From assembly GCA_963700985.1 (NCBI GenBank), contig OY969554.1:704001-768000 (forward strand): 64,000 nucleotides of DNA, written 5' to 3'. This document shows, one piece after another, positions 1 through 64,000 of the stretch (its first letter is position 1; each line of letters begins with the position of its first letter). Source of the DNA: an uncultured Chlamydiales bacterium. Its GTDB lineage: Bacteria > Chlamydiota > Chlamydiia > Chlamydiales > Rhabdochlamydiaceae. The translations under genes were made by a program, and so were the position numbers. The notes below the pieces were generated by a model, which searched no databases, had not been told where the DNA came from, and saw only the letters and a program-made list of their open reading frames with translations.

Positions 1-98
1 GTAAATTTTCTCGGAGAAGTTCCTGATTTGCAAATATTCCATCCGCCTATCTATAATCGACCAACATTTTGAATACTTCCCTACTTTAGCACCCACTG

Positions 99-2462
99 AT
101 GAACAAAACCTCTATTCGCGCACTCTCTCTTCTTTTTTTCACTTGTGCTTCTCTTTCAGCACCCGGTGCTCTTTATTCTGCCCCCGTAGAAGCCTATGAA
201 GAAAGACCTGTTGGGAACATCGATATTTCGCTTGAAAATCCCCCACCACAATTTACTTTCGATGCGAAAACAGTTGTTTCAAGACTGAAGACCAAAATCG
301 GCGATCCCTTCTCACAGACCACTTTCGATAGCGACCTCAAAGCACTTTCTGACGAATACGATCGGGTAGAACCTAAGATCGAAGTGGTAAATGGAGAGGT
401 CTACATCACTTTAAAACTATGGCCCAAGCCAAACATCCGCACGATTCGCTGGCATGGGAATGAGTACATAAAAACCAAGGCTCTTCAAAAAGAACTCGGT
501 GTTAAACCCTCTTCGTCTTTTAACCGCCAGCAGTTCAATAAAGCGTTCAATAAACTCAAAGAGTTCTACGTCAAAAAGGGCTACTTTGAATCGCAATTGG
601 ATTACAGAATTACGACTGATAGTAAGACAAATGAAGTCGATATCGACATCAACGTCAGGGAAGGACGCTCGGGCAAAATCGATAAGCTTGTCTTCAAAGG
701 TTTTACTTCAAGTGAAGAGAGCGAACTGCTCGAGATGATCCACACGAAAAAATATAACTTTTTCACAAGTTGGATTTCGGGCGGAGGCATTTATAACGAA
801 GAAGCGCTTGATCAAGATCGATTGACCATTGTCAACCTACTGCAAAACAACGGTTATGCCGATGCCAAAGTAGACATCAAAATCCTTGAAGCTAAGTCCG
901 AAGGAAAAATCATTATTGAAATCACGGCCGAACGCGGGCCGATTTTCCATTTCGGCACGATTACCTTCGATGGCAATACCCTCTTTACCGATAAAGAGAT
1001 CGAAAGTCGCTTTGCAGTGCATCCTGAAGAGATCTACTCTCCTGAAAAATTGCGTGACACAGCGCAATACATCAAAGACTTATACGGCCGTAAAGGACAC
1101 ATCGATGCCAGCGTACAGTATGAAACGCAACTCGCTTCAGATGCGCCTATTTACAATGTCCACTTTGCAATTGAAGAAGGACAGAAGTACAAAATCGGCA
1201 TGATCCGCATTATCGGAAATACCCAAACACAGCCGCGAGTCATCCTGCATGAATCCCTGCTTATCCCAGGTGAAACATTTGACTCTGCTAAATTAAAAGC
1301 CACTCAAATGCGTCTTGAAAATATTGGCTATTTCAAGAACGTCAACGTTTACGCTGTAAGAACTCAAGAAGACCAATCGCTTGGAGAAAATTATCGCGAC
1401 GTCTTTATCGAAGTTGAAGAAGCACATACCGGCAGTATCAGCCTCTTTAGCGGTTTCAGCTCAGCCGATAACATCTTCGGCGGACTCGATATTTCAGAGA
1501 GTAATTTCAACTACAAAGGCCTCTTCAAAGTCTTTAATAAAGGCCTTTCAGCCATACGCGGAGGCGGTGAATATGCACAAGCGCGCATCAACGTGGGCGC
1601 CAAACAGCAAACGTATACCCTCTCTTGGTTAACTCCTTATTTCCGTGACACTCTCTGGAGAGTGGGCGTAAACGGAGAGTTAACCCGCAGCAACCTGCAA
1701 GCCAAAGACTACACCATCCGCACCTTAGGTTCGAGCCTCTTTGCCTCTTATCCCCTTACTCCCTACTGGTCATTCGGATGGAGATACCGCATACGCGAAT
1801 CGAGCACACATATCGATCACGATGCCGGCCGCGAAGAGCGCACCCAAGCACGCAGCCATGGTCTACTCTCAAGTTCAGGCGTCTCGCTAAATTACGATTC
1901 AACAGATAGCGCAATTAAACCGCATAACGGTTTTCGCTCTATGCTTGAAGCTGAATATACTGGTATCGGTGGAGATTTTACATTCATGCGATTCGGTTAC
2001 ATCAATACCTACTATCAAAGCATCTGGCGAAAAGGCGTGATGAAATATCGCGCTGAGGCTCGCTTCATCGAGCCTGTCTTAAAAACACATAGCCCAAACA
2101 AAATTCCTCAGAGTGAGCGCTTCTTCCTCGGCGGAGAAAACTCAGTTCGCGGTTACAAACAATTCGACCTCGGCCCGCACTTCCATAACGGAGACCCTAA
2201 GGGTGGTATCTCATCTACTCTCTTGTCAGTTGAGTACCTCCAAGAGATCTTTAAATTTGCCGACGCGTTCGTCTTTGCCGATGCCGGTTCGGTAAACTTA
2301 AAACGCTTTTCATTTGGTCACCTCAACATGAGTTATGGCGTGGGCGTAAGATTAGAATTGATTAACCGCGTTCCTGTAATTCTCGGTGTCGGATTCCCAA
2401 TTAACCCTGATAACCATCGCCAAGTACGTCGCTTCTTCTTCTCGATGGGAGGACAATTTTAA
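99..2462 (+). CDS. bamA: Outer membrane protein assembly factor BamA (Omp85)
   Basis: Signal peptide, POTRA-like repeats, FFLGGENSVRGY motif, C-terminal Phe; followed by skp and lpxD. Confidence 0.97.
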   Translation: MNKTSIRALSLLFFTCASLSAPGALYSAPVEAYEERPVGNIDISLENPPPQFTFDAKTVVSRLKTKIGDPFSQTTFDSDLKALSDEYDRVEPKIEVVNGEVYITLKLWPKPNIRTIRWHGNEYIKTKALQKELGVKPSSSFNRQQFNKAFNKLKEFYVKKGYFESQLDYRITTDSKTNEVDIDINVREGRSGKIDKLVFKGFTSSEESELLEMIHTKKYNFFTSWISGGGIYNEEALDQDRLTIVNLLQNNGYADAKVDIKILEAKSEGKIIIEITAERGPIFHFGTITFDGNTLFTDKEIESRFAVHPEEIYSPEKLRDTAQYIKDLYGRKGHIDASVQYETQLASDAPIYNVHFAIEEGQKYKIGMIRIIGNTQTQPRVILHESLLIPGETFDSAKLKATQMRLENIGYFKNVNVYAVRTQEDQSLGENYRDVFIEVEEAHTGSISLFSGFSSADNIFGGLDISESNFNYKGLFKVFNKGLSAIRGGGEYAQARINVGAKQQTYTLSWLTPYFRDTLWRVGVNGELTRSNLQAKDYTIRTLGSSLFASYPLTPYWSFGWRYRIRESSTHIDHDAGREERTQARSHGLLSSSGVSLNYDSTDSAIKPHNGFRSMLEAEYTGIGGDFTFMRFGYINTYYQSIWRKGVMKYRAEARFIEPVLKTHSPNKIPQSERFFLGGENSVRGYKQFDLGPHFHNGDPKGGISSTLLSVEYLQEIFKFADAFVFADAGSVNLKRFSFGHLNMSYGVGVRLELINRVPVILGVGFPINPDNHRQVRRFFFSMGGQF

Positions 2463-2504
2463 GTGTTAGCAACAAACTCTCTAAATTTTAAAAGGAGTAG
2501 AGTT

Positions 2505-3170
2505 ATGAAAAATCGTTTTTTTATGGTCTGTTTAACTTCTCTGGCTGCTTTGACAGGTGCCTGCGAAGCCGCTGAATCTCCAGCTAATATCGGAGTCGTT
2601 AATTTTGCATCTTGCATTACCGACTCAAAACTCGGAAAACAAGAACAAGCCTCTTTCGAAGCACTAAAAAAACAACTCTCGACACTTCTCGAAGATACTG
2701 ACAAACAACTCGTCGAGATCAACAACAAGTTGAACGACCCAGAGTTTATGGATGGACTTTCTCCAGAAGGTGAAGATGAACTCAAAAACAAGTTCCGCAT
2801 GCTGAACGAAGAGCTCAACCGTTACCAAGCTCAGTATTATCAAGTTCTCAATCAAGCAAACATGCGCATCGTACAACTTCTTTCTAGCAATATCGGCACA
2901 GCTGCTGAAAAAGTTGCTAAAGATAAGCATCTATCTATGGTTGTAAATAAAGAAGCTTGTTTCTTCTTTGCAACACAACTCGAAGTGACCAATCTTGTAA
3001 TCGACGAGATGGACAGAGTATATGAGCAAGAGTCTAAAAAGCAGATCCCTTCTGCAGCTCAAGCTGCAGCACCTGCTCAAGAAGTTGCTAAAGTAGAAGC
3101 GGCTCCTGTTAAAGCTACAGCCCAAAACGCTCCTGAAGCTGCTAAAACGGACGCTCCTGCAAAGAAATGA
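2505..3170 (+). CDS. skp: OmpH/Skp periplasmic chaperone with Ala/Pro-rich tail
   Basis: IGVVNF start of the mature domain, coiled coil, VTNLVI end motif; ATG 2505 follows AGGAG; bamA-skp-lpxD order. Confidence 0.92.
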   Translation: MKNRFFMVCLTSLAALTGACEAAESPANIGVVNFASCITDSKLGKQEQASFEALKKQLSTLLEDTDKQLVEINNKLNDPEFMDGLSPEGEDELKNKFRMLNEELNRYQAQYYQVLNQANMRIVQLLSSNIGTAAEKVAKDKHLSMVVNKEACFFFATQLEVTNLVIDEMDRVYEQESKKQIPSAAQAAAPAQEVAKVEAAPVKATAQNAPEAAKTDAPAKK

Positions 3171-4216
3171 CACTTAAGCAATTTCGACTAGCAGAACTCG
3201 CCGAACTCACCCAGGCTAAACTGGTCGGTAATCCCGACCAGTTAATTTCTGGCGTGGATGCGCTCGAGCATGCAACTCCACAAGAAGCCTCCTTTTTAGC
3301 CAATGCGCGCTATCGGGAGACGATGGAGAGGTCGAATGCCGGGGTCATCTGTATTGGAAAAGAAGATCCGCTGATCGCGGGGAAAAATTTTCTTATTTCA
3401 GATGACCCTTCTCGTACATTTCAAATCATCGTTGAAACTTACCTTCTCACCGAAGCCAGCCGCAGCGGATTTAACGGGATTCATCCAACAGCAATTATTC
3501 ACCCGAGCGCAAAACTCGGAAAAGATCTGCTGATAGGACCCTATGCTGTAATCGATGCAGGCTCTGAGATTAAAGACCGCACGCGCATTGGAGCATTTGT
3601 CTCCATTGGAGCCGGCGTTATCATCGGTGCAGATTGCACCCTTTATCCCCATGTTGTCATTCGTGAACGCTGCGTACTCGGTAGCCGCGTTATCGTCCAG
3701 CCCGGAGCCGTAATCGGCTCATGTGGTTTCGGCTTCACCACCGACAGCAAAGGTCAACATAATAAGCTTGATCAACTGGGTAATGTCGAAATTGAAGATG
3801 ATGTCGAAATTGGCGCAAATACCACCATCGATCGCGCCCGTTTTAAAACCACGCGTATCTCTCGAGGCACCAAAATAGATAACCTAGTTCAGATCGCACA
3901 CAATGTGACAGTTGGAGAGCACAATATTATTGTTTCTCAGACCGGTATTGCCGGCTCCTCCAAAACAGGTAAGCATGTCATTTTCGGTGGACAAGCTGGT
4001 GTGGTCGGCCACGTAGAAATTGCAAATAACGTCCTAATCGCTACTCGCGGTGGCGTGAGCAAGTCGATCACTGAATCTGGAAAATATGCCGGCAGCCCGG
4101 TGATGCCCCTTGCTGATTATAACAGGCAGCAGGTGCAGCTACGCAAGATCAGCGATTATGTGAAAAAAATCGAAGAACTTGAAAAACGCCTAAGCGCCCT
4201 CGAATCCAAAAGCTAA
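3167..4216 (+). CDS. lpxD: UDP-3-O-acyl-glucosamine N-acyltransferase
   Basis: Hexapeptide repeats, GSCGFGF, IGANTTIDR, KIDNLVQIAHNV. Confidence 0.97.
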   Translation: MTLKQFRLAELAELTQAKLVGNPDQLISGVDALEHATPQEASFLANARYRETMERSNAGVICIGKEDPLIAGKNFLISDDPSRTFQIIVETYLLTEASRSGFNGIHPTAIIHPSAKLGKDLLIGPYAVIDAGSEIKDRTRIGAFVSIGAGVIIGADCTLYPHVVIRERCVLGSRVIVQPGAVIGSCGFGFTTDSKGQHNKLDQLGNVEIEDDVEIGANTTIDRARFKTTRISRGTKIDNLVQIAHNVTVGEHNIIVSQTGIAGSSKTGKHVIFGGQAGVVGHVEIANNVLIATRGGVSKSITESGKYAGSPVMPLADYNRQQVQLRKISDYVKKIEELEKRLSALESKS

Positions 4217-4225
4217 TTCTAAGAA

Positions 4226-4403
4226 TTTACCACAGAGAACACAGAGTTAAGAAAAGATTGTTTTTTCGCGAGCGAAGCAAAAAAACAATACTCTCTCGGC
4301 TTCGCCGACGTTTAGGAGGCGAGGAAATGTCTTTTTTTTGTTTCACTTACAAAAAAAAGAGTTCCTTTTCTTCACTCTGTGCTCTCTGTGTCTCTGTGGT
4401 TAA
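4226..4403. repeat. Palindromic intergenic repeat (ACCACAGAG...CTCTGTGGT ends), copy 1
   Basis: Terminal inverted CACAGAG arrays and internal hairpins; related copy at 25291-25461. Confidence 0.85.
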
Positions 4404-4416
4404 TCTTCAAAATGAC

Positions 4417-5313
4417 TTAAAGGCGAGTGGTGATAGACACGCGACCGTCTTCATCCACCAGTATAGAGTTCTCAGCTTGAGCTACGAATCCGTGTGCTTC
4501 TTCAATCAAAGGAGCATAGCCCGCAATTATCTCTGAGCGAAGCAGCTCTTTCACAGCAGTTTTAACCTCCGACAGGCTGAGGCCTTCTTCTAAAAGATCA
4601 TGCAAGGCAAAAGGCAGCCCATTGAACGTCTTGATTTTTATAAGCAGCAGCCGCACATGTGCTGAACGGGTAGACCCTTCTTTTATAAACGAAAAGATCA
4701 TCGGCATACCCTCATCATAAATCAAACCTTTTCCATTCGTGGCAAAAGGCTCAATTGCAAAGGTCATGCCTGGCTTAATCACAGCTGTTGAGCGATCTTC
4801 ATAATTAGGAATTGTGGGTGGCGTATGCACTTTGTAGTAACCCAGCCCATGTCCGCCTAAATTTTTGATTGGTGAAAGCCCAAATGAAGAGATCGTCTCA
4901 TCGATAATCTTGCCTACTAAACGAATGGGCATGCCCACTTTAATGCTACGCTCTGCATTCAAAAGCGCTTTTTCAGCGGCATCGATGATATTCTGATGCT
5001 TACCCGAAAGATCAACTGAAGTCGCACAATCGCCAATTGCCCCATTAAAACAGACGCCGATATCCAGTTTCACTAGCTGATCTGAAAAAATGATCTCTTC
5101 ATCAGGCCCAGGCAAGAAATGTGCCGCTACTTCATTCAAAGCAATCTGAGGCGGAAAAGCAGGGATCGCGCCCAACTCTTGAATCTTTTGCCTAACCTTG
5201 GCAATCACCTCGTTATAAGTGGCTCCAGGCTTGATTAGAGCAAGACCATAGGCCCGCACTTGACCAGCCAATTTACCTGCTTGTAGAAAGTCTTGCTTAT
5301 ACTTTTGATTCAT
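4417..5313 (-). CDS. map: Methionine aminopeptidase, type II (archaeal/eukaryotic type)
   Basis: PAFP, NEVAAHF, KLDIG, GDCA, NLGGHGL, FAIEPFAT, helical insert with LPF, VAQAEN; D-D-H-E-E ligands present; start could be 5337. Confidence 0.9.
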   Translation of the reverse strand: MNQKYKQDFLQAGKLAGQVRAYGLALIKPGATYNEVIAKVRQKIQELGAIPAFPPQIALNEVAAHFLPGPDEEIIFSDQLVKLDIGVCFNGAIGDCATSVDLSGKHQNIIDAAEKALLNAERSIKVGMPIRLVGKIIDETISSFGLSPIKNLGGHGLGYYKVHTPPTIPNYEDRSTAVIKPGMTFAIEPFATNGKGLIYDEGMPMIFSFIKEGSTRSAHVRLLLIKIKTFNGLPFALHDLLEEGLSLSEVKTAVKELLRSEIIAGYAPLIEEAHGFVAQAENSILVDEDGRVSITTRL

Positions 5314-5506
5314 GCTTTCTATCTTACTTATAGCCAAATAGATAGCAACAAAAACGTTATATCAAGTGTTTCGCTATGAACTTTTAGCGCGAACATCACA
5401 ACTTATTAACACACAATATCTTACAACTTACAACCTGTAAAGATTTATATTTAAAATAATTGCTAGCTATATTATAATTATTATTAAAGATAACAAAGAG
5501 ATCATT

Positions 5507-6451
5507 ATGACAAACAAAGTTGGTTTAAAAGACCTTTTAGTAATGCAGCCCAATGATGCTACTACCACAGGCATCAAAAATTACGTAGAGGGTGGCGCTA
5601 GCTTAAAAAAGATTACGCGTGTCGTAAAACAGATCATGTCCAATCCGAATTTCAGCAGGGCAGAGTTAATCAACGCTAAAAATCACTTCGTGGCTGCAAT
5701 GAACGCCAAAAAAGCCTGCTTAGATAATGAATATAAAAGCTCATGGAAGATCAAAAAGATCTTTCTCGATGTTTACAATTTCGTGTGCGCTCAGCTTGGA
5801 CGCGGGTCTTACCAAGAGGCATTTTCTATTTATCGAGAACTTGAGCAAGAGATCCTCTCCGACTTCTATGCAGAGAATAGCGCGTATTTTCGGGTAAAAG
5901 ATGCTGATCTGCGAAAAAACACACTAAAATCTGCGGACCCGGTTGAGGCTGCTAAAATTGCAAGAGATGAGGCCATCGACGTTGCAGTAAAAGACATCGG
6001 ACGCAAATCAGAGATTATTTATTTCAAAGGCAAATCCTATCCGAATAAAGAAGAAGACCGCCAAATGGTCGGTCATGCTCTATTTAATACCGCGCACAAG
6101 GTCGTTGACAGACTAATCGCCGACCTGGCCGCGGATGACTTCTCTTCAGACGAGATTACAGAGATTCTTGCCAATTGCCATCAAGGCGTAGCCACAAATG
6201 CTTTAGCAGGGCCGAATATGTTCATCTTAAATTCATTCCCTGAGTCAGGCTTTATAGTTACCGGCAACAGCGAATTATTGAAGACCATACGAGTGCCTTT
6301 TCATATCGAACGTGAGGGTCAACATACTGTTGTCAAAGCTGAATACCCACTTAAGTTGTTCAACCCTATATATAAAGTTTCCCATGCTATTGAGGCCAAA
6401 ATCCGAGCGAATATCAGCACTTCGAAAGTCGACTGCTCTTTTGAAGGTTAA
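5507..6451 (+). CDS. Hypothetical protein
   Basis: 314-aa ORF with ATG start after an AT-rich promoter-like region; no family recognised. Confidence 0.75.
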   Translation: MTNKVGLKDLLVMQPNDATTTGIKNYVEGGASLKKITRVVKQIMSNPNFSRAELINAKNHFVAAMNAKKACLDNEYKSSWKIKKIFLDVYNFVCAQLGRGSYQEAFSIYRELEQEILSDFYAENSAYFRVKDADLRKNTLKSADPVEAAKIARDEAIDVAVKDIGRKSEIIYFKGKSYPNKEEDRQMVGHALFNTAHKVVDRLIADLAADDFSSDEITEILANCHQGVATNALAGPNMFILNSFPESGFIVTGNSELLKTIRVPFHIEREGQHTVVKAEYPLKLFNPIYKVSHAIEAKIRANISTSKVDCSFEG

Positions 6452-6547
6452 GAGGATGTCTACAAACTGCCTTAAAACGTCTGTGCGTAATTCTTCTTCA
6501 CAAACAATTAGCTGTGCGCTAATTAGGAGTGACAAACAGAGAAACAG

Positions 6548-6949
6548 ATGCTCATTCCGCCTATTGGATTCGGTCGGCCTATTGTATCGGGACCAAGTGA
6601 ATTTGCTCCTCAGCAAGAGCTTAAAACACTTTTGGATACAATTGGCCAGATTCACAATCACATGTCACAGAATCGAAACAATCCAATCCTTCTAAATGGA
6701 CTGCACGGCGAGTTTCCAGAACTGGTTAAACAGATCGACCATTTTGCCTCTCAGCTCCCCTCTTCCCAGCAAGACGGCTTTAATACTCATCTGACCGACC
6801 TTAAATCGCAGATGCAAAAGTTCTATCAAACGCTTACAGGAAGCGGATCTAATGATCAGCAGCATTCTGCTAGCGTCGCAGTCGTGACTACACTGGCTTT
6901 GTTGCACAAAGACCTAGGCTTCCCCCCACCTAAGCACTCGTTCTACTAA
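6548..6949 (+). CDS. Hypothetical protein
   Basis: 133-aa ORF, ATG start, helical composition, fills the gap between neighbours. Confidence 0.6.
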   Translation: MLIPPIGFGRPIVSGPSEFAPQQELKTLLDTIGQIHNHMSQNRNNPILLNGLHGEFPELVKQIDHFASQLPSSQQDGFNTHLTDLKSQMQKFYQTLTGSGSNDQQHSASVAVVTTLALLHKDLGFPPPKHSFY

Positions 6950-7015
6950 TTGACTTAAGACATCTTATCCAATTATATTGCTTTGGCAAAACAACAATAC
7001 TTTTGCGAGGGTCTT

Positions 7016-7717
7016 ATGGCTGCAGCTTCTCTATATTCCCCTTTCCAGCGCTTTGTAATTCATGCATACACACAGTTTGAAAAAGACTATAAAAACCTAC
7101 AATCTCATATCAACTCGGCACAAGCGCTACTCAAACCCGAAAAAACATACGAAGAGTTCTTAAGCATCTTTCGTAAATTTATTGCCTTTCAGGGAGATTT
7201 TCCTGTCTATCGAGATGAAATCGTATTTCTAACTGAACCCTTTCCAGCAACACTCCAAACTTATCTTTTGCAACGCTTAGGTTACGTCTCAGATCTAGTG
7301 GAACTCACGCTTGGCTATGATATCCCAGTGGAGCGCGAACAAGCCGAAAAAGAGCTCCTAAACGGCAAAGTGCCCAAGGGGGGTTTGGCCAAAGATATCG
7401 TAGTAGCCGCAGGAGCGGGTTTTATAAATGGATTTCCGGTGTTCGGTGCGCTTGGAATCGGCTTAGCTGCTGCTGAGCATCTTCTCAGAGACGCTACGCC
7501 TGAAGAAACACAAAAACAGATCGAAAAAAACGAGTTGGTTCGAAAAATTAATGAGAGAACCAAAAGTGTCGTTATTCTTCATCTCGAAGCTCTCTATCAC
7601 AATCTAAAAGCAAATCAGCGAGAAAAAACGTGGGCAGCAAGACACGCTGTCATTCTTGCTCCAGCTGAGCCCTCTTTAGGACTTGAGCGATCAGAGGAGA
7701 AGAAACGCCAAAGCTAA
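7016..7717 (+). CDS. Hypothetical protein with a Gly/Ala-rich hydrophobic segment
   Basis: ATG 7016 after GAGG; segment IVVAAGAGFINGFPVFGALGIGLAAA; TTGACT-N18-TATATT upstream at 6950. Confidence 0.7.
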   Translation: MAAASLYSPFQRFVIHAYTQFEKDYKNLQSHINSAQALLKPEKTYEEFLSIFRKFIAFQGDFPVYRDEIVFLTEPFPATLQTYLLQRLGYVSDLVELTLGYDIPVEREQAEKELLNGKVPKGGLAKDIVVAAGAGFINGFPVFGALGIGLAAAEHLLRDATPEETQKQIEKNELVRKINERTKSVVILHLEALYHNLKANQREKTWAARHAVILAPAEPSLGLERSEEKKRQS

Positions 7718-7722
7718 GCTTC

Positions 7723-8448
7723 TTAAAGAATAACGCATAAACCAGAAGCTGGATTGGCTTTTTTCCCATTTTTCCATTCCACGACGGCCGTATTCTTTAC
7801 ACCGAATTGATCGATAAACATGGTCACCTTTTGTCCTGTCAACAGGTTTCCTTTTTTCCAGATTCCTGTTTCATAGCTTCCACCGGATTTTTCATAATAT
7901 CCTTGACCAGCAGCCGCGTCATCCGCCCAATTACCTTCATATTTATCCCCATTCCGTAATGTCATAATCCCTTGGCCGTGGCGATTACCAGCGACAAAAG
8001 CTCCCGTATATGACGTAAATATAGAGCCATAGTACTTCATTACTCCTTTGCCATGAGGTTTTCCATCACTAACCTCTCCCACGTATGTGTCTCCATTGGG
8101 AAATTTTATTGTCTCACCTTTAGATTCAAGATTGGGTAATACTAGATTGGGTAATACTACGCTATCCACATATCCGCCCATCTTTGTTTGCCATGACACG
8201 CTTGGCCACGAATCTGAGTCGGGAAATGCTATTCTATCGCCTTGGCGTGGAGGATTAAAAGGCTGCCCCTGACCGCGCATCACATTTGCAAATTGGGTTA
8301 CGTCAACTAGAACCGTATTTTGCGCAGGGGCGGGTGCTAGGCTGCTGGAGGTATATTTTTCATCCGACTTCGCTTTATAGCTTGCTGCTTGATCTGAAGA
8401 AGTCATTGATCCTGCTTTATAACTTGAGGATAGTGGCACTGTGCTCAT
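7723..8448 (-). CDS. MORN-repeat protein with C-terminal CaaX box (CVIL)
   Basis: YVGEVSDGKPHGKG, YTGAFVAGNRHGQG, YEGNWADD repeats; ATG 8448 after AAGGAG. Confidence 0.88.
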   Translation of the reverse strand: MSTVPLSSSYKAGSMTSSDQAASYKAKSDEKYTSSSLAPAPAQNTVLVDVTQFANVMRGQGQPFNPPRQGDRIAFPDSDSWPSVSWQTKMGGYVDSVVLPNLVLPNLESKGETIKFPNGDTYVGEVSDGKPHGKGVMKYYGSIFTSYTGAFVAGNRHGQGIMTLRNGDKYEGNWADDAAAGQGYYEKSGGSYETGIWKKGNLLTGQKVTMFIDQFGVKNTAVVEWKNGKKANPASGLCVIL

Positions 8449-8481
8449 ACAATTCTCCTTTTCTTGTTCTTGAAGTAGACA

Positions 8482-8499
8482 TTCCAAATCGATTTGGAA
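8482..8499. promoter_or_regulatory. Perfect 18-bp palindrome upstream of MORN gene 1 (candidate operator or leader hairpin)
   Basis: TTCCAAATCGATTTGGAA; one-mismatch copy at 13435-13452. Confidence 0.45.
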
Positions 8500-8666
8500 A
8501 ATTCGCAAACAGGCTAATAAAAAAGCAGCTACATCTCAAGAAAATGTTTAAAAGCTCAAAAAAATTATACTTGAAGTTTGTTAAGATTTTGTTAAGCTGG
8601 TGTCATTTCGACATGCTTTTGCATGCTGAATTTTTTGAACATCAAATTAAACTGGAGGCTTAATAT

Positions 8667-9128
8667 ATGGCATTCTCAATAAGACTCGCTCAAGGCATGA
8701 GGACACCTTTGTTTGCAGCTGCAAGACCTTTTACTCAGTTTTCGCAGTCTTTTCTAAAACCAACAATGCAATCTCATTTGGCGGCTGCGAGAAGTTTTTC
8801 CGCCTGCAGCAGTAAAAATCAAACCCCGCCTGATGCCCTCAAGACATTAGAAGGAAAAGAACAAAATTCCGTGAAAGGAACTGGAATTTTTCTTGTTCCA
8901 GACCCAGAAAAAGGCGTTCTAGCATGGAAATCTATCAGAGTGGCCAATCTAACATATCTTGATACAGTCAAACGCGGAGAAAACTGCAAAGCGCTAAAGT
9001 GGGTTCCTGAAACGCTGATGTCGTTTGCAGAAATCCAAAAGAATCAACCTGCCTGCGCAGGATTTAAGTGTAGTTCTCCTTGCCCTCATTTTTGTATATG
9101 CGGTGATGATGGTTTTCAATGTGTTTAG
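8667..9128 (+). CDS. Small protein with mitochondrial-presequence-like N-terminus and Cys-rich C-terminus
   Basis: GGAGG RBS; no acidic residue before D56; six Cys in the last 24 aa. Confidence 0.75.
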   Translation: MAFSIRLAQGMRTPLFAAARPFTQFSQSFLKPTMQSHLAAARSFSACSSKNQTPPDALKTLEGKEQNSVKGTGIFLVPDPEKGVLAWKSIRVANLTYLDTVKRGENCKALKWVPETLMSFAEIQKNQPACAGFKCSSPCPHFCICGDDGFQCV

Positions 9129-9240
9129 CATTCGTCATGACTCTTCCGGCAGCTATGAAGATCATGCCTTTGTCGAAATTGCCAGAACCTATAGGCACTT
9201 ATTACCGTAAGAAAAACACACGTTCAGATTCAGACAAACC

Positions 9241-9267
9241 AAGGGCGGAAGATTTCCGCCCTTTTTG
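9241..9267 (+). terminator. Hairpin AAGGGCGGAAGATTTCCGCCCTT followed by T-run (intrinsic terminator or REP-like)
   Basis: 10-bp stem followed by Ts; identical 23-mer at 12638-12660. Confidence 0.65.
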
Positions 9268-9392
9268 AGCCGTCAGCAATCGAGATGCCCCCCTTTCGCT
9301 GCAGCTTCAGCTTCAGCCATTGACTTTAGCTTCCTTCTCTCGTTAGACTATTTCCTCTTCAACAATTTTTTTATTTTTTAGAGGAGATTTTC

Positions 9393-12300
9393 ATGGCAGC
9401 AGTAGGAGCATCTAAACCAGTTCCGGGATTAGCGCACGGCGATTCTTCAACTATCCCACCCGGTCTGGCTGCAAGCCACACCTATCCTCGTTCGCCTTGG
9501 CTTTTCAGCAAAAGCCTATTTGAAAGGCTCAAAAAGCTAGAAGCTGCTGAAGCACCTAGAACTTTTACAGCCTGCACGATTGAAAGAAGCGATCCCGAAT
9601 ACAATTTTGTCCTGCAGTACTTTAATCACACCAAACCCGCAGGGCGCGCCATTAGAAGCATGCGCGCAATATATAACCCCGGGCTAACTCAAGGTTACGT
9701 AGCCATGCTCCGAAGTATCGAAGCGCGCGCTCCCAAACTTCGTGATACGTGGAAAGAAGAAGCGCCAATAGCACAGCGTGAAAAGACCATGAAAAGATGG
9801 GAAGCACAAGTTGCGCAGTTCTCCCCTATTCATATCAAGTCGTCCAAAAGAACAGATGTCCTAACACAGACTTATAATGTTCCTCTTTGGCATGCAACTG
9901 CGCGTGCGGATGACATCTGCGCCGATGGGTTTGCAATTTCTGGAAAACATCATCTTGTGGAGTCTTCAGCTAAAGTCGCAAAAGCCGGCACCTTTGCTAG
10001 TACAGATCTGGGTTTTTTCGGGAGTGCCGCCTATTTAACCAATAGCGTGCGTTATGCCGCTATGTACTATCCCGAAACCGTTCTTCTCGCCTGGGGCTGC
10101 ATGGGAAAACCTTATCCCGTAGTCAGCGATTTTCCTATTCCTAAGAAGGCAACTGACATGACCAAGCTAGAGGGACAAGGTGGCTACCAGCATTTCACAA
10201 CGCACTTCATTCCTGTACACTCTGCATATCCCAAAGATCCAACCAACATGATCTATCACCCTTGTTTTGAAACAGAGGTGCCCGAATGCGATGAGTACGC
10301 ATTTTTCTCAACCTTTCAAGTCTTACCCTACATTTGCATAGATCTAGGGATTGATTTTCCAGCTGCACCTTCAACACCTACTACAGTGCAGACTCTTTTA
10401 GATCTCGTTCTCAAACTCGTCGACAATCCCCAAATCGAACAAGATGCAGATCTAAACGCACTCTTATCTTCCAAAGCAGAGACGCTTCTCTCTACAGATG
10501 CTGCTGATCCCCTTTCTCCACAGGACCAAGAATTTTTCCGCAAAGTTCAGCGGCTTGTAAGCCCCGAAGGCACCCTCAGCCGTTTCATCAAGCAAAGCCT
10601 TCTCGCTAAGCCAAGCGGCGCCCCTAAGGAAAAACTTGAATACAAAAAACCTGCGCCCGTCGAAAAACCTTCGGCTTTGGCACCCGCAAAACCTGCTCTT
10701 GCGCCGTTAACTGGAGATGAATTTTTTGTTTTGTCTGGCGAAGTCAAAGATGGTGATGCCGAAGCTTTACGCTTGTTGAGAATGCATGCGGAGGCTGGAG
10801 AGGCAGGAGCACAAAGCTATCTTGGGTTTACGTACAGATATGGCTTAGGCGTAGCCAAGGATGAGCGAGAGGCTATGAAGTGGTACAAAATGGCTGCTGC
10901 GCAAGGAGATGCTGAAGCAGAAAGCGCACTCAAAGAATTGTCATCTCTAGATGAGAATGAGAAAGAGTCACCACTTGTAGAGTTAACCAAAGATCAATTG
11001 GATGCCTTGTTTAAGAAAGCTGATGAAGAAGCTTTGCGAACATTGAGATCCCATGCGGAAGCGGGAGAACCAGCTGCACAATCCACGCTTGGTGAGGTGT
11101 TTGAACAAGGCAAAGGCGTTCTTAAGGATGAAAGCCAGGCATTCCAATGGTATCAAAAGGTTGCTGAGCAAGGATTTGCCAGGGAACAATGTTGGCTTGG
11201 TGAAATGTGCGAACACGGCAAAGGTGTTACTAAGGATATCAATCGGGCAATTCACTGGTATAGACTTGCCGCTGCACAAGAAAATGCCGATGCAGAAAGC
11301 GCTCTTAAAAGATTAACAGCTCAGGACTCAGACGTAACAAAACCATTTGCAGTTACGCTAACATTAGATCAGCATAATGCCTTATATCTCAAAGCTCAAA
11401 AGGATGCCGCAGCTTTACGCACTTTGAGAACGCATGCAGAGGCTGGCGAGGTTGAGGCGCAATACAATCTCGGACTCATATACTCGCTTGGTTTAGGCAC
11501 TGTTGAGAATAAGCCAGAAGGTGATAAGTGGTTCAAACTGGCGATTAGGGGTTATAAGTTGCTTGCGGATCAAGGGGATGTGCATGCTTGTCACAATCTG
11601 GCAATGATGTTCTCAAGTGGCCAAGGCGTAACCGAAGATAAACATGAAGCCGCAAGATGGAGCCAATTGGCTGCTGAGCGTGGACATGCACCCTCACAGT
11701 ATTATCTGGGCTTGGGGTTTGAAGTAGGATCAAGTAGTGGTGGTAAAGATATCGAAATGGCGCGTTACTGGTATGGACTTGCTGCAAAACAAGGACATAC
11801 TGAAGCAGAGAAACATCTCAAAAATTTAGCGTCTTCCGAAAAAGTAGAACATAAAAAACCTGCCATCGTATCAGCTGCACCAAGTGCATCAATGACTTCC
11901 ATTGGCACAAAAGCCGTCGCAGCAATCAGTGCTATAGATCTAAAAAAACAGTTTCCAAAGCTGGAAATTTTCGATGGATCTGTTTGGGAAACACATGCGA
12001 ATCTAACAACTTTAGGCCTACATATAAGTGATGAACCACCTCTTAATGTAAGTCTCATCCCGTTCTTGAAAACGCTCTTTGCTTCTTGGAAAATAGAAGA
12101 TGACGCAGGAATTACGATTTTGACTCTACCAGCGGGGCTTACATTAAGAAAGCTCGCGAAAGTTGCAGTATCTCCTAAATGTGGCAATCCAACTAAACTA
12201 GAAGACATTTGGGAAAATGCCCTAAAAGCTCTCGGCGATGTTCCTGTCGAGAGAACATATAGAGTGGCAATCACAAATAATGTGCTTAAAGGAAGCAGAA

Positions 12301-12635
12301 AATTATCTGTAAATAACCAGTCAAGTCTTCAGGAAAGCGGGGGCACGCTCCCTGGAGTATTACCTGTAGCTGCTCTTTCTATTTTAACTTTTATAAGTTC
12401 TAAAATATCGTTTTTTAAAGGTCCAACCCGTTTATATGGCAACAAGCCATTGACCTACACCTATACTAATGAAAAGGTAGATGGGCAAACTTTGGTTGTT
12501 GGAGGGTTCCTGAACGGACCTACAATCACCCATCCTCTCTGGCCTGGGCCCGATATTATTTATGAAAAAATCGGTGGCGGAAGCATGAATAGGCTGTATG
12601 AAAATTCTGACTCGCATTCTGCTTTAGACGAATAG
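9393..12635 (+). CDS. Multidomain candidate effector: PARP-like ADP-ribosyltransferase, Sel1-like repeats, C-terminal domain of unknown function
   Basis: PLWHAT, TDLGFFGSAAYLTNSVRYA, DEYAFFSTFQVLPY; SLR units such as AQSYLGFTYRYGLGVAKDEREAMKWYKMAAAQG; GAGGAG RBS. Confidence 0.85.
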   Translation: MAAVGASKPVPGLAHGDSSTIPPGLAASHTYPRSPWLFSKSLFERLKKLEAAEAPRTFTACTIERSDPEYNFVLQYFNHTKPAGRAIRSMRAIYNPGLTQGYVAMLRSIEARAPKLRDTWKEEAPIAQREKTMKRWEAQVAQFSPIHIKSSKRTDVLTQTYNVPLWHATARADDICADGFAISGKHHLVESSAKVAKAGTFASTDLGFFGSAAYLTNSVRYAAMYYPETVLLAWGCMGKPYPVVSDFPIPKKATDMTKLEGQGGYQHFTTHFIPVHSAYPKDPTNMIYHPCFETEVPECDEYAFFSTFQVLPYICIDLGIDFPAAPSTPTTVQTLLDLVLKLVDNPQIEQDADLNALLSSKAETLLSTDAADPLSPQDQEFFRKVQRLVSPEGTLSRFIKQSLLAKPSGAPKEKLEYKKPAPVEKPSALAPAKPALAPLTGDEFFVLSGEVKDGDAEALRLLRMHAEAGEAGAQSYLGFTYRYGLGVAKDEREAMKWYKMAAAQGDAEAESALKELSSLDENEKESPLVELTKDQLDALFKKADEEALRTLRSHAEAGEPAAQSTLGEVFEQGKGVLKDESQAFQWYQKVAEQGFAREQCWLGEMCEHGKGVTKDINRAIHWYRLAAAQENADAESALKRLTAQDSDVTKPFAVTLTLDQHNALYLKAQKDAAALRTLRTHAEAGEVEAQYNLGLIYSLGLGTVENKPEGDKWFKLAIRGYKLLADQGDVHACHNLAMMFSSGQGVTEDKHEAARWSQLAAERGHAPSQYYLGLGFEVGSSSGGKDIEMARYWYGLAAKQGHTEAEKHLKNLASSEKVEHKKPAIVSAAPSASMTSIGTKAVAAISAIDLKKQFPKLEIFDGSVWETHANLTTLGLHISDEPPLNVSLIPFLKTLFASWKIEDDAGITILTLPAGLTLRKLAKVAVSPKCGNPTKLEDIWENALKALGDVPVERTYRVAITNNVLKGSRKLSVNNQSSLQESGGTLPGVLPVAALSILTFISSKISFFKGPTRLYGNKPLTYTYTNEKVDGQTLVVGGFLNGPTITHPLWPGPDIIYEKIGGGSMNRLYENSDSHSALDE

Positions 12636-12637
12636 TT

Positions 12638-12660
12638 AAGGGCGGAAGATTTCCGCCCTT
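12638..12660. terminator. Hairpin between convergent genes, identical to 9241-9263
   Basis: AAGGGCGGAAGATTTCCGCCCTT directly after the stop of the 1080-aa gene. Confidence 0.6.
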
Positions 12661-12690
12661 AGTGACCAATCAGATGATTCTGATGATGTT

Positions 12691-13401
12691 TTAGACGATA
12701 ACGCAGATCCTAACCTCTTGATGGATCCCAAAACATGGTCCACAGCACTCCGGACAGCCGCAATTGTGACCAGTATCACAATAATCGAGATGTCCATCTT
12801 TCCAAGGCTCTTCGGCAGATATATAGGCTCCACCAATATGTGGTACTAACTCTGTCTTCACACCGGTCCACAACTTATCATTTTTAAAGGTTCCTGCCTC
12901 GTAAGTGCCGCTCGTTCTTTGATATCGACCCTGACCTTCTAAACGGCCATTCACAAACTGACCTTCATATTTGTTTCCATTCGTCCATACTTTAGTTCCC
13001 TGGCCATGAGCGTTGCCATCGACAAAATCTCCATTATAGGTAGCAACATCAGAAGCGAAGTATTTCATCAATCCCTTGCCATGAGGTTTTCCATCTTTAA
13101 CATCTCCAGTGTATTTGTCTCCGTTTGGAAATGTTATCGTCTCAACTTTAGGTTCAAGACTAAGTGAAAGCGTTAAATCTTCTAGTTTTACACCCTGTTG
13201 CTGTCGGCTCTGTGCGGCCATCAACTGTGCAAAGAGCTTTGCATCGATTACAACGGTGTCTTGCGCAGGTGCGGATGATACGGTGCTGACACTCACAGAT
13301 GGGGGTACATATTTGCGATCTGACTCGGCGCCATAGCTTGTCGCTTGTGCTGACGCTGTAGATCCAGCGCTATAAGTTGAGGATAGTGGTACTGTACTCA
13401 T
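12691..13401 (-). CDS. MORN-repeat protein with Cys cluster and C-terminal CaaX box (CVIV)
   Basis: YTGDVKDGKPHGKG, YNGDFVDGNAHGQG, YEGQFVNGRLEGQG; paralog of 7723-8448; ATG 13401 after AAGGAG. Confidence 0.88.
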   Translation of the reverse strand: MSTVPLSSTYSAGSTASAQATSYGAESDRKYVPPSVSVSTVSSAPAQDTVVIDAKLFAQLMAAQSRQQQGVKLEDLTLSLSLEPKVETITFPNGDKYTGDVKDGKPHGKGLMKYFASDVATYNGDFVDGNAHGQGTKVWTNGNKYEGQFVNGRLEGQGRYQRTSGTYEAGTFKNDKLWTGVKTELVPHIGGAYISAEEPWKDGHLDYCDTGHNCGCPECCGPCFGIHQEVRICVIV

Positions 13402-13523
13402 AAAATTCTCCTTTTCTTGTTCTTGAAGTAGACATTCCAAATCGGTTTGGAAAATTCGCAAACAGGCTAATAAAAAATTGGCTATATCTCAAGAGAATAT
13501 TTAAGAAATTGTAAAGATTCTTC

Positions 13524-14837
13524 TTAGAGAAGAAGTAGCGCGGGGTTCTCTAAGAACTTCTGCACAGCTTTGATGAATTTGGCAGCATCGGCACCATCGA
13601 CCACGCGATGGTCGGCTGAAAGCGTGATGGTCATAATCTTGCCGGGCACAACCTGTCCGTCGCGAACGATCGCCTTATCTTCAATAGCGCTGATCGCCAA
13701 GATCGAAGATTGAGGTGGGTTGATCACGGCCACAAAGTCAGAAACTCCAAACATCCCGAGATTTGAGATGGTGAAAGAACCACCCATGTATTCTTCACGC
13801 GCGAGTTTGCCATGGCGGGCTTTTTCTGCGAGGATCTTGACCTCGGAAGAAATCTGTCCCAGATTCTTGTAATCTGCATGCCGGAGAATAGGCGTAATAA
13901 GTCCGTGTGGCAAGCTGACCGCAATAGAAATATCAATCGTCTTAAAGCGGATAATGTTGGAAGTGACGCTATTAAACCCACTGTTGACCACGGGATGCTC
14001 GCGTAGAGCCAGCGCGCAGGCACGTACAATGAAATCATTCACAGAGACTTTTACGCCGCCCTTTTTAAGCTGCTCGCGTGTGTTTACAAGTGTATCCATT
14101 TGCACTTCTTGTCTTACGTAGAAATGCGGGATAAAAGCTTTAGAGTCTTGCAATCTTTTAGCAATTACCTTGCGCATGGGAGAAAGAGGCTCTTCTTCGT
14201 AGCTGCCTGGTGGGATCTCTGGTGTTTCTCTGCGTCCAAAAGTAACTGTGCCGGAAGGTTGACCATGCTCAAGATCACGGCTGGTAATTCTGCCTTGCGG
14301 GCCTGTGCCTTTTACGGTTGAAAGATCAATGCCGCGCTCTTTGGCTAAGCGACGCGCAAGGGGGGAAATGGGTTGATGTCCTTCTAGCGCTTCGGTGGGT
14401 GCAGTAAAGACGTAATTTTGTAGAGCAGGTTCAGGAGTAAAGGCTGGCTGTTGCAGGCCCCCTACAGAAGGAGTAGAAGTCGGTTGAGCCGCTAAAGCTT
14501 CTTTGGGCTTTTCTTCAGCTTTTACAGAAACAGGAGTTGCAGGTGCCGCAGCTTTTGGAGCTGCGCCTTCGGGTTGATACCCTTCAATGCTCTCATTTGC
14601 TTTTTCAGTGAAGATAGCCACTGGCTGGTTAACAATCGCCGTTTCGCCCTCTTTAACAAGAATCTTACGCAGAAAGCCTTCATCTAGCGCGTTATGCTCA
14701 ACGGTAGCTTTATCGGTGGCCACCTCAAAGAGTACATCGCCGGCTTTAACTTGTTCGCCTTCTTTTTTGCGCCACTTGGTAATTGTTCCCTCTTCCATGG
14801 TTGGAGAGAGTTTCGGCATCGTGAGAGTAAAAGGCAT
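13524..14837 (-). CDS. pdhC: Pyruvate dehydrogenase E2 dihydrolipoamide acetyltransferase
   Basis: MPKLSPTMEEG, lipoyl motif ATDKA, E3-binding SPLARRLA, catalytic DHRVVDG. Confidence 0.97.
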   Translation of the reverse strand: MPFTLTMPKLSPTMEEGTITKWRKKEGEQVKAGDVLFEVATDKATVEHNALDEGFLRKILVKEGETAIVNQPVAIFTEKANESIEGYQPEGAAPKAAAPATPVSVKAEEKPKEALAAQPTSTPSVGGLQQPAFTPEPALQNYVFTAPTEALEGHQPISPLARRLAKERGIDLSTVKGTGPQGRITSRDLEHGQPSGTVTFGRRETPEIPPGSYEEEPLSPMRKVIAKRLQDSKAFIPHFYVRQEVQMDTLVNTREQLKKGGVKVSVNDFIVRACALALREHPVVNSGFNSVTSNIIRFKTIDISIAVSLPHGLITPILRHADYKNLGQISSEVKILAEKARHGKLAREEYMGGSFTISNLGMFGVSDFVAVINPPQSSILAISAIEDKAIVRDGQVVPGKIMTITLSADHRVVDGADAAKFIKAVQKFLENPALLLL

Positions 14838-14849
14838 TTTTTGTGAACC

Positions 14850-15827
14850 TTAGGCTAAAACTTCTTCAATGGCTTGCGTAATTCTTTCCCGTGTGGGCAT
14901 CGTCTCTTTTTCCAAAGTCTTGGAATAGGGCATAGGTGTTTCGCGCTGGGCAACGCGCTTAATCGGTGCATCGAGAAAGTCAAAACAATGCTCCATAATC
15001 TGAAACCCGACTTCAGCACAAATGCCCGTAAAAATATGTCCTTCTTCAACCAACACACAGCGATGCGTTTTACGCACAGAGTCCGCGATCGTTGTAATAT
15101 CAAGCGGTTTAATTGTGCGCAAATCGATGACTTCTACTTGGATGCCTTTTTTGGCTAATTCATCAGCCACAGCTTTACACAGCGTAACCATGCGGCTATG
15201 CGAAACAAGCGTAACGTGATTCCCTTCTTTAACAATGCGCGCTTTGCCAATCGGAACCAGATAGGGTTCGGTTGGAATTTCCATTTTATCATTATAAGCG
15301 AGTTCATTTTCTAAAAAGAGCACTGGATTATTGCAGCGAATCGCACTTTTTAAAAGCCCTTTGGCATCATAAGCATTACTTGGGGCGATGATGACTAGGC
15401 CAGGAAAATTCCCGTAGATAGCTTCAACGCAGTGTGAGTGTTGTGACGAGACTTGTGCAGCTGCACCATTAGGTCCACGAAAGACAACAGGCACTTTATA
15501 GCGATCGCCAGACATGTAATACATCTTGATCGCATTAGAGATGATCTGATCGCAGCCAACAAAGGAAAAGTTAAAGCTCATGAACTCAACCACAGGTCGA
15601 AGACCTGTCATGGCCGCGCCTACGGCTAAGCCAGCAAAACCGAGTTCAGCAATGGGAGTGTCGATGACTCGCTGAGGTCCCCATTTGGCTAACATGCCCT
15701 TGGTAACTTTATAAGCGCCGTTATATTCAGCAACTTCTTCGCCCATGATGAAGACAGCTGGATCTCTCTCCATCTCTTCATCCATGGCTTGCCTTAGCGC
15801 TTCGCGCATTTCTACAATTTGCGTCAT
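14850..15827 (-). CDS. pdhB: Pyruvate dehydrogenase E1 beta subunit
   Basis: GEEVAEYNGAYKVT, DTPIAE, SQHSH; operon context. Confidence 0.97.
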   Translation of the reverse strand: MTQIVEMREALRQAMDEEMERDPAVFIMGEEVAEYNGAYKVTKGMLAKWGPQRVIDTPIAELGFAGLAVGAAMTGLRPVVEFMSFNFSFVGCDQIISNAIKMYYMSGDRYKVPVVFRGPNGAAAQVSSQHSHCVEAIYGNFPGLVIIAPSNAYDAKGLLKSAIRCNNPVLFLENELAYNDKMEIPTEPYLVPIGKARIVKEGNHVTLVSHSRMVTLCKAVADELAKKGIQVEVIDLRTIKPLDITTIADSVRKTHRCVLVEEGHIFTGICAEVGFQIMEHCFDFLDAPIKRVAQRETPMPYSKTLEKETMPTRERITQAIEEVLA

Positions 15828-15833
15828 CGTAAT

Positions 15834-16886
15834 TTATAACCCCGGAGCAAAAACGTCTTTTTCAAGTTCAATTGGATTAGGCCATGGGCTCTCTTCAGCA
15901 TATTTCATCGCAGCAACCACGATCTCTTTCTGCTCTTTATCCATAGCTTGATATTCAGCTTCAGTGATCATGCCAAGCGAAGAGAGTGTTTTAAACATAA
16001 TGATCAGCGGATCGCGTTCCATGCACTCTTTCAATGTATCTTTAGAGCGGTAGAGCGCAGGATCAGAAATTGAGTGTCCGCGGAAGCGCTCGGTAACAAC
16101 TTCAACTAGCACAGGGCGTGATGTCTTTTTCATCTCTTCATAAACATGCTGGAATCCCGCATAGCAGTTGAAGAAATCCATTCCATCAAACGTGTAACCT
16201 TTTATGCCAAAACTGGGAGCTTTGAGTTCCGCGATAGGCTCAGCAGAAATTGCTCTTTCGACATGCGTTCCCATGCCCCACTGGTTGTTCTCAATTACAT
16301 AAATGCAAGGGAGATCCCAGAGCGCGGCAATATTAATCGATTCATGGAAGGAGCCTTGTGCAACTGCACCATCACCCATAAAACAGAGTGACACTTCACA
16401 GGGAGCCACAGGCTGATTCAGTTTTACATTCTTCGCATATTTGATGGTAAAGGCAGCGCCTGTGCCAATAGGAATCTGACCGCCGACAATGCCAAATCCA
16501 CCTAAAAGGCGGTCGGTAAAAAAGTGCATTGAGCCACCTCTACCTTTCGCATTGCCTGTGGCTTTTCCATAGAGTTCAGCCATTAGCTCATTTGGTGTCG
16601 CCCCAAGCAGAAGCGCAAATCCATGACAGCGATAAGTGGTAGACCACCACTGATCGCGGCCCATAACTGCATAAGCAGAAGCTGCGATCGCCTCTTGACC
16701 CATGTAAGAATGAAAAAAACCGCCTACTTTGCCTTGCTGATAAGCAGATTCTGCACGGATTTCAAAATTGCGAATAAGCAGCATGGATTTCAAGACGCTA
16801 AGAAGTTTTTCGGCGCCAATTGAACGCGCGAGCTTCTCACTATCGTGCTGGAAAAAATGGTATTGAACTTGTTTATGCTGTGTCAT
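15834..16886 (-). CDS. pdhA: Pyruvate dehydrogenase E1 alpha subunit
   Basis: GRGGSMH, TPP motif GDGA...ENNQWGMG, RFRGHSISDP. Confidence 0.97.
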   Translation of the reverse strand: MTQHKQVQYHFFQHDSEKLARSIGAEKLLSVLKSMLLIRNFEIRAESAYQQGKVGGFFHSYMGQEAIAASAYAVMGRDQWWSTTYRCHGFALLLGATPNELMAELYGKATGNAKGRGGSMHFFTDRLLGGFGIVGGQIPIGTGAAFTIKYAKNVKLNQPVAPCEVSLCFMGDGAVAQGSFHESINIAALWDLPCIYVIENNQWGMGTHVERAISAEPIAELKAPSFGIKGYTFDGMDFFNCYAGFQHVYEEMKKTSRPVLVEVVTERFRGHSISDPALYRSKDTLKECMERDPLIIMFKTLSSLGMITEAEYQAMDKEQKEIVVAAMKYAEESPWPNPIELEKDVFAPGL

Positions 16887-16894
16887 GAGCTAGC

Positions 16895-17074
16895 CTAAAA
16901 ACCAGCACCCGGGACACTTCTCACCGGGCTATTACTACCGATGATGTGCGGGTTATTTGTGGTAGGCACAGTATGAAGGTCATCATCAGAATGGGCTTGA
17001 TAACAACCAGATAGGGTGAGGGCACAAAATGCCGCCAGAGAGAAAATTATAGTATTTCTTTGCATTAAGATCAT
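16895..17074 (-). CDS. Small lipoprotein
   Basis: Hydrophobic signal ending in lipobox LSGC; AGGAG before ATG 17074. Confidence 0.7.
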   Translation of the reverse strand: MILMQRNTIIFSLAAFCALTLSGCYQAHSDDDLHTVPTTNNPHIIGSNSPVRSVPGAGF

Positions 17075-17121
17075 CGCACTCCTTCTCATAATGCGACCCA
17101 GATTAGCAAATACAGAAAAAA

Positions 17122-17691
17122 TCATCTATCTTTATCACGAAGCTGATAGAGACGGCAGCCTCTATCCTTGAGAAGCTGAAACTGTTTTTTATACTTTTTG
17201 ACGAGTGCTCGGTCTTGGATAATCAGGGCATTTTCTTGATTTGAGTGGTCGGCTTTATGCGTCAGATTAAAAGAGCCAGTCCAGAGAATTTTATCTCCAA
17301 AAAGGCAAAATTTATCATGCATAAGCGACGATCTTTCATCCTTTGTACTTGAAGGAGGCGGCGACCATACTAAAATTGGAATATTGGCTTGTGCCATCTT
17401 ATTTAATGCCGAAGAGAAGTTGAGCGAAAAAGGATCGACGATAAGCTCGATCTGTACTCCGCGTTTTTTCGCTTCACATAGTGCCAGAGCAATCTTCGTA
17501 TGCGAAAAAGCGTAGCTTGCGATGAAAATGCTCTTTTCTTCTTCGTCGATTAGGCTGATTAATCGCTCAGCAAGATGATCATCAGGAGAAAAGAGAACCT
17601 CGCAGGCATTCTTCTCCCCTGCCGCTTTTGCCGCATGCAGCGGAACAAAACACACCAGAAGTAGAAGCAGCAGATATCTAAAAACAGACAT
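17122..17691 (-). CDS. Phospholipase D superfamily (Nuc-like, single HK motif) secreted protein
   Basis: Signal peptide, LFSP, SIFIASY, MHDKF...WTGSFN...NQEN. Confidence 0.88.
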   Translation of the reverse strand: MSVFRYLLLLLLVCFVPLHAAKAAGEKNACEVLFSPDDHLAERLISLIDEEEKSIFIASYAFSHTKIALALCEAKKRGVQIELIVDPFSLNFSSALNKMAQANIPILVWSPPPSSTKDERSSLMHDKFCLFGDKILWTGSFNLTHKADHSNQENALIIQDRALVKKYKKQFQLLKDRGCRLYQLRDKDR

Positions 17692-17782
17692 ACAAAAAAA
17701 TATATCAACACTTCCCAAATTGTGCAATTTTTTCTTCACATCAATTTTAATTATAAGAAGAAAATTTCTGTTTAGATCAACT

Positions 17783-17975
17783 CTGGCTGCTCGTGCGCTT
17801 ATTTCCCGCCAGACTTCGTCTTATTGGCAGGTCCCTTCTCGCGTCACCTCACAGTACCCATCTAAGAATAGAAAGCAGATTCGGGTTTCTTACGTTGGTT
17901 CTGCGAGATGAGGCGCAAGGGAGGCAGCGGGAGGCGCGGACACTTCAGTGCCGTGCCTCCGACATGTCTAATGCC
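17783..17975. ncRNA. Candidate structured RNA or palindromic element (unassigned)
   Basis: GC-rich intergenic island with a long imperfect hairpin at 17832-17922 and a second hairpin at 17930-17960. Confidence 0.35.
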
Positions 17976-18078
17976 ATCATTTAAGAAACCTTTAATTAAT
18001 TCTAATTACCAAAATCTTTCAGTTAGCGGTTGAAAAATGGGGGTTGTGGATTTTGAAAATGTGCACTAGACTGAGGAT

Positions 18079-18771
18079 ATGTCAAAACGTCCAATCTACT
18101 ACGACACTGAGACCACTGGGATCAGCGCAGCCAAAGATCGAATTGTGGAAATCGCCGCATTTGATCCGGTGCAAAACCGCACCTTCGTGCAGTTTGTAAA
18201 TCCAGGTATGCCTATTCCAAAAGAAGCTTCAGCAATCCACCACATCACAGATGAGATGGTTAAAGACGCTCCAACATGGCAAGAGATCGGACGCACTTTT
18301 GAAGAGTTCTGTGGCAGTGACACTGTGCTCATTGCCCATAACAACGATTCATTCGACAAGGTCTTTTTGGAAGAAGAATATAAACGCAATCAGATGACGA
18401 TGCCAGAGTGGCCATTTATCGATTCACTCAAGTGGGCCCGCAAATACCGCAGCGACCTTCCAAGGCACACGCTTCAAATTCTGCGCGAAGTTTATAACAT
18501 CCCTGCAAATCAAGCCCACCGCGCGCTTGATGACGTGATGGTCTTAAGTGAAGTCTTTTCACAGATGATCGATGATCTTTCTATGGAACAAGTGATCGAT
18601 CTTCTAGCCAAGCCCACCAAGCTCGACAGAATGCCTTTTGGAAAGCACCAAGGTAAGATTTTATCTAGTGTGCCAAAGGATTACATCGCTTGGCTTGGAT
18701 CGAGTGGTGCTTTCGATAAGGCTGACAACAAAGAATTGAAAGCTGCCTTCGAAAAACTCGGCATGCTCTAA
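18079..18771 (+). CDS. dnaQ: DnaQ-like DEDDh 3'-5' exonuclease with C-terminal MPFGKH (DUF3820-like) domain
   Basis: YDTETTG, IAHNNDSFD, AHRALDD motifs. Confidence 0.88.
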   Translation: MSKRPIYYDTETTGISAAKDRIVEIAAFDPVQNRTFVQFVNPGMPIPKEASAIHHITDEMVKDAPTWQEIGRTFEEFCGSDTVLIAHNNDSFDKVFLEEEYKRNQMTMPEWPFIDSLKWARKYRSDLPRHTLQILREVYNIPANQAHRALDDVMVLSEVFSQMIDDLSMEQVIDLLAKPTKLDRMPFGKHQGKILSSVPKDYIAWLGSSGAFDKADNKELKAAFEKLGML

Positions 18772-18849
18772 CCTCCCCTTACTACACTCTCCGCAGAGAA
18801 AAAAAAGTGGAATCTGCTTTCAGAGCTAACTTATGTTCTAAGGAAAATA

Positions 18850-18972
18850 ACAGGATCCGCTTCGCTAGCAGGATCGCCGCTTACGCGTCGACAGGATAAG
18901 TAAGATGAAGAGGGAAGCTTTTTTTATCTTGCATATCCGGCCGGCGCTTTGCGCCGATCCTGCTTATCCTGT
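18850..18972. repeat. Palindromic repeat with ACAGGAT...ATCCTGT ends and small GC hairpins
   Basis: Three CAGGAT units on the left, ATCCTGCTTATCCTGT on the right; lies between convergent genes. Confidence 0.6.
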
Positions 18973-18995
18973 AAATGATTTACTAATAAAGCTTG

Positions 18996-20957
18996 TTAGA
19001 GTGGTGTTGAGATGAGAGGCTCTTCGACTCGTTCGACATGCTCGACGCGATCGCGCATCGTAAAGGCTTCCCACATATCTCTGAAGCCTTTGCATTTTTG
19101 CAGTAGCTCATCGCGTGGTCCTTCAGCGATTTTCTCGCCTCTTTCTAGATAGATAATCTTATCCGCATGTTCGACAGTTGCCAAGCGGTGCGCGATGATG
19201 ATCTGCGTCACTTCGCCATGCAGCTCTGCAATCGCGTTTTTGATGCGATTTTCGCTGATGGCATCGAGTGAAGATGTGGCCTCGTCGAGAATCAGGATCG
19301 GTGCATTTTTAACCAGCGCGCGCGCAATAGCAAGGCGCTGCTGTTGACCACCCGAAAGGTTTTTGCCAGTTTCGGCTAATAAAGAATCATATTTTTCTGG
19401 CAAGCGCACAATAAACTCATCCGCATGGGCGCGCTTTGCTGCATTCTCTATCGACTCGCGCGAAAAATTGCGACCGAATGCAATATTAGCAGCTACCGTG
19501 TCATAGAAAAGAAAGGGTTTCTGAGAAACAAAAGCGATCTTTTCGCGAAGAGATTTTTGCGCGTAAGAGTTCAATGGTTTCCCATCGACGCGAATCTCCC
19601 CTTTTTGCACATCGTAAAGACGTGGAAGCAGTTGTACGATCGTAGACTTTCCTGCGCCGGTTGGGCCGACAATTGCAACTGTCTCCCCTTTTTTGATTTT
19701 GAAGCTAACATCTTTCAGAACCCACTCGCCATCATAGCGAAACCAGACGTGATCGAATTCTATTGAGTCTTCAAAATTCTCAAACTGGAGAGCTCCCGCT
19801 TTATCTTCGATATGTGAGCGCTGCGTTAAAACTTCAAACATCCGTTCTGCTGCAACTACTCCCCTCTGAATATTCGCATTCTCATCAGCAAACTTCTTAA
19901 CAGGTTCATAGATCAACTGGAGAAGTCCGCAGAAGACGATAAGCTGAGAAAGACTCATGCCGAGTGTATAAAGACCAAATAGCACCACGCTGGCAAGACA
20001 GATGGTTGTAATAGCATGCAGAATAGGTCTGGTGAGCAGCCCATATTTAGCAGTTTTACTCTCTAAAACAGCCATGCGATCGTTCTGCTCTTTGTATTTG
20101 CTGAGTGAAAACGATTCCATTGCAAAAATTTTTACAGTCTGAATACCTGCTAAAAAGTCGATTAAAACCGAGGCAAACTTCTCTTGATTAGATTGCAGCT
20201 GGCGCGAAACGCGTTTAACTCGTCTGGCCAAAAGAACAATCGGAAGAACGATTAGAGGCACACCAAAGAAAATCACCAAGGAAAGCTGCCAGGAAAGATA
20301 AAAGCACATCATCAAACAGGTGACTAGTGTAAATGGCGTCTGAAGGTAGTTAGTGAGCCAAGAGTTAATCGAAGTGGCAATCTGGCCAGCATCTCCCACC
20401 ACACGTGAGGAGAGCCCTCCAATATTATGCTGCTGATAAAAACTCATCGGCAGAGCTTGGATGTGTTCAAAATACTGCTGTCTTAAGTCGCGGCTGACGC
20501 GAATCGATAAGATCTGAGTAGTGTATCTGCTAGCAAACAGCCATATGGCTTTAAAAACAGCCACGCAAACCAAGATGGCAATAAGCGCATTGATGTTATC
20601 TGATAAACTGAACTGTGATTTAACTTTATGGATGACCCAATTTAATGGGTTTGTCTCTTTGCTCTGTGATAGATATGCAGCGGCCTGCTGTTTGGTGATC
20701 GCGCCTGTGCCCTGTGTATCGATCTGCGTCCATCTGGCTTGAACTTCGCCAATTGAGATTTCATTCTGCTGGATATTCTTTTCTGTTTTTTCTGTTCCGA
20801 ATAGAGCGAAGAAGTCAGAGCCGTTATTTGCAAGCACACCGAGCGCAAACATCTCCATCTGGCTAGCGATAGTCAATGCAAAAAGAGTCAAGAAGGTGGT
20901 GATCAGCAGTGCAAGATGCTTTTTACTGCGTAAAGCAGCCTGCAAGAGTAGTTTCAT
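18996..20957 (-). CDS. msbA: MsbA-like ABC transporter (fused TMD and NBD)
   Basis: TM domain, GPTGAGKS, LSGGQ, ILDEATS; adjacent to accA. Confidence 0.85.
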   Translation of the reverse strand: MKLLLQAALRSKKHLALLITTFLTLFALTIASQMEMFALGVLANNGSDFFALFGTEKTEKNIQQNEISIGEVQARWTQIDTQGTGAITKQQAAAYLSQSKETNPLNWVIHKVKSQFSLSDNINALIAILVCVAVFKAIWLFASRYTTQILSIRVSRDLRQQYFEHIQALPMSFYQQHNIGGLSSRVVGDAGQIATSINSWLTNYLQTPFTLVTCLMMCFYLSWQLSLVIFFGVPLIVLPIVLLARRVKRVSRQLQSNQEKFASVLIDFLAGIQTVKIFAMESFSLSKYKEQNDRMAVLESKTAKYGLLTRPILHAITTICLASVVLFGLYTLGMSLSQLIVFCGLLQLIYEPVKKFADENANIQRGVVAAERMFEVLTQRSHIEDKAGALQFENFEDSIEFDHVWFRYDGEWVLKDVSFKIKKGETVAIVGPTGAGKSTIVQLLPRLYDVQKGEIRVDGKPLNSYAQKSLREKIAFVSQKPFLFYDTVAANIAFGRNFSRESIENAAKRAHADEFIVRLPEKYDSLLAETGKNLSGGQQQRLAIARALVKNAPILILDEATSSLDAISENRIKNAIAELHGEVTQIIIAHRLATVEHADKIIYLERGEKIAEGPRDELLQKCKGFRDMWEAFTMRDRVEHVERVEEPLISTPL

Positions 20958-20979
20958 AAGATAAGCTCAAAAGTAGACT

Positions 20980-21933
20980 TTAGTGTGTAGACTCAGTAAA
21001 TCTACCCATTTTGCGGAATTTTAAATAGCGTTGTCTGATCAATTCATCCGGAGGGATCTGTTTTAACATCTTCCACTTGTCTAAAACAAACTCCTTTACA
21101 ATTCGGTAAACATGTTGTGGATCGTGATGAGCTCCGCCTAAAGGCTCCTCGAGAATCGTATCGATAATTTCAAATTTTAATAGATCTTCAGCGTGGATCT
21201 TCAGCGCACTAGCCGCAGTTTCGTTTTTGCCGGCATCTTTCCAGAGAATCGAAGCGCAGCCCTCAGGAGAAATAACTGAATAATAAGAGTGTTCGAGCAT
21301 CGCGATCTCATCGCCGATCCCCATCCCTAAAGCTCCACCCGAACAACCTTCCCCTATTAGAAGCACGATTACGGGAGTTTCAAGCTTAGACATTTCCCAA
21401 AGATTTTGTGCAATCGCCCAACCCTGACCACGCTCTTCTGCAGTTAGGCCAGGATAAGCACCAGGAGTGTCTAAAAGTGACAATATAGGCAGTTTAAACT
21501 TCTCAGCCAGACGCATGCAGCGCAGCGCTTTGCGGTAGCCTTCGGGATGCGGCATGCCAAAGTTTCGTTCAAGTCGGCTTTCGGTATCGCAACCTTTTTC
21601 TTGAGCGATGATCATGAATTTCACGCTACCGATTTTACCCAGGCCGCAAATAATAGCAGGATCATTGCGGAATAGACGATCGCCACACAGCTCGGTGAAA
21701 TCTTCGCAAAGGTTTTTAATGTAATCAATAGAACGTGGGCGCGCGGGATGACGGCAAATAGCGACGCGTTCCCAAGGAGTTAGGTTTGAGTAAACGCGAT
21801 TTTTAAGCTGCTCGAGCTTCTTTTCCAATTTGAGGAGCTCATCTTCAGACCAGAGAGAATTATTCTTATTCTGCTCTTTGACCTGAGTGATCGTCTTCTC
21901 ATATTCTAAAATCTGCTTCTCATGCGGCAGCAT
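20980..21933 (-). CDS. accA: Acetyl-CoA carboxylase carboxyltransferase alpha subunit
   Basis: [34 protein letters not shown]. Confidence 0.97.
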
Positions 21934-21956
21934 ACGTAAACCCTTTTTATGTGAGG

Positions 21957-23000
21957 TTAGCGAGTCGGAGTTGCGACCTCTATTCCTGGCAGGCGCGCCT
22001 CTCTAAAATCTTTTACAATCATCACAAAGCATGGCTTAGTGATGATAATCGAAAAAAGCTCTTCCATATCTTCTGCGGAAAGAAGAATCGAGCCATCGCT
22101 CTCATTTTTTCCAATGATTTCGCGGTTTTCAACCATCTGGCCAGTTTTGGAATCGAGCACCCAGGGAGCGCCATGAATTCCATACCCTTTAGTTAAAACT
22201 GCGGTTCCTTCAATTGCTTCATGAAACGGAATCCAACGTGTTCCAAAAACGCTGACCATTTCGACTTTCTGATCGCGAAAAAAGCCCGATGTTCCAGGTT
22301 TATAAATCGCAATCTTGCTTCCCAGTGAATAGGTTCCAAGCGGAGTCAAGCTTCCAGAAGAACTAAGCGAGTCTGGACGTCCCACGGCCACTTGAAAAGT
22401 CTTTAGAAGCACGCGCTCTTTTGTATCGAGGTCTAAATAGTAGAAACCCATTTTACAACGGGCTAAATCGACCAGCAGATAAAAATTAATGTGCTTATCT
22501 TTGCGAAAGACGTTAAAACGGCTTCCCGGAGAGACTTTTTGTGTGAAGTAATCTGAGACACCATTCAAGCTGCGGGCAATGAAATGACGGGATGTCGCAT
22601 AGTGAGTGGCATAGTCCGAAATCCAAGCTGGACGACCTTTTAGCCAGGGAACAGAACTCGCATAAGTTAGGGTTTCGACAATCGGAAGTTTAGCTGGACC
22701 CGTAGTAAATAGTTGAAAGACTCGGTCGATGTTAGGAAAATCTTGAACAGATGAACTGGCAGGCAGAGCTTTTGAAGGCTGATTCCCCTTATCTGAACGG
22801 CTTTCTTTAGCGTTAGTTTGGGCTTTTTCACCCTTAACAGTTTTTTGGGCAGCTTCCTTCTTAGGCGAAGGGAGATTAGCCTCTGTTTTTAAGGCAGAAG
22901 TGGTCGTTTTGGAAGCTGGCTTCTTTTTAATAAGAGCCACCCCTCCAATAATCGCGAATACCGCAATTGCGCCTAAAAAGAGAATTTTTGGAAAAGACAA
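21957..23000 (-). CDS. Membrane-anchored YkuD/L,D-transpeptidase-like protein (catalytic Cys replaced by Ser)
   Basis: N-terminal TM helix, VAVG...TPLG, FGTRWI, YGIHG...SDGSI; TTG start. Confidence 0.75.
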
Positions 23001-23143
23001 AAGCCTTTAACCCCCAAGCATCGGTGAAATTATGCTAACTATTATCACTAAAGCTGAATAATTTTCAACAAAAGGCTGCTAAACATATAAATAAAATATT
23101 TATATTCAACTAGAATAGATTAGCTTAAACATGCCTAAAAACT

Positions 23144-23485
23144 CTAGGGGCGCTGAGCGGGAGGATTCTGAGATTGCGCCTGTTGCTGCTTCAAGCGATC
23201 TCTTTCAATCAACTTGCGCATCTTTTTTCCAGGTGTGAATTTGACAGCCAAGCGAGCTGGAATTACGATGGGAACACCGGCATTTTTAGGATTACGGCCA
23301 ATCTTCTGCTTTCTTTCGACAACTTCGAAGACACCAAAATCACGGAATTCAAGTCGATCACCTTTACCTAAAAATTGTGTCATCGCATCCAGAAAAGACT
23401 GGATAACGTTACGCACATCGTTCGGATGGATGCTTCTCTCTTGAGAAATAACCTGGATTAGCTTCTTTTTAGTGATCGTTCCCAT
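23144..23485 (-). CDS. HU/IHF family DNA-binding protein
   Basis: LEFRDFGVF, GRNPKN, VKFTPGK. Confidence 0.95.
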   Translation of the reverse strand: MGTITKKKLIQVISQERSIHPNDVRNVIQSFLDAMTQFLGKGDRLEFRDFGVFEVVERKQKIGRNPKNAGVPIVIPARLAVKFTPGKKMRKLIERDRLKQQQAQSQNPPAQRP

Positions 23486-23563
23486 ATCTTAAGACTCCTG
23501 TTGCCAACACTTTCGGCGAATAAGCTCATTGTTGTATCGCACTGATTTTCAAGCAAGTGGTTT

Positions 23564-24838
23564 TCAGCTCTCAACCTCAATTAGCACCTTTTTTTTCTTT
23601 CCCGAACCGAGAAGAAGATAGCGGCCTCCAATGAGATGCTCTGTTTTGAAGCTGAATTGCACATCTTGGATTTTTTCATTATTTACATAAGCTCCGCCAT
23701 TATTAATCAAGCGGACGGCCTCTCCCTTGCTTGCAAGCAGACCAATTTTAACTGAAAGATCTGTGTAACGCTCTCCCACTATCTCATGACTTTTCAAAGA
23801 AACATGCGGCATATCTTTAGCAATTTCTTGCAAAACTTGCGGATCAAGCATGGTTTCTGTGCCCGGCTTTGCTCCATCAGTAACTTTGAGCGCCGTTTGT
23901 AGCCCCTCTTCTCCATGCACAAGACGCGTCACCTCTTCAGCAAGCCTTCGCTGGGCAGTGTTGGGCATGTAATCGGCTTTTTCCATCATTTGAACATACG
24001 TCTCAATCTCTTCCAAGTCCATGTAGGTCAAGAGGCGCATGAGCTTGATTACATCGGCATCGGGCATGCGGAAAAGGTATTGATAAAACTGGTAGGGTGA
24101 TACGCGCTCTGGGGAAAGCCAGATCGCGCCTTCTTCGGTCTTGCCAAATTTTTTGCCGTCGCTACGTGTAAGCAACTGAAAAGTTAAACCATAAGCCGGC
24201 TTGGCAAGCACTTTGCGAATAAGCTCAATCCCGCTGACAATATTCCCCCATTGGTCGCTACCACCCATTTGCAGCACCACACCATATTCACGCTGCAGAT
24301 AAAGAAAATCATAGGCTTGCAAAAGTTGGTAGCAGAACTCAGTAAAGCTAATTCCATCTTCCGATTCTAAGCGCGAGCGCACCATCTCTTTGGCCAGCAT
24401 CGTACTCACGCGGAAGTTCTTTCCTGTATCACGCAAAAAATCGATCAAATTAACTTCTGAAAACCAGGTGTCATTATTGAGAATCACCGGACGTGTTGCA
24501 GGATTAGAAAAATCGAGGATCTGCTCAAAGTGCTTTTGAATGCCTGAGATATTATATTCGATGGTCGCGCTATCCAGAAGTGGTCTTTCAATACTTTTGC
24601 CTGAAGGATCTCCAATTCGGCCAGTGGCTCCGCCTAAGATGACGTAAGGTGCATGTCCAAAACGTTGAAACCAACCCAGCGCGACAATCCCCATCAAATT
24701 GCCCAAATGAAGGCTATCTGCTGACGGATCGAAACCGATATAAACTTTAATGGGGTTTTTAACGATGAGGCGAATCTCTTCGCTGGTCATTGCCTCTATG
24801 AATCCCCTCTTTTGAAGGCATTCAATCAGATCTTGCAT
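23564..24838 (-). CDS. tyrS: Tyrosine--tRNA ligase
   Basis: YIGFDPSADSLHLGN, QMGGSDQWGNI, KFGKT, C-terminal S4-like domain. Confidence 0.97.
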   Translation of the reverse strand: MQDLIECLQKRGFIEAMTSEEIRLIVKNPIKVYIGFDPSADSLHLGNLMGIVALGWFQRFGHAPYVILGGATGRIGDPSGKSIERPLLDSATIEYNISGIQKHFEQILDFSNPATRPVILNNDTWFSEVNLIDFLRDTGKNFRVSTMLAKEMVRSRLESEDGISFTEFCYQLLQAYDFLYLQREYGVVLQMGGSDQWGNIVSGIELIRKVLAKPAYGLTFQLLTRSDGKKFGKTEEGAIWLSPERVSPYQFYQYLFRMPDADVIKLMRLLTYMDLEEIETYVQMMEKADYMPNTAQRRLAEEVTRLVHGEEGLQTALKVTDGAKPGTETMLDPQVLQEIAKDMPHVSLKSHEIVGERYTDLSVKIGLLASKGEAVRLINNGGAYVNNEKIQDVQFSFKTEHLIGGRYLLLGSGKKKKVLIEVES

Positions 24839-24894
24839 GCAACACCTCTAAAAAGGAGCCAATAATTAAACTTAAGTGCTTTTCTGTCAACTCA

Positions 24895-25197
24895 TTAGGT
24901 GAGTTTCTTAGGATTATTGATTTGAAGTTGCTGCGCTAGCTGTGAGATCTTTTGGCTAATATCAGCTGCATTCTGGTTCTCATCAAAAAGGGAAATGGCC
25001 TTCGTGCGTAAAACCACACGCGTGGCTGCATGACGCGAAATCCAGCGATGAATCTCGAAAGTTTTTTCTTTGAGGGCTTGAGGTGTGATCTGACGATCTG
25101 CAGCTTCTAGTTGCTTCTGCAGTTTTTCGCGCGCTCTGCGAGTTTTTGGACTCTCTTCCGCAAATGCCTTACTCTTCTGATTTTCGCCTGAAGACAT
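24895..25197 (-). CDS. Hypothetical protein
   Basis: About 100-aa ORF from ATG 25197 preceded by GGAG. Confidence 0.55.
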   Translation of the reverse strand: MSSGENQKSKAFAEESPKTRRAREKLQKQLEAADRQITPQALKEKTFEIHRWISRHAATRVVLRTKAISLFDENQNAADISQKISQLAQQLQINNPKKLT

Positions 25198-25290
25198 GGT
25201 TAAGCTCCCGTTCACATTGCTTGTCAGACTAAGTTCCCCGCGGATTTTATGCAACACTCCCCACTTTACTATCTGAAAACAAAAATTAGA

Positions 25291-25461
25291 TTAACCACAG
25301 AGTCACAGAGAGCACAGAGCTAAGAGAGATTATTTTTCGCGGGCGAGGCAAAAAATAATCCCCTCACGACTTCGCCGCCGAATCAGCGGCGAGAGGATGT
25401 CAGTTTTTTTGCTTCGCTCGCAAAAAAATGACTTCTTTTTTCTCTGTGCCTCTGTGGTTAA
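25291..25461. repeat. Palindromic intergenic repeat, copy 2 of the 4226-4403 family
   Basis: Perfect 12-bp inverted ends TTAACCACAGAG/CTCTGTGGTTAA and three internal hairpins. Confidence 0.85.
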
Positions 25462-25527
25462 TTTTAAACCCAACCGTTTTGCTTCTTAAAAGGCTTACGT
25501 GTATTCTGAAGAAAAAAAGGAAAAAAT

Positions 25528-26208
25528 ATGACTTTAGAAAAAGCTAAAAAGGCCGTGGGATACACTGCGGCAGAGTTTGTTGAAAATGGCATGATCGTTG
25601 GACTCGGCACCGGCTCGACCGCAGCCTATTTCATCGAACGTCTCGCCCAAAGATGCAAAGAAGGCTTGTCGATCAAAGTCGTCTGCAGCTCCGTTGCATC
25701 TTCTGAGCTCGCCAAACGAGAAGGCCTTCATCCCCATGATATAAATAAAATCTCGGTGATCGATTTGACTGTAGATGGTGCTGATGAGATCGATGAACAA
25801 AAACGCATGATCAAAGGTGGTGGCGGCGCCTGTGTACGTGAAAAAATCGTGGCCACCATGAGCCGCGAAATGGTTGTGATTATCGATGAGACAAAAATCG
25901 TAACCCACCTAGGTGCGCGCAAACTTCCTGTCGAGATTATTCCTTTTGCCCATCCCGTTACCGTAAATCATCTAAAAAAAATTGGCTACGAAGGCCAGTG
26001 GCGCAAAAAAACCGATGGATCACTCTTCTTAACAGACAATGGGAACTATCTCTTCGATGTCACCCTTTCTAATCCATGCACAGACCCAGAAAAAGTGCAT
26101 TTGGAAATTCTTAAAACTCCTGGTGTTCTCGATACAGGCTTTTTCTTCAACCTTGCTGGACGTGTGGTGATCGGTTTTTCCGATGGACAAATTGTCATCC
26201 GTCCCTAA
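25528..26208 (+). CDS. rpiA: Ribose-5-phosphate isomerase A
   Basis: GLGTGST, DGADE, KGGGG, TDNGNY. Confidence 0.97.
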   Translation: MTLEKAKKAVGYTAAEFVENGMIVGLGTGSTAAYFIERLAQRCKEGLSIKVVCSSVASSELAKREGLHPHDINKISVIDLTVDGADEIDEQKRMIKGGGGACVREKIVATMSREMVVIIDETKIVTHLGARKLPVEIIPFAHPVTVNHLKKIGYEGQWRKKTDGSLFLTDNGNYLFDVTLSNPCTDPEKVHLEILKTPGVLDTGFFFNLAGRVVIGFSDGQIVIRP

Positions 26209-26240
26209 TATGAGGAAATAGTTAACAATCGAGCTGTTCT

Positions 26241-26654
26241 ATGCCCTCTGATCTAATCCCCGTGTCTTTTAACAAGATCATGCAAGCGCAGTCTTACACC
26301 GTGATTGTGCTCGGCACAGAGAATAAAAAATTCGCTATCTATACCGACCCAAGCGTCGGCCGAAACATCCAGCTCTATCTAACCGAAGAGCATAAACCTA
26401 GACCTTATACCCACGATCTCATCCATTCCATCTTCGATGGCTTGAACATCAAAATCTTGCAGATTGTGATCAATAACGTTGAAGATACCATCTACTTTGC
26501 TAGGCTCTTTCTCGAACAGCAAATCGGCGATGAGCGCCACATCTTAGAAATTGACGCCAGGCCCAGCGACTGCGTCACACTTGCGCTCATGCACAATGCG
26601 CCTGTCTTTTGTAAAAAAGAAATTCTCGAAAAGGCTGTGCCCCTCGAAGATTAA
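26241..26654 (+). CDS. Bifunctional nuclease (DUF151) family protein
   Basis: RPYTHDL and IDARPSD motifs. Confidence 0.9.
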   Translation: MPSDLIPVSFNKIMQAQSYTVIVLGTENKKFAIYTDPSVGRNIQLYLTEEHKPRPYTHDLIHSIFDGLNIKILQIVINNVEDTIYFARLFLEQQIGDERHILEIDARPSDCVTLALMHNAPVFCKKEILEKAVPLED

Positions 26655-26659
26655 GAAAT

Positions 26660-26938
26660 CTAGTATTTAACGTTGAATTTGCTACGGGCGAGAGTCAGGA
26701 TCGATTTGACCGCTTCTTCAGCATCATCACCCTCGGCTTCGATCTGAATTTTGGCGCCACGTGCAGCCGCAAGCATCAAAATCCCTAAAAGAGACTTGGC
26801 GTTCACGCTCATATCTTGATAACAGAGCGTAACTTGAGATTTAAAAGAAGCAGCACATTTTACAAGCTCCGTCGAAGGACGGGTATGTAGACCTTTTTCA
26901 TTGACGACGACAAAGTAGTCTTTGAATTTCCGAGCCAT
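26660..26938 (-). CDS. ptsH: Phosphocarrier protein HPr
   Basis: GLHTRP and NAKSLLGILML motifs. Confidence 0.95.
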   Translation of the reverse strand: MARKFKDYFVVVNEKGLHTRPSTELVKCAASFKSQVTLCYQDMSVNAKSLLGILMLAAARGAKIQIEAEGDDAEEAVKSILTLARSKFNVKY

Positions 26939-27074
26939 AGCTTATGTGTCCGCTTTGCGGTTTTAGAAGAAGGTGGTCTTTCCAAGCCAAGCGACTCGTA
27001 CAACCACCCCTTTATAGAATGAAATACTTCGCGGAGAGCATTTCCAGCAATACTTTTTTACGCCAATGCCTCTT

Positions 27075-28925
27075 TTATTTGCTCAGCAGCTGCTCGAGCT
27101 CTGTAACTAATGCATCAAAATGACGAATAGTCGCCTCGACTGCATCCGGCTTGCGCATATCCACACCGGCTATTTCAAGCAGGTCAAGCGGATAACGACT
27201 TCCACCTGATGAAAGGAAGCGCAGGTAACGCTCGCGCGTTTCGTCACCCTCTTTAAGAACTTTTTCACATAGTGCATGCGCCGCGCTAATGCCTGTGGCA
27301 TACTGATAAACGTAGAAGTTGTAGTAAAAGTGCGGGATTCTGGCCCATTCGATATCAATTTCTTCATCACAGACAACATTCTCACCAAAATATTCTGTGT
27401 TCAACTTACGGTATTCGCTTTTCAAAAGCGCAGGCGTGATCGGTACATTTTTCTCAGCCCACTCATGCAGGCGCAGTTCAAATTCAGCAAACATGGTCTG
27501 TCTAAAGAATGTGCCGCGAATATCCTCAATCTTCTGATTAATCAGAAAAGCGCGCAGATTTTTATCTTTGGTTTTAGCCAGCAGATCATGCACCAGAAGC
27601 TCTTCATTGAAAGTTGAAGCGACTTCCGCCACAAAGATCGGATATTGCGAATCTTGATATGGCTGATGCTTGCAGCTGTAAAGTGAATGCATGCTATGCC
27701 CGGCCTCATGCGCCAAGGTTGTGAAGTCGTTAAATGCACCCTGATAATTCATCAAAATAAAGGGCATACTATCATAGCTACCGCTTGAGTAAGCTCCCGA
27801 GCGCTTGCGTAAGTTTTCAAACTTATCCACCCATCTGTCGCGCTTCAATCCATTTTCCAGAGCTTTTTGATACTCAGCGCCCAATGGCTTAACCGACTGC
27901 ACAATCTGATCTACCGCATCTGGATAGCTAATAGAAAAAGAGAAATCTGGCACAAGCGGAACCTGCAGATCATAAAAATGCAGTTCATCATATTTGAGCA
28001 GCCGTTTGCGCAGAGCCATATAACGATGCAGCGAGCCTAAATTATTACGCACGGCCTCAATTAGTGACGTGTAGACTTTTGTATCGACTTGGTGTGGAAA
28101 AAGCGCCGCATCTAAACAAGAATCATATTTGCGTGCGCGCATGTTGAAAATATGCTTCTGAACTTGGCCGTTGATCAGCTCGCAAATCGTATTCTCATAT
28201 TGCTTATAGCCCTGGAGCATGGCGTGAAAAGCTTCTTTACGCAGCTTGCGATCACTACCACGCAAGTAAACCAGATACTTACCATGTGTCAGTTCCCATT
28301 TCTTGCCTTGGCTATCTTCGACTGCCGGAAATTTTAAATCTGCATTGTTGAACGCGCTAAATGCCTTGGCCGATGACTCAAGCGCATTTCCTGCAATCGC
28401 CAGGAGCTCTTCTTTTTCGGCTGAAAGCGTGTGCGGTTTCATGCGAATGATTTTTTCGAGATAGATGTGATAATCTTTCAGTGCAGGGGCCTTAAGATAC
28501 TGATTGAGTGTCGCCTCAGGCAGCGCCAAAATCTCTGGCTCGATCCACGACGTCTCCTGTCTTAAATCAAAGAGCAGTGATGAGATGCGTGAATGCGCTT
28601 TTTTATACTTATCTTCAGCCACATCCTCGTCATGACGCAGGTGTGAATAGACGTAGACATTCGAAAGCGCCCTTTCTATTTGAAAGAAAACGTCGAAGAG
28701 ATTGCGCAAGGTCTCAGGGCCATCAGCCAACTGCCCCTTGAAAGCGGCGATCTCTGGCCAATGCAGACCCTTGCTATCTTCTCTCCCCCACTTCTTCATA
28801 TCCTGTTCCCAAGCATCTGCGTTGGCATAAAGAGCCTCCACATTCCAGCGATCGGCCGGGGCGATCTCTTCTCGAGTAACAGTTTTTTTCTCTTCCGCAA
28901 AAGGTGTTTGAATCATAGCCGCCAT
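27075..28925 (-). CDS. pepF: Oligoendopeptidase F (M3B)
   Basis: KRSGAYS, TLAHEAGHSMH, FVAEVAS, WARIPHFY. Confidence 0.96.
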   Translation of the reverse strand: MAAMIQTPFAEEKKTVTREEIAPADRWNVEALYANADAWEQDMKKWGREDSKGLHWPEIAAFKGQLADGPETLRNLFDVFFQIERALSNVYVYSHLRHDEDVAEDKYKKAHSRISSLLFDLRQETSWIEPEILALPEATLNQYLKAPALKDYHIYLEKIIRMKPHTLSAEKEELLAIAGNALESSAKAFSAFNNADLKFPAVEDSQGKKWELTHGKYLVYLRGSDRKLRKEAFHAMLQGYKQYENTICELINGQVQKHIFNMRARKYDSCLDAALFPHQVDTKVYTSLIEAVRNNLGSLHRYMALRKRLLKYDELHFYDLQVPLVPDFSFSISYPDAVDQIVQSVKPLGAEYQKALENGLKRDRWVDKFENLRKRSGAYSSGSYDSMPFILMNYQGAFNDFTTLAHEAGHSMHSLYSCKHQPYQDSQYPIFVAEVASTFNEELLVHDLLAKTKDKNLRAFLINQKIEDIRGTFFRQTMFAEFELRLHEWAEKNVPITPALLKSEYRKLNTEYFGENVVCDEEIDIEWARIPHFYYNFYVYQYATGISAAHALCEKVLKEGDETRERYLRFLSSGGSRYPLDLLEIAGVDMRKPDAVEATIRHFDALVTELEQLLSK

Positions 28926-29117
28926 ATAAACCCAATTTATTCATGTATGTTAGAAGCTAGATAATCTATTCGTCCGATCTTTGTAAAGTCAAGATTTGAT
29001 CGCTTTACAGGATTAGAACCAAGAACCTTACCCATTTTGATATCCCCTAAATTAGCATTATTGCCTCAGATTTCATCAAAAAACAGCATTAAGGCCTTTG
29101 CTTTGTGAGGATCGATG

Positions 29118-29147
29118 TTGCGCGAAAAAATGTAAATGACTTACAAT
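29118..29147 (+). promoter_or_regulatory. Candidate sigma66 promoter with overlapping inverted repeat for the TA operon
   Basis: TTGCGC-N18-TACAAT; TGTAA-N5-TTACA at 29131-29145. Confidence 0.5.
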
Positions 29148-29174
29148 TTATGCTTCTTGTAACGTAAAGTAAGC

Positions 29175-29489
29175 ATGAAAAGGCCCCATAAAATTCCTGA
29201 GGTGTTAAAAAAGGCGAGAGAGTGTCTTGACTCGGGTCGTTATCAGGATACTTCCCATGCGATGCAAAGAAAACTTCAGCGTAAAATTAGCTTGCCGCAT
29301 GTTCTATATGTGATAAGAAATGGCTACCATGAGAAAAGGAAAGACGAATACAAGCTTGAATATAATGATTGGACGTATGCCATCAGAGGGCGGACCATCG
29401 ATGGCCAAGACATACGAATTGCTATTGCTTTCGATAAAGATGGCATGCTAATTATCACAGTAATTGTGATTACTAAAGGATCTGAGTAG
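29175..29489 (+). CDS. DUF4258-like putative toxin
   Basis: TSHAMQRKLQRKIS start, YAIRG, LIITVI end; basic 104 aa; 2 bp from an HTH gene. Confidence 0.8.
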   Translation: MKRPHKIPEVLKKARECLDSGRYQDTSHAMQRKLQRKISLPHVLYVIRNGYHEKRKDEYKLEYNDWTYAIRGRTIDGQDIRIAIAFDKDGMLIITVIVITKGSE

Positions 29490-29491
29490 AT

Positions 29492-29986
29492 ATGGAAACA
29501 AAAAAAGCAAAAAAATTTATCTATGAAGGATTGGGTTTTCCCATTGTCTTAGTGAATGTACCTCTAGTTAAAAAACGAGGCATTTGGACCCCTGCCATTG
29601 ATTACAACAAACTCCAAAAGCAAGTTCTATTGGCTTTAAGCCATAAGCCAGTTTCTCTCACAGGAAATGAGGTTCACTTCATTCGCGCTTATTTCGAAAT
29701 GACCCTTGAGAATTTTGGTAAACAGTTCGGGATCACCCACGCAGCCGTTTTAAATTGGGAAAAAGCCAGAAACAAAGCAGCAAAAATCAACCCAACAACA
29801 GAATTATGCATCCGCCTGTTGATCCTCGAAAAACTTAAAATCAGCAATCAAATTTTCCGTGATGCATTCAGAGAATTTGACATGCAGGGCATTGCAAAAG
29901 AACATAAAACTGTGAGCTTGAAGACTATGAGGCCTCTAGCTTTGTCAGGATTGCATATTGCAAAACGCCCAAGTGTACGGGCTTAG
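29492..29986 (+). CDS. Putative antitoxin with Xre/MqsA-like HTH
   Basis: LTGNEVHFIR...MTLENFGKQFGITHAAVLNWE. Confidence 0.8.
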   Translation: METKKAKKFIYEGLGFPIVLVNVPLVKKRGIWTPAIDYNKLQKQVLLALSHKPVSLTGNEVHFIRAYFEMTLENFGKQFGITHAAVLNWEKARNKAAKINPTTELCIRLLILEKLKISNQIFRDAFREFDMQGIAKEHKTVSLKTMRPLALSGLHIAKRPSVRA

Positions 29987-29989
29987 AAA

Positions 29990-31402
29990 TTAATTCAGGC
30001 TGAAACAAGCGCGGAAAAACTGTGAAATCCATGAGCAGAAAGCGCTTAGGCACTCCATCAGACAATTCAGCATAGATTGAAGGCAACCAGACTCTTCTGC
30101 TAAAACTGGGAAGATGAAATGGGCTACAGGGCCAGCTTTGGGTGGTATTAAGATTTGTTCCGGTGGAGTTTGGTTAAAGTCTATTCGAATGAGTTTTAGT
30201 TTAATTGAATTTTTTTCTTCAATAGTAAGAACTCCATCAAAAAACTGAAAGTTGCTGAATTCAAAATTAGTTGCAGCACTAGCTAATCTACGTCGTGCTT
30301 TGGTTACGAGATCAAAACAATCTACAGCTTGCGCTGAACAGTGTAAGACGGTGTTTCCGAATGATATAAGATTCGAACAATTCGTATCCAACGAGATCGG
30401 GGTCTTAATGAAATCAACAGGTTTCTCAGCAAACCTCAATCTATCGCGAAGTTCCAAGACAAAACTTTCTTTGTTCTTTATTGCCCACCCCCTTGCCGTT
30501 CGCACAAGAGACGTACAATCTATGTATTGAGGAAGACTCTCTTCTAATTTTAAAGTTTGAAGATTAAAAACTCTAACACCTGGAAAATCTTCATCCATAA
30601 TAGTTACAACCACCATGCCATCTTGGCCAAAAACTGATCTCTCCTCATTTTTTGATCCCGTGGGTGGAAATGGAATTTGTTTCTCTAATTTTAAGGTGTG
30701 AAGATCCAAGACTTCAAGTATCGAGACATGCTTATCTGGACTGATGTCGTGAATTTCAGCAAAAAACCTAGGCGCATGGATTATTTTATCATCAATAATT
30801 CTTACCTCAGTGGCTTTTGGTAATTCTCTAATTTTTGCGGTTTTATTCGCTTTAAAATCCCAAACGCAAAGATTCATCCCCTTATCACCGAATTTGTCAT
30901 CAACTGGATCAAGCTTCATTACGACTCGATCATGTGCGATCCCTACATACTCATGTCTAGGATTCCTTTCTTCTGTTGGTGAGAGCTTGCTAAACCAGAG
31001 TCGAGCTCCAGCACAATCCAACGTTTTAATTACGGCACGCGTTCTAGAATCCCTTACATCAATCGAAGTATCACGAACTGTGATAAATACATTTACCTGC
31101 TGCTTGGAATAGTAATTACACTCTCCAGCTTCCAAAGATGTTTCATGCCTTTGCCATGCTCCTGCACGCATTAAGTTCGCTTGTATTTTTTCAAAATGAG
31201 CAGTGTAACGTGCTCTTAGGGTTTCTAATGGAAGTTGAGGTACAGAAGGTAGAAAGCTTCGACGAATCCGTTCCCATAAAACAGTCTCAGCCACTAGCCG
31301 GAAACGTTTGGAAACTTGGGTACATGTGAGGAGTTCATCTCTCTTTAAATAAGATAAAGAAGCACCCCAGAGATCATTCGACGCCTTGTCTACCACTGAC
31401 AT
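29990..31402 (-). CDS. F-box protein with beta-propeller-like region and Cys-rich amphipathic tail
   Basis: LSYLKRDELLTCTQVSKRFRLVA F-box; LCVWDF-type strands; GGAGG before ATG 31402. Confidence 0.8.
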   Translation of the reverse strand: MSVVDKASNDLWGASLSYLKRDELLTCTQVSKRFRLVAETVLWERIRRSFLPSVPQLPLETLRARYTAHFEKIQANLMRAGAWQRHETSLEAGECNYYSKQQVNVFITVRDTSIDVRDSRTRAVIKTLDCAGARLWFSKLSPTEERNPRHEYVGIAHDRVVMKLDPVDDKFGDKGMNLCVWDFKANKTAKIRELPKATEVRIIDDKIIHAPRFFAEIHDISPDKHVSILEVLDLHTLKLEKQIPFPPTGSKNEERSVFGQDGMVVVTIMDEDFPGVRVFNLQTLKLEESLPQYIDCTSLVRTARGWAIKNKESFVLELRDRLRFAEKPVDFIKTPISLDTNCSNLISFGNTVLHCSAQAVDCFDLVTKARRRLASAATNFEFSNFQFFDGVLTIEEKNSIKLKLIRIDFNQTPPEQILIPPKAGPVAHFIFPVLAEESGCLQSMLNCLMECLSAFCSWISQFFRACFSLN

Positions 31403-31535
31403 AATAACCTCCAATTTTTAAGGATAATTTAATAGTTCGAACAATTTCAGAGATAGATATTAAAAACTTTAAAAAGCGAAAGGCTAGGTTTTAAAACAAC
31501 GCTTAGGGAATAATGCCCTTCAATTCGGAGGAATC

Positions 31536-32021
31536 TTGTTTAAGCGGTTATTGTTTGTGATTGGGATTGTTTTACCACTGAGTCTTTCGGCTACGCTTCC
31601 AATGCGCAACACTCCTAAAGCTAGCTTGAGTGAGATCGCTGCATCTTTAAGCCCAGGCGAGGTGGCACATATCACTTATCTTCCTGCCGAAAGCCAGCAC
31701 TGGCGCTTGTTAGAACTTGTGTCACATGAAGGTAAGCCAGCCTCCGTCGCAACGATTAAAGAATATCGAGAAGAGATCGAGCGCTTAGGACTCACCATTG
31801 TGTCGGCTGAGCTTACGCACAGCTTTGCATTTTACGAGAGCCAAGAAAAGCTGATTCAAGAGATTCGCAACAATCCTCTAATCTGGCCAGTTAAGTTAAG
31901 CGATGCACAAATAGAAGCTCTCGCCGAGATGGCTGCACGCTACTCACTAACAAATATCCGAGAGGGAGCAGTGAATTTCCCTTACACGCTGATCAAACTA
32001 ATTGTGCAAAGCTCTAGCTGA
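31536..32021 (+). CDS. Hypothetical secreted protein
   Basis: GGAGG RBS, TTG start, signal peptide ending SLSA. Confidence 0.7.
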   Translation: MFKRLLFVIGIVLPLSLSATLPMRNTPKASLSEIAASLSPGEVAHITYLPAESQHWRLLELVSHEGKPASVATIKEYREEIERLGLTIVSAELTHSFAFYESQEKLIQEIRNNPLIWPVKLSDAQIEALAEMAARYSLTNIREGAVNFPYTLIKLIVQSSS

Positions 32022-34131
32022 GCATTCCCTCGGAAAGATGAGTACCTACGTGAACGAAACGCTCGAGCGGAATGTTGAAAATCGACTCGCAGCCTGCTTT
32101 ATCAAGTGTCACGGCATTATGCAACTTTAAACGCACAATTAGATCATCACGCATCTGTGTTGTGGGCACAATCAATCCTTTGATCATTTCGGGAGAAATG
32201 CGCTCTTTGATCATCACTTCGTTGCCAAAGTTAAATCCATACGCTTGCTCAACCTCCGCGAAAGCCAGAATATCAGGACGGCCAAGATAACCTCCCCACA
32301 TCCAATCTATTTGGCGCGAACCGAATGCATCATAATGGTATTGATAGGTGCCTGCTTCTAAAACATCTAAAGAAAACAGTAGGCGCACATCGCCCCAATA
32401 AAGGTCATTTAAGTCCATTGCTTCACGGAAATTTTTCTCTGTCAGAAATTGCGTAAAGACGCTATCTGCTCCCCCAGTATAAAAGTCTAATGAAGGACTT
32501 AAACCACTTACTCTCATATCGTGAGAGTAGCGCATTTCAGATGCGAGCATGCCCATCTTGAGAATTGAAACAACGCGATCCAAAGATTCATCCCCTGAAG
32601 CTCCAGTGAGGGTAGTGATCAGCGCTCTTCCACCTAATTTATGCACTTCTTCGCCAAGCCCAGGAACCGAGTAGCGCATACGGCCGGGTAAGATTTCGCG
32701 CGCCTGCATTTTTTCGAGGTAAGCGTCAAATTTTTCACGCATGTCGGGGATTTTTTGTAAAATCTCTGCTTTCAATTGATCGACAGGAAGTGTGAAAAAA
32801 CGCTGATTTCTTTCGAACAGCGTCGCTTCTGTTGGGTAGAAGATGCGAAAAAGCTGCCCCACTTTTAATCTTTCAATGTCCTCTGGAGAAGAGATCCGAA
32901 GCGCATCGCCTAAATTGAAAAAAGAAAGAAGTTCATGTAACTCATAAAGACTCTTCTCTTCTTCAATTACAACTTTAACTCGGTCGTAAAGGTTAGGATG
33001 TTCAATTGAGGCGCCGATCTGCACGGAGCCGAGACCATCGAAAGAGATCTTCCAAGCTTGTCCGATCTCTATCTGTGGCGATAACTCTAGAGGCACATTT
33101 TCGATGCGAATATCTTTAGCATGCGAATTAGAAAGGGCTAAAAACTCTCTGAGCTCAGGCGAGCTAAACTCTTGCATTTCTGAGATGATCGACTGCAAAT
33201 GCTCGCGGAAGACATGGTTCACCTTGAAGTCTAGTTCAGTCATCTTTTTTCCATCGATGAGCTGAGTTCGAAATTCTAGGTTCATCCCCTTAACACTCCC
33301 CTTTCCGTACGCATGAAAATGCGCACCAAAGTTGAAGGGCTTTCCCTCCGCATCAAGCAGAATCACTTCACCATCTATGTTATGCAGTGGAGAAGAGATC
33401 AGATGCCCCGCTGCTCTTCCTTTTTCAATCTGCTGCATAAGTCTGCCAAATTTTTCCATCGACAGGAATAAGTTACGTCGCTGAATGAGCTGCAACTGTG
33501 CATGCGCCTCATGGAAACGTATGACACCCATGGCAAGTTTAGCCGCAAATTCTGGCCATCTGCCCTCTTGCCACTCGCCATAGGCTTGGTAGAAGCTAAT
33601 CAATCCTTGCAGCAGCAGCGAAGCCAGGATAATTTCTAAAGAACCGGTAAACAAAATAGAAGTATATAGAGTTGAAGAAACCAGCTGCAGCAGCTGCTCG
33701 AATAGCGCAGCGTTCTCACCTCTTAATAGATGTGCAAAACTGTGTACCAGATTGAGCCCAGCATCAAACAGTGTACTCATCAAAATCCCAAGCTGGAAAT
33801 TGAAGAGTGTACCCGCTAATGCTGCAACCGAAAGCGCGAGCAATCCCACTGATTGAAGGCAGCTAAATAACTCACCTGAAAAGCCTGCAACTCCAGCTTC
33901 GAAAAGATGCGTGAAAGAACGCAGCCCACCTGTTGCAACAGAGATCCCAAAGCCAAAAGGCTTATGTAAACTTAAAAAAGGCAATGCAATTAGAGCTGCG
34001 CGCTTAGACGTCTCCATCCAATCCGGTGTTAAATCGGCCGGTGTTAACTCGGGAAGATCGTGATCATATTGCCGCTGATAATAGGGCGGCTCAATCAGCG
34101 TGTGCGCAAGATAGTTAGTTACATTCGACAT
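32014..34131 (-). CDS. Multi-TM N-terminal module plus ART-like C-terminal domain (candidate effector)
   Basis: N-terminal ~215 aa colinear with 46104-47168; C-terminal SILKMGMLAS and NEVMIKERISP motifs. Confidence 0.75.
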   Translation of the reverse strand: MSNVTNYLAHTLIEPPYYQRQYDHDLPELTPADLTPDWMETSKRAALIALPFLSLHKPFGFGISVATGGLRSFTHLFEAGVAGFSGELFSCLQSVGLLALSVAALAGTLFNFQLGILMSTLFDAGLNLVHSFAHLLRGENAALFEQLLQLVSSTLYTSILFTGSLEIILASLLLQGLISFYQAYGEWQEGRWPEFAAKLAMGVIRFHEAHAQLQLIQRRNLFLSMEKFGRLMQQIEKGRAAGHLISSPLHNIDGEVILLDAEGKPFNFGAHFHAYGKGSVKGMNLEFRTQLIDGKKMTELDFKVNHVFREHLQSIISEMQEFSSPELREFLALSNSHAKDIRIENVPLELSPQIEIGQAWKISFDGLGSVQIGASIEHPNLYDRVKVVIEEEKSLYELHELLSFFNLGDALRISSPEDIERLKVGQLFRIFYPTEATLFERNQRFFTLPVDQLKAEILQKIPDMREKFDAYLEKMQAREILPGRMRYSVPGLGEEVHKLGGRALITTLTGASGDESLDRVVSILKMGMLASEMRYSHDMRVSGLSPSLDFYTGGADSVFTQFLTEKNFREAMDLNDLYWGDVRLLFSLDVLEAGTYQYHYDAFGSRQIDWMWGGYLGRPDILAFAEVEQAYGFNFGNEVMIKERISPEMIKGLIVPTTQMRDDLIVRLKLHNAVTLDKAGCESIFNIPLERFVHVGTHLSEGMLS

Positions 34132-34271
34132 AATTTATATCGAACAATATAAACCAGATCTAAAAAGCTAACAAACTATATGAATATTTGAATTACAGAT
34201 TATATAATTAACAAAATAATTACCGTCTAATTACCTATGAAATATATATTTTATTTATAATTTTCAGAAAT

Positions 34272-34298
34272 TTAGCAGTGAAGAATGCCGTTTGCTAA
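34272..34298. promoter_or_regulatory. CIRCE element (HrcA operator), degenerate
   Basis: TTAGCAGTG-N9-GTTTGCTAA versus consensus TTAGCACTC-N9-GAGTGCTAA; upstream of groES. Confidence 0.85.
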
Positions 34299-34302
34299 CT
34301 CG

Positions 34303-34331
34303 TTGCCAAAAATCCAACAATCACATACAAT
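34303..34331 (+). promoter_or_regulatory. Sigma66/70-type promoter of groESL
   Basis: TTGCCA-N17-TACAAT directly after CIRCE. Confidence 0.75.
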
Positions 34332-34387
34332 GCTGTCTTCAGAAAAAACAGGTTCAAAGCTTTTAAGCAACTCAAGGAGACAAACGT

Positions 34388-34699
34388 ATGGCACAACAGA
34401 CTGCAAAGAATACTATGCTGAAACCACTCGGAAATCGCGTTGTCGCAAAACGCTTAGAACAAGAAGAGACTCTTAAAGGAGGAATCATCCTTCCTGATAC
34501 TGCTAAAAAGAAACAAGAGTCAGCCAAAATTGTGGCCGTAGGTCCAGGCATTACGAACAAAGAAGGCAAACTCATCCCTATGCCAGTTAAAGTGGGCGAT
34601 GTCATTCTTATGGATAAATATTCCGGCCAAGAAGTTTCTGTTGACGACGAAGATCTCGTCATCCTCAAAGCCGACGACATTATCGCTATTATTGAATAA
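34388..34699 (+). CDS. groES: Co-chaperonin GroES
   Basis: LKPLGNRV, GGIILPD, VAVGPG. Confidence 0.98.
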   Translation: MAQQTAKNTMLKPLGNRVVAKRLEQEETLKGGIILPDTAKKKQESAKIVAVGPGITNKEGKLIPMPVKVGDVILMDKYSGQEVSVDDEDLVILKADDIIAIIE

Positions 34700-36346
<1,647 letters not shown>

Positions 36347-36373
36347 TCCTCCCCTCTCCTCTTTCTGCCAAAT

Positions 36374-36402
36374 AAAGGCACTCCTCTCGGAGTGCCTTTT
36401 TT
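36374..36402 (+). terminator. Intrinsic terminator of groESL
   Basis: AAAGGCACTCC-TCTC-GGAGTGCCTTT followed by Ts. Confidence 0.88.
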
Positions 36403-36595
36403 ATTCCCACTACTCTTAAATTCTGAAAGAAACAGGATATGAAGGATGGGATAAAGAAAATATCATGCATATCCTGTAGATGATTTACTAAAAGAGCTCC
36501 GTTTCGCACCATATAATATAATAATAATTTTAAATACGCACATTAAATGCTTTATAATATATAATTAATCCTTTTACTAAATTATAGGTAATGCC

Positions 36596-37000
36596 ATGGA
36601 AGCTTATTATAGAACCCCAGACTACGTATGTTCCGTCTCCTTCGCTGCTTTAGATGCGCTGACACAATATCGCAATACACCCGTCCCAGCTGAAAATACG
36701 TGGGAAATGGTCGGACAAAAAGTGGTGGGAGCTTTAGGTTATGCCGCTCTAATCATTGTGGGAGCAGTTGAAACATTAGTTCGCGGTTTATTCGGGTTAA
36801 TCGTCTATCTCGCTTCATTACTTCCTATCGAAAACGAGAAATTCCAAGGCCTCATTGGTATTTTAGAAGAGATCACCATTCGTGGCGCGAAGGATTCTGC
36901 TCAGGCAACCGCATCCTCAGTGCTCTGCTTCTGGCAAAACTTCTGCAGTTCACAAGTAACGCCTACGGCGATTTTATCTTGCGAATTCTGCCAAGGCTAG
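36596..37000 (+). CDS. Hypothetical membrane protein with long hydrophobic hairpin (Inc-like)
   Basis: About 35-aa hydrophobic stretch VVGALGYAALIIVGAVETLVRGLFGLIVYLASLLPI, no signal peptide. Confidence 0.65.
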   Translation: MEAYYRTPDYVCSVSFAALDALTQYRNTPVPAENTWEMVGQKVVGALGYAALIIVGAVETLVRGLFGLIVYLASLLPIENEKFQGLIGILEEITIRGAKDSAQATASSVLCFWQNFCSSQVTPTAILSCEFCQG

Positions 37001-37075
37001 AGAAAGCATTGCTTATAAAAAATTATTTTAATAGTCTGCGAGTTAAGTAATCATCTTAACTTGGTGGGCTCTCCC

Positions 37076-37825
37076 ATGAAAACAGTTTCTGCTCTTCTAG
37101 TCCTAATTCTGGCTGCCGTGATTGTTTTCTTTGTGTACTGGGGCCGCGTGCCCGATACGCTAGCCAAGACCCTTTCTCAGAAATTGGGAGTGAAGGTGAC
37201 CATTGCAAGCATGGGTATTACACCTACTTCGGTGAGCGTAAAACAGATCGAGATCGGCAACCCACCCAAGTCGATCCTACCTAAAGCTTTTTCCTGTGAA
37301 CGCATAGAAGTCGATGCACCTCTAACACGCTACTTAAGTGATAATATTGTAATTGATGAAATCAGCCTAGATAAAGTCTATCTCGGTCTTGAATTCAAAA
37401 ATGCCAAAGGTACAGATGGCAACTGGAGTGTCATTATGGCCAATATGAAGGCCAATACACCTGCTTCTACTGCACCTAAAGAAAAACAGCGCGCAGTCCT
37501 CATCCATAAGCTAGTTCTTACCAATATCGATACCGATGTGGTTTATCAGGATGGTAACGGAAAAGTTAAACACCTACCGACGATTGACCGTATTGAGCTA
37601 ACTGACATCAGCAGCGAAGGTGGATTCCCTGTCGATCAGCTGATGAATAGCGTGCTTGGACAAATGCTAAAGCAGGTCTTTATCAAGCAAAACATGCAAA
37701 ATATGATGCAGGATTTCCTAAATAATCCTCCAGGCGGCGGGCAGGTAGATAAGTATCTACAACCCTTTAAACGCTTTTTTCCTATGAAGGATAACAGTCA
37801 AGAGACTGATCTTAAAACAGCTTAA
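37076..37825 (+). CDS. AsmA-like membrane-anchored protein
   Basis: N-terminal TM helix, LSQKLGVKVTI, IGNP, IVIDEI, NW pattern. Confidence 0.7.
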   Translation: MKTVSALLVLILAAVIVFFVYWGRVPDTLAKTLSQKLGVKVTIASMGITPTSVSVKQIEIGNPPKSILPKAFSCERIEVDAPLTRYLSDNIVIDEISLDKVYLGLEFKNAKGTDGNWSVIMANMKANTPASTAPKEKQRAVLIHKLVLTNIDTDVVYQDGNGKVKHLPTIDRIELTDISSEGGFPVDQLMNSVLGQMLKQVFIKQNMQNMMQDFLNNPPGGGQVDKYLQPFKRFFPMKDNSQETDLKTA

Positions 37826-37909
37826 GATTGCGTAAATCCAGTTTTTTTGTTTAATTTATTCTTATTATCATATAAACTATTTATTATTTTAATAATTAAA
37901 TGGTTCTAT

Positions 37910-39211
37910 ATGACACCCCTCTCTTTGAGCCCAACCGATCCTTTCGCCATTATCGCCTCCTATTTACGAGAACCTCAAGGAAGCACCTTAAGCCTCACAG
38001 AAGAGGCTGCCTTTCCAGAAGAGGAATGCAGGCTAATTTGGGAAGGATTGATCCAGAGAAACTCGACTAGTATCTCCAGCGATCCTATAAATCTAAGCTC
38101 AATTTCAGTTTCCATAGCCTCAGAACCTGCTAAAATTAATTTTAAAGGCCCTGCAACTGCTTTTGGAAGAGCTATGTATTGGCTAAGCCGCCCCATGGCT
38201 CTTTTCTCATTTTATACTCTTCACTATCCCAAGCTTTTAAAGTGCGTATCTCTTCAGCACGCTCCCGGCCACAGCTTCGAACTCATGCGCGATATCGGCG
38301 GAGAATCGGTGAGAATTACGACTCAGGATGGCCAAGAGCTCGATGCCGTCTATTTCGATCCGCAAAAATTTCAACAGAATCAGGAAGCTGCATTTAGAAA
38401 ATGGAAACACCTATTTGCACAAGAGGCATATCGAAAGACAAGAGAGGTGCTAGAGATCGATCTGAATGGCAAGACGCTTAGTGAGCTTCTAGGCCTTCCA
38501 TCAAGCATTGAACCCGTCGAATCTTCTGCCAAAGGTGTTGTGATCGCGCAAGGCTCAGGTACAAGTTATGCATTTGATCCTCAAGGTGCGGTCATGTTTC
38601 TAATGCGCGGCCAGCACGTTCTTGAGTTTGATTTTCGCGGAATCCTTCGTAGCAAGGGCAATCCAGGATGGGAAGGCACCTGTATCGATACGCGAGATGC
38701 CTGCTTATGGCTGAAAAAGAAGCTAAATTGCGAAAAAAATAGTGAGCTGATTGTAATCGGAAAATCTATGGGCTCGGGTGGAGCTGTATGGACAGGCACA
38801 CAACTCCCCGGCATCCACGTGATCATCGACCGAGGCTTCTCCAGCATGCCTGAGGTAGTGAGAGAAAAAACAAATGCGCTGCTCAAGCCGCTTGCGCTCT
38901 ATGCTGCCCAGCATTTTTATCGTTATCCTAACGTCGAGCTGATTGGAAAGATCCAGGGCCAAGTGCTGATCATCCAGGCAAGAGAAGATACTCTGACTAC
39001 GGCTTCACATGCGGAGCGGAACCTAGCGGCTCTAGCACTATCTAAACTGGGGCCATCTCCTTCTCCAGAAAACATGCGTGTTTTTAGAGAGAGATACTTG
39101 CTCGATGCAGCAGGCGGACATTCTAGCTTGGCAGGTGGTGATAAAATGTATGCTTGGTACCGCGACGCCAAAACTCACGCGGCTCTCAGCACATTTATTA
39201 AACAGCTGTAA
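37910..39211 (+). CDS. Alpha/beta hydrolase (ABHD-like) with long N-terminal extension
   Basis: FDFRG, nucleophile GKSMG, IIQAREDT, GGHS. Confidence 0.82.
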   Translation: MTPLSLSPTDPFAIIASYLREPQGSTLSLTEEAAFPEEECRLIWEGLIQRNSTSISSDPINLSSISVSIASEPAKINFKGPATAFGRAMYWLSRPMALFSFYTLHYPKLLKCVSLQHAPGHSFELMRDIGGESVRITTQDGQELDAVYFDPQKFQQNQEAAFRKWKHLFAQEAYRKTREVLEIDLNGKTLSELLGLPSSIEPVESSAKGVVIAQGSGTSYAFDPQGAVMFLMRGQHVLEFDFRGILRSKGNPGWEGTCIDTRDACLWLKKKLNCEKNSELIVIGKSMGSGGAVWTGTQLPGIHVIIDRGFSSMPEVVREKTNALLKPLALYAAQHFYRYPNVELIGKIQGQVLIIQAREDTLTTASHAERNLAALALSKLGPSPSPENMRVFRERYLLDAAGGHSSLAGGDKMYAWYRDAKTHAALSTFIKQL

Positions 39212-40193
39212 GTTTTGTGATGGTGATCACGAGCGCTTCATTGCCTTTGTAATATTGGCAGTTAGCTGGCACGTCGATGGGGATGCGCTGCTCGTGATAT
39301 TCTAAAAATGGATTAGTAATCACTAAGTTGAAAAATTTCTCATCTTCATACTTCGAGATCGGGTCGTTTAAATAGCATGAAAAGCGCGAACCTTTCCGCA
39401 TATGTTTAGTCAAGCAACGATCTAAGAATTCAAAGAGACGATCTCTTGAGTAACGCACTGAGCGCTGCGTTGGATTAGAAGCCGTTTTTAGTTCTTCAAG
39501 AAACTGGAGGATCGCTTTTTGGGTCGTATACCGCTTTTCAACTAGACGCAAGAAAACTTTTTCGAGTTGTGACTTGGTGATGTTCTTCTTTTCCTCTAGT
39601 TCATAAAAGAATCGTAAGAAAACCTTAGGATCGATGACTTTTTCGTTTTCCAATAAGATAAAAAAAGCATCAATATCGGCATCGGCATATTTCACATCTT
39701 TTAGAAAGGAAAGCTGAGCTTCGAGCTCCGCCATTTTCTTTTTGCCTGCACTTAAAATCATACTAGCTTGATTTCCACTCTTTTCTAACTCAGCTTGCTC
39801 TGCAGCACTCTCAAGTGGATAATCATCAAAAAAGATCGTATCAAAAACCCCAAGAGTATCTAGCGCATTTTGCCAGGTATCTTCAACGATGGTTACATTG
39901 GAATACTTCTCGGCCCACTTTCGCGCGCGCTTAGCCACTTCTGGATGATATTCAATAATCGTGTGACTCTTAGGATGGTAATGCTGAATACGCGTAGAAG
40001 AATACCCGCATCCGAAGCCCACTTCTAGAACATCCCCCGCGGGCTTCAGGGCATCGATGCATGCTTCCATGTAGGGCTTTTCCCACTGCATCATCACTTG
40101 AAAATGACCATCTTTGAGCAAGATCTCCTGCCCAAATTCATCATGTCCAAATTCCATCTTGCAAGGTGGCGGCGGACTCTTTTTCATCAGCAT
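39198..40193 (-). CDS. Class I SAM methyltransferase, RMT2/GAMT-like
   Basis: VMMQWEKPYM, VLEVGFGCG, HTIIEYHP, WQ, FDTIFFDDY. Confidence 0.82.
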   Translation of the reverse strand: MLMKKSPPPPCKMEFGHDEFGQEILLKDGHFQVMMQWEKPYMEACIDALKPAGDVLEVGFGCGYSSTRIQHYHPKSHTIIEYHPEVAKRARKWAEKYSNVTIVEDTWQNALDTLGVFDTIFFDDYPLESAAEQAELEKSGNQASMILSAGKKKMAELEAQLSFLKDVKYADADIDAFFILLENEKVIDPKVFLRFFYELEEKKNITKSQLEKVFLRLVEKRYTTQKAILQFLEELKTASNPTQRSVRYSRDRLFEFLDRCLTKHMRKGSRFSCYLNDPISKYEDEKFFNLVITNPFLEYHEQRIPIDVPANCQYYKGNEALVITITKLTAV

Positions 40194-40262
40194 GTATTCC
40201 CTTTTAATAGAAAGTATACTAAAAACATTTTTCAAGCATTAACGTTTCGCGTACAGGCATCC

Positions 40263-41294
40263 ATGATAAATCGAACTTTCTTTCTCTTGTCGCTCATCGC
40301 CCTCTCTCCTCTTTTGGCCAGAGAAAGCCAGAGAGAACCGCAAGCTGTCAATCTTGTGGCCGCAGACGAAAGTTTAGATGATGAGTCTGACGAAGAGCCT
40401 GTGTATGAAGCTGTCGAGCCAGAACAACAACCGATCAGATTTGGTAGACCAAAACAAGAAGTCATCGAGCCTCCCTCAACTTCATCTTGGAATTGCCAGA
40501 ATCGTGCTCATCCCGTTTTCGTGGATGTTCGCGACTTAGAGGGCACCGGCATAGGGTTTAAAAAAAGCTACGCTTCCGCTGATCTCTTTGTGACTGCAAT
40601 GACCCAAACTTGGCTTGCGCCATTTTTTGATCTAAGAGGACACTATTTTCGCGATGAGAAGAAGTATGCAGCCAACGCCGGCTTCGGCCTACGCGATATC
40701 TCAGAATCGCTCCAAACCGTCTTTGGCGTTAACCTGTTTTTCGACTACCGCCAAATCAAGCACGGCCGCTTTTATCAAGCAGGCGCAGGAATTGAAGTGT
40801 TGGGCGAAAAATGGGATTTCAGAGTCAACGGTTACCTTCCGGTCTTCGGCAGACGCGAAATGCTCTCTAGGCGAGAGATTCGCGTTCATCACAGGCTCAC
40901 GCGCGAGAAGAAAATTATCTCAAATTTTGTAGGCGGCGATATTGAGCTGGGAAGAGTTCTCTATAAATTCTGGGGCTTTAATATGAAAGCCACCGGAGGG
41001 GCATATTATCTTAATGGACTTTTCGACAAGCAACCCATTGGCGGGTTGCTGCGCATTTCAGGGCATCTATCGCCTTACATCTCGTTTGAAGGACAAGGCT
41101 CTTATGATCCATTTTTCAAATGGCGCGGTTCTGGACAGCTGGCCCTTGTGATCCCTTTCGGCAGGCGGTTTTTTGATCTTAAAAAACGCGATTGCCCAAA
41201 TGCCCATTATCATCCTCAAGAGCGACTCCTAGAGCAGGTATCACGCTTTGAAATTATCCCCATCGCGACTCATAAAGATCGCCACGCTCTTTAA
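40263..41294 (+). CDS. Inverse autotransporter (intimin/invasin-type) beta-barrel domain protein
   Basis: Signal peptide from ATG 40263; NAGFGLR, FGVNLFFDYR, QAGAGIE, WDFRVNGYLP. Confidence 0.8.
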   Translation: MINRTFFLLSLIALSPLLARESQREPQAVNLVAADESLDDESDEEPVYEAVEPEQQPIRFGRPKQEVIEPPSTSSWNCQNRAHPVFVDVRDLEGTGIGFKKSYASADLFVTAMTQTWLAPFFDLRGHYFRDEKKYAANAGFGLRDISESLQTVFGVNLFFDYRQIKHGRFYQAGAGIEVLGEKWDFRVNGYLPVFGRREMLSRREIRVHHRLTREKKIISNFVGGDIELGRVLYKFWGFNMKATGGAYYLNGLFDKQPIGGLLRISGHLSPYISFEGQGSYDPFFKWRGSGQLALVIPFGRRFFDLKKRDCPNAHYHPQERLLEQVSRFEIIPIATHKDRHAL

Positions 41295-41432
41295 AAGGGC
41301 GCCTCCTACTTCAAAAAATTTTTATTAATTTACTGTTAATAATTATTTAAAAAATAAAATAATTTTGTAATTTTAAAAATAATTAATTTTAGATATAATA
41401 CTAGCTTTAATACTCAAATTAAAGGTAATAAA

Positions 41433-42164
41433 ATGTCTCTTACAATACCCCCAACAACTTTAGCTCAACTCGCTCAGCTTAGCTTAGAGGAAACTCAGCC
41501 ATTGCCTCAGATATCAGCTATGATTGTTGATACTCTTCCGCATGACCTTACTGAGGCTCAACTTTCGGATACCATTTGCCAGTTGGAAGCGGAAAAAGCC
41601 GAGGCGCATCTTTCATATCAGTGGATGGGGCAGTTAAGTGCAGCTTTACTCAAGCATAAGCCTCAAGCAATTCTACAATTAGACAGAAAAGCTAGTTCAG
41701 AACGTCTCTCTGCTGAATCTGAAGAGCAAGCTGCCTCTTCAAACAAGAGCGCGATCAATTGGAAAAAATTGATATTGAAACTCAAATACCGTCAGCTACT
41801 TAAGAGTGTAGAGAGCCAATTTAATGCAGAAAACCAAGCATTCCATAAGAAACAGCACTATCAAGATGTTTGCCTTCAGGTTTTTAAAGACCGCGTTAGG
41901 CCAGAATTAACCTTGCAGTTGAATGAGCGCTTAAATGAAATTTATGAAAAAGCCCCTAAATTTGCGCGAAGAGCGTATAAATCTAAGGACGAGAAAGCTC
42001 AAGTGCTCCTTAGAAAAGCAACCATTGGGCTGCTAGATTTCTTCAAAGTAATTTCTGATATCAGATTTAAGGGAGACTGGAAGGAATTTATAGCTGAGGG
42101 AGCTTCTCCTGGAGGCATAGATAGCAAGCTCTCTTCTTCAGACGAAAAAAAAGCGCAGAGCTAA
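41433..42164 (+). CDS. Hypothetical helical protein, paralog of the next gene
   Basis: Shares WKxLxLKLK, APKF and QVLLxKATxGL with 42264-43280. Confidence 0.75.
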   Translation: MSLTIPPTTLAQLAQLSLEETQPLPQISAMIVDTLPHDLTEAQLSDTICQLEAEKAEAHLSYQWMGQLSAALLKHKPQAILQLDRKASSERLSAESEEQAASSNKSAINWKKLILKLKYRQLLKSVESQFNAENQAFHKKQHYQDVCLQVFKDRVRPELTLQLNERLNEIYEKAPKFARRAYKSKDEKAQVLLRKATIGLLDFFKVISDIRFKGDWKEFIAEGASPGGIDSKLSSSDEKKAQS

Positions 42165-42263
42165 ATTATGACGTTAACCTCACTTGGATTTAATTAAATA
42201 TAATTTAATTGTTTATAATTAGCAGAACAACTGATATAATTTTAGAATTAAATCAATTATTTA

Positions 42264-43280
42264 ATGGTGATAATGATGTCTGCGATCAATGAAAGAAGTC
42301 CAATCCCTCTTCCTCCGATGGCGGAACTATTTGCTGAGGCTCTTGAACACGGTTTAAGCCGAGAAAAACTTGAACAAGTTCTTTGTATGCAGGCAGTTTA
42401 TGGTGATGAACTTCATCACTCGAAATTAGCAACTCTCCATTTTCTATCTCGCTTTGAAAAAATTCGAGCTCACCTTTTCCAAAAAATTGATATAAAAATT
42501 GACTTTCAAGCCAGCACGCGCCCACCCTCATCTTTTGGCAAAACAGAACTCTTATGGAAAAGACTGTTGTTAAAGCTCAAATTCCAAGAGCAAATACAGT
42601 GTTTAAAAGATACTGAGCTTGAGACAGGCAAACAATTAGGTGTAGCAATTGAAGTCTTTAAGGTCTTCAAACACGACTATGTAAGTAGATTCGGCCATGA
42701 GGCTTTTAATCTCCAGCTAGCAAAACACGCATCTGATGCGCCTAAATTTATTCCAAGACCAGAACAAGTGCTCCTTAAAAAAGCCACTTCTGGCCTACGC
42801 AACGTTTACAAAAGAATTAGTGACGTCCAAATTGCGAGACAAGAAGCAAAAAAACCTGTACCAACTATAGCCCTAACTCCACCTCCTCTGGTAAATTCCC
42901 AACAAGAAAAAGAAATTAGACTTGAAGCTTATAGATTAGCCGGCAGCATCGGATCTCTTGATACAGCTATTCAACGCGCGCGCTATTCTGGAAAAATTCC
43001 TTCTGCTCAACTAGCTGAGCTCGAAAAAATTGGGGGGAAGTTTCTTTCTAAAAAATATGGTCGGCTTGATGTTCTAATAAATGAGTATTTAGGATTATTT
43101 GGAATTGAAATGAGTCAAAAACTCCACGCAAAAATCCAAAAAAACTACGTCTGTCATAGACTTAGAATTTTCCCTGTAAGCGGTGAAGATTTCCCGTTAG
43201 ACAGACTTAAAGATCCTATCGCCGCCATAGCTGACCCAGACCGGTTTGTAGAACGAGTTATTGAAACTCCAAATTCCTAA
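42264..43280 (+). CDS. Hypothetical helical protein, paralog of the previous gene
   Basis: Same shared motifs plus C-terminal extension; start may be 42273 or 42276. Confidence 0.75.
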   Translation: MVIMMSAINERSPIPLPPMAELFAEALEHGLSREKLEQVLCMQAVYGDELHHSKLATLHFLSRFEKIRAHLFQKIDIKIDFQASTRPPSSFGKTELLWKRLLLKLKFQEQIQCLKDTELETGKQLGVAIEVFKVFKHDYVSRFGHEAFNLQLAKHASDAPKFIPRPEQVLLKKATSGLRNVYKRISDVQIARQEAKKPVPTIALTPPPLVNSQQEKEIRLEAYRLAGSIGSLDTAIQRARYSGKIPSAQLAELEKIGGKFLSKKYGRLDVLINEYLGLFGIEMSQKLHAKIQKNYVCHRLRIFPVSGEDFPLDRLKDPIAAIADPDRFVERVIETPNS

Positions 43281-43335
43281 GTATTTTCTCAGATCGCCTA
43301 TTGCAAAAATTACTTGTGCCCTCTAAATAGAGGGT

Positions 43336-45984
43336 ATGTCTACACGCGTAAAACAATCTCTAGAACATAAAAGACTCGTCGAGAAATTCGAAGGAGAGGT
43401 CGCACCTTGGCAAAAATGGGGCCCATATGTCTCAGAACGCTCTTGGGGCACTGTTAGAGAAGATTATAGCGAGAATGGCGATGCTTGGTCCTACTTCCCC
43501 TTCTGGGATGCGCACAAACGCGTCTATCGTTGGGGTGAAGATGCCATTGCGGGCTGGTGTGATCGTTATCAAACCTTAGTCTTTGCGCCAGCCTTTTGGA
43601 ATGGCAAGGACCCTATCTTAAAAGAGCGCCTCTATGGACTGGCTTCCCTCGAAGGAAACCATGGAGAGGATGTCAAAGAGTGCTACTACCATCTCGATGG
43701 CACGCCGACACACTCTTACATGAAGTATCTTTACAAATACCCTCAGCAAGAATTCCCCTATCACAAACTAAAGGAAGTAAACGCACAAAGAGGCACTAAC
43801 GATTCCGAATACGAGCTAACCGATACGGGAATTTTTGCAGACAATCGCTATTTTGATATCTTTATCGAATACGCTAAAGCTTCGCCTGAAGATACCTGTA
43901 TTCGCATCGAAGCTTTTAACCGCGCGAATGAACCAGCTTCTTTACACATCCTGCCTCAGCTCTGGTTTCGCAATCGATGGGGCTGGGGCGAAGAGCGCCT
44001 GCCAGAACCGGTGATCAGCAAAGATCCGCATCATCAGAGCTTAATCGCCGACGATACTAATCAGCCCTCTCCTTCCACGCTTTCTTTCGATTACCATCTA
44101 GGCAAACGCTACCTTTATGGATCACGCGGCGCGCAACTTCTTTTTACAGATAATGAAAATGTTGCGCCCAATTTGCGCTACTATAAAGACGGCTTTCATC
44201 AAGCTGTTATTCACAGCCAGAATACTGTAAATCCAGACCTAAAAGGCACAAAAGCGTGCTTTCACTATTTCTTTAAAGATATTCCGCCAAAGGAATCCGT
44301 TGTACTCCACCTTAGGCTCACTAATCATTCGATGAGTGCACCGCTTGGAGACATCGAAGAGATCATTCACAAGCGAAAAAAAGAAGCTGACGCATTTTAT
44401 GAAGCAATTCATCCAAAGCATGCCACTGCTGAGGAAAAAGAGATCGAACGTCAAGCGATCGCTGGGATGCTATGGAATAAGCAGATCTATCTCTATGATG
44501 TAAGTCGCTGGCTTGAGGGTGACAATCCCAAGCATCCACCTCCTGCATCACGCGAAAATATCCGCAACTCGCATTGGAAACATCTCAACTCAATGCGCAT
44601 TCTATCGATGCCTGATAAGTGGGAGTATCCTTGGTTTGCAGCTTGGGATTTGGCCTTCCATGCTCTCACGCTTGCGCTGGTAGATATAGAATTTGCCAAA
44701 GATCAACTCTGGCTGCTGCTATTCGATCAGTTCCAACATCCAAATGGCGCTATTCCGGCTTACGAATGGGAATTTTCCGATTTAAATCCACCAATCCAAA
44801 GCTGGGTGGCTTTACGCCTCTATCAAATGCAGCGCGAAAAAGAAGGCATAGAAGATATGGCCTTCCTAAAAAAATGTTTCCACAAGCTCATCATGAACTT
44901 TGCTTGGTGGGTAAATCGAGTTGACAGTTCTGGCCACAACGTCTTTGAAGGTGGCTTCTTAGGCCTGGATAACATCACCATTGTCGATCGTTCACTTGGA
45001 CATGAAAATGATGCTACCCTCCGTCAATCCGATGGAACAGGTTGGATGGCTTTCTTCTGTCTTAATCTCATGCGCATTGCATTAGAGCTGGCTAAAGAAG
45101 ACAAAACTTACGAAGCGATGGCCACTAAGTTTTTCCAGCACTTTATTTATATCGCTTATGCCATGAAAAAGATTGGCAACCAGAACTATGAACTCTGGAG
45201 CGAAAAAGATGGCTTCTTCTACGATGTGCTCTCCTTTCCAGATGGGCACTTTGCGAAGTTCCGCGTACGCTCACTCGTAGGGATCATTCCTCTTTATGCG
45301 GTGGATATCATTACAGATGAAGAGCTAGACAAATTTCCAGAATTTAAACGCAATTTCCTCTGGTTTTTGAACAACCGTACATCGCTTACTGAAGATTGCG
45401 CGATCCCTTTTGAAAGTGACGGCAAAAAGAGCTACTTGCTATCTCTTGTGAATCGCAAACAACTTCAGAGCATTTTAGGCTATATTTGGAATCCAAATGA
45501 GTTTCGTTCCGAGTTTGGCTTGCGCAGTCTTTCAAAGTTTCACGAGGCAAATCCCTTCTTCTATAAAGACAAGCAGATCGCCTATGAGCCAGGTGAATCA
45601 TTGCACAAACTTAAAGGCGGAAATTCAAATTGGCGCGGCCCGATCTGGTTTCCAACTAGCTATCTGCTGATCCAATCGCTTAATAAATATGCTCAGGTAT
45701 ATCCGCATGACTTTGCAATTAAGGTGAATGAAGAGCAGCCAGCCAAAATCGAAGATATTTCGCGCTATTTCGCAGATAGACTCATCTCTCTTTTCAAAAA
45801 AAACCCAGACGGTGTTCGCCCTTTTATCGGCAGCGCCTTTCCCTTTGTCAAAGACCCCTATTTTCAAGATCATATCCAGTTTTACGAGTATTATCATGCC
45901 GAAACCGGCAAAGGCCTTGGTGCCTCGCACCAGACCGGCTGGAGCGGCCTCGTAGCCAATCTAATCCACGAATTCCGCAATTAG
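43336..45984 (+). CDS. GH63-like (MGH1-like) glucosidase
   Basis: WGPYVSERSWGTVREDYS, SMPDKWEYPWFAAWDLAFH, GGNSNWRGPIW, GLGASHQTGW. Confidence 0.88.
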   Translation: MSTRVKQSLEHKRLVEKFEGEVAPWQKWGPYVSERSWGTVREDYSENGDAWSYFPFWDAHKRVYRWGEDAIAGWCDRYQTLVFAPAFWNGKDPILKERLYGLASLEGNHGEDVKECYYHLDGTPTHSYMKYLYKYPQQEFPYHKLKEVNAQRGTNDSEYELTDTGIFADNRYFDIFIEYAKASPEDTCIRIEAFNRANEPASLHILPQLWFRNRWGWGEERLPEPVISKDPHHQSLIADDTNQPSPSTLSFDYHLGKRYLYGSRGAQLLFTDNENVAPNLRYYKDGFHQAVIHSQNTVNPDLKGTKACFHYFFKDIPPKESVVLHLRLTNHSMSAPLGDIEEIIHKRKKEADAFYEAIHPKHATAEEKEIERQAIAGMLWNKQIYLYDVSRWLEGDNPKHPPPASRENIRNSHWKHLNSMRILSMPDKWEYPWFAAWDLAFHALTLALVDIEFAKDQLWLLLFDQFQHPNGAIPAYEWEFSDLNPPIQSWVALRLYQMQREKEGIEDMAFLKKCFHKLIMNFAWWVNRVDSSGHNVFEGGFLGLDNITIVDRSLGHENDATLRQSDGTGWMAFFCLNLMRIALELAKEDKTYEAMATKFFQHFIYIAYAMKKIGNQNYELWSEKDGFFYDVLSFPDGHFAKFRVRSLVGIIPLYAVDIITDEELDKFPEFKRNFLWFLNNRTSLTEDCAIPFESDGKKSYLLSLVNRKQLQSILGYIWNPNEFRSEFGLRSLSKFHEANPFFYKDKQIAYEPGESLHKLKGGNSNWRGPIWFPTSYLLIQSLNKYAQVYPHDFAIKVNEEQPAKIEDISRYFADRLISLFKKNPDGVRPFIGSAFPFVKDPYFQDHIQFYEYYHAETGKGLGASHQTGWSGLVANLIHEFRN

Positions 45985-46103
45985 AACTCGATTTTCTTAA
46001 AAAGATGAATATCTAACATTAATCTATAAACAAAATTTTATTAACTAATTTAATTAAATCATCATAAATGATATAAATACTCACCTACTTAAATCTAAAA
46101 TAG

Positions 46104-47168
46104 GTGAAAGAAGTGATTAGCCAGCCAATTATATATTATCGTGATTTTCACAACGACTTCCCAACTGAAAAACTTCCGCAAGGCGTATGGCAAGAGGGGC
46201 AACGTATTTTACAGACTGCTCTTCCTCTTTTAAGCATCCACCGCCCCTTTCGTGACCCTCTGTCGCTTGGCTTGTCTGGTTTGCGTGCCTTAACCAACGC
46301 TAGCCAGTTCATTGAAGATATTAAGCAGGGGGAAATTACCGAAGGCGCTTTCCATTTTCTTCACGCAAGCTTAGCCACCACAGCCGTTGGCCTCAGCTTC
46401 TTCAATCCTGTGCTCGCTTCACTTACTTCAACCACAAGCGATCTAATCATTCACTCTCGCACTTTCTTTGAGCAGGCTTGTGCAGGCAACATGCAAACCG
46501 CCTTGCTTGCGCTCTCTTACCTCACGCTCGACCTTCTTTTCCTCGCCTCTTTTTGTTATGGGATGATTGAGATCACCGTAGCCTGCATGCTGCTGCAAAT
46601 TATTCTCGATCTGCATCAATCCGCAGCACATTTCATCAATGGTGATCTTTTTGCAGGTATTTGCCAGGCAACGCTTGCAGGCGCACATATCTATCAAGCT
46701 ATTCCTCAAATAAGAACGCTGCAATGGACGTGGGAACAGAATCCAGTTCTGTCGGCTGAACTAAAGCAAGCAGAAAATGGCTTCACCTATCTCGACATTC
46801 CTGACGAGTATGTACATAGCCTGTTTAAGTTGTGCGATGATGCAGGGGTAGAACTTCCCCCTTACTTTGGAGAAGGCCTTGCCGGGGCGCATGTAAGCGC
46901 GATTCTTGGCGATGAGATAAGCGCTGCTGGCTCACCCAAAATCTCTGAGATTGGCCGAAAATTTGATTTCCGCATTGTCAATTGGGATTCACTTAAACCT
47001 GCAGGCTGGAATGGCGTCGATAAGGTCTATTTCTTAACTTTAAGCTGCCCTGAACTCGAGAGCGTGCGCTCAACTTACGGTTTTTCTCCAAAAATACACC
47101 ACGATCATGACTTCCATTTGACTTTTGGCATCCACAGAGAATCAGCACCTATTCAGGAACTGGCTTAA
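46104..47168 (+). CDS. Multi-TM N-terminal module plus 2H phosphoesterase domain (candidate effector)
   Basis: Two Hx[S/T] motifs, AHVSA and FHLTF, about 75 aa apart; N-terminus colinear with 32014-34131. Confidence 0.8.
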   Translation: MKEVISQPIIYYRDFHNDFPTEKLPQGVWQEGQRILQTALPLLSIHRPFRDPLSLGLSGLRALTNASQFIEDIKQGEITEGAFHFLHASLATTAVGLSFFNPVLASLTSTTSDLIIHSRTFFEQACAGNMQTALLALSYLTLDLLFLASFCYGMIEITVACMLLQIILDLHQSAAHFINGDLFAGICQATLAGAHIYQAIPQIRTLQWTWEQNPVLSAELKQAENGFTYLDIPDEYVHSLFKLCDDAGVELPPYFGEGLAGAHVSAILGDEISAAGSPKISEIGRKFDFRIVNWDSLKPAGWNGVDKVYFLTLSCPELESVRSTYGFSPKIHHDHDFHLTFGIHRESAPIQELA

Positions 47169-48454
47169 CTAAAGACAGCCTTAACAAACAGCGTACGCGC
47201 TTGTGTGTATTTGAAAAAGTCATCGCTGTGCGCATCAACGCCAGCTGGCGAAGTAAAATAGATACGCACTACAGTCTGATTTACTTTCTCGGCAAGTTGC
47301 GCATATCTATCTTTTACAGCTTGAGAAAGTCGCTCATCATTACTTGCATGAATGAGAACGATTTTTCCTCTTTTGCTTAGATTTAGATCTCGCCATAACT
47401 CTTCTACGTTAAAACCGCACTCTTGAGGCCTGTCTAATAATGTCGATGGGAAGTCGCGACTTTGTAAAGAACGCAAAAGAGGTGTTGCCATAAACCGCGC
47501 AAGAGGCTGCGCGCTTATAAAATCTCTACGAAAGTTGCTAAAACTCTGCTCCGCAAAGAAATTTATGCCTTCGGCATGCAATTTGCTTTTGAGATAAGCA
47601 GCAACAGGTTCACCCCCGCAAAAGCCACCGACCCAAAGCTGCTCAGGTTTATAAGGCTTTTTACTTTGGAGTTTAGCAAAGACTGCTTCGATATCGAGAT
47701 AGAAAGCGCCTTCGGAGGGAATTCTGCCACGACTCTTCCAGATGCCGCTATTATCAAAAAAGCAGAAATCCATTTTCATGCCCAAATAGAAACCTGCACG
47801 TAAACGATCGGTGATGAAGGGCCCGCTAGTAGATCGGCAATAGAGAATACAGCGAGAGTGCCATTCTTTCTGGGGAATTAAATGGGCCTCATTGTTTGTC
47901 ACAATCCCATGAAGTGCAAATCCATTAACCTGCGGAAGAGATATCTCATTCCAACCAAATTTAAGCAGCACGTCTTTTTTAAATTGTTGTCATTGATGCG
48001 TGTTCTGGATGTCTTGTGGAGGGATAATGACCAAAGCGGGTTTTCCATTGATGAGTATCTCTTCCCACTTTGCACCATAATTTTCCAGAAGCCCTTCAAA
48101 ATCTCTTGCTTTAAGCGTGAGCATGTGGACCGAGCCTCTTCCATCTCGAGGTGTAGCAAAATGCTCTACTCCACCAATAGCTTTAAAAAGCTCAAGAGAT
48201 CTCTGTGCCCGCGTTTCATCGAACTTAGTTGGGAAAAGCGTGCGCTGGGAAATTGCCTTATAGAGGTAGACAATCGTACGTTCTAAACAGCCATTTTGCT
48301 GCACTGCAAACCGAAATACAGGCACACGTAAAACGCGTTCGAAAAGAGAATAGAGCGGCTTGGCAAAAGAACCAGTAATGCTGGATACATTAGCGGCTAG
48401 AAGAAACTTTTCATCCTCATATACACATGACGCACTAGCTGGACGAACTGCCAT
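47165..48454 (-). pseudogene. Alpha/beta hydrolase paralog interrupted by one in-frame TGA
   Basis: ORFs 47990-48454 and 47165-47971 are in the same frame; HQ*QQFKK aligns with PAWKEFKK of 48549-49826. Confidence 0.8.
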
Positions 48455-48548
48455 ATTTTAATCTCCAAATTTAGCTTGGGGCATGCTGATCATATTCTAA
48501 CTTCCCCAACACAATTCAACTGGTTCTAAGCGTGGCCAAAAAATTGAC

Positions 48549-49826
48549 TTAACTAAAGACAGCCTTAACAAACAGCGTACGCGCTTGTGAGTCTATGAAA
48601 AAATCTGCGCTATGCCCATTTATCCCACGAGGCGGAGTAAAGTAGATGCGCACAACTACTTTATTTACTCTGGCTGCAAGCTCTGCAAATAGCTCTTTTA
48701 CGGCTGGAGATATAAGCTCATCATGTCGTGCGTGAATGAGAACGATTTTTCCTTTTTGGCTCTGCTTTAAATCGCGCCATAACCCATCGATATTAAAATT
48801 GCACTCGAGTGGCCTATCTACCAATTGACGTGGGATATCCCGGCTGTACAGAGTGCGTAAAAACCAGGGCATCAAAAAACGTGATAATGGTTTTGGAGCG
48901 ACAAAATCGCGCTCAAAATTGCTGAAGCCCTGTTCTGCAAAAAAATTCACGCCACTTGCGTGCAATTTTTTCTTCAGATGTGCGGCAACAGGCGTACCTC
49001 CACAAAATCCTCCAATCCAAAGCTGTTCCGGATTATAGGAGTTTAGGCTTTGAAGCTTTTCATAAACTGCTTCCATATCGAGATAGAACGCAGCTTCAGA
49101 AGGCGTACCCTCACTTTTCCAAATACCTCTACTCGAAAAAAAGCAGAAATCCTGTTTCAGGCCTAAATAGAAGCCGGCTCTCGGGCGATCGATAATGAAA
49201 GGCCCACTGGCAGAGCGGCAATAGAGAAAGCAGCGCGGGGCCCATGTTCTATAAGGGATTAAATTTGCATCAGAACTTGTGATGATCACGTCAACACAAC
49301 CACTATCAAAGCGCAGCGTCTGCTCTTTCCATCCAAATTGAAGAAGAGTGTTCTTTTTAAACTCTTTCCAGGCGGGCTGCGTGGCAAAAAAATCAGCGGG
49401 TGGAACAATAGCCAAAACATGATTTTCCCCCGTCACGATCTCTTCCCAGCGAGCTCCATAACTCTGCAAAATAGATTCAAAGTCTTTCGCCCTAAGCGTA
49501 AGCATATGAACTAAGCCTTTTTCATCTCGAGGACGCACAAAGCTCTCTACTCCGCCGATATTTTTAAACATTCGGAGGGATCTTTCTGCACGGGATTCAT
49601 TGAAGCTAAAAGGGAAAAGAGTACGCTTAGAACAAGCGTTATAAAGCCATACGATGGCACGTTCTAAACAACCGTGATGTACGCCAGCCCGAAATACGGG
49701 AATACGAACGATGCGTTCAAAAATTGAATAGAGAGATCCTGCAGGAGGAGCACTTGCGAGATTCGCCTCAGGAAAACCATTTTTAGTCTCAGATCTAAAA
49801 CTTCCAGTGAGCTCTCTTACAGCCAT
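48549..49826 (-). CDS. Alpha/beta hydrolase fold protein with GFCGG nucleophile elbow
   Basis: RGIWKSEGTPSEAAFYLD, WIGGFCGG, LIHARHDE, terminal His in GHSA. Confidence 0.8.
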   Translation of the reverse strand: MAVRELTGSFRSETKNGFPEANLASAPPAGSLYSIFERIVRIPVFRAGVHHGCLERAIVWLYNACSKRTLFPFSFNESRAERSLRMFKNIGGVESFVRPRDEKGLVHMLTLRAKDFESILQSYGARWEEIVTGENHVLAIVPPADFFATQPAWKEFKKNTLLQFGWKEQTLRFDSGCVDVIITSSDANLIPYRTWAPRCFLYCRSASGPFIIDRPRAGFYLGLKQDFCFFSSRGIWKSEGTPSEAAFYLDMEAVYEKLQSLNSYNPEQLWIGGFCGGTPVAAHLKKKLHASGVNFFAEQGFSNFERDFVAPKPLSRFLMPWFLRTLYSRDIPRQLVDRPLECNFNIDGLWRDLKQSQKGKIVLIHARHDELISPAVKELFAELAARVNKVVVRIYFTPPRGINGHSADFFIDSQARTLFVKAVFS

Positions 49827-49928
49827 ACATAACCCTCAAGTTAAACAGGAGTATCAAATCGAGAGCCACGAGTATAACCTGCCTCTATAAAATTCCAAAT
49901 CTTTTTAGAGATGTCTACAAACTAGAGC

Positions 49929-50447
49929 TTATCGAGATAACAAGGATGGGTTCAAAGATTGGAAACCCGTATCGCGCAAGGTTTTCTGAAATTCCTTAAT
50001 CAAAGCATATTCTTGAAATTCCCTCTCACGAGCTTTGAATGCCGCGTGGTGGATCTTCCGTTTTTGCCATCTCTCTTTTATGGGAGGAAGCACGTGGTGT
50101 AGCATTTCATGATAAACGACATAGGAGAGCACGTGATGCGGAACATGCGCTTGGTCGAGCAAGCGGTGGATCTTGATTAGCTGGCTATGCTGGTTATAGG
50201 TGCCCAGAGTAAGGCGCCGCTTGGGCACCGACTTTTTGCTTCCAAACCAGGTAATAGAAAGGTCTAGCTTATTTTCAAAATAGTGCGCATTGACGCTTTG
50301 ATAGATCTCATTTAAGTTGTAATGCTCACCCAGGTGTTTTAACGTTCTCGTAGGCCTTCGTGCTTTCGACCGTCTTATCTTGGCAGCTGCCTTGGGTTTA
50401 TATAAGCGATAGAGGCGGCCTAAAAATGTGGAAATTTCTTTGTTCAT
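49929..50447 (-). CDS. SprT-like zinc metalloprotease domain protein
   Basis: VNAHYF, LGTY, YHEMLH, HHAAF. Confidence 0.8.
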   Translation of the reverse strand: MNKEISTFLGRLYRLYKPKAAAKIRRSKARRPTRTLKHLGEHYNLNEIYQSVNAHYFENKLDLSITWFGSKKSVPKRRLTLGTYNQHSQLIKIHRLLDQAHVPHHVLSYVVYHEMLHHVLPPIKERWQKRKIHHAAFKAREREFQEYALIKEFQKTLRDTGFQSLNPSLLSR

Positions 50448-50510
50448 CTAAAAGAGGTCTATTGAAAAATTTCTTGATAACTGAAATGATACATTGTTAA
50501 GGGAATAATA

Positions 50511-51287
50511 ATGAAAAAGCACTTTCTTCTACTTACTTTATTTGCTCTAACTTGTACCCAAAGCGCTTTTTCTATTTCCATCTCATATGATGATGCCAAA
50601 AAAATTGCTGAGAAGGTCTGGCAGAACGAATGCCGAGGCTCCATGGAAGGCCTCACCAACTGGAAAAAAGGTGAAAATTTTGCTTCTCTTGGCATCGGGC
50701 ATTTTATCTGGTATCAGCCTGGTAAAAAAGAACGCTTCCAAGAGACCTTCCCTGAGCTATTAAAATTTCTGCAAGCAGAAGGTATAGTATTACCTGCCTG
50801 GTTGAAAAAAGCCCAAGGGTGTCCTTGGAGCTCACGCGAAGAGTTCTATCTGAATGTTAAAAGCAGCGACATGGCCGCCCTGCGGCAGCTACTCTTTGAC
50901 ACCAAAGATCTGCAAGCTATCTTTCTCGCCAGACGACTTGAAGCATTTCTCCCCAAGATGATCGGACATCTCTCCGAAGAAGAAAGAGATAAATTAACCG
51001 CTACTTTCAATCGGTTAGCAAGTGATCATAAAGGGTTATATGCGCTGATAGACTATTTAAACTTTAAAGGAGCTGGCACCTCTCCAGATGAGAAATATAA
51101 AGGTCAGGGATGGGGGCTTCTTCAAGTGTTGGAACGCATTCCTCCTAATTCCAAAGATCCTGTCTTAGATTTTGTAGAAAATGCTCGGATTCTACTTATG
51201 CTAAGAGTGCAAAACTCCCCTCCTGAAAGAAATGAGCAGCAATGGCTCAAGGGCTGGCTAAATCGGCTCAACACCTATTTGAAGTAG
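50511..51287 (+). CDS. Secreted hypothetical protein
   Basis: Signal peptide ending SAFS; aromatic-rich motifs WQNE, SLGIGHFIWY, DYLNFKG, GWGLLQVL; function not assigned. Confidence 0.8.
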   Translation: MKKHFLLLTLFALTCTQSAFSISISYDDAKKIAEKVWQNECRGSMEGLTNWKKGENFASLGIGHFIWYQPGKKERFQETFPELLKFLQAEGIVLPAWLKKAQGCPWSSREEFYLNVKSSDMAALRQLLFDTKDLQAIFLARRLEAFLPKMIGHLSEEERDKLTATFNRLASDHKGLYALIDYLNFKGAGTSPDEKYKGQGWGLLQVLERIPPNSKDPVLDFVENARILLMLRVQNSPPERNEQQWLKGWLNRLNTYLK

Positions 51288-51370
51288 ACGCCCTCTCAAA
51301 AAAATTCATTGAAACTTTTTCCTTCGGAAGACTATGCATATAGATTCTTATCCAAGGATATCTACTTCTT

Positions 51371-52219
51371 ATGAAGCGCATTCTCATTACAATCCTCGCT
51401 ATCATCCTTCTCGCTGCGCTTATTGGAAGTGCCGTATATTTTTTTCGTCCTAAGAAAAACCCCAATGAGCTTTGGCTTTATGGCAACGTTGATGTAAGAC
51501 AGGTCGATATCGGATTTCGCGTAGCTGGGCGTGTAGACCAGCTCTTTTTCGAAGAAGGTGACTATGTCACTACCGGTCAACTTTTAGCAGTGCTAGATAA
51601 AACTCCTTACGACAGTCAAGTGCGTGAGGCTGTGGCTAACTTAGAATCCGCTAAAGCGAGCTTTGAGAATGCTGAAATTCTGTGGAAAAGAAGACAAGAG
51701 TTAATTGGTGTGGGCGGCGTATCGCAAGAAGATCTCGACAATGCCACAGCTACACGCAATGAGCAGTTGGCAAATCTGCTTCAGTTTAAAGCAGCTCTCG
51801 GTGTGGCGCTGGATAACATGGCTTACACAGAAGTTTTTGCCCCAACAGAAGGGGTAATCCTCACACGCATTCGCGAACCGGGAACTGTGGTCAATCCCGC
51901 GGATCCAGTTTATACTCTTTCCGTCTCCTCTCCTGTATGGATTCGTGCCTTTGTGGATGAACCTCACCTCGGAGACGTCTACTATGGCATGACGGCTGAG
52001 GTTTTCACAGACACAAAGGGTGCACCAAGCTACACCGGAAAAGTGGGTTTTATTTCGCCTGTTTCGGAATTTACACCTAAAACCGTTGAAACAACTCAAC
52101 TACGTACTGATCTGGTCTATCGCCTACGTATCTACGTCGATAATCCCGATAGAATTCTCAAACAAGGCATGCCAGTTACGGTTAAACTTCACATCGATAC
52201 CAATCGTGAGAGAAAGTGA
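51371..52219 (+). CDS. HlyD-family membrane fusion protein (YbhG-like)
   Basis: TM anchor, LYGNVDVRQV, EFTPKTVET, LVYRLR. Confidence 0.9.
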   Translation: MKRILITILAIILLAALIGSAVYFFRPKKNPNELWLYGNVDVRQVDIGFRVAGRVDQLFFEEGDYVTTGQLLAVLDKTPYDSQVREAVANLESAKASFENAEILWKRRQELIGVGGVSQEDLDNATATRNEQLANLLQFKAALGVALDNMAYTEVFAPTEGVILTRIREPGTVVNPADPVYTLSVSSPVWIRAFVDEPHLGDVYYGMTAEVFTDTKGAPSYTGKVGFISPVSEFTPKTVETTQLRTDLVYRLRIYVDNPDRILKQGMPVTVKLHIDTNRERK

Positions 52220-53949
52220 GCGAAGTCTTAGTCAAAATCGAGCACCTCACCAAAGTTTTCAACCCTGGGGCTCCTCCGGCATTAAAAGACATTAATGCGG
52301 TTATTCCCAAAGGTGAAATCGTCGGTCTTGTGGGCCCCGATGGAGCAGGAAAAACCACCTTAATTCGTCTTATTGCAGGACTTCTTCTCCCCACCCAAGG
52401 GCACATTAGCGTCGATGGTCATGATACGATCCAAGATGCCGAGTTTGTGCACTCTTTAACGGGTTACATGCCACAGAAATTCGGCCTTTATGAAGATCTA
52501 ACAGTTATCGAAAATCTCAACCTTTATGCGGACTTAAAAGGCGTCTTGGGCGAACAAAGAAAAGCTACTTTTGAAAAACTGCTTAAATTCACAGGCCTTG
52601 AGCCTTTTACAAATCGCTTAGCCGGCGACCTTTCTGGGGGCATGAAACAGAAGCTAGGCTTAGCCTGCGCCCTGGTCAAAACGCCAACGTTACTTCTTTT
52701 AGATGAACCAAGCGTGGGTGTTGACCCTCTTTCAAGGCGTGAACTCTGGAAGATGGTGTATGATCTATTAAAAGACGGCATCTCGGTACTTTGGAGCACA
52801 GCCTATTTAGACGAAGCAGAGCGTTGTAACACCGTGCTGCTGCTGCACCAAGGCGAGCTGCTTTACAATGGCAAGCCTCAAGACCTAACTCAAAAGGTGA
52901 AAGATCGCGTTTTTAAAATCTCCAATATCGAAGGTAACCGCCGCGCACTGCTAGTTCAGGCGCTTCACCAAAAGAATGTCATCGACGGGGTGATTCAAGG
53001 CAGAGATGTGCGCATTGTCACCAAAGAGCCAGGATCCTCGGTTGAAATGAGTCAGTTCAGCAGTGCCGGCACAAAGCTACAAATCTTGCCTACGGCGCCG
53101 CGATTTGAAGATGCGTTTGTCGATATTTTAGGCGGAGGCCCGGGCGGCGACTCTGTGCTGGGAAACTTAACCCCTATGGTTAAAAACAAGTCTGAAAATG
53201 TGGTCGTAGCTGACGGGCTGACCAAAAAGTTTGGCTCATTCACTGCGGCTGATCACATTACATTCACCATCCCCAAGGGCGAAATTTTTGGGCTGCTCGG
53301 GCCTAATGGCGCGGGTAAATCGACCACCTTCAAAATGCTCTGTGGGCTGCTTCGCCCCACAGAAGGCAAAGCTTCAGTAAATGGCCTAGATTTTCAAGCC
53401 GCGCCCGGAGAAGCCAGATCGCACATTGGCTATATGGCGCAAAAATTCTCCCTCTACGGAATTTTAAGCGTGCGTCAAAATCTGGATTTTTTTGCAGGGA
53501 TATACAACTTAAGCGGTAGTCAAAAAAGTAAAGCTATCGATGAGATGATCCGCGCATTTAATTTAGAGCCCTACTTAAATACCACGGCCAATTTATTACC
53601 ACTTGGCTTCAAACAGCGCCTTGCACTGGCCTGCGCTACCATGCACCATCCTGAAGTATTATTTCTCGATGAACCTACTTCTGGAGTCGATCCAATTACT
53701 CGCCGTGAATTTTGGAATCATATCAACGGGCTAGTAGAAAAAGGTGTAACTGTGATGGTTACCACTCATTTTATGGATGAAGCAGAATATTGCGATCGCA
53801 TTGCACTTATTTACCGAGGAAAAGTGATCCATATTGGCGCGCCGGATGCCTTAAAAGAGATCGCTAAATCTGAGCAGCTGCCAAATCCGACATTAGAAGA
53901 TGCTTTTATAAAACTTATAGAAGAGTATGACGCAAAAAACCCAAGCTGA
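52216..53949 (+). CDS. ABC transporter ATP-binding protein with two NBDs (YbhF-like)
   Basis: GPDGAGKT, LSGGM, second GPNGAGKS with LPLGF signature. Confidence 0.92.
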   Translation: MSEVLVKIEHLTKVFNPGAPPALKDINAVIPKGEIVGLVGPDGAGKTTLIRLIAGLLLPTQGHISVDGHDTIQDAEFVHSLTGYMPQKFGLYEDLTVIENLNLYADLKGVLGEQRKATFEKLLKFTGLEPFTNRLAGDLSGGMKQKLGLACALVKTPTLLLLDEPSVGVDPLSRRELWKMVYDLLKDGISVLWSTAYLDEAERCNTVLLLHQGELLYNGKPQDLTQKVKDRVFKISNIEGNRRALLVQALHQKNVIDGVIQGRDVRIVTKEPGSSVEMSQFSSAGTKLQILPTAPRFEDAFVDILGGGPGGDSVLGNLTPMVKNKSENVVVADGLTKKFGSFTAADHITFTIPKGEIFGLLGPNGAGKSTTFKMLCGLLRPTEGKASVNGLDFQAAPGEARSHIGYMAQKFSLYGILSVRQNLDFFAGIYNLSGSQKSKAIDEMIRAFNLEPYLNTTANLLPLGFKQRLALACATMHHPEVLFLDEPTSGVDPITRREFWNHINGLVEKGVTVMVTTHFMDEAEYCDRIALIYRGKVIHIGAPDALKEIAKSEQLPNPTLEDAFIKLIEEYDAKNPS

Positions 53950-55093
53950 AGATCTTAAGACGGAAAGGCGTCAAGGTAGATTGCGCAGGTTAAAGGCGCT
54001 CATTACCAAAGAGACTTTCCAGATTGTACGCGATCCTAGCACCATTTTAATTAGTGTATTTTTGCCACTTCTTTTGATGTTTTTATATGGATATGGGGTC
54101 TCTTTAGATTTAGACCATCTTAGAATCGGGCTTGTTTTAGAAGATACAGCACCTGATGCTCAGCGTTTTGCTGCGTCTTTAACAAATTCACCGTATTTCG
54201 ATGTAAAGACGGTGCGTGATCGCAGAGAACTCATCGACGATCTTATGAGTGGCGCTATCCGCGGCTTTGTCGTTGTGCCCTCCTACTTCTCGCAGTTTAG
54301 AGAACGTCCTAACGTTATCGCTCCTATTCAAGTCATCGCAGATGGCAGCGAAGCGAACACAGCTAATTTTGTGCAATATTATGTACAAGGCGCCTTTCAG
54401 ACTTGGTTGCAACAAGAAGCGATCAGCTATAACTTAACGGGCCTTCCTTTAATTAATGTGCAGTCACGCTTCTGGTATAATGAACAGCTGGAGAGCCGCT
54501 TTTTTCTTCTTTCTGGCTCACTAGCTATCATCATGACACTCATCGGGACTCTTTTAACTGCGCTTGTCGTTTCTCGTGAATGGGAAAGAGGCACCATGGA
54601 AGCCTTGATGTCTACCACCGTGGGCGCAGCAGAACTCGTAATCGGCAAGGTGATTCCCTATTTTATCCTCGGAATGCTTTCCATGACGATCTGCGTACTA
54701 GTTTCTGTTTTTGTTTACGGCTTGCCTTTAGAAGGTTCATTTCTGCTTCTTGGGCTTGTCTCTGCTGTATTCCTCTTTTGTGCACTGGGATTGGGCCTGA
54801 TGATCTCTACTCTTTGCCGCAGCCAGATTGTCGCCTCTCAGATCGCAATCGTTACAGGTTTTTTGCCCGCATACATCCTTTCTGGATTTCTCTTTGAGAT
54901 CGATAGTATGCCCGTGCCAATTCAGATTCTAACTTACATCATTCCTGCAAAATACTTCGTGCAATGCTTGCAGGCGCTTTTTCTGGTGGGCAACGTGTGG
55001 CGATTGATCTTGTTGAATATGATCCCGATGCTCTTAATCGGTTCGGTGTTTTTCCTGATTACGGCACGCAAAACAGTTAAACGGCTAGACTAA
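53927..55093 (+). CDS. ABC-2 permease (YbhS-like)
   Basis: KETFQIVRD, REWERGTMEAL, six TM helices. Confidence 0.9.
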   Translation: MTQKTQAEDLKTERRQGRLRRLKALITKETFQIVRDPSTILISVFLPLLLMFLYGYGVSLDLDHLRIGLVLEDTAPDAQRFAASLTNSPYFDVKTVRDRRELIDDLMSGAIRGFVVVPSYFSQFRERPNVIAPIQVIADGSEANTANFVQYYVQGAFQTWLQQEAISYNLTGLPLINVQSRFWYNEQLESRFFLLSGSLAIIMTLIGTLLTALVVSREWERGTMEALMSTTVGAAELVIGKVIPYFILGMLSMTICVLVSVFVYGLPLEGSFLLLGLVSAVFLFCALGLGLMISTLCRSQIVASQIAIVTGFLPAYILSGFLFEIDSMPVPIQILTYIIPAKYFVQCLQALFLVGNVWRLILLNMIPMLLIGSVFFLITARKTVKRLD

Positions 55094-55095
55094 CT

Positions 55096-56205
55096 ATGTT
55101 AAACCGCATTTTATCACTGATCTGGAAAGAGCTGCTGGCCGCCTTTCGCGATCCGCGCAGTCGCGTCTCAATTCTCATGCCTCCGCTGATTCAATTACTA
55201 ATTTTCACCTATGCTGCCACCTTAGATGTTAAAAATGTGCCCATCGGCATTCTAAATCGCGATAATGGAGAACAAGCCTTCGAACTGCTTGAGCGCTTTC
55301 ACGGCGCGCCAATTTTTACGAAAATCATCTACTTAAAAGGGGTCGAAGAGATCGCGCCTTTTATGGACAACCAGAAAGGTGTAATGATTGTTTCGATCGA
55401 TGAACAGTTTTCACGTAATCTCGACGCACGTAAACCTACAGATATCCAACTGATCTTCGATGGAAGAAAATCGAATACTTGCCAGATTTTAGCTGGTTAT
55501 ACAGGTCAAATCATCGATCAATTTTATCAAGATTTTGCAACTAGGACCGAGATTAAACAGCAGAATACACAGTTATTTCCTCGGATGTGGTTTAATCCAA
55601 ACATCCTCTATTACTGGTATAACATCTCATCTCTGGTGAGCACACTCACCATGATCGCCTGCTTGGTTGTCACAACACAATCGGTAGCTCGTGAAAGAGA
55701 GCTGGGGACGTTTGATCAGCTTCTTGTATCGCCTCTTGTGCCCATCGAAATCCTCATCGGTAAAATTGTTCCCGGGATCATCGTGGGAATGGCCGAAGGA
55801 ACGCTTCTATTAGCTGTAGGCACGCTGCTCATGGGTGTGCCCTTCACAGGATCATTGGCGCTTTTCTTTTTAAGCCAGTTTGTATTTGTTGCAGCTATTA
55901 GCGGCGTGGGTTTGTTTATCTCCTCTCTATGCTCAACTCAGCAACAAGCTACGCTCGGCACCTTCATCTTTATGATGCCCGCAGTATTGCTTTCAGGTTA
56001 CGCTACACCCATTGAAAATATGCCCACCTGGCTGCAACCCGTGACCTATATCATCCCTTTGCGCTATATGTTGATTATCACCAAGGGGCTATTCCTCAAA
56101 GCACTGCCCGCTAAAGTCGTGCTGAGCAACATTTGGCCTATGATCGTCATCGCATTTTTTACCCTTGTAGGTGCAGGTGTGTTTTTCCGCAGGAGGCTAG
56201 AGTGA
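55096..56205 (+). CDS. ABC-2 permease (YbhR-like)
   Basis: KELLAAFRD, RERELGTFDQL, LSGYATPIENMP. Confidence 0.9.
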   Translation: MLNRILSLIWKELLAAFRDPRSRVSILMPPLIQLLIFTYAATLDVKNVPIGILNRDNGEQAFELLERFHGAPIFTKIIYLKGVEEIAPFMDNQKGVMIVSIDEQFSRNLDARKPTDIQLIFDGRKSNTCQILAGYTGQIIDQFYQDFATRTEIKQQNTQLFPRMWFNPNILYYWYNISSLVSTLTMIACLVVTTQSVARERELGTFDQLLVSPLVPIEILIGKIVPGIIVGMAEGTLLLAVGTLLMGVPFTGSLALFFLSQFVFVAAISGVGLFISSLCSTQQQATLGTFIFMMPAVLLSGYATPIENMPTWLQPVTYIIPLRYMLIITKGLFLKALPAKVVLSNIWPMIVIAFFTLVGAGVFFRRRLE

Positions 56206-57737
56206 AAAGATCGCTTAAAAAATGGCTCTACATCTCACTTAGTGCAACGCTCGGCAGTTGCATGGTTGGACCTAACTATAAGCCTCCAGAAGATACTATC
56301 TCTGAAGAGTGGAATGGCACGCCCGAAAACACAGATGCTCATTTTACTGATGCCGATTTTAATACTGCTTGGTGGCAAGTTTTTGAAGATAAAACTCTTG
56401 ATATGTGCATAGAGCTTGCCGCTAACAACAATAAAACGTTGATGGTTGCAGAAGCCAATATTCTGCATGCACGCGCCCTAAAAATGGTGGCCGCAGCTCC
56501 CCTCTTTCCACAAATCAATGCGGATTTCAACGCCACCAAAACCTATTTCAGTAAAAATGGACCGATCTTTGCGGCTAGCACCTTCACACAAGGCACAAAT
56601 CCAACCACTGGCCTGCCCTTCGAAGTCGAAGTCCCCCAGATCCAGCCGTTGTATAACGCGCTCTTTGATGCCTCTTGGGAGATCGATCTCTTTGGCAAAA
56701 CACGCCGCAACGTCGAGGCAGCAGAAGCCAAAATTGGCTCAGCGATTGAACTCAGAAATGATGTTCTGGTTTCACTGCTGGCAGAGGTTGCCAAAAATTA
56801 TATCGAGATCCGCAGCAATCAAAGACAAGCGGAGTTGGTGGAAAGAAATATTCATCTTTTGGAAAAGCAGTCTGAGATTACGCGCAAAAGCTTTCAAAAA
56901 GGATTAGATAATCAACTAGATTATGAAAATATTGAAGCCCAACTTGCTAGCGCACGCTCTACTCTTCCCAACCTCATTGCACAAGTTTATCAAGGGATCT
57001 ATGTCATCAGTGTCTTAACAGGTAATATGCCTGAAGAATTGTTAGATGAACTGCTGCCTATAAAGCCCTTACCAAAACTGCCAGAAGAGATCGCTATCGG
57101 CATCCGCTCAGACCTCCTGCGTCGCAGGCCCGACGTGCGCCTTGCAGAACGCGTGCTTGCAGCGTCTACTGCCACAGTCGGTGTGGCCGTCGCATCGTTC
57201 TATCCTACCATTACGCTTAGTGGTGACGGAGGTTTTCAATCGTTAAAAATCGGCAACCTCTTCCGTATGCATAGCAGAACCTGGTCGGTCGGTGGCGACA
57301 TCAATCTCCCCGTCTTTCAAGGCGGACGCCTTGTGGGCAACCTGCGTGCTAGCCGAGCCGTTGCCGAAGGCGCAGCCTATGCGTATCAGCAAGCCGTTTT
57401 ATCCGCCGTACAAGAAGCAGAAAGCGCACTTGTCTCTTATTCTGAACAGCTCGTTACTACGCATGCGCTTGCCGAGGTCACTCAGCGCAATCGCACTCTC
57501 GTGGCACTTACCAAACAAAGACATGAAAAAGGCCTAGTGAACTTACCCACTCTTCTAACCAGCGAACAGCTACTGATCACAGCCGAAATAAGCCAGCTCA
57601 ATAGCGATACCACGGCACTTACCGATCTCGTCTCGCTTTATAAAGCTTTAGGCGGCGGCTGGGAGCCAGTTGAGGAAGAGAAGAGCGCGGAGGGAGCAAC
57701 CGACGAAGTGGACGTGAATGAACAGGAAATGGACTAA
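56202..57737 (+). CDS. NodT/TolC-family outer membrane efflux lipoprotein
   Basis: GTG start after AGGAGG overlapping the previous stop; lipobox LGSC, VGPNY, SWEIDLFG, LRRRPD, LYKALGGGW. Confidence 0.92.
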   Translation: MKRSLKKWLYISLSATLGSCMVGPNYKPPEDTISEEWNGTPENTDAHFTDADFNTAWWQVFEDKTLDMCIELAANNNKTLMVAEANILHARALKMVAAAPLFPQINADFNATKTYFSKNGPIFAASTFTQGTNPTTGLPFEVEVPQIQPLYNALFDASWEIDLFGKTRRNVEAAEAKIGSAIELRNDVLVSLLAEVAKNYIEIRSNQRQAELVERNIHLLEKQSEITRKSFQKGLDNQLDYENIEAQLASARSTLPNLIAQVYQGIYVISVLTGNMPEELLDELLPIKPLPKLPEEIAIGIRSDLLRRRPDVRLAERVLAASTATVGVAVASFYPTITLSGDGGFQSLKIGNLFRMHSRTWSVGGDINLPVFQGGRLVGNLRASRAVAEGAAYAYQQAVLSAVQEAESALVSYSEQLVTTHALAEVTQRNRTLVALTKQRHEKGLVNLPTLLTSEQLLITAEISQLNSDTTALTDLVSLYKALGGGWEPVEEEKSAEGATDEVDVNEQEMD

Positions 57738-57807
57738 ATGGACCCGCGCAGAAGATCCGTTTTTCCATTTAAAGGCGGGATCCACCGTCTTCATCAGGCA
57801 ACAATTA

Positions 57808-58383
57808 TTACGGGTTCACGATGTAAAAGGTGCTTCCTAAACAGCTGAATTGCTTAGATGCTGGTATGGGCATGTCTCTAAAGGCGGATTTAAACTGATC
57901 TGGTGTCATTTGTTGCAGGCTATTGACAAGACCATTATCTTGGGTAATGCGCCAACGCGTATCGTAAAGTGGATCACATATATTCCAGCAATAAGCGCTT
58001 AAAAAAGAGATGAACTTTTTAAAAACAGCGATAATCACTGTAATAATACTTGTCTCCCACTCCAAGTTGTCCGTGCTTTCATAGTAGCGACGCAATATAT
58101 TAACTGCTTCTAGTCCATGTCGCCTGCTTGTAATATTATAATCGCTTCTAGCAAATTCTCTTTGGCAGACTTCAATAAATCTGCTTGCAAACTCATCAAG
58201 AGATACTGATTCACTGGGCTTTCCCCATTGTGTAATGGGCGGGTCCCATTGCGCACACGAATGTCCATCACACGAAAGTGACTTTGTTCCCCAAAAACTA
58301 ACGCTTTCTCTCGAAACCATCAAAATCTCTAAAAAATCGCTTAGCCTTACATAGGGATCTTGAATTACATCCGACAATAACAT
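57808..58383 (-). CDS. Hypothetical protein
   Basis: 191-aa ORF with ATG start and one hydrophobic segment. Confidence 0.65.
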   Translation of the reverse strand: MLLSDVIQDPYVRLSDFLEILMVSRESVSFWGTKSLSCDGHSCAQWDPPITQWGKPSESVSLDEFASRFIEVCQREFARSDYNITSRRHGLEAVNILRRYYESTDNLEWETSIITVIIAVFKKFISFLSAYCWNICDPLYDTRWRITQDNGLVNSLQQMTPDQFKSAFRDMPIPASKQFSCLGSTFYIVNP

Positions 58384-58466
58384 AAATCCACCCTTAAATT
58401 TTAAAAATATGAAGATCCATTATTTGGACCCGAATTGGAGTTTTGCAACTGGCTCTGTAGCGTTTT

Positions 58467-60380
58467 TTATCCTATGAATTCTTTAATCAGGGTGATTAGG
58501 TGTGACGAGTAAATGATGCAATACTCGTGTCCTCGAGCAATGGGAACATCGGAACCGAAAGTGTTAGAATCTAAAATACCTTGAATAAGATCTCTTCGAA
58601 AATATCTATTCGAGTCGAAGCAGGATAGAATTGTTGCTTCGAGCTCATCTTTTGCCTTGGTGCGATATTTTTGCTGCTCTTCGGGAACCCATTCTTTGAC
58701 AACTTCCGCGGCCTGATCTCTTATTCCTCTAGAATAACGAGAAAAACTGCTTTTCATAGGACGATCAGCGTAAAACGTCCTAGGCTCCATAACAGTCAGT
58801 CCTTTAACAAAGTTAACTCGCTGATTAACAAAATCATTACTTAGGAAGCTTTGCGATTTAGACAGATAGCTGTGATAAAGAGTTTCCACAATATCGCCAA
58901 CTAATCCTCTCTCTTCCAAATTTTTCAGTACAATTCTAGTCACCCCATCCAATCTATTACGTCCGGGCATCTCTGTCACGTAAGACCAAGGAAAATCAAT
59001 TAGGGGTCTGTATGGTTGAAGTTGAAGTCCTTCTTCTTTGTGTGCTGCACGAGCTACCTGCACACAAAAGTTAGCCCCTTCACCCCGACCAGCTTGTGAT
59101 CCCCATAATTCCCATTTCTTTTTTGGCTTAAGTGCATTGTGCGCCTCCCAAAGTTTCATCTCTTTATCTCTTCCATTATTTTCATAGAGAGAAAGAAAAA
59201 GCGCGCATTCAGGAGGGTAAAGGACATCTCTTCCATAAATGGTAAAAGTTGCTTGTGCTGATTTAAAAACACTCTCAAGCTTTCTAATTGCTTGTAAAAA
59301 CGGCTTCACCGTACGTCTGTCTAGATCATCGGCTACAAAGGGCTTTTTCTTTTTGCTCGTAATTGCTCTAACTTCATCTTGCAGTTTTTCATAGTGATCT
59401 AAAGCAGAATGAATATCTTGTGAGCGCGACATACTGTTCTTAAGAACATAGATATTTCTGGAAATGATCCCTTTAAACTTGTCATGCAAAGGCGACACCT
59501 CCTGCAAATCGTCTGGAAAGCACTGATAGTGAACAGTAAAACTTCTGCTCGCTAAAGAGAAAGCCGTTTTGGCCATTCTGTCATATTCATTTTCAATCTT
59601 AACGCCTATCAATTCCAACTTCGACAGTATATTTTCTGGGGAGGAAATGTTATACCCATAGAAGCCTCCAGTAATCACTGCAGCCTCTTTTTTTTGCCAG
59701 TGATCTACCAATTTTTTTAAAGCTTCTTTTGTAATTTCCGTATCTGGGTCGAGAAATAGAAGTCTGACAGTTGAATTTGATAGCTTTTGCGCTCCATCTA
59801 TTGCCTCGCCAATAGCTTTTTTTGTCTGATCGCTATAGAGAAGCTTATTTCTAATCTCTACAAAATTAGTCTCTCCTTTGGCTGGCTTCCAGGCATATCC
59901 AACAACTGATACAGATTTCACATTCTTCCACTCTTCTTTGGCTAAACGTACATTGAGCTGTTCTGCATCTTGTTCAACTGAGCTACCTTGGTTACCATTT
60001 GATGAACGATTCAAGCCAAAAACCACAAAAAACGGGAAGTCACTCGAGTCTATTCCTTCTAGCATATTGAGACACTTTCTTATGCTCTCCCAAGCTTGCT
60101 GTGTATCTTTAAACTGTATTGGAACATTAACCACGATTTTGATGTGGCCAAAGCGGCGAGAAGTCGCATCGAATGCTGGCGCTAAGTTTATAACTCTAGA
60201 ATTTACGAGGGAATTATCGTGAGAGATATTGAGATCTCTTACTATATCTGGATCATCTGGTAATGGTAGGCGTTCTGATTGAGGATCGTATTGTCGAACT
60301 ACTGGCTCTGCATAGGGTTCTTCAGGCAGGGGCAACATTTCCCGACCATAATTTTGACCCTGACCAATTCTTGTCGACAT
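58467..60380 (-). CDS. Hypothetical protein with GT-A glycosyltransferase-like N-terminal domain
   Basis: KIVVNVP, FFVVFGLN, FVEIRN, RLLFLDPD (DxD), VITGG in GT-A order. Confidence 0.65.
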   Translation of the reverse strand: MSTRIGQGQNYGREMLPLPEEPYAEPVVRQYDPQSERLPLPDDPDIVRDLNISHDNSLVNSRVINLAPAFDATSRRFGHIKIVVNVPIQFKDTQQAWESIRKCLNMLEGIDSSDFPFFVVFGLNRSSNGNQGSSVEQDAEQLNVRLAKEEWKNVKSVSVVGYAWKPAKGETNFVEIRNKLLYSDQTKKAIGEAIDGAQKLSNSTVRLLFLDPDTEITKEALKKLVDHWQKKEAAVITGGFYGYNISSPENILSKLELIGVKIENEYDRMAKTAFSLASRSFTVHYQCFPDDLQEVSPLHDKFKGIISRNIYVLKNSMSRSQDIHSALDHYEKLQDEVRAITSKKKKPFVADDLDRRTVKPFLQAIRKLESVFKSAQATFTIYGRDVLYPPECALFLSLYENNGRDKEMKLWEAHNALKPKKKWELWGSQAGRGEGANFCVQVARAAHKEEGLQLQPYRPLIDFPWSYVTEMPGRNRLDGVTRIVLKNLEERGLVGDIVETLYHSYLSKSQSFLSNDFVNQRVNFVKGLTVMEPRTFYADRPMKSSFSRYSRGIRDQAAEVVKEWVPEEQQKYRTKAKDELEATILSCFDSNRYFRRDLIQGILDSNTFGSDVPIARGHEYCIIYSSHLITLIKEFIG

Positions 60381-60572
60381 AGAAGATCCAACTTGCAGTA
60401 TTAAATTGTATTTAAAAAAGGGGAAGATGTTAAGGCAGCAAGAATTTATTTACAATGAGTAGAAACAACCTAAACGACAATGATCATTATCTCTTGTCGT
60501 TTTGGTCTTTAAGGTCGTTTGTGTCCTTAATGTCCTTTCTCCACTTCGTCCATTATTCTTCCCGCACTCTCT

Positions 60573-61706
60573 TTATTCACGAGAATCTTTTTCGACGAGT
60601 TCCATATCATCTTTGCTCGAACTTTTTGCATTAGCAAACAAGGACGCTTCCCACTGAGCGAGCTTGGGTGTGGGTGGAGAGGGTGGTCGCTCTGGCAGCG
60701 ATTCCTCAGCTTCTCTTATTTTCTTTTTCAGCAATGCGTTAGCTTTACTTGCTATCTCTTCTCGCTGCTGCGTAGATTGAATGTTGGGCGTGCTTCTCTG
60801 GTATTTCAGATGAGGATAGGGCCCGGGGTAGCATTGCAATGCGCCAAGGATCTTTCCAAAAAAACCCGTGATCTTTGCGAGATAATTGATGTTCCACTCT
60901 AAAAACGAAAAATATGATCCATAAAACTTCAATAATGATGGACCATCAGCAAGGGTGGCTACAAGTGGCTTGTCGTTAAACAAATTGGGAAATTCAATCT
61001 TTGAGGCTTTTCTTTTGATCTGCTCACGTTGCTGATCTAAAAAATAGCAATCACCCATGAAATTCCTTTGCCGTTTATATGGATTACATCTTTCAAAAAG
61101 CCGTAGAAAAATCGCATAGTCTTGTGCATAGCCTGTTTGTGCAATGTCTCCTTCAATACTCTCTTGCTTGACAACAAGCAGCCCTCGATCCTCATCTCGG
61201 GTAGTAAGAAGACGATCGATGAATTTCCATATAAGATCGCGCACTCGACGAGAAGCTAGTTTCTCGGGGTCTTCTAAAAAATCCAGAAAATGAGACGCAA
61301 ACCTTACGGCATATTTCTGATATTTTTCAGTTAGGATAAAACTCTCTTTTCGAAGACGCGAAGTTTGCTCATTGATGAAATTTTGTATAGGCGTCTCTCG
61401 AGCATCTTGCTCTCTATCAAAAAGATCAAGTTTAGGAAGTTTAGAACAATCAAATATTGTAGGTGGGTGTTCCTTTCCAAAACCCTTCAAAATTTCCTGT
61501 AACTTCAGATGGTCAGGAAGGCACTGCTTACTTTGAATATCGGCCACATGAGTCTTAACAGATTTGAAAGCAGATGAAATCTTATGTTTCGTGTGCTCGA
61601 TCTTGTGTTCCCGGTCTGAAAAATCTCGTTGAGGTATTTCTAAGGGAGCAAGTCGAAAATTCATTGCATTAGAGCGACGAAGAACTGCATCTGAAGGGAA
61701 AGCCAT
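60573..61706 (-). CDS. Hypothetical protein with Pro-rich C-terminal segment
   Basis: 377-aa ORF 5 bp downstream of rlmD; LPERPPSPPTP. Confidence 0.7.
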   Translation of the reverse strand: MAFPSDAVLRRSNAMNFRLAPLEIPQRDFSDREHKIEHTKHKISSAFKSVKTHVADIQSKQCLPDHLKLQEILKGFGKEHPPTIFDCSKLPKLDLFDREQDARETPIQNFINEQTSRLRKESFILTEKYQKYAVRFASHFLDFLEDPEKLASRRVRDLIWKFIDRLLTTRDEDRGLLVVKQESIEGDIAQTGYAQDYAIFLRLFERCNPYKRQRNFMGDCYFLDQQREQIKRKASKIEFPNLFNDKPLVATLADGPSLLKFYGSYFSFLEWNINYLAKITGFFGKILGALQCYPGPYPHLKYQRSTPNIQSTQQREEIASKANALLKKKIREAEESLPERPPSPPTPKLAQWEASLFANAKSSSKDDMELVEKDSRE

Positions 61707-61711
61707 AGTTT

Positions 61712-63025
61712 TTATATCCTATTCTTTATGAGCTGAACAACGCATTCAACATGCGCGGTCTGCGGAAACATGTCAAACGGTTGAATAGCGGTTAATGTAT
61801 AGCCTTTTGTGCAGAGGTATTGAAGATCGCGCGCCAGTGTTGCTGGATCACAAGAGACGTAGACGATACGGCGTGGCGCCAGGCGTGCTAGAGTTTCTAA
61901 AAATGCGCCTTCACAGCCTTTTCTGGGAGGATTAATCACAGCGACATCGACCTGTTCAAGTGTAGAAATAAATTCTTCGGCTTGTGCGCAGGTAAATCGG
62001 GTGTTTCTAATTGCGTTACGCTTAGCATTTTCCTGAGCATCGCCGATCGCATCAGGTACACACTCAACCCCAATCACTTCTTTAGCTTGTTTCGCGAGAA
62101 TTAGCGCCAGTGTGCCGACGCCGCAATAAGCATCCAGCACGATCTCTTCGCCTGTCAGTTCGGCAAATTCAGAGACGCGTTCATAGAGCTGCTCGGCTTG
62201 AGCCGGATTAACCTGAAAAAAAGAACTTGGAGAGACTTTAAACAGCAGTCCATGCAGTCGCTCTTCGATCCAATCTTGGCCTAGAAGCTTGCGGAAGTGG
62301 CGGCTGAGCACGACGTTGCTATCTGCTGGGTTGATGTTCTGCACCACGCCCTTGATTTCGGGCATGCCTATCATGATCATCTCGGCAAGCGCCAATAATG
62401 GCTCATTGCTAGCGGTGACTAAGACCACCAAGATCTCTTTTGTATTCACAGCAGTCTTGATTAAGACATGTTTTAGCTCGCCTTCCAGCGGAAATGTTTT
62501 GATGCAGCGTTGAATATGTTGAAAAGCCTTTTCACCTAATGCGCAATGGATATGACACTGATCGATGGGGATGAGATCGTGCGTATTGTGCGCATAAAGC
62601 CCGAGGCTCAAACCCGCGCCAACCGGCAACTGAATTTTATTTCGATAGCCAAGCGGCGTTGGAGATGGAATACAAAGCGCTACATCCACTCCTGCAAACT
62701 TACCGATGCGCTCGAGTGCATCGACTACGCGTTGTCTTTTGGTCTCTAATTGCTGATCATAGCTAAGATGCATCAGCTGACAGCCGCCGCACTTTCCAAA
62801 AAGTGCGCAGACAGGTTTTACGCGATGTGGAGAGGTTTCAAGATGCTGAATAACTTCAGCTCTTCCAAAGGTCTTGCGGCTCTCGGAAATGCGCGCACGC
62901 ACGAGTTCACCTGGGAGTGCGTCATCAACGAAAAGCGTAAAGCCATCTAAACGTGCGACGCCTTCGCCGTTAATACCCAATCGCTCGATGCGAAGTTCAA
63001 CTTCTTGATCAATTTGAGGTTTCAT
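61712..63025 (-). CDS. rlmD: 23S rRNA (uracil-C5)-methyltransferase with TRAM domain
   Basis: CxxxxxCGGC cluster, SFFQVN, DAYCGVG, NPPRKG, YVSC, DMFPQTAHVE. Confidence 0.93.
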   Translation of the reverse strand: MKPQIDQEVELRIERLGINGEGVARLDGFTLFVDDALPGELVRARISESRKTFGRAEVIQHLETSPHRVKPVCALFGKCGGCQLMHLSYDQQLETKRQRVVDALERIGKFAGVDVALCIPSPTPLGYRNKIQLPVGAGLSLGLYAHNTHDLIPIDQCHIHCALGEKAFQHIQRCIKTFPLEGELKHVLIKTAVNTKEILVVLVTASNEPLLALAEMIMIGMPEIKGVVQNINPADSNVVLSRHFRKLLGQDWIEERLHGLLFKVSPSSFFQVNPAQAEQLYERVSEFAELTGEEIVLDAYCGVGTLALILAKQAKEVIGVECVPDAIGDAQENAKRNAIRNTRFTCAQAEEFISTLEQVDVAVINPPRKGCEGAFLETLARLAPRRIVYVSCDPATLARDLQYLCTKGYTLTAIQPFDMFPQTAHVECVVQLIKNRI

Positions 63026-63147
63026 ATCGAAAATTATACTCTATAGACCAAAGATTTGCATGGAGAAAATGACATATTAATTTTTACTTTAAAGCTTCCT
63101 CTTATAGCATTGCTTTTATCAACATATTTTCTTACATTTACCGCTTT

Positions 63148-63311
63148 AGAGGGTGCCTACAAACTAGACCTTCGATATTTGGAAGCTTTTCGCGATCTTT
63201 TTCCGCCTCCTCCTCAGCCATGTCATCTCGACATTGTCTTCGTGGGAGGAGAAAAAATCTCATCGAAAAGCTCCTCAAATCTCTAAAGGGTCTACTTTGT
63301 AGGCACCCTCT
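63148..63311. mobile_element. MITE-like / RPE-like palindromic element (~164 bp)
   Basis: 25-bp terminal inverted repeats (AGAGGGTGCCTACAAACTAGACCTT versus AGAGGGTGCCTACAAAGTAGACCCT) and inner complementary arms. Confidence 0.75.
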
Positions 63312-63330
63312 TCTTAATCTTGGATTGCTT

Positions 63331-64000
63331 ATGAAACAACTTATGTGTGTACTTTTTATGTCAATGCTCTGTTCGACTGCCCAACCTACTGATAAACAAT
63401 GGTCTCCAGCCGAGATGATGAAAGTAAAATCCATCTCAGACGTCCAGATTGCACCCGGAAATCAGGAGGTGTTCTTTGTGGTAGGCAGTGCTGTTATGGA
63501 TGATGAAAAGAGCATAAATATCTCCAGAATTTACAAAGCTCGTGATAAGGGTAACGCAGATGCAGTAGCTTTAACTGAGGCTGATAGTTCTGCGAGCATG
63601 CCACGCTTATCGCCGGATGGAAAATGGGTTGCCTTTCTTTCAAATCGAAATGGTGGCGTGAAAAATCTCTACCTTATGCATCCAGATGGCGGTGAAACCA
63701 TTAAGCTAGCTGAAGGCAAAAAAGATGTGCTCTCTTTTCGTTGGGCACCAGATAGCCAACAAATAGCTTTTGTGATGGAAGATGAAACAGCTTTAGCAAA
63801 AAAGCAAAAAGCTCCTTCTGCTGCTTATGTTTACAAAGAAGAAAAAAGCGTAAATCGCCTTTGGTTGATTAACGTTCTTGAACCTAAGCAATCTCCCCGA
63901 CCGCTTACATCAGATGAATATTGCGTACGCGGGGGTGGAGATTTTGGAACGCTCAATGAAGATTTCGACTGGTCACCCGATAGCAAAACTCTTGTTTTTG
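63331..64000 (+). CDS. Probable S9-family peptidase, N-terminal beta-propeller (runs off the window end)
   Basis: Not in ORF track; MKQLMCVLF signal peptide, then PD40-like PRLSPDGKWVAFLS, WAPDSQQIAF, WSPDSKTLVF; catalytic domain not visible. Confidence 0.75.
   Translation, partial: MKQLMCVLFMSMLCSTAQPTDKQWSPAEMMKVKSISDVQIAPGNQEVFFVVGSAVMDDEKSINISRIYKARDKGNADAVALTEADSSASMPRLSPDGKWVAFLSNRNGGVKNLYLMHPDGGETIKLAEGKKDVLSFRWAPDSQQIAFVMEDETALAKKQKAPSAAYVYKEEKSVNRLWLINVLEPKQSPRPLTSDEYCVRGGGDFGTLNEDFDWSPDSKTLVF

Follow-up and report, generated by a model that had tools for sequence, protein, structure and literature searches.

Host prenylation of bacterial effectors is established for AnkB and the Pel proteins of Legionella (PMC2916131, PMC13081727, PMC7542358) and for SifA and GtgE of Salmonella (PMC4951486, PMC13423502). 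In the intracellular bacterium Legionella pneumophila a cohort of effectors (AnkB and the Pel/CMP proteins) combines eukaryote-type domains with a C-terminal CaaX box; they are type IV substrates, numbering seven per strain and at least 11 over four strains (PMC2916131, PMC13081727). AnkB joins a repeat domain to the box CVLC, which is farnesylated. The two Salmonella effectors are exported through a type III system and carry a C-terminal cysteine motif that the host modifies (PMC4951486, PMC13423502); SifA is geranylgeranylated by GGTase-I and S-acylated, and GtgE ends in CTIL. They are single effectors with other folds, and the consulted parts of these reports describe no paralog family or genome-wide cohort. 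In the mostly open-access literature that we searched, we found no report of a CaaX or prenylated effector in the Chlamydiota or on a MORN scaffold, and in silico lists may include some. Chlamydial prenyltransferase domains are discussed, in the available text of one preprint, as acting on host CAAX proteins and not in terms of CaaX boxes on chlamydial proteins (bioRxiv 2024.11.28.625222). The F-box and BTB families of environmental chlamydiae (PMC4209131) offer a different parallel, being lineage-specific paralogs with eukaryote-like domains and birth-and-death evolution whose representatives had working type III signals, although neither 'prenyl' nor 'MORN' occurs in the available text of that paper.

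We describe here two MORN-repeat genes, A and B, whose products are candidate members of this class and, by analogy, would work like effectors of the AnkB and SifA type. They lie in a window of 64,000 nucleotides, the whole stretch of DNA analysed, within a genome of one 2.07-Mb contig that is 99% complete. PdhA encoded in the window matches, at 64–82%, records titled Chlamydiae, Rhabdochlamydiaceae or Parachlamydiales, plus others with looser labels, and we infer a Rhabdochlamydiaceae-like chlamydia. An injection system is indicated by these chlamydial relatives together with three type III export subunits, SctU, SctV and SctW, each above its NCBIfam cut-off.

Both genes are on the minus strand, and both end in CaaX boxes as a sequence-only reading of this DNA had proposed. 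Gene A (7723..8448) encodes 241 residues ending in CVIL (Cys238, 7726..7737, minus strand), the same tetrapeptide as in yeast Rho5, and its C-terminus reads ...KNGKKANPASGLCVIL-stop (SGLCVIL at the end). Gene B (12691..13401) encodes 236 residues ending in CVIV (Cys233, 12694..12705, minus strand), with the C-terminus ...CDTGHNCGCPECCGPCFGIHQEVRICVIV-stop (EVRICVIV at the end); its homolog P0002, a metagenomic protein, also ends in CVIV. Each start is supported by an AAGGAG located 6 nt 5' of the ATG. Pfam MORN (PF02493) is matched by A with E 8e-11 (41.6 bits) and by B with E 7e-16 (57.5 bits), the cut-off being 22.5. The two proteins are 43% identical over 234 columns, in an alignment that stops short of the tails. 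One DNA sequencing run spans both tails and lists no differences; it may be the source sample and is left out of the evidence. No RNA run containing the genes was listed.

A, B and P0002 form one group in a tail-free MORN tree (support 92). The ∼100 nt upstream of A (8451..8551, minus strand) and of B (13404..13504, minus strand) are 93% identical and recur nowhere else in the genome at that length, which argues that A and B are a local duplicate pair, apparently within a chlamydial family of small MORN proteins; the upstream region is not shared by the other tagged genes of the genome. The interval between lpxD and pdhC that houses the pair (4217..13523) is 9.3 kb long here and 85–6966 bp in the 44 of 80 related loci where both flanking genes are present, and none of the 80 loci has a MORN match. 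This interval is a variable hotspot across related chlamydiae.

Other open reading frames in and near the interval have features of their own. A 153-aa frame (8667-9128, plus strand) has an N-terminus rich in Arg, Ser and Ala without acidic residues, which by eye we take to be like a mitochondrial presequence, and a Cys-rich C-terminus; it has no Pfam or NCBIfam match and one paralog in the genome (1538170-1538430). Between A and B sits a 1080-aa Sel1-repeat protein (9393-12635, plus strand) that shares its first 430 residues with four other large proteins of this genome; by eye these residues resemble a PARP-type ADP-ribosyltransferase motif set, with no profile match. The same interval contains a 133-aa frame (6548-6949, plus strand) with a weak v-SNARE N-terminal match below the cut-off (E 1e-4). 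Elsewhere in the window, at ∼31160-31460 (735259-735357 of the genome, minus strand), an F-box-like match above the Pfam cut-off falls in a 475-codon frame; there are eight such matches in the genome.

The boxes of A and B belong to a much larger set. A count of CaaX ends across the proteome, which the sequence-only reading had suggested as a check, bore the proposal out: among 1899 genes called by a simple hexamer model, the pattern C[VIA][IV][LMV], tailored after seeing the data, ends 15 against 0.08 expected from its internal rate, and it occurs at most once at any of the offsets 1–40 from the protein end. CVIL alone stands at the stop of nine genes (0.01 expected), and the looser, less tailored C[AVILM][AVILM]x at the stop of 17 against 2.66 expected (p 4e-9). 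Cysteine occupies position -4 in 47 of the 1899 genes, compared with 17–30 at the other positions from -1 to -15, while only three of 34,259 non-gene frames carry the terminal motif. The same tripeptides follow S, A, T, G or V at no stop in this proteome and L at three; the enrichment thus appears specific to Cys. Tail codons vary synonymously among the tagged genes, and no DNA tail cassette shared between unrelated tagged genes was found when looked for, which together point to selection on the peptide. On these counts the C-terminal motif appears to be under selection and not a product of chance.

With one further protein ending in CTIV the tagged set comes to 16 proteins in five BLAST groups, comprising five of the MORN family, six with leucine-rich repeats (LRR), one GNAT, a group of three, and one single protein without a Pfam match. 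Fourteen of the 16 end in L or M, where AnkB ends in CVLC. Compared with Legionella, this is a member of the Chlamydiota with a type III system and 16 tagged proteins in 2.07 Mb, built on MORN and LRR scaffolds and known from sequence alone. No F-box, as found in AnkB, was detected in the tagged LRR proteins or in any other tagged gene of the genome. Two MORN relatives have unusual ends. In an 87-aa remnant (1697041-1697304) CVIL comes straight after the N-terminal part and half of one repeat. In another paralog (1849-2730 of locus L174, ∼1895349-1896232 of the genome) seven further residues, three of them Cys, come after CAIL and bury the box; this gene adjoins a paralog ending in CAIL.

Membership of the pair in a genome-wide cohort and, as shown below, in a phylum-wide family was missed by the sequence-only reading. 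Homologs keep the box, the opposite of the non-conservation that would have counted against that reading. Among 120 database matches to A, Cys at -4 is present in A, B and P0002 only, and in none of the other 117 MORN matches. A profile from an 18-row alignment was run over 400 genomes of the phylum and matched 74; the loci examined were 30 returned, 40 regions picked from the 150 matches listed out of a set with 205 more, and 12 earlier loci. Among the matches listed, and with seeds included, 93 closed MORN open reading frames were obtained, in which Cys at -4 is found in 22 of the 49 that are 350 aa or shorter and in none of the 44 longer ones. The profile was then rebuilt without the tail to avoid circularity. 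When 76 non-seed chlamydial MORN proteins were ranked in this tail-blind manner, seven of the eight with Cys at -4 fell in the top nine (p 8e-5). Ranking of 378 non-seed database proteins placed Cys at -4 in 11 of the top 12, one of which is also in the genome set, versus five of the 366 others, none aliphatic; this list was selected by a profile that included tails and may favour CaaX bearers. A search of 50% representatives, used as a control, returned long multi-repeat MORN proteins only, with Cys at -4 in one of 150, and the ESM Atlas gave generic MORN clusters only, under 0.9.

Cys at -4 is represented in six coded families of the order (f1, f5, f17, f22, f23 and f37), the f5 case (CGCM) being the weakest. 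Across the 33 members that have it, a2 is always I, L, V, C or M; a1 varies, being Thr or Ser in 18 and Val in nine, and X is L in 16, V in four, Q in four, I in three, M in three, F in two and T in one. A restricted a2, a varying a1 and an X that is often Leu make up the pattern of prenyltransferase substrates (PMC10320760). The motif is kept while the sequence just upstream diverges in 25 of 29 clusters at 50% identity, in a set to whose selection the motif itself contributed. Cys at -4 is missing from the annotated frame of four of the 38 members; one of these four genes is interrupted by a stop codon, beyond which the next segment in frame closes with CTIQ. P0285 has a longer tail. The tag thus seems dispensable in some members. 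On a MORN tree (130 rows, 96 MORN columns, quick stage) the CaaX label is clustered, requiring 12 changes against 21.4 when shuffled (0 of 500). A single origin of the tag is neither shown nor excluded by this tree.

Counts of tagged proteins in related genomes come from limited DNA patterns with frame checks and without a coding model, and are lower bounds: long open reading frames with such tails number at least seven in G003 (a MORN protein, four LRR proteins and two unknown by Pfam), at least five in G004, at least four in G001 and at least three in G040. Of the 17 matches in G192, 15 were examined, and these yielded no such frame other than its two MORN proteins; in G007, G013, G018, G022 and G024 all 21 DNA matches to CVIL or CVIF followed by a stop lie in frames of 108 codons or fewer. 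DNA-pattern counts alone were rejected as a measure of the cohort, most CVIL-stop matches in relatives being short non-gene frames. The cohort appears strongest in this genus and patchy outside it. Two side observations were made in G004: one 15-mer is present in seven places, closes no long open reading frame where fetched and probably belongs to a repeat element, and two adjacent coiled-coil-like frames (locus L309, G004:C3 163484-166498) end in a basic stretch followed by CVVM, a clearer polybasic-plus-CaaX case than gene A.

The proteins themselves have a simple architecture. In A a MORN beta-hairpin sheet (residues ∼112-226; 7771..8115, minus strand) is modelled by AlphaFold with pLDDT above 90. 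It follows a low-confidence N-terminal region (8116..8448, minus strand) that is rich in Ser, Thr and Pro with one predicted helix (50-59), is probably disordered, and is a candidate type III secretion signal. Confidence falls again in the last residues, and the tail lies outside the folded sheet. B has MORN repeats at residues ∼87-203 (12793..13143, minus strand; Pfam and alignment) and a Ser/Thr/Pro-rich N-terminal region (13144..13401, minus strand) with the family YG[SATG] motif (SYGA) and a decayed PL motif. Tandem 23-residue repeats above the Pfam cut-off and the beta-hairpin sheet in the model identify the proteins as MORN proteins, and the top Foldseek matches of A are MORN-type folds only. 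The predicted fold and its hairpin repeat resemble eukaryotic MORN proteins such as MORN1, RSPH1 and junctophilin (PMC7725318; PDB 6t4r, 6t4d, 7rw4). A and B differ from these in being bacterial and short, with a long, probably disordered N-terminus and a CaaX box, and the other MORN matches have no aliphatic CaaX. MORN repeats act in protein interactions, and a protein made of MORN repeats alone showed no membrane binding (PMC7725318), so that a lipid anchor would fill a real gap.

Neither protein has a hydrophobic segment (maximum KD19 0.73 and 0.75 for A and B). By Ser/Thr/Pro content the first 30 residues rank at the 97.5th (A) and 98.4th (B) percentile of the proteome, a crude proxy for export by which four of the 16 tagged proteins fall below the 60th percentile. 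Such Ser/Thr/Pro-rich, non-hydrophobic and seemingly disordered N-termini fit type III export. The family plan is thus a predicted disordered N-terminus, a MORN sheet, a flexible tail and the CaaX box.

The sequence-only reading had also assigned a second membrane signal to each paralog, a basic patch in A and a Cys cluster in B, and the lysines and six cysteines are present as described. The lysines did not hold up as a signal. K226, K229 and K230 of A (7759..7773, minus strand) belong to the last MORN strand and its turn, where the Gly is nearly invariant in the alignment; from -24 to -5 A has four K/R, a number reached by 25% of the proteome, and B has one. A distinct polybasic stretch of the K-Ras4B type before the box was rejected, A being at background and B having the single K/R. 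The cysteines fared better in part. B has five Cys from -24 to -5 and A none, and the cluster (C208-C223; 12733..12780, minus strand) offers candidate S-acylation sites. An upstream Cys is the family norm, with at least one from -24 to -5 in 17 of 22 members versus a 20% background, and the GCPxCCG core of the cluster is kept in P0002, the one close homolog. However, 16 of 22 members have a Cys within -5 to -9 (5.8% of other proteins), and in B the nearest extra Cys is at -14, outside that range. Within the tagged cohort of this genome six of 16 have an upstream Cys. The spacing varies between members and keeps no common register, a pattern closer to that expected of S-acylation than of a metal site. 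A, with no upstream Cys, may be the more weakly anchored paralog.

We consider it likely, at a probability of roughly 0.7, that A and B are secreted MORN adaptors or effectors that are prenylated by the host. This reading is drawn from the selection and conservation of the motif, the presence of type III genes, the position of the tail outside the sheet and the lack of a detectable prenyltransferase of the bacterium's own. The proteins would probably be exported through the type III system, and in the host cytosol a CaaX prenyltransferase would add an isoprenoid to the Cys at -4. CVIL, CAIL, CTIL, CIIM and CVIM are motifs of yeast Rho5, Cdc42, Rsr1 and Rho3/4 and of human K-Ras4B; Rho5 (CVIL) is geranylgeranylated in yeast, and a reporter carrying CVIL was modified in yeast cells lacking FTase, as seen by a shift, and allowed Rho1-dependent growth (PMC11304957). 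An X of L, F, M or I favours GGTase-I (PMC10320760). The point in the sequence-only reading that X=Leu favours GGTase-I therefore suits A, but B has X = Val; CVIV has a published Ras heat-map score of 17.0 versus 16.8 for CVIA and 8.4 for CVLS. GGTase-I would serve for CVIL and for most of the tagged proteins, and either enzyme may serve for CVIV. Host Rce1 and ICMT would then trim and methylate the tail, and host S-acylation of the upstream Cys would make the attachment firmer in B and the majority of the family. Anchored in this way at a host membrane, most likely that of the inclusion or an endosome, the protein would turn its MORN sheet to the cytosol and there bind host proteins. The same tag would act on at least 16 proteins of five sequence groups.

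A more elaborate reading, which we regard as doubtful, takes the family for a lipid-anchored sorting connector, in which a C-terminal prenyl and palmitoyl anchor is combined with an N-terminal dileucine that engages host AP clathrin adaptors and a MORN sheet that grips cargo. The viral connector Nef follows the same logic; here it would be built from unrelated parts. Family N-termini contain PL[LIM] in 11 of 38 members versus 54 of 1899 genome proteins and YG[STAG] in 16 of 38 versus 47 of 1899. The strict acidic dileucine [DE]xxxL[LI] is found in seven of 38 (five of 29 clusters) versus 84 of 1899 and one of 67 other chlamydial MORN proteins, counts whose p-values overstate the case because the members share ancestry and their N-termini played a part in finding them. 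Examples are EKTPLL, ERTPLL, EKQSLL and ERQPLL, often followed by YG[SATG]. This consensus binds AP-1, AP-2 and AP-3, and CLN3 and mucolipin-1 combine an acidic dileucine with C-terminal prenylation or palmitoylation, as some family members would (PMC5297682); they are multi-pass membrane proteins, whereas here the strict motif is confined to the seven of 38, neither of the pair among them. All that A and B show is VPLSS, with SYGA kept in B, and the dileucine appears to have decayed in both. The dileucine-like motif could instead be part of a secretion or chaperone signal. If the connector reading is true, the pair would be derived within the family, having retained its anchor but not the strict dileucine, and host geranylgeranylation would be a general membrane tag for 16 proteins of this genome.

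It is improbable that the secreted, prenylated tails are decoys that compete with host Rho, Rac and Ras GTPases for GGTase-I or chaperones, with the domain playing a minor part. The tails do equal those of eukaryotic small GTPases, and short tagged frames exist, including the 87-aa remnant that retains CVIL; yet the tag is borne by a variety of interaction domains, the MORN sheets show no loss of integrity or conservation, and the upstream Cys suggests stable membrane residence.

Modification or processing by the bacterium itself, through Rce1-like proteases or an unrecognised prenyltransferase and either inside the cell or after export, seems comparably improbable. Six Rce1-like genes are present in the genome. 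Two short ones (1275245-1275859 and 1919285-1919893) have intact EExxxR, FxxxH and HxxxN motifs and an N-terminus unlike that of the core copy, Ser/Thr/Pro-rich in the first, and are possibly exported CaaX proteases, a weak and post hoc suggestion. Bacterial Rce1 homologs process Cys-containing C-terminal signals (bioRxiv 2023.06.07.544157), and another environmental chlamydia encodes 15 proteins with prenyltransferase domains (bioRxiv 2024.11.28.625222). However, those bacterial signals, MYXO-CTERM and its kin, combine the Cys motif with a transmembrane helix and an Arg-rich cluster (bioRxiv 2023.06.07.544157), both absent in A and B; assignment of A and B to the prokaryotic Cys-containing CTERM signals was ruled out for want of a hydrophobic segment. 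Rce1-like genes also occur in 40 of 41 genomes, including some where no CaaX cohort is visible, and in this genome none lies within 10 kb of a tagged gene. The genome has no PPTA above the cut-off and no ICMT; it also has no Prenyltrans match, a weak blank in that the search was silent in control genomes too. Separately, in both G003 and G040 a CaaX gene has an Rce1-like match as a near neighbour, at a distance of ∼2 kb or less.

We think it very unlikely that the tail is a non-lipid ligand, either a PDZ-type C-terminal motif or, for B, a metal-binding Cys cluster. PDZ classes are [ST]-x-hydrophobic or hydrophobic-x-hydrophobic, and both the Thr, Ser and Val at a1 and the mostly hydrophobic X would suit them, as six clustered Cys in B would suit a metal. 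But to our knowledge PDZ ligands need no Cys at -4, and Cys is here the fixed residue, which S, A, T, G or V never replaces in this proteome; a metal site is also at odds with upstream spacing that is out of register. Finally, that the motif is chance or a neutral leftover of genes taken from a eukaryotic host, MORN and LRR domains being common in eukaryotes and the best solved-structure matches eukaryotic, appears largely refuted by conservation, since the motif persists across those 25 of 29 partly motif-chosen clusters and on unrelated domains, the other 117 MORN matches have no Cys at -4, and the enrichment is far beyond chance.

Host prenylation thus remains the preferred reading of A and B. 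CTIL, the tail of GtgE, also ends some members of this family. Legionella and Salmonella already provide examples of the mechanism, whereas in the literature searched we saw none from the Chlamydiota or with a MORN scaffold. Chlamydiae place proteins in host membranes through hydrophobic inclusion-membrane segments. The CaaX family and the 16-member cohort point to a second membrane route, by way of host lipid transfer, that would be independent of those in Legionella and Salmonella, and they supply an example from bacteria of MORN repeats that would depend on a separate anchor for membrane attachment. Searching for the CaaX tail may be an easy way to pick out candidate effectors of uncultured chlamydiae, whose short proteins could be tested in yeast or Dictyostelium without culturing the bacterium, and the tail would predict the host enzyme on which the symbiont depends.
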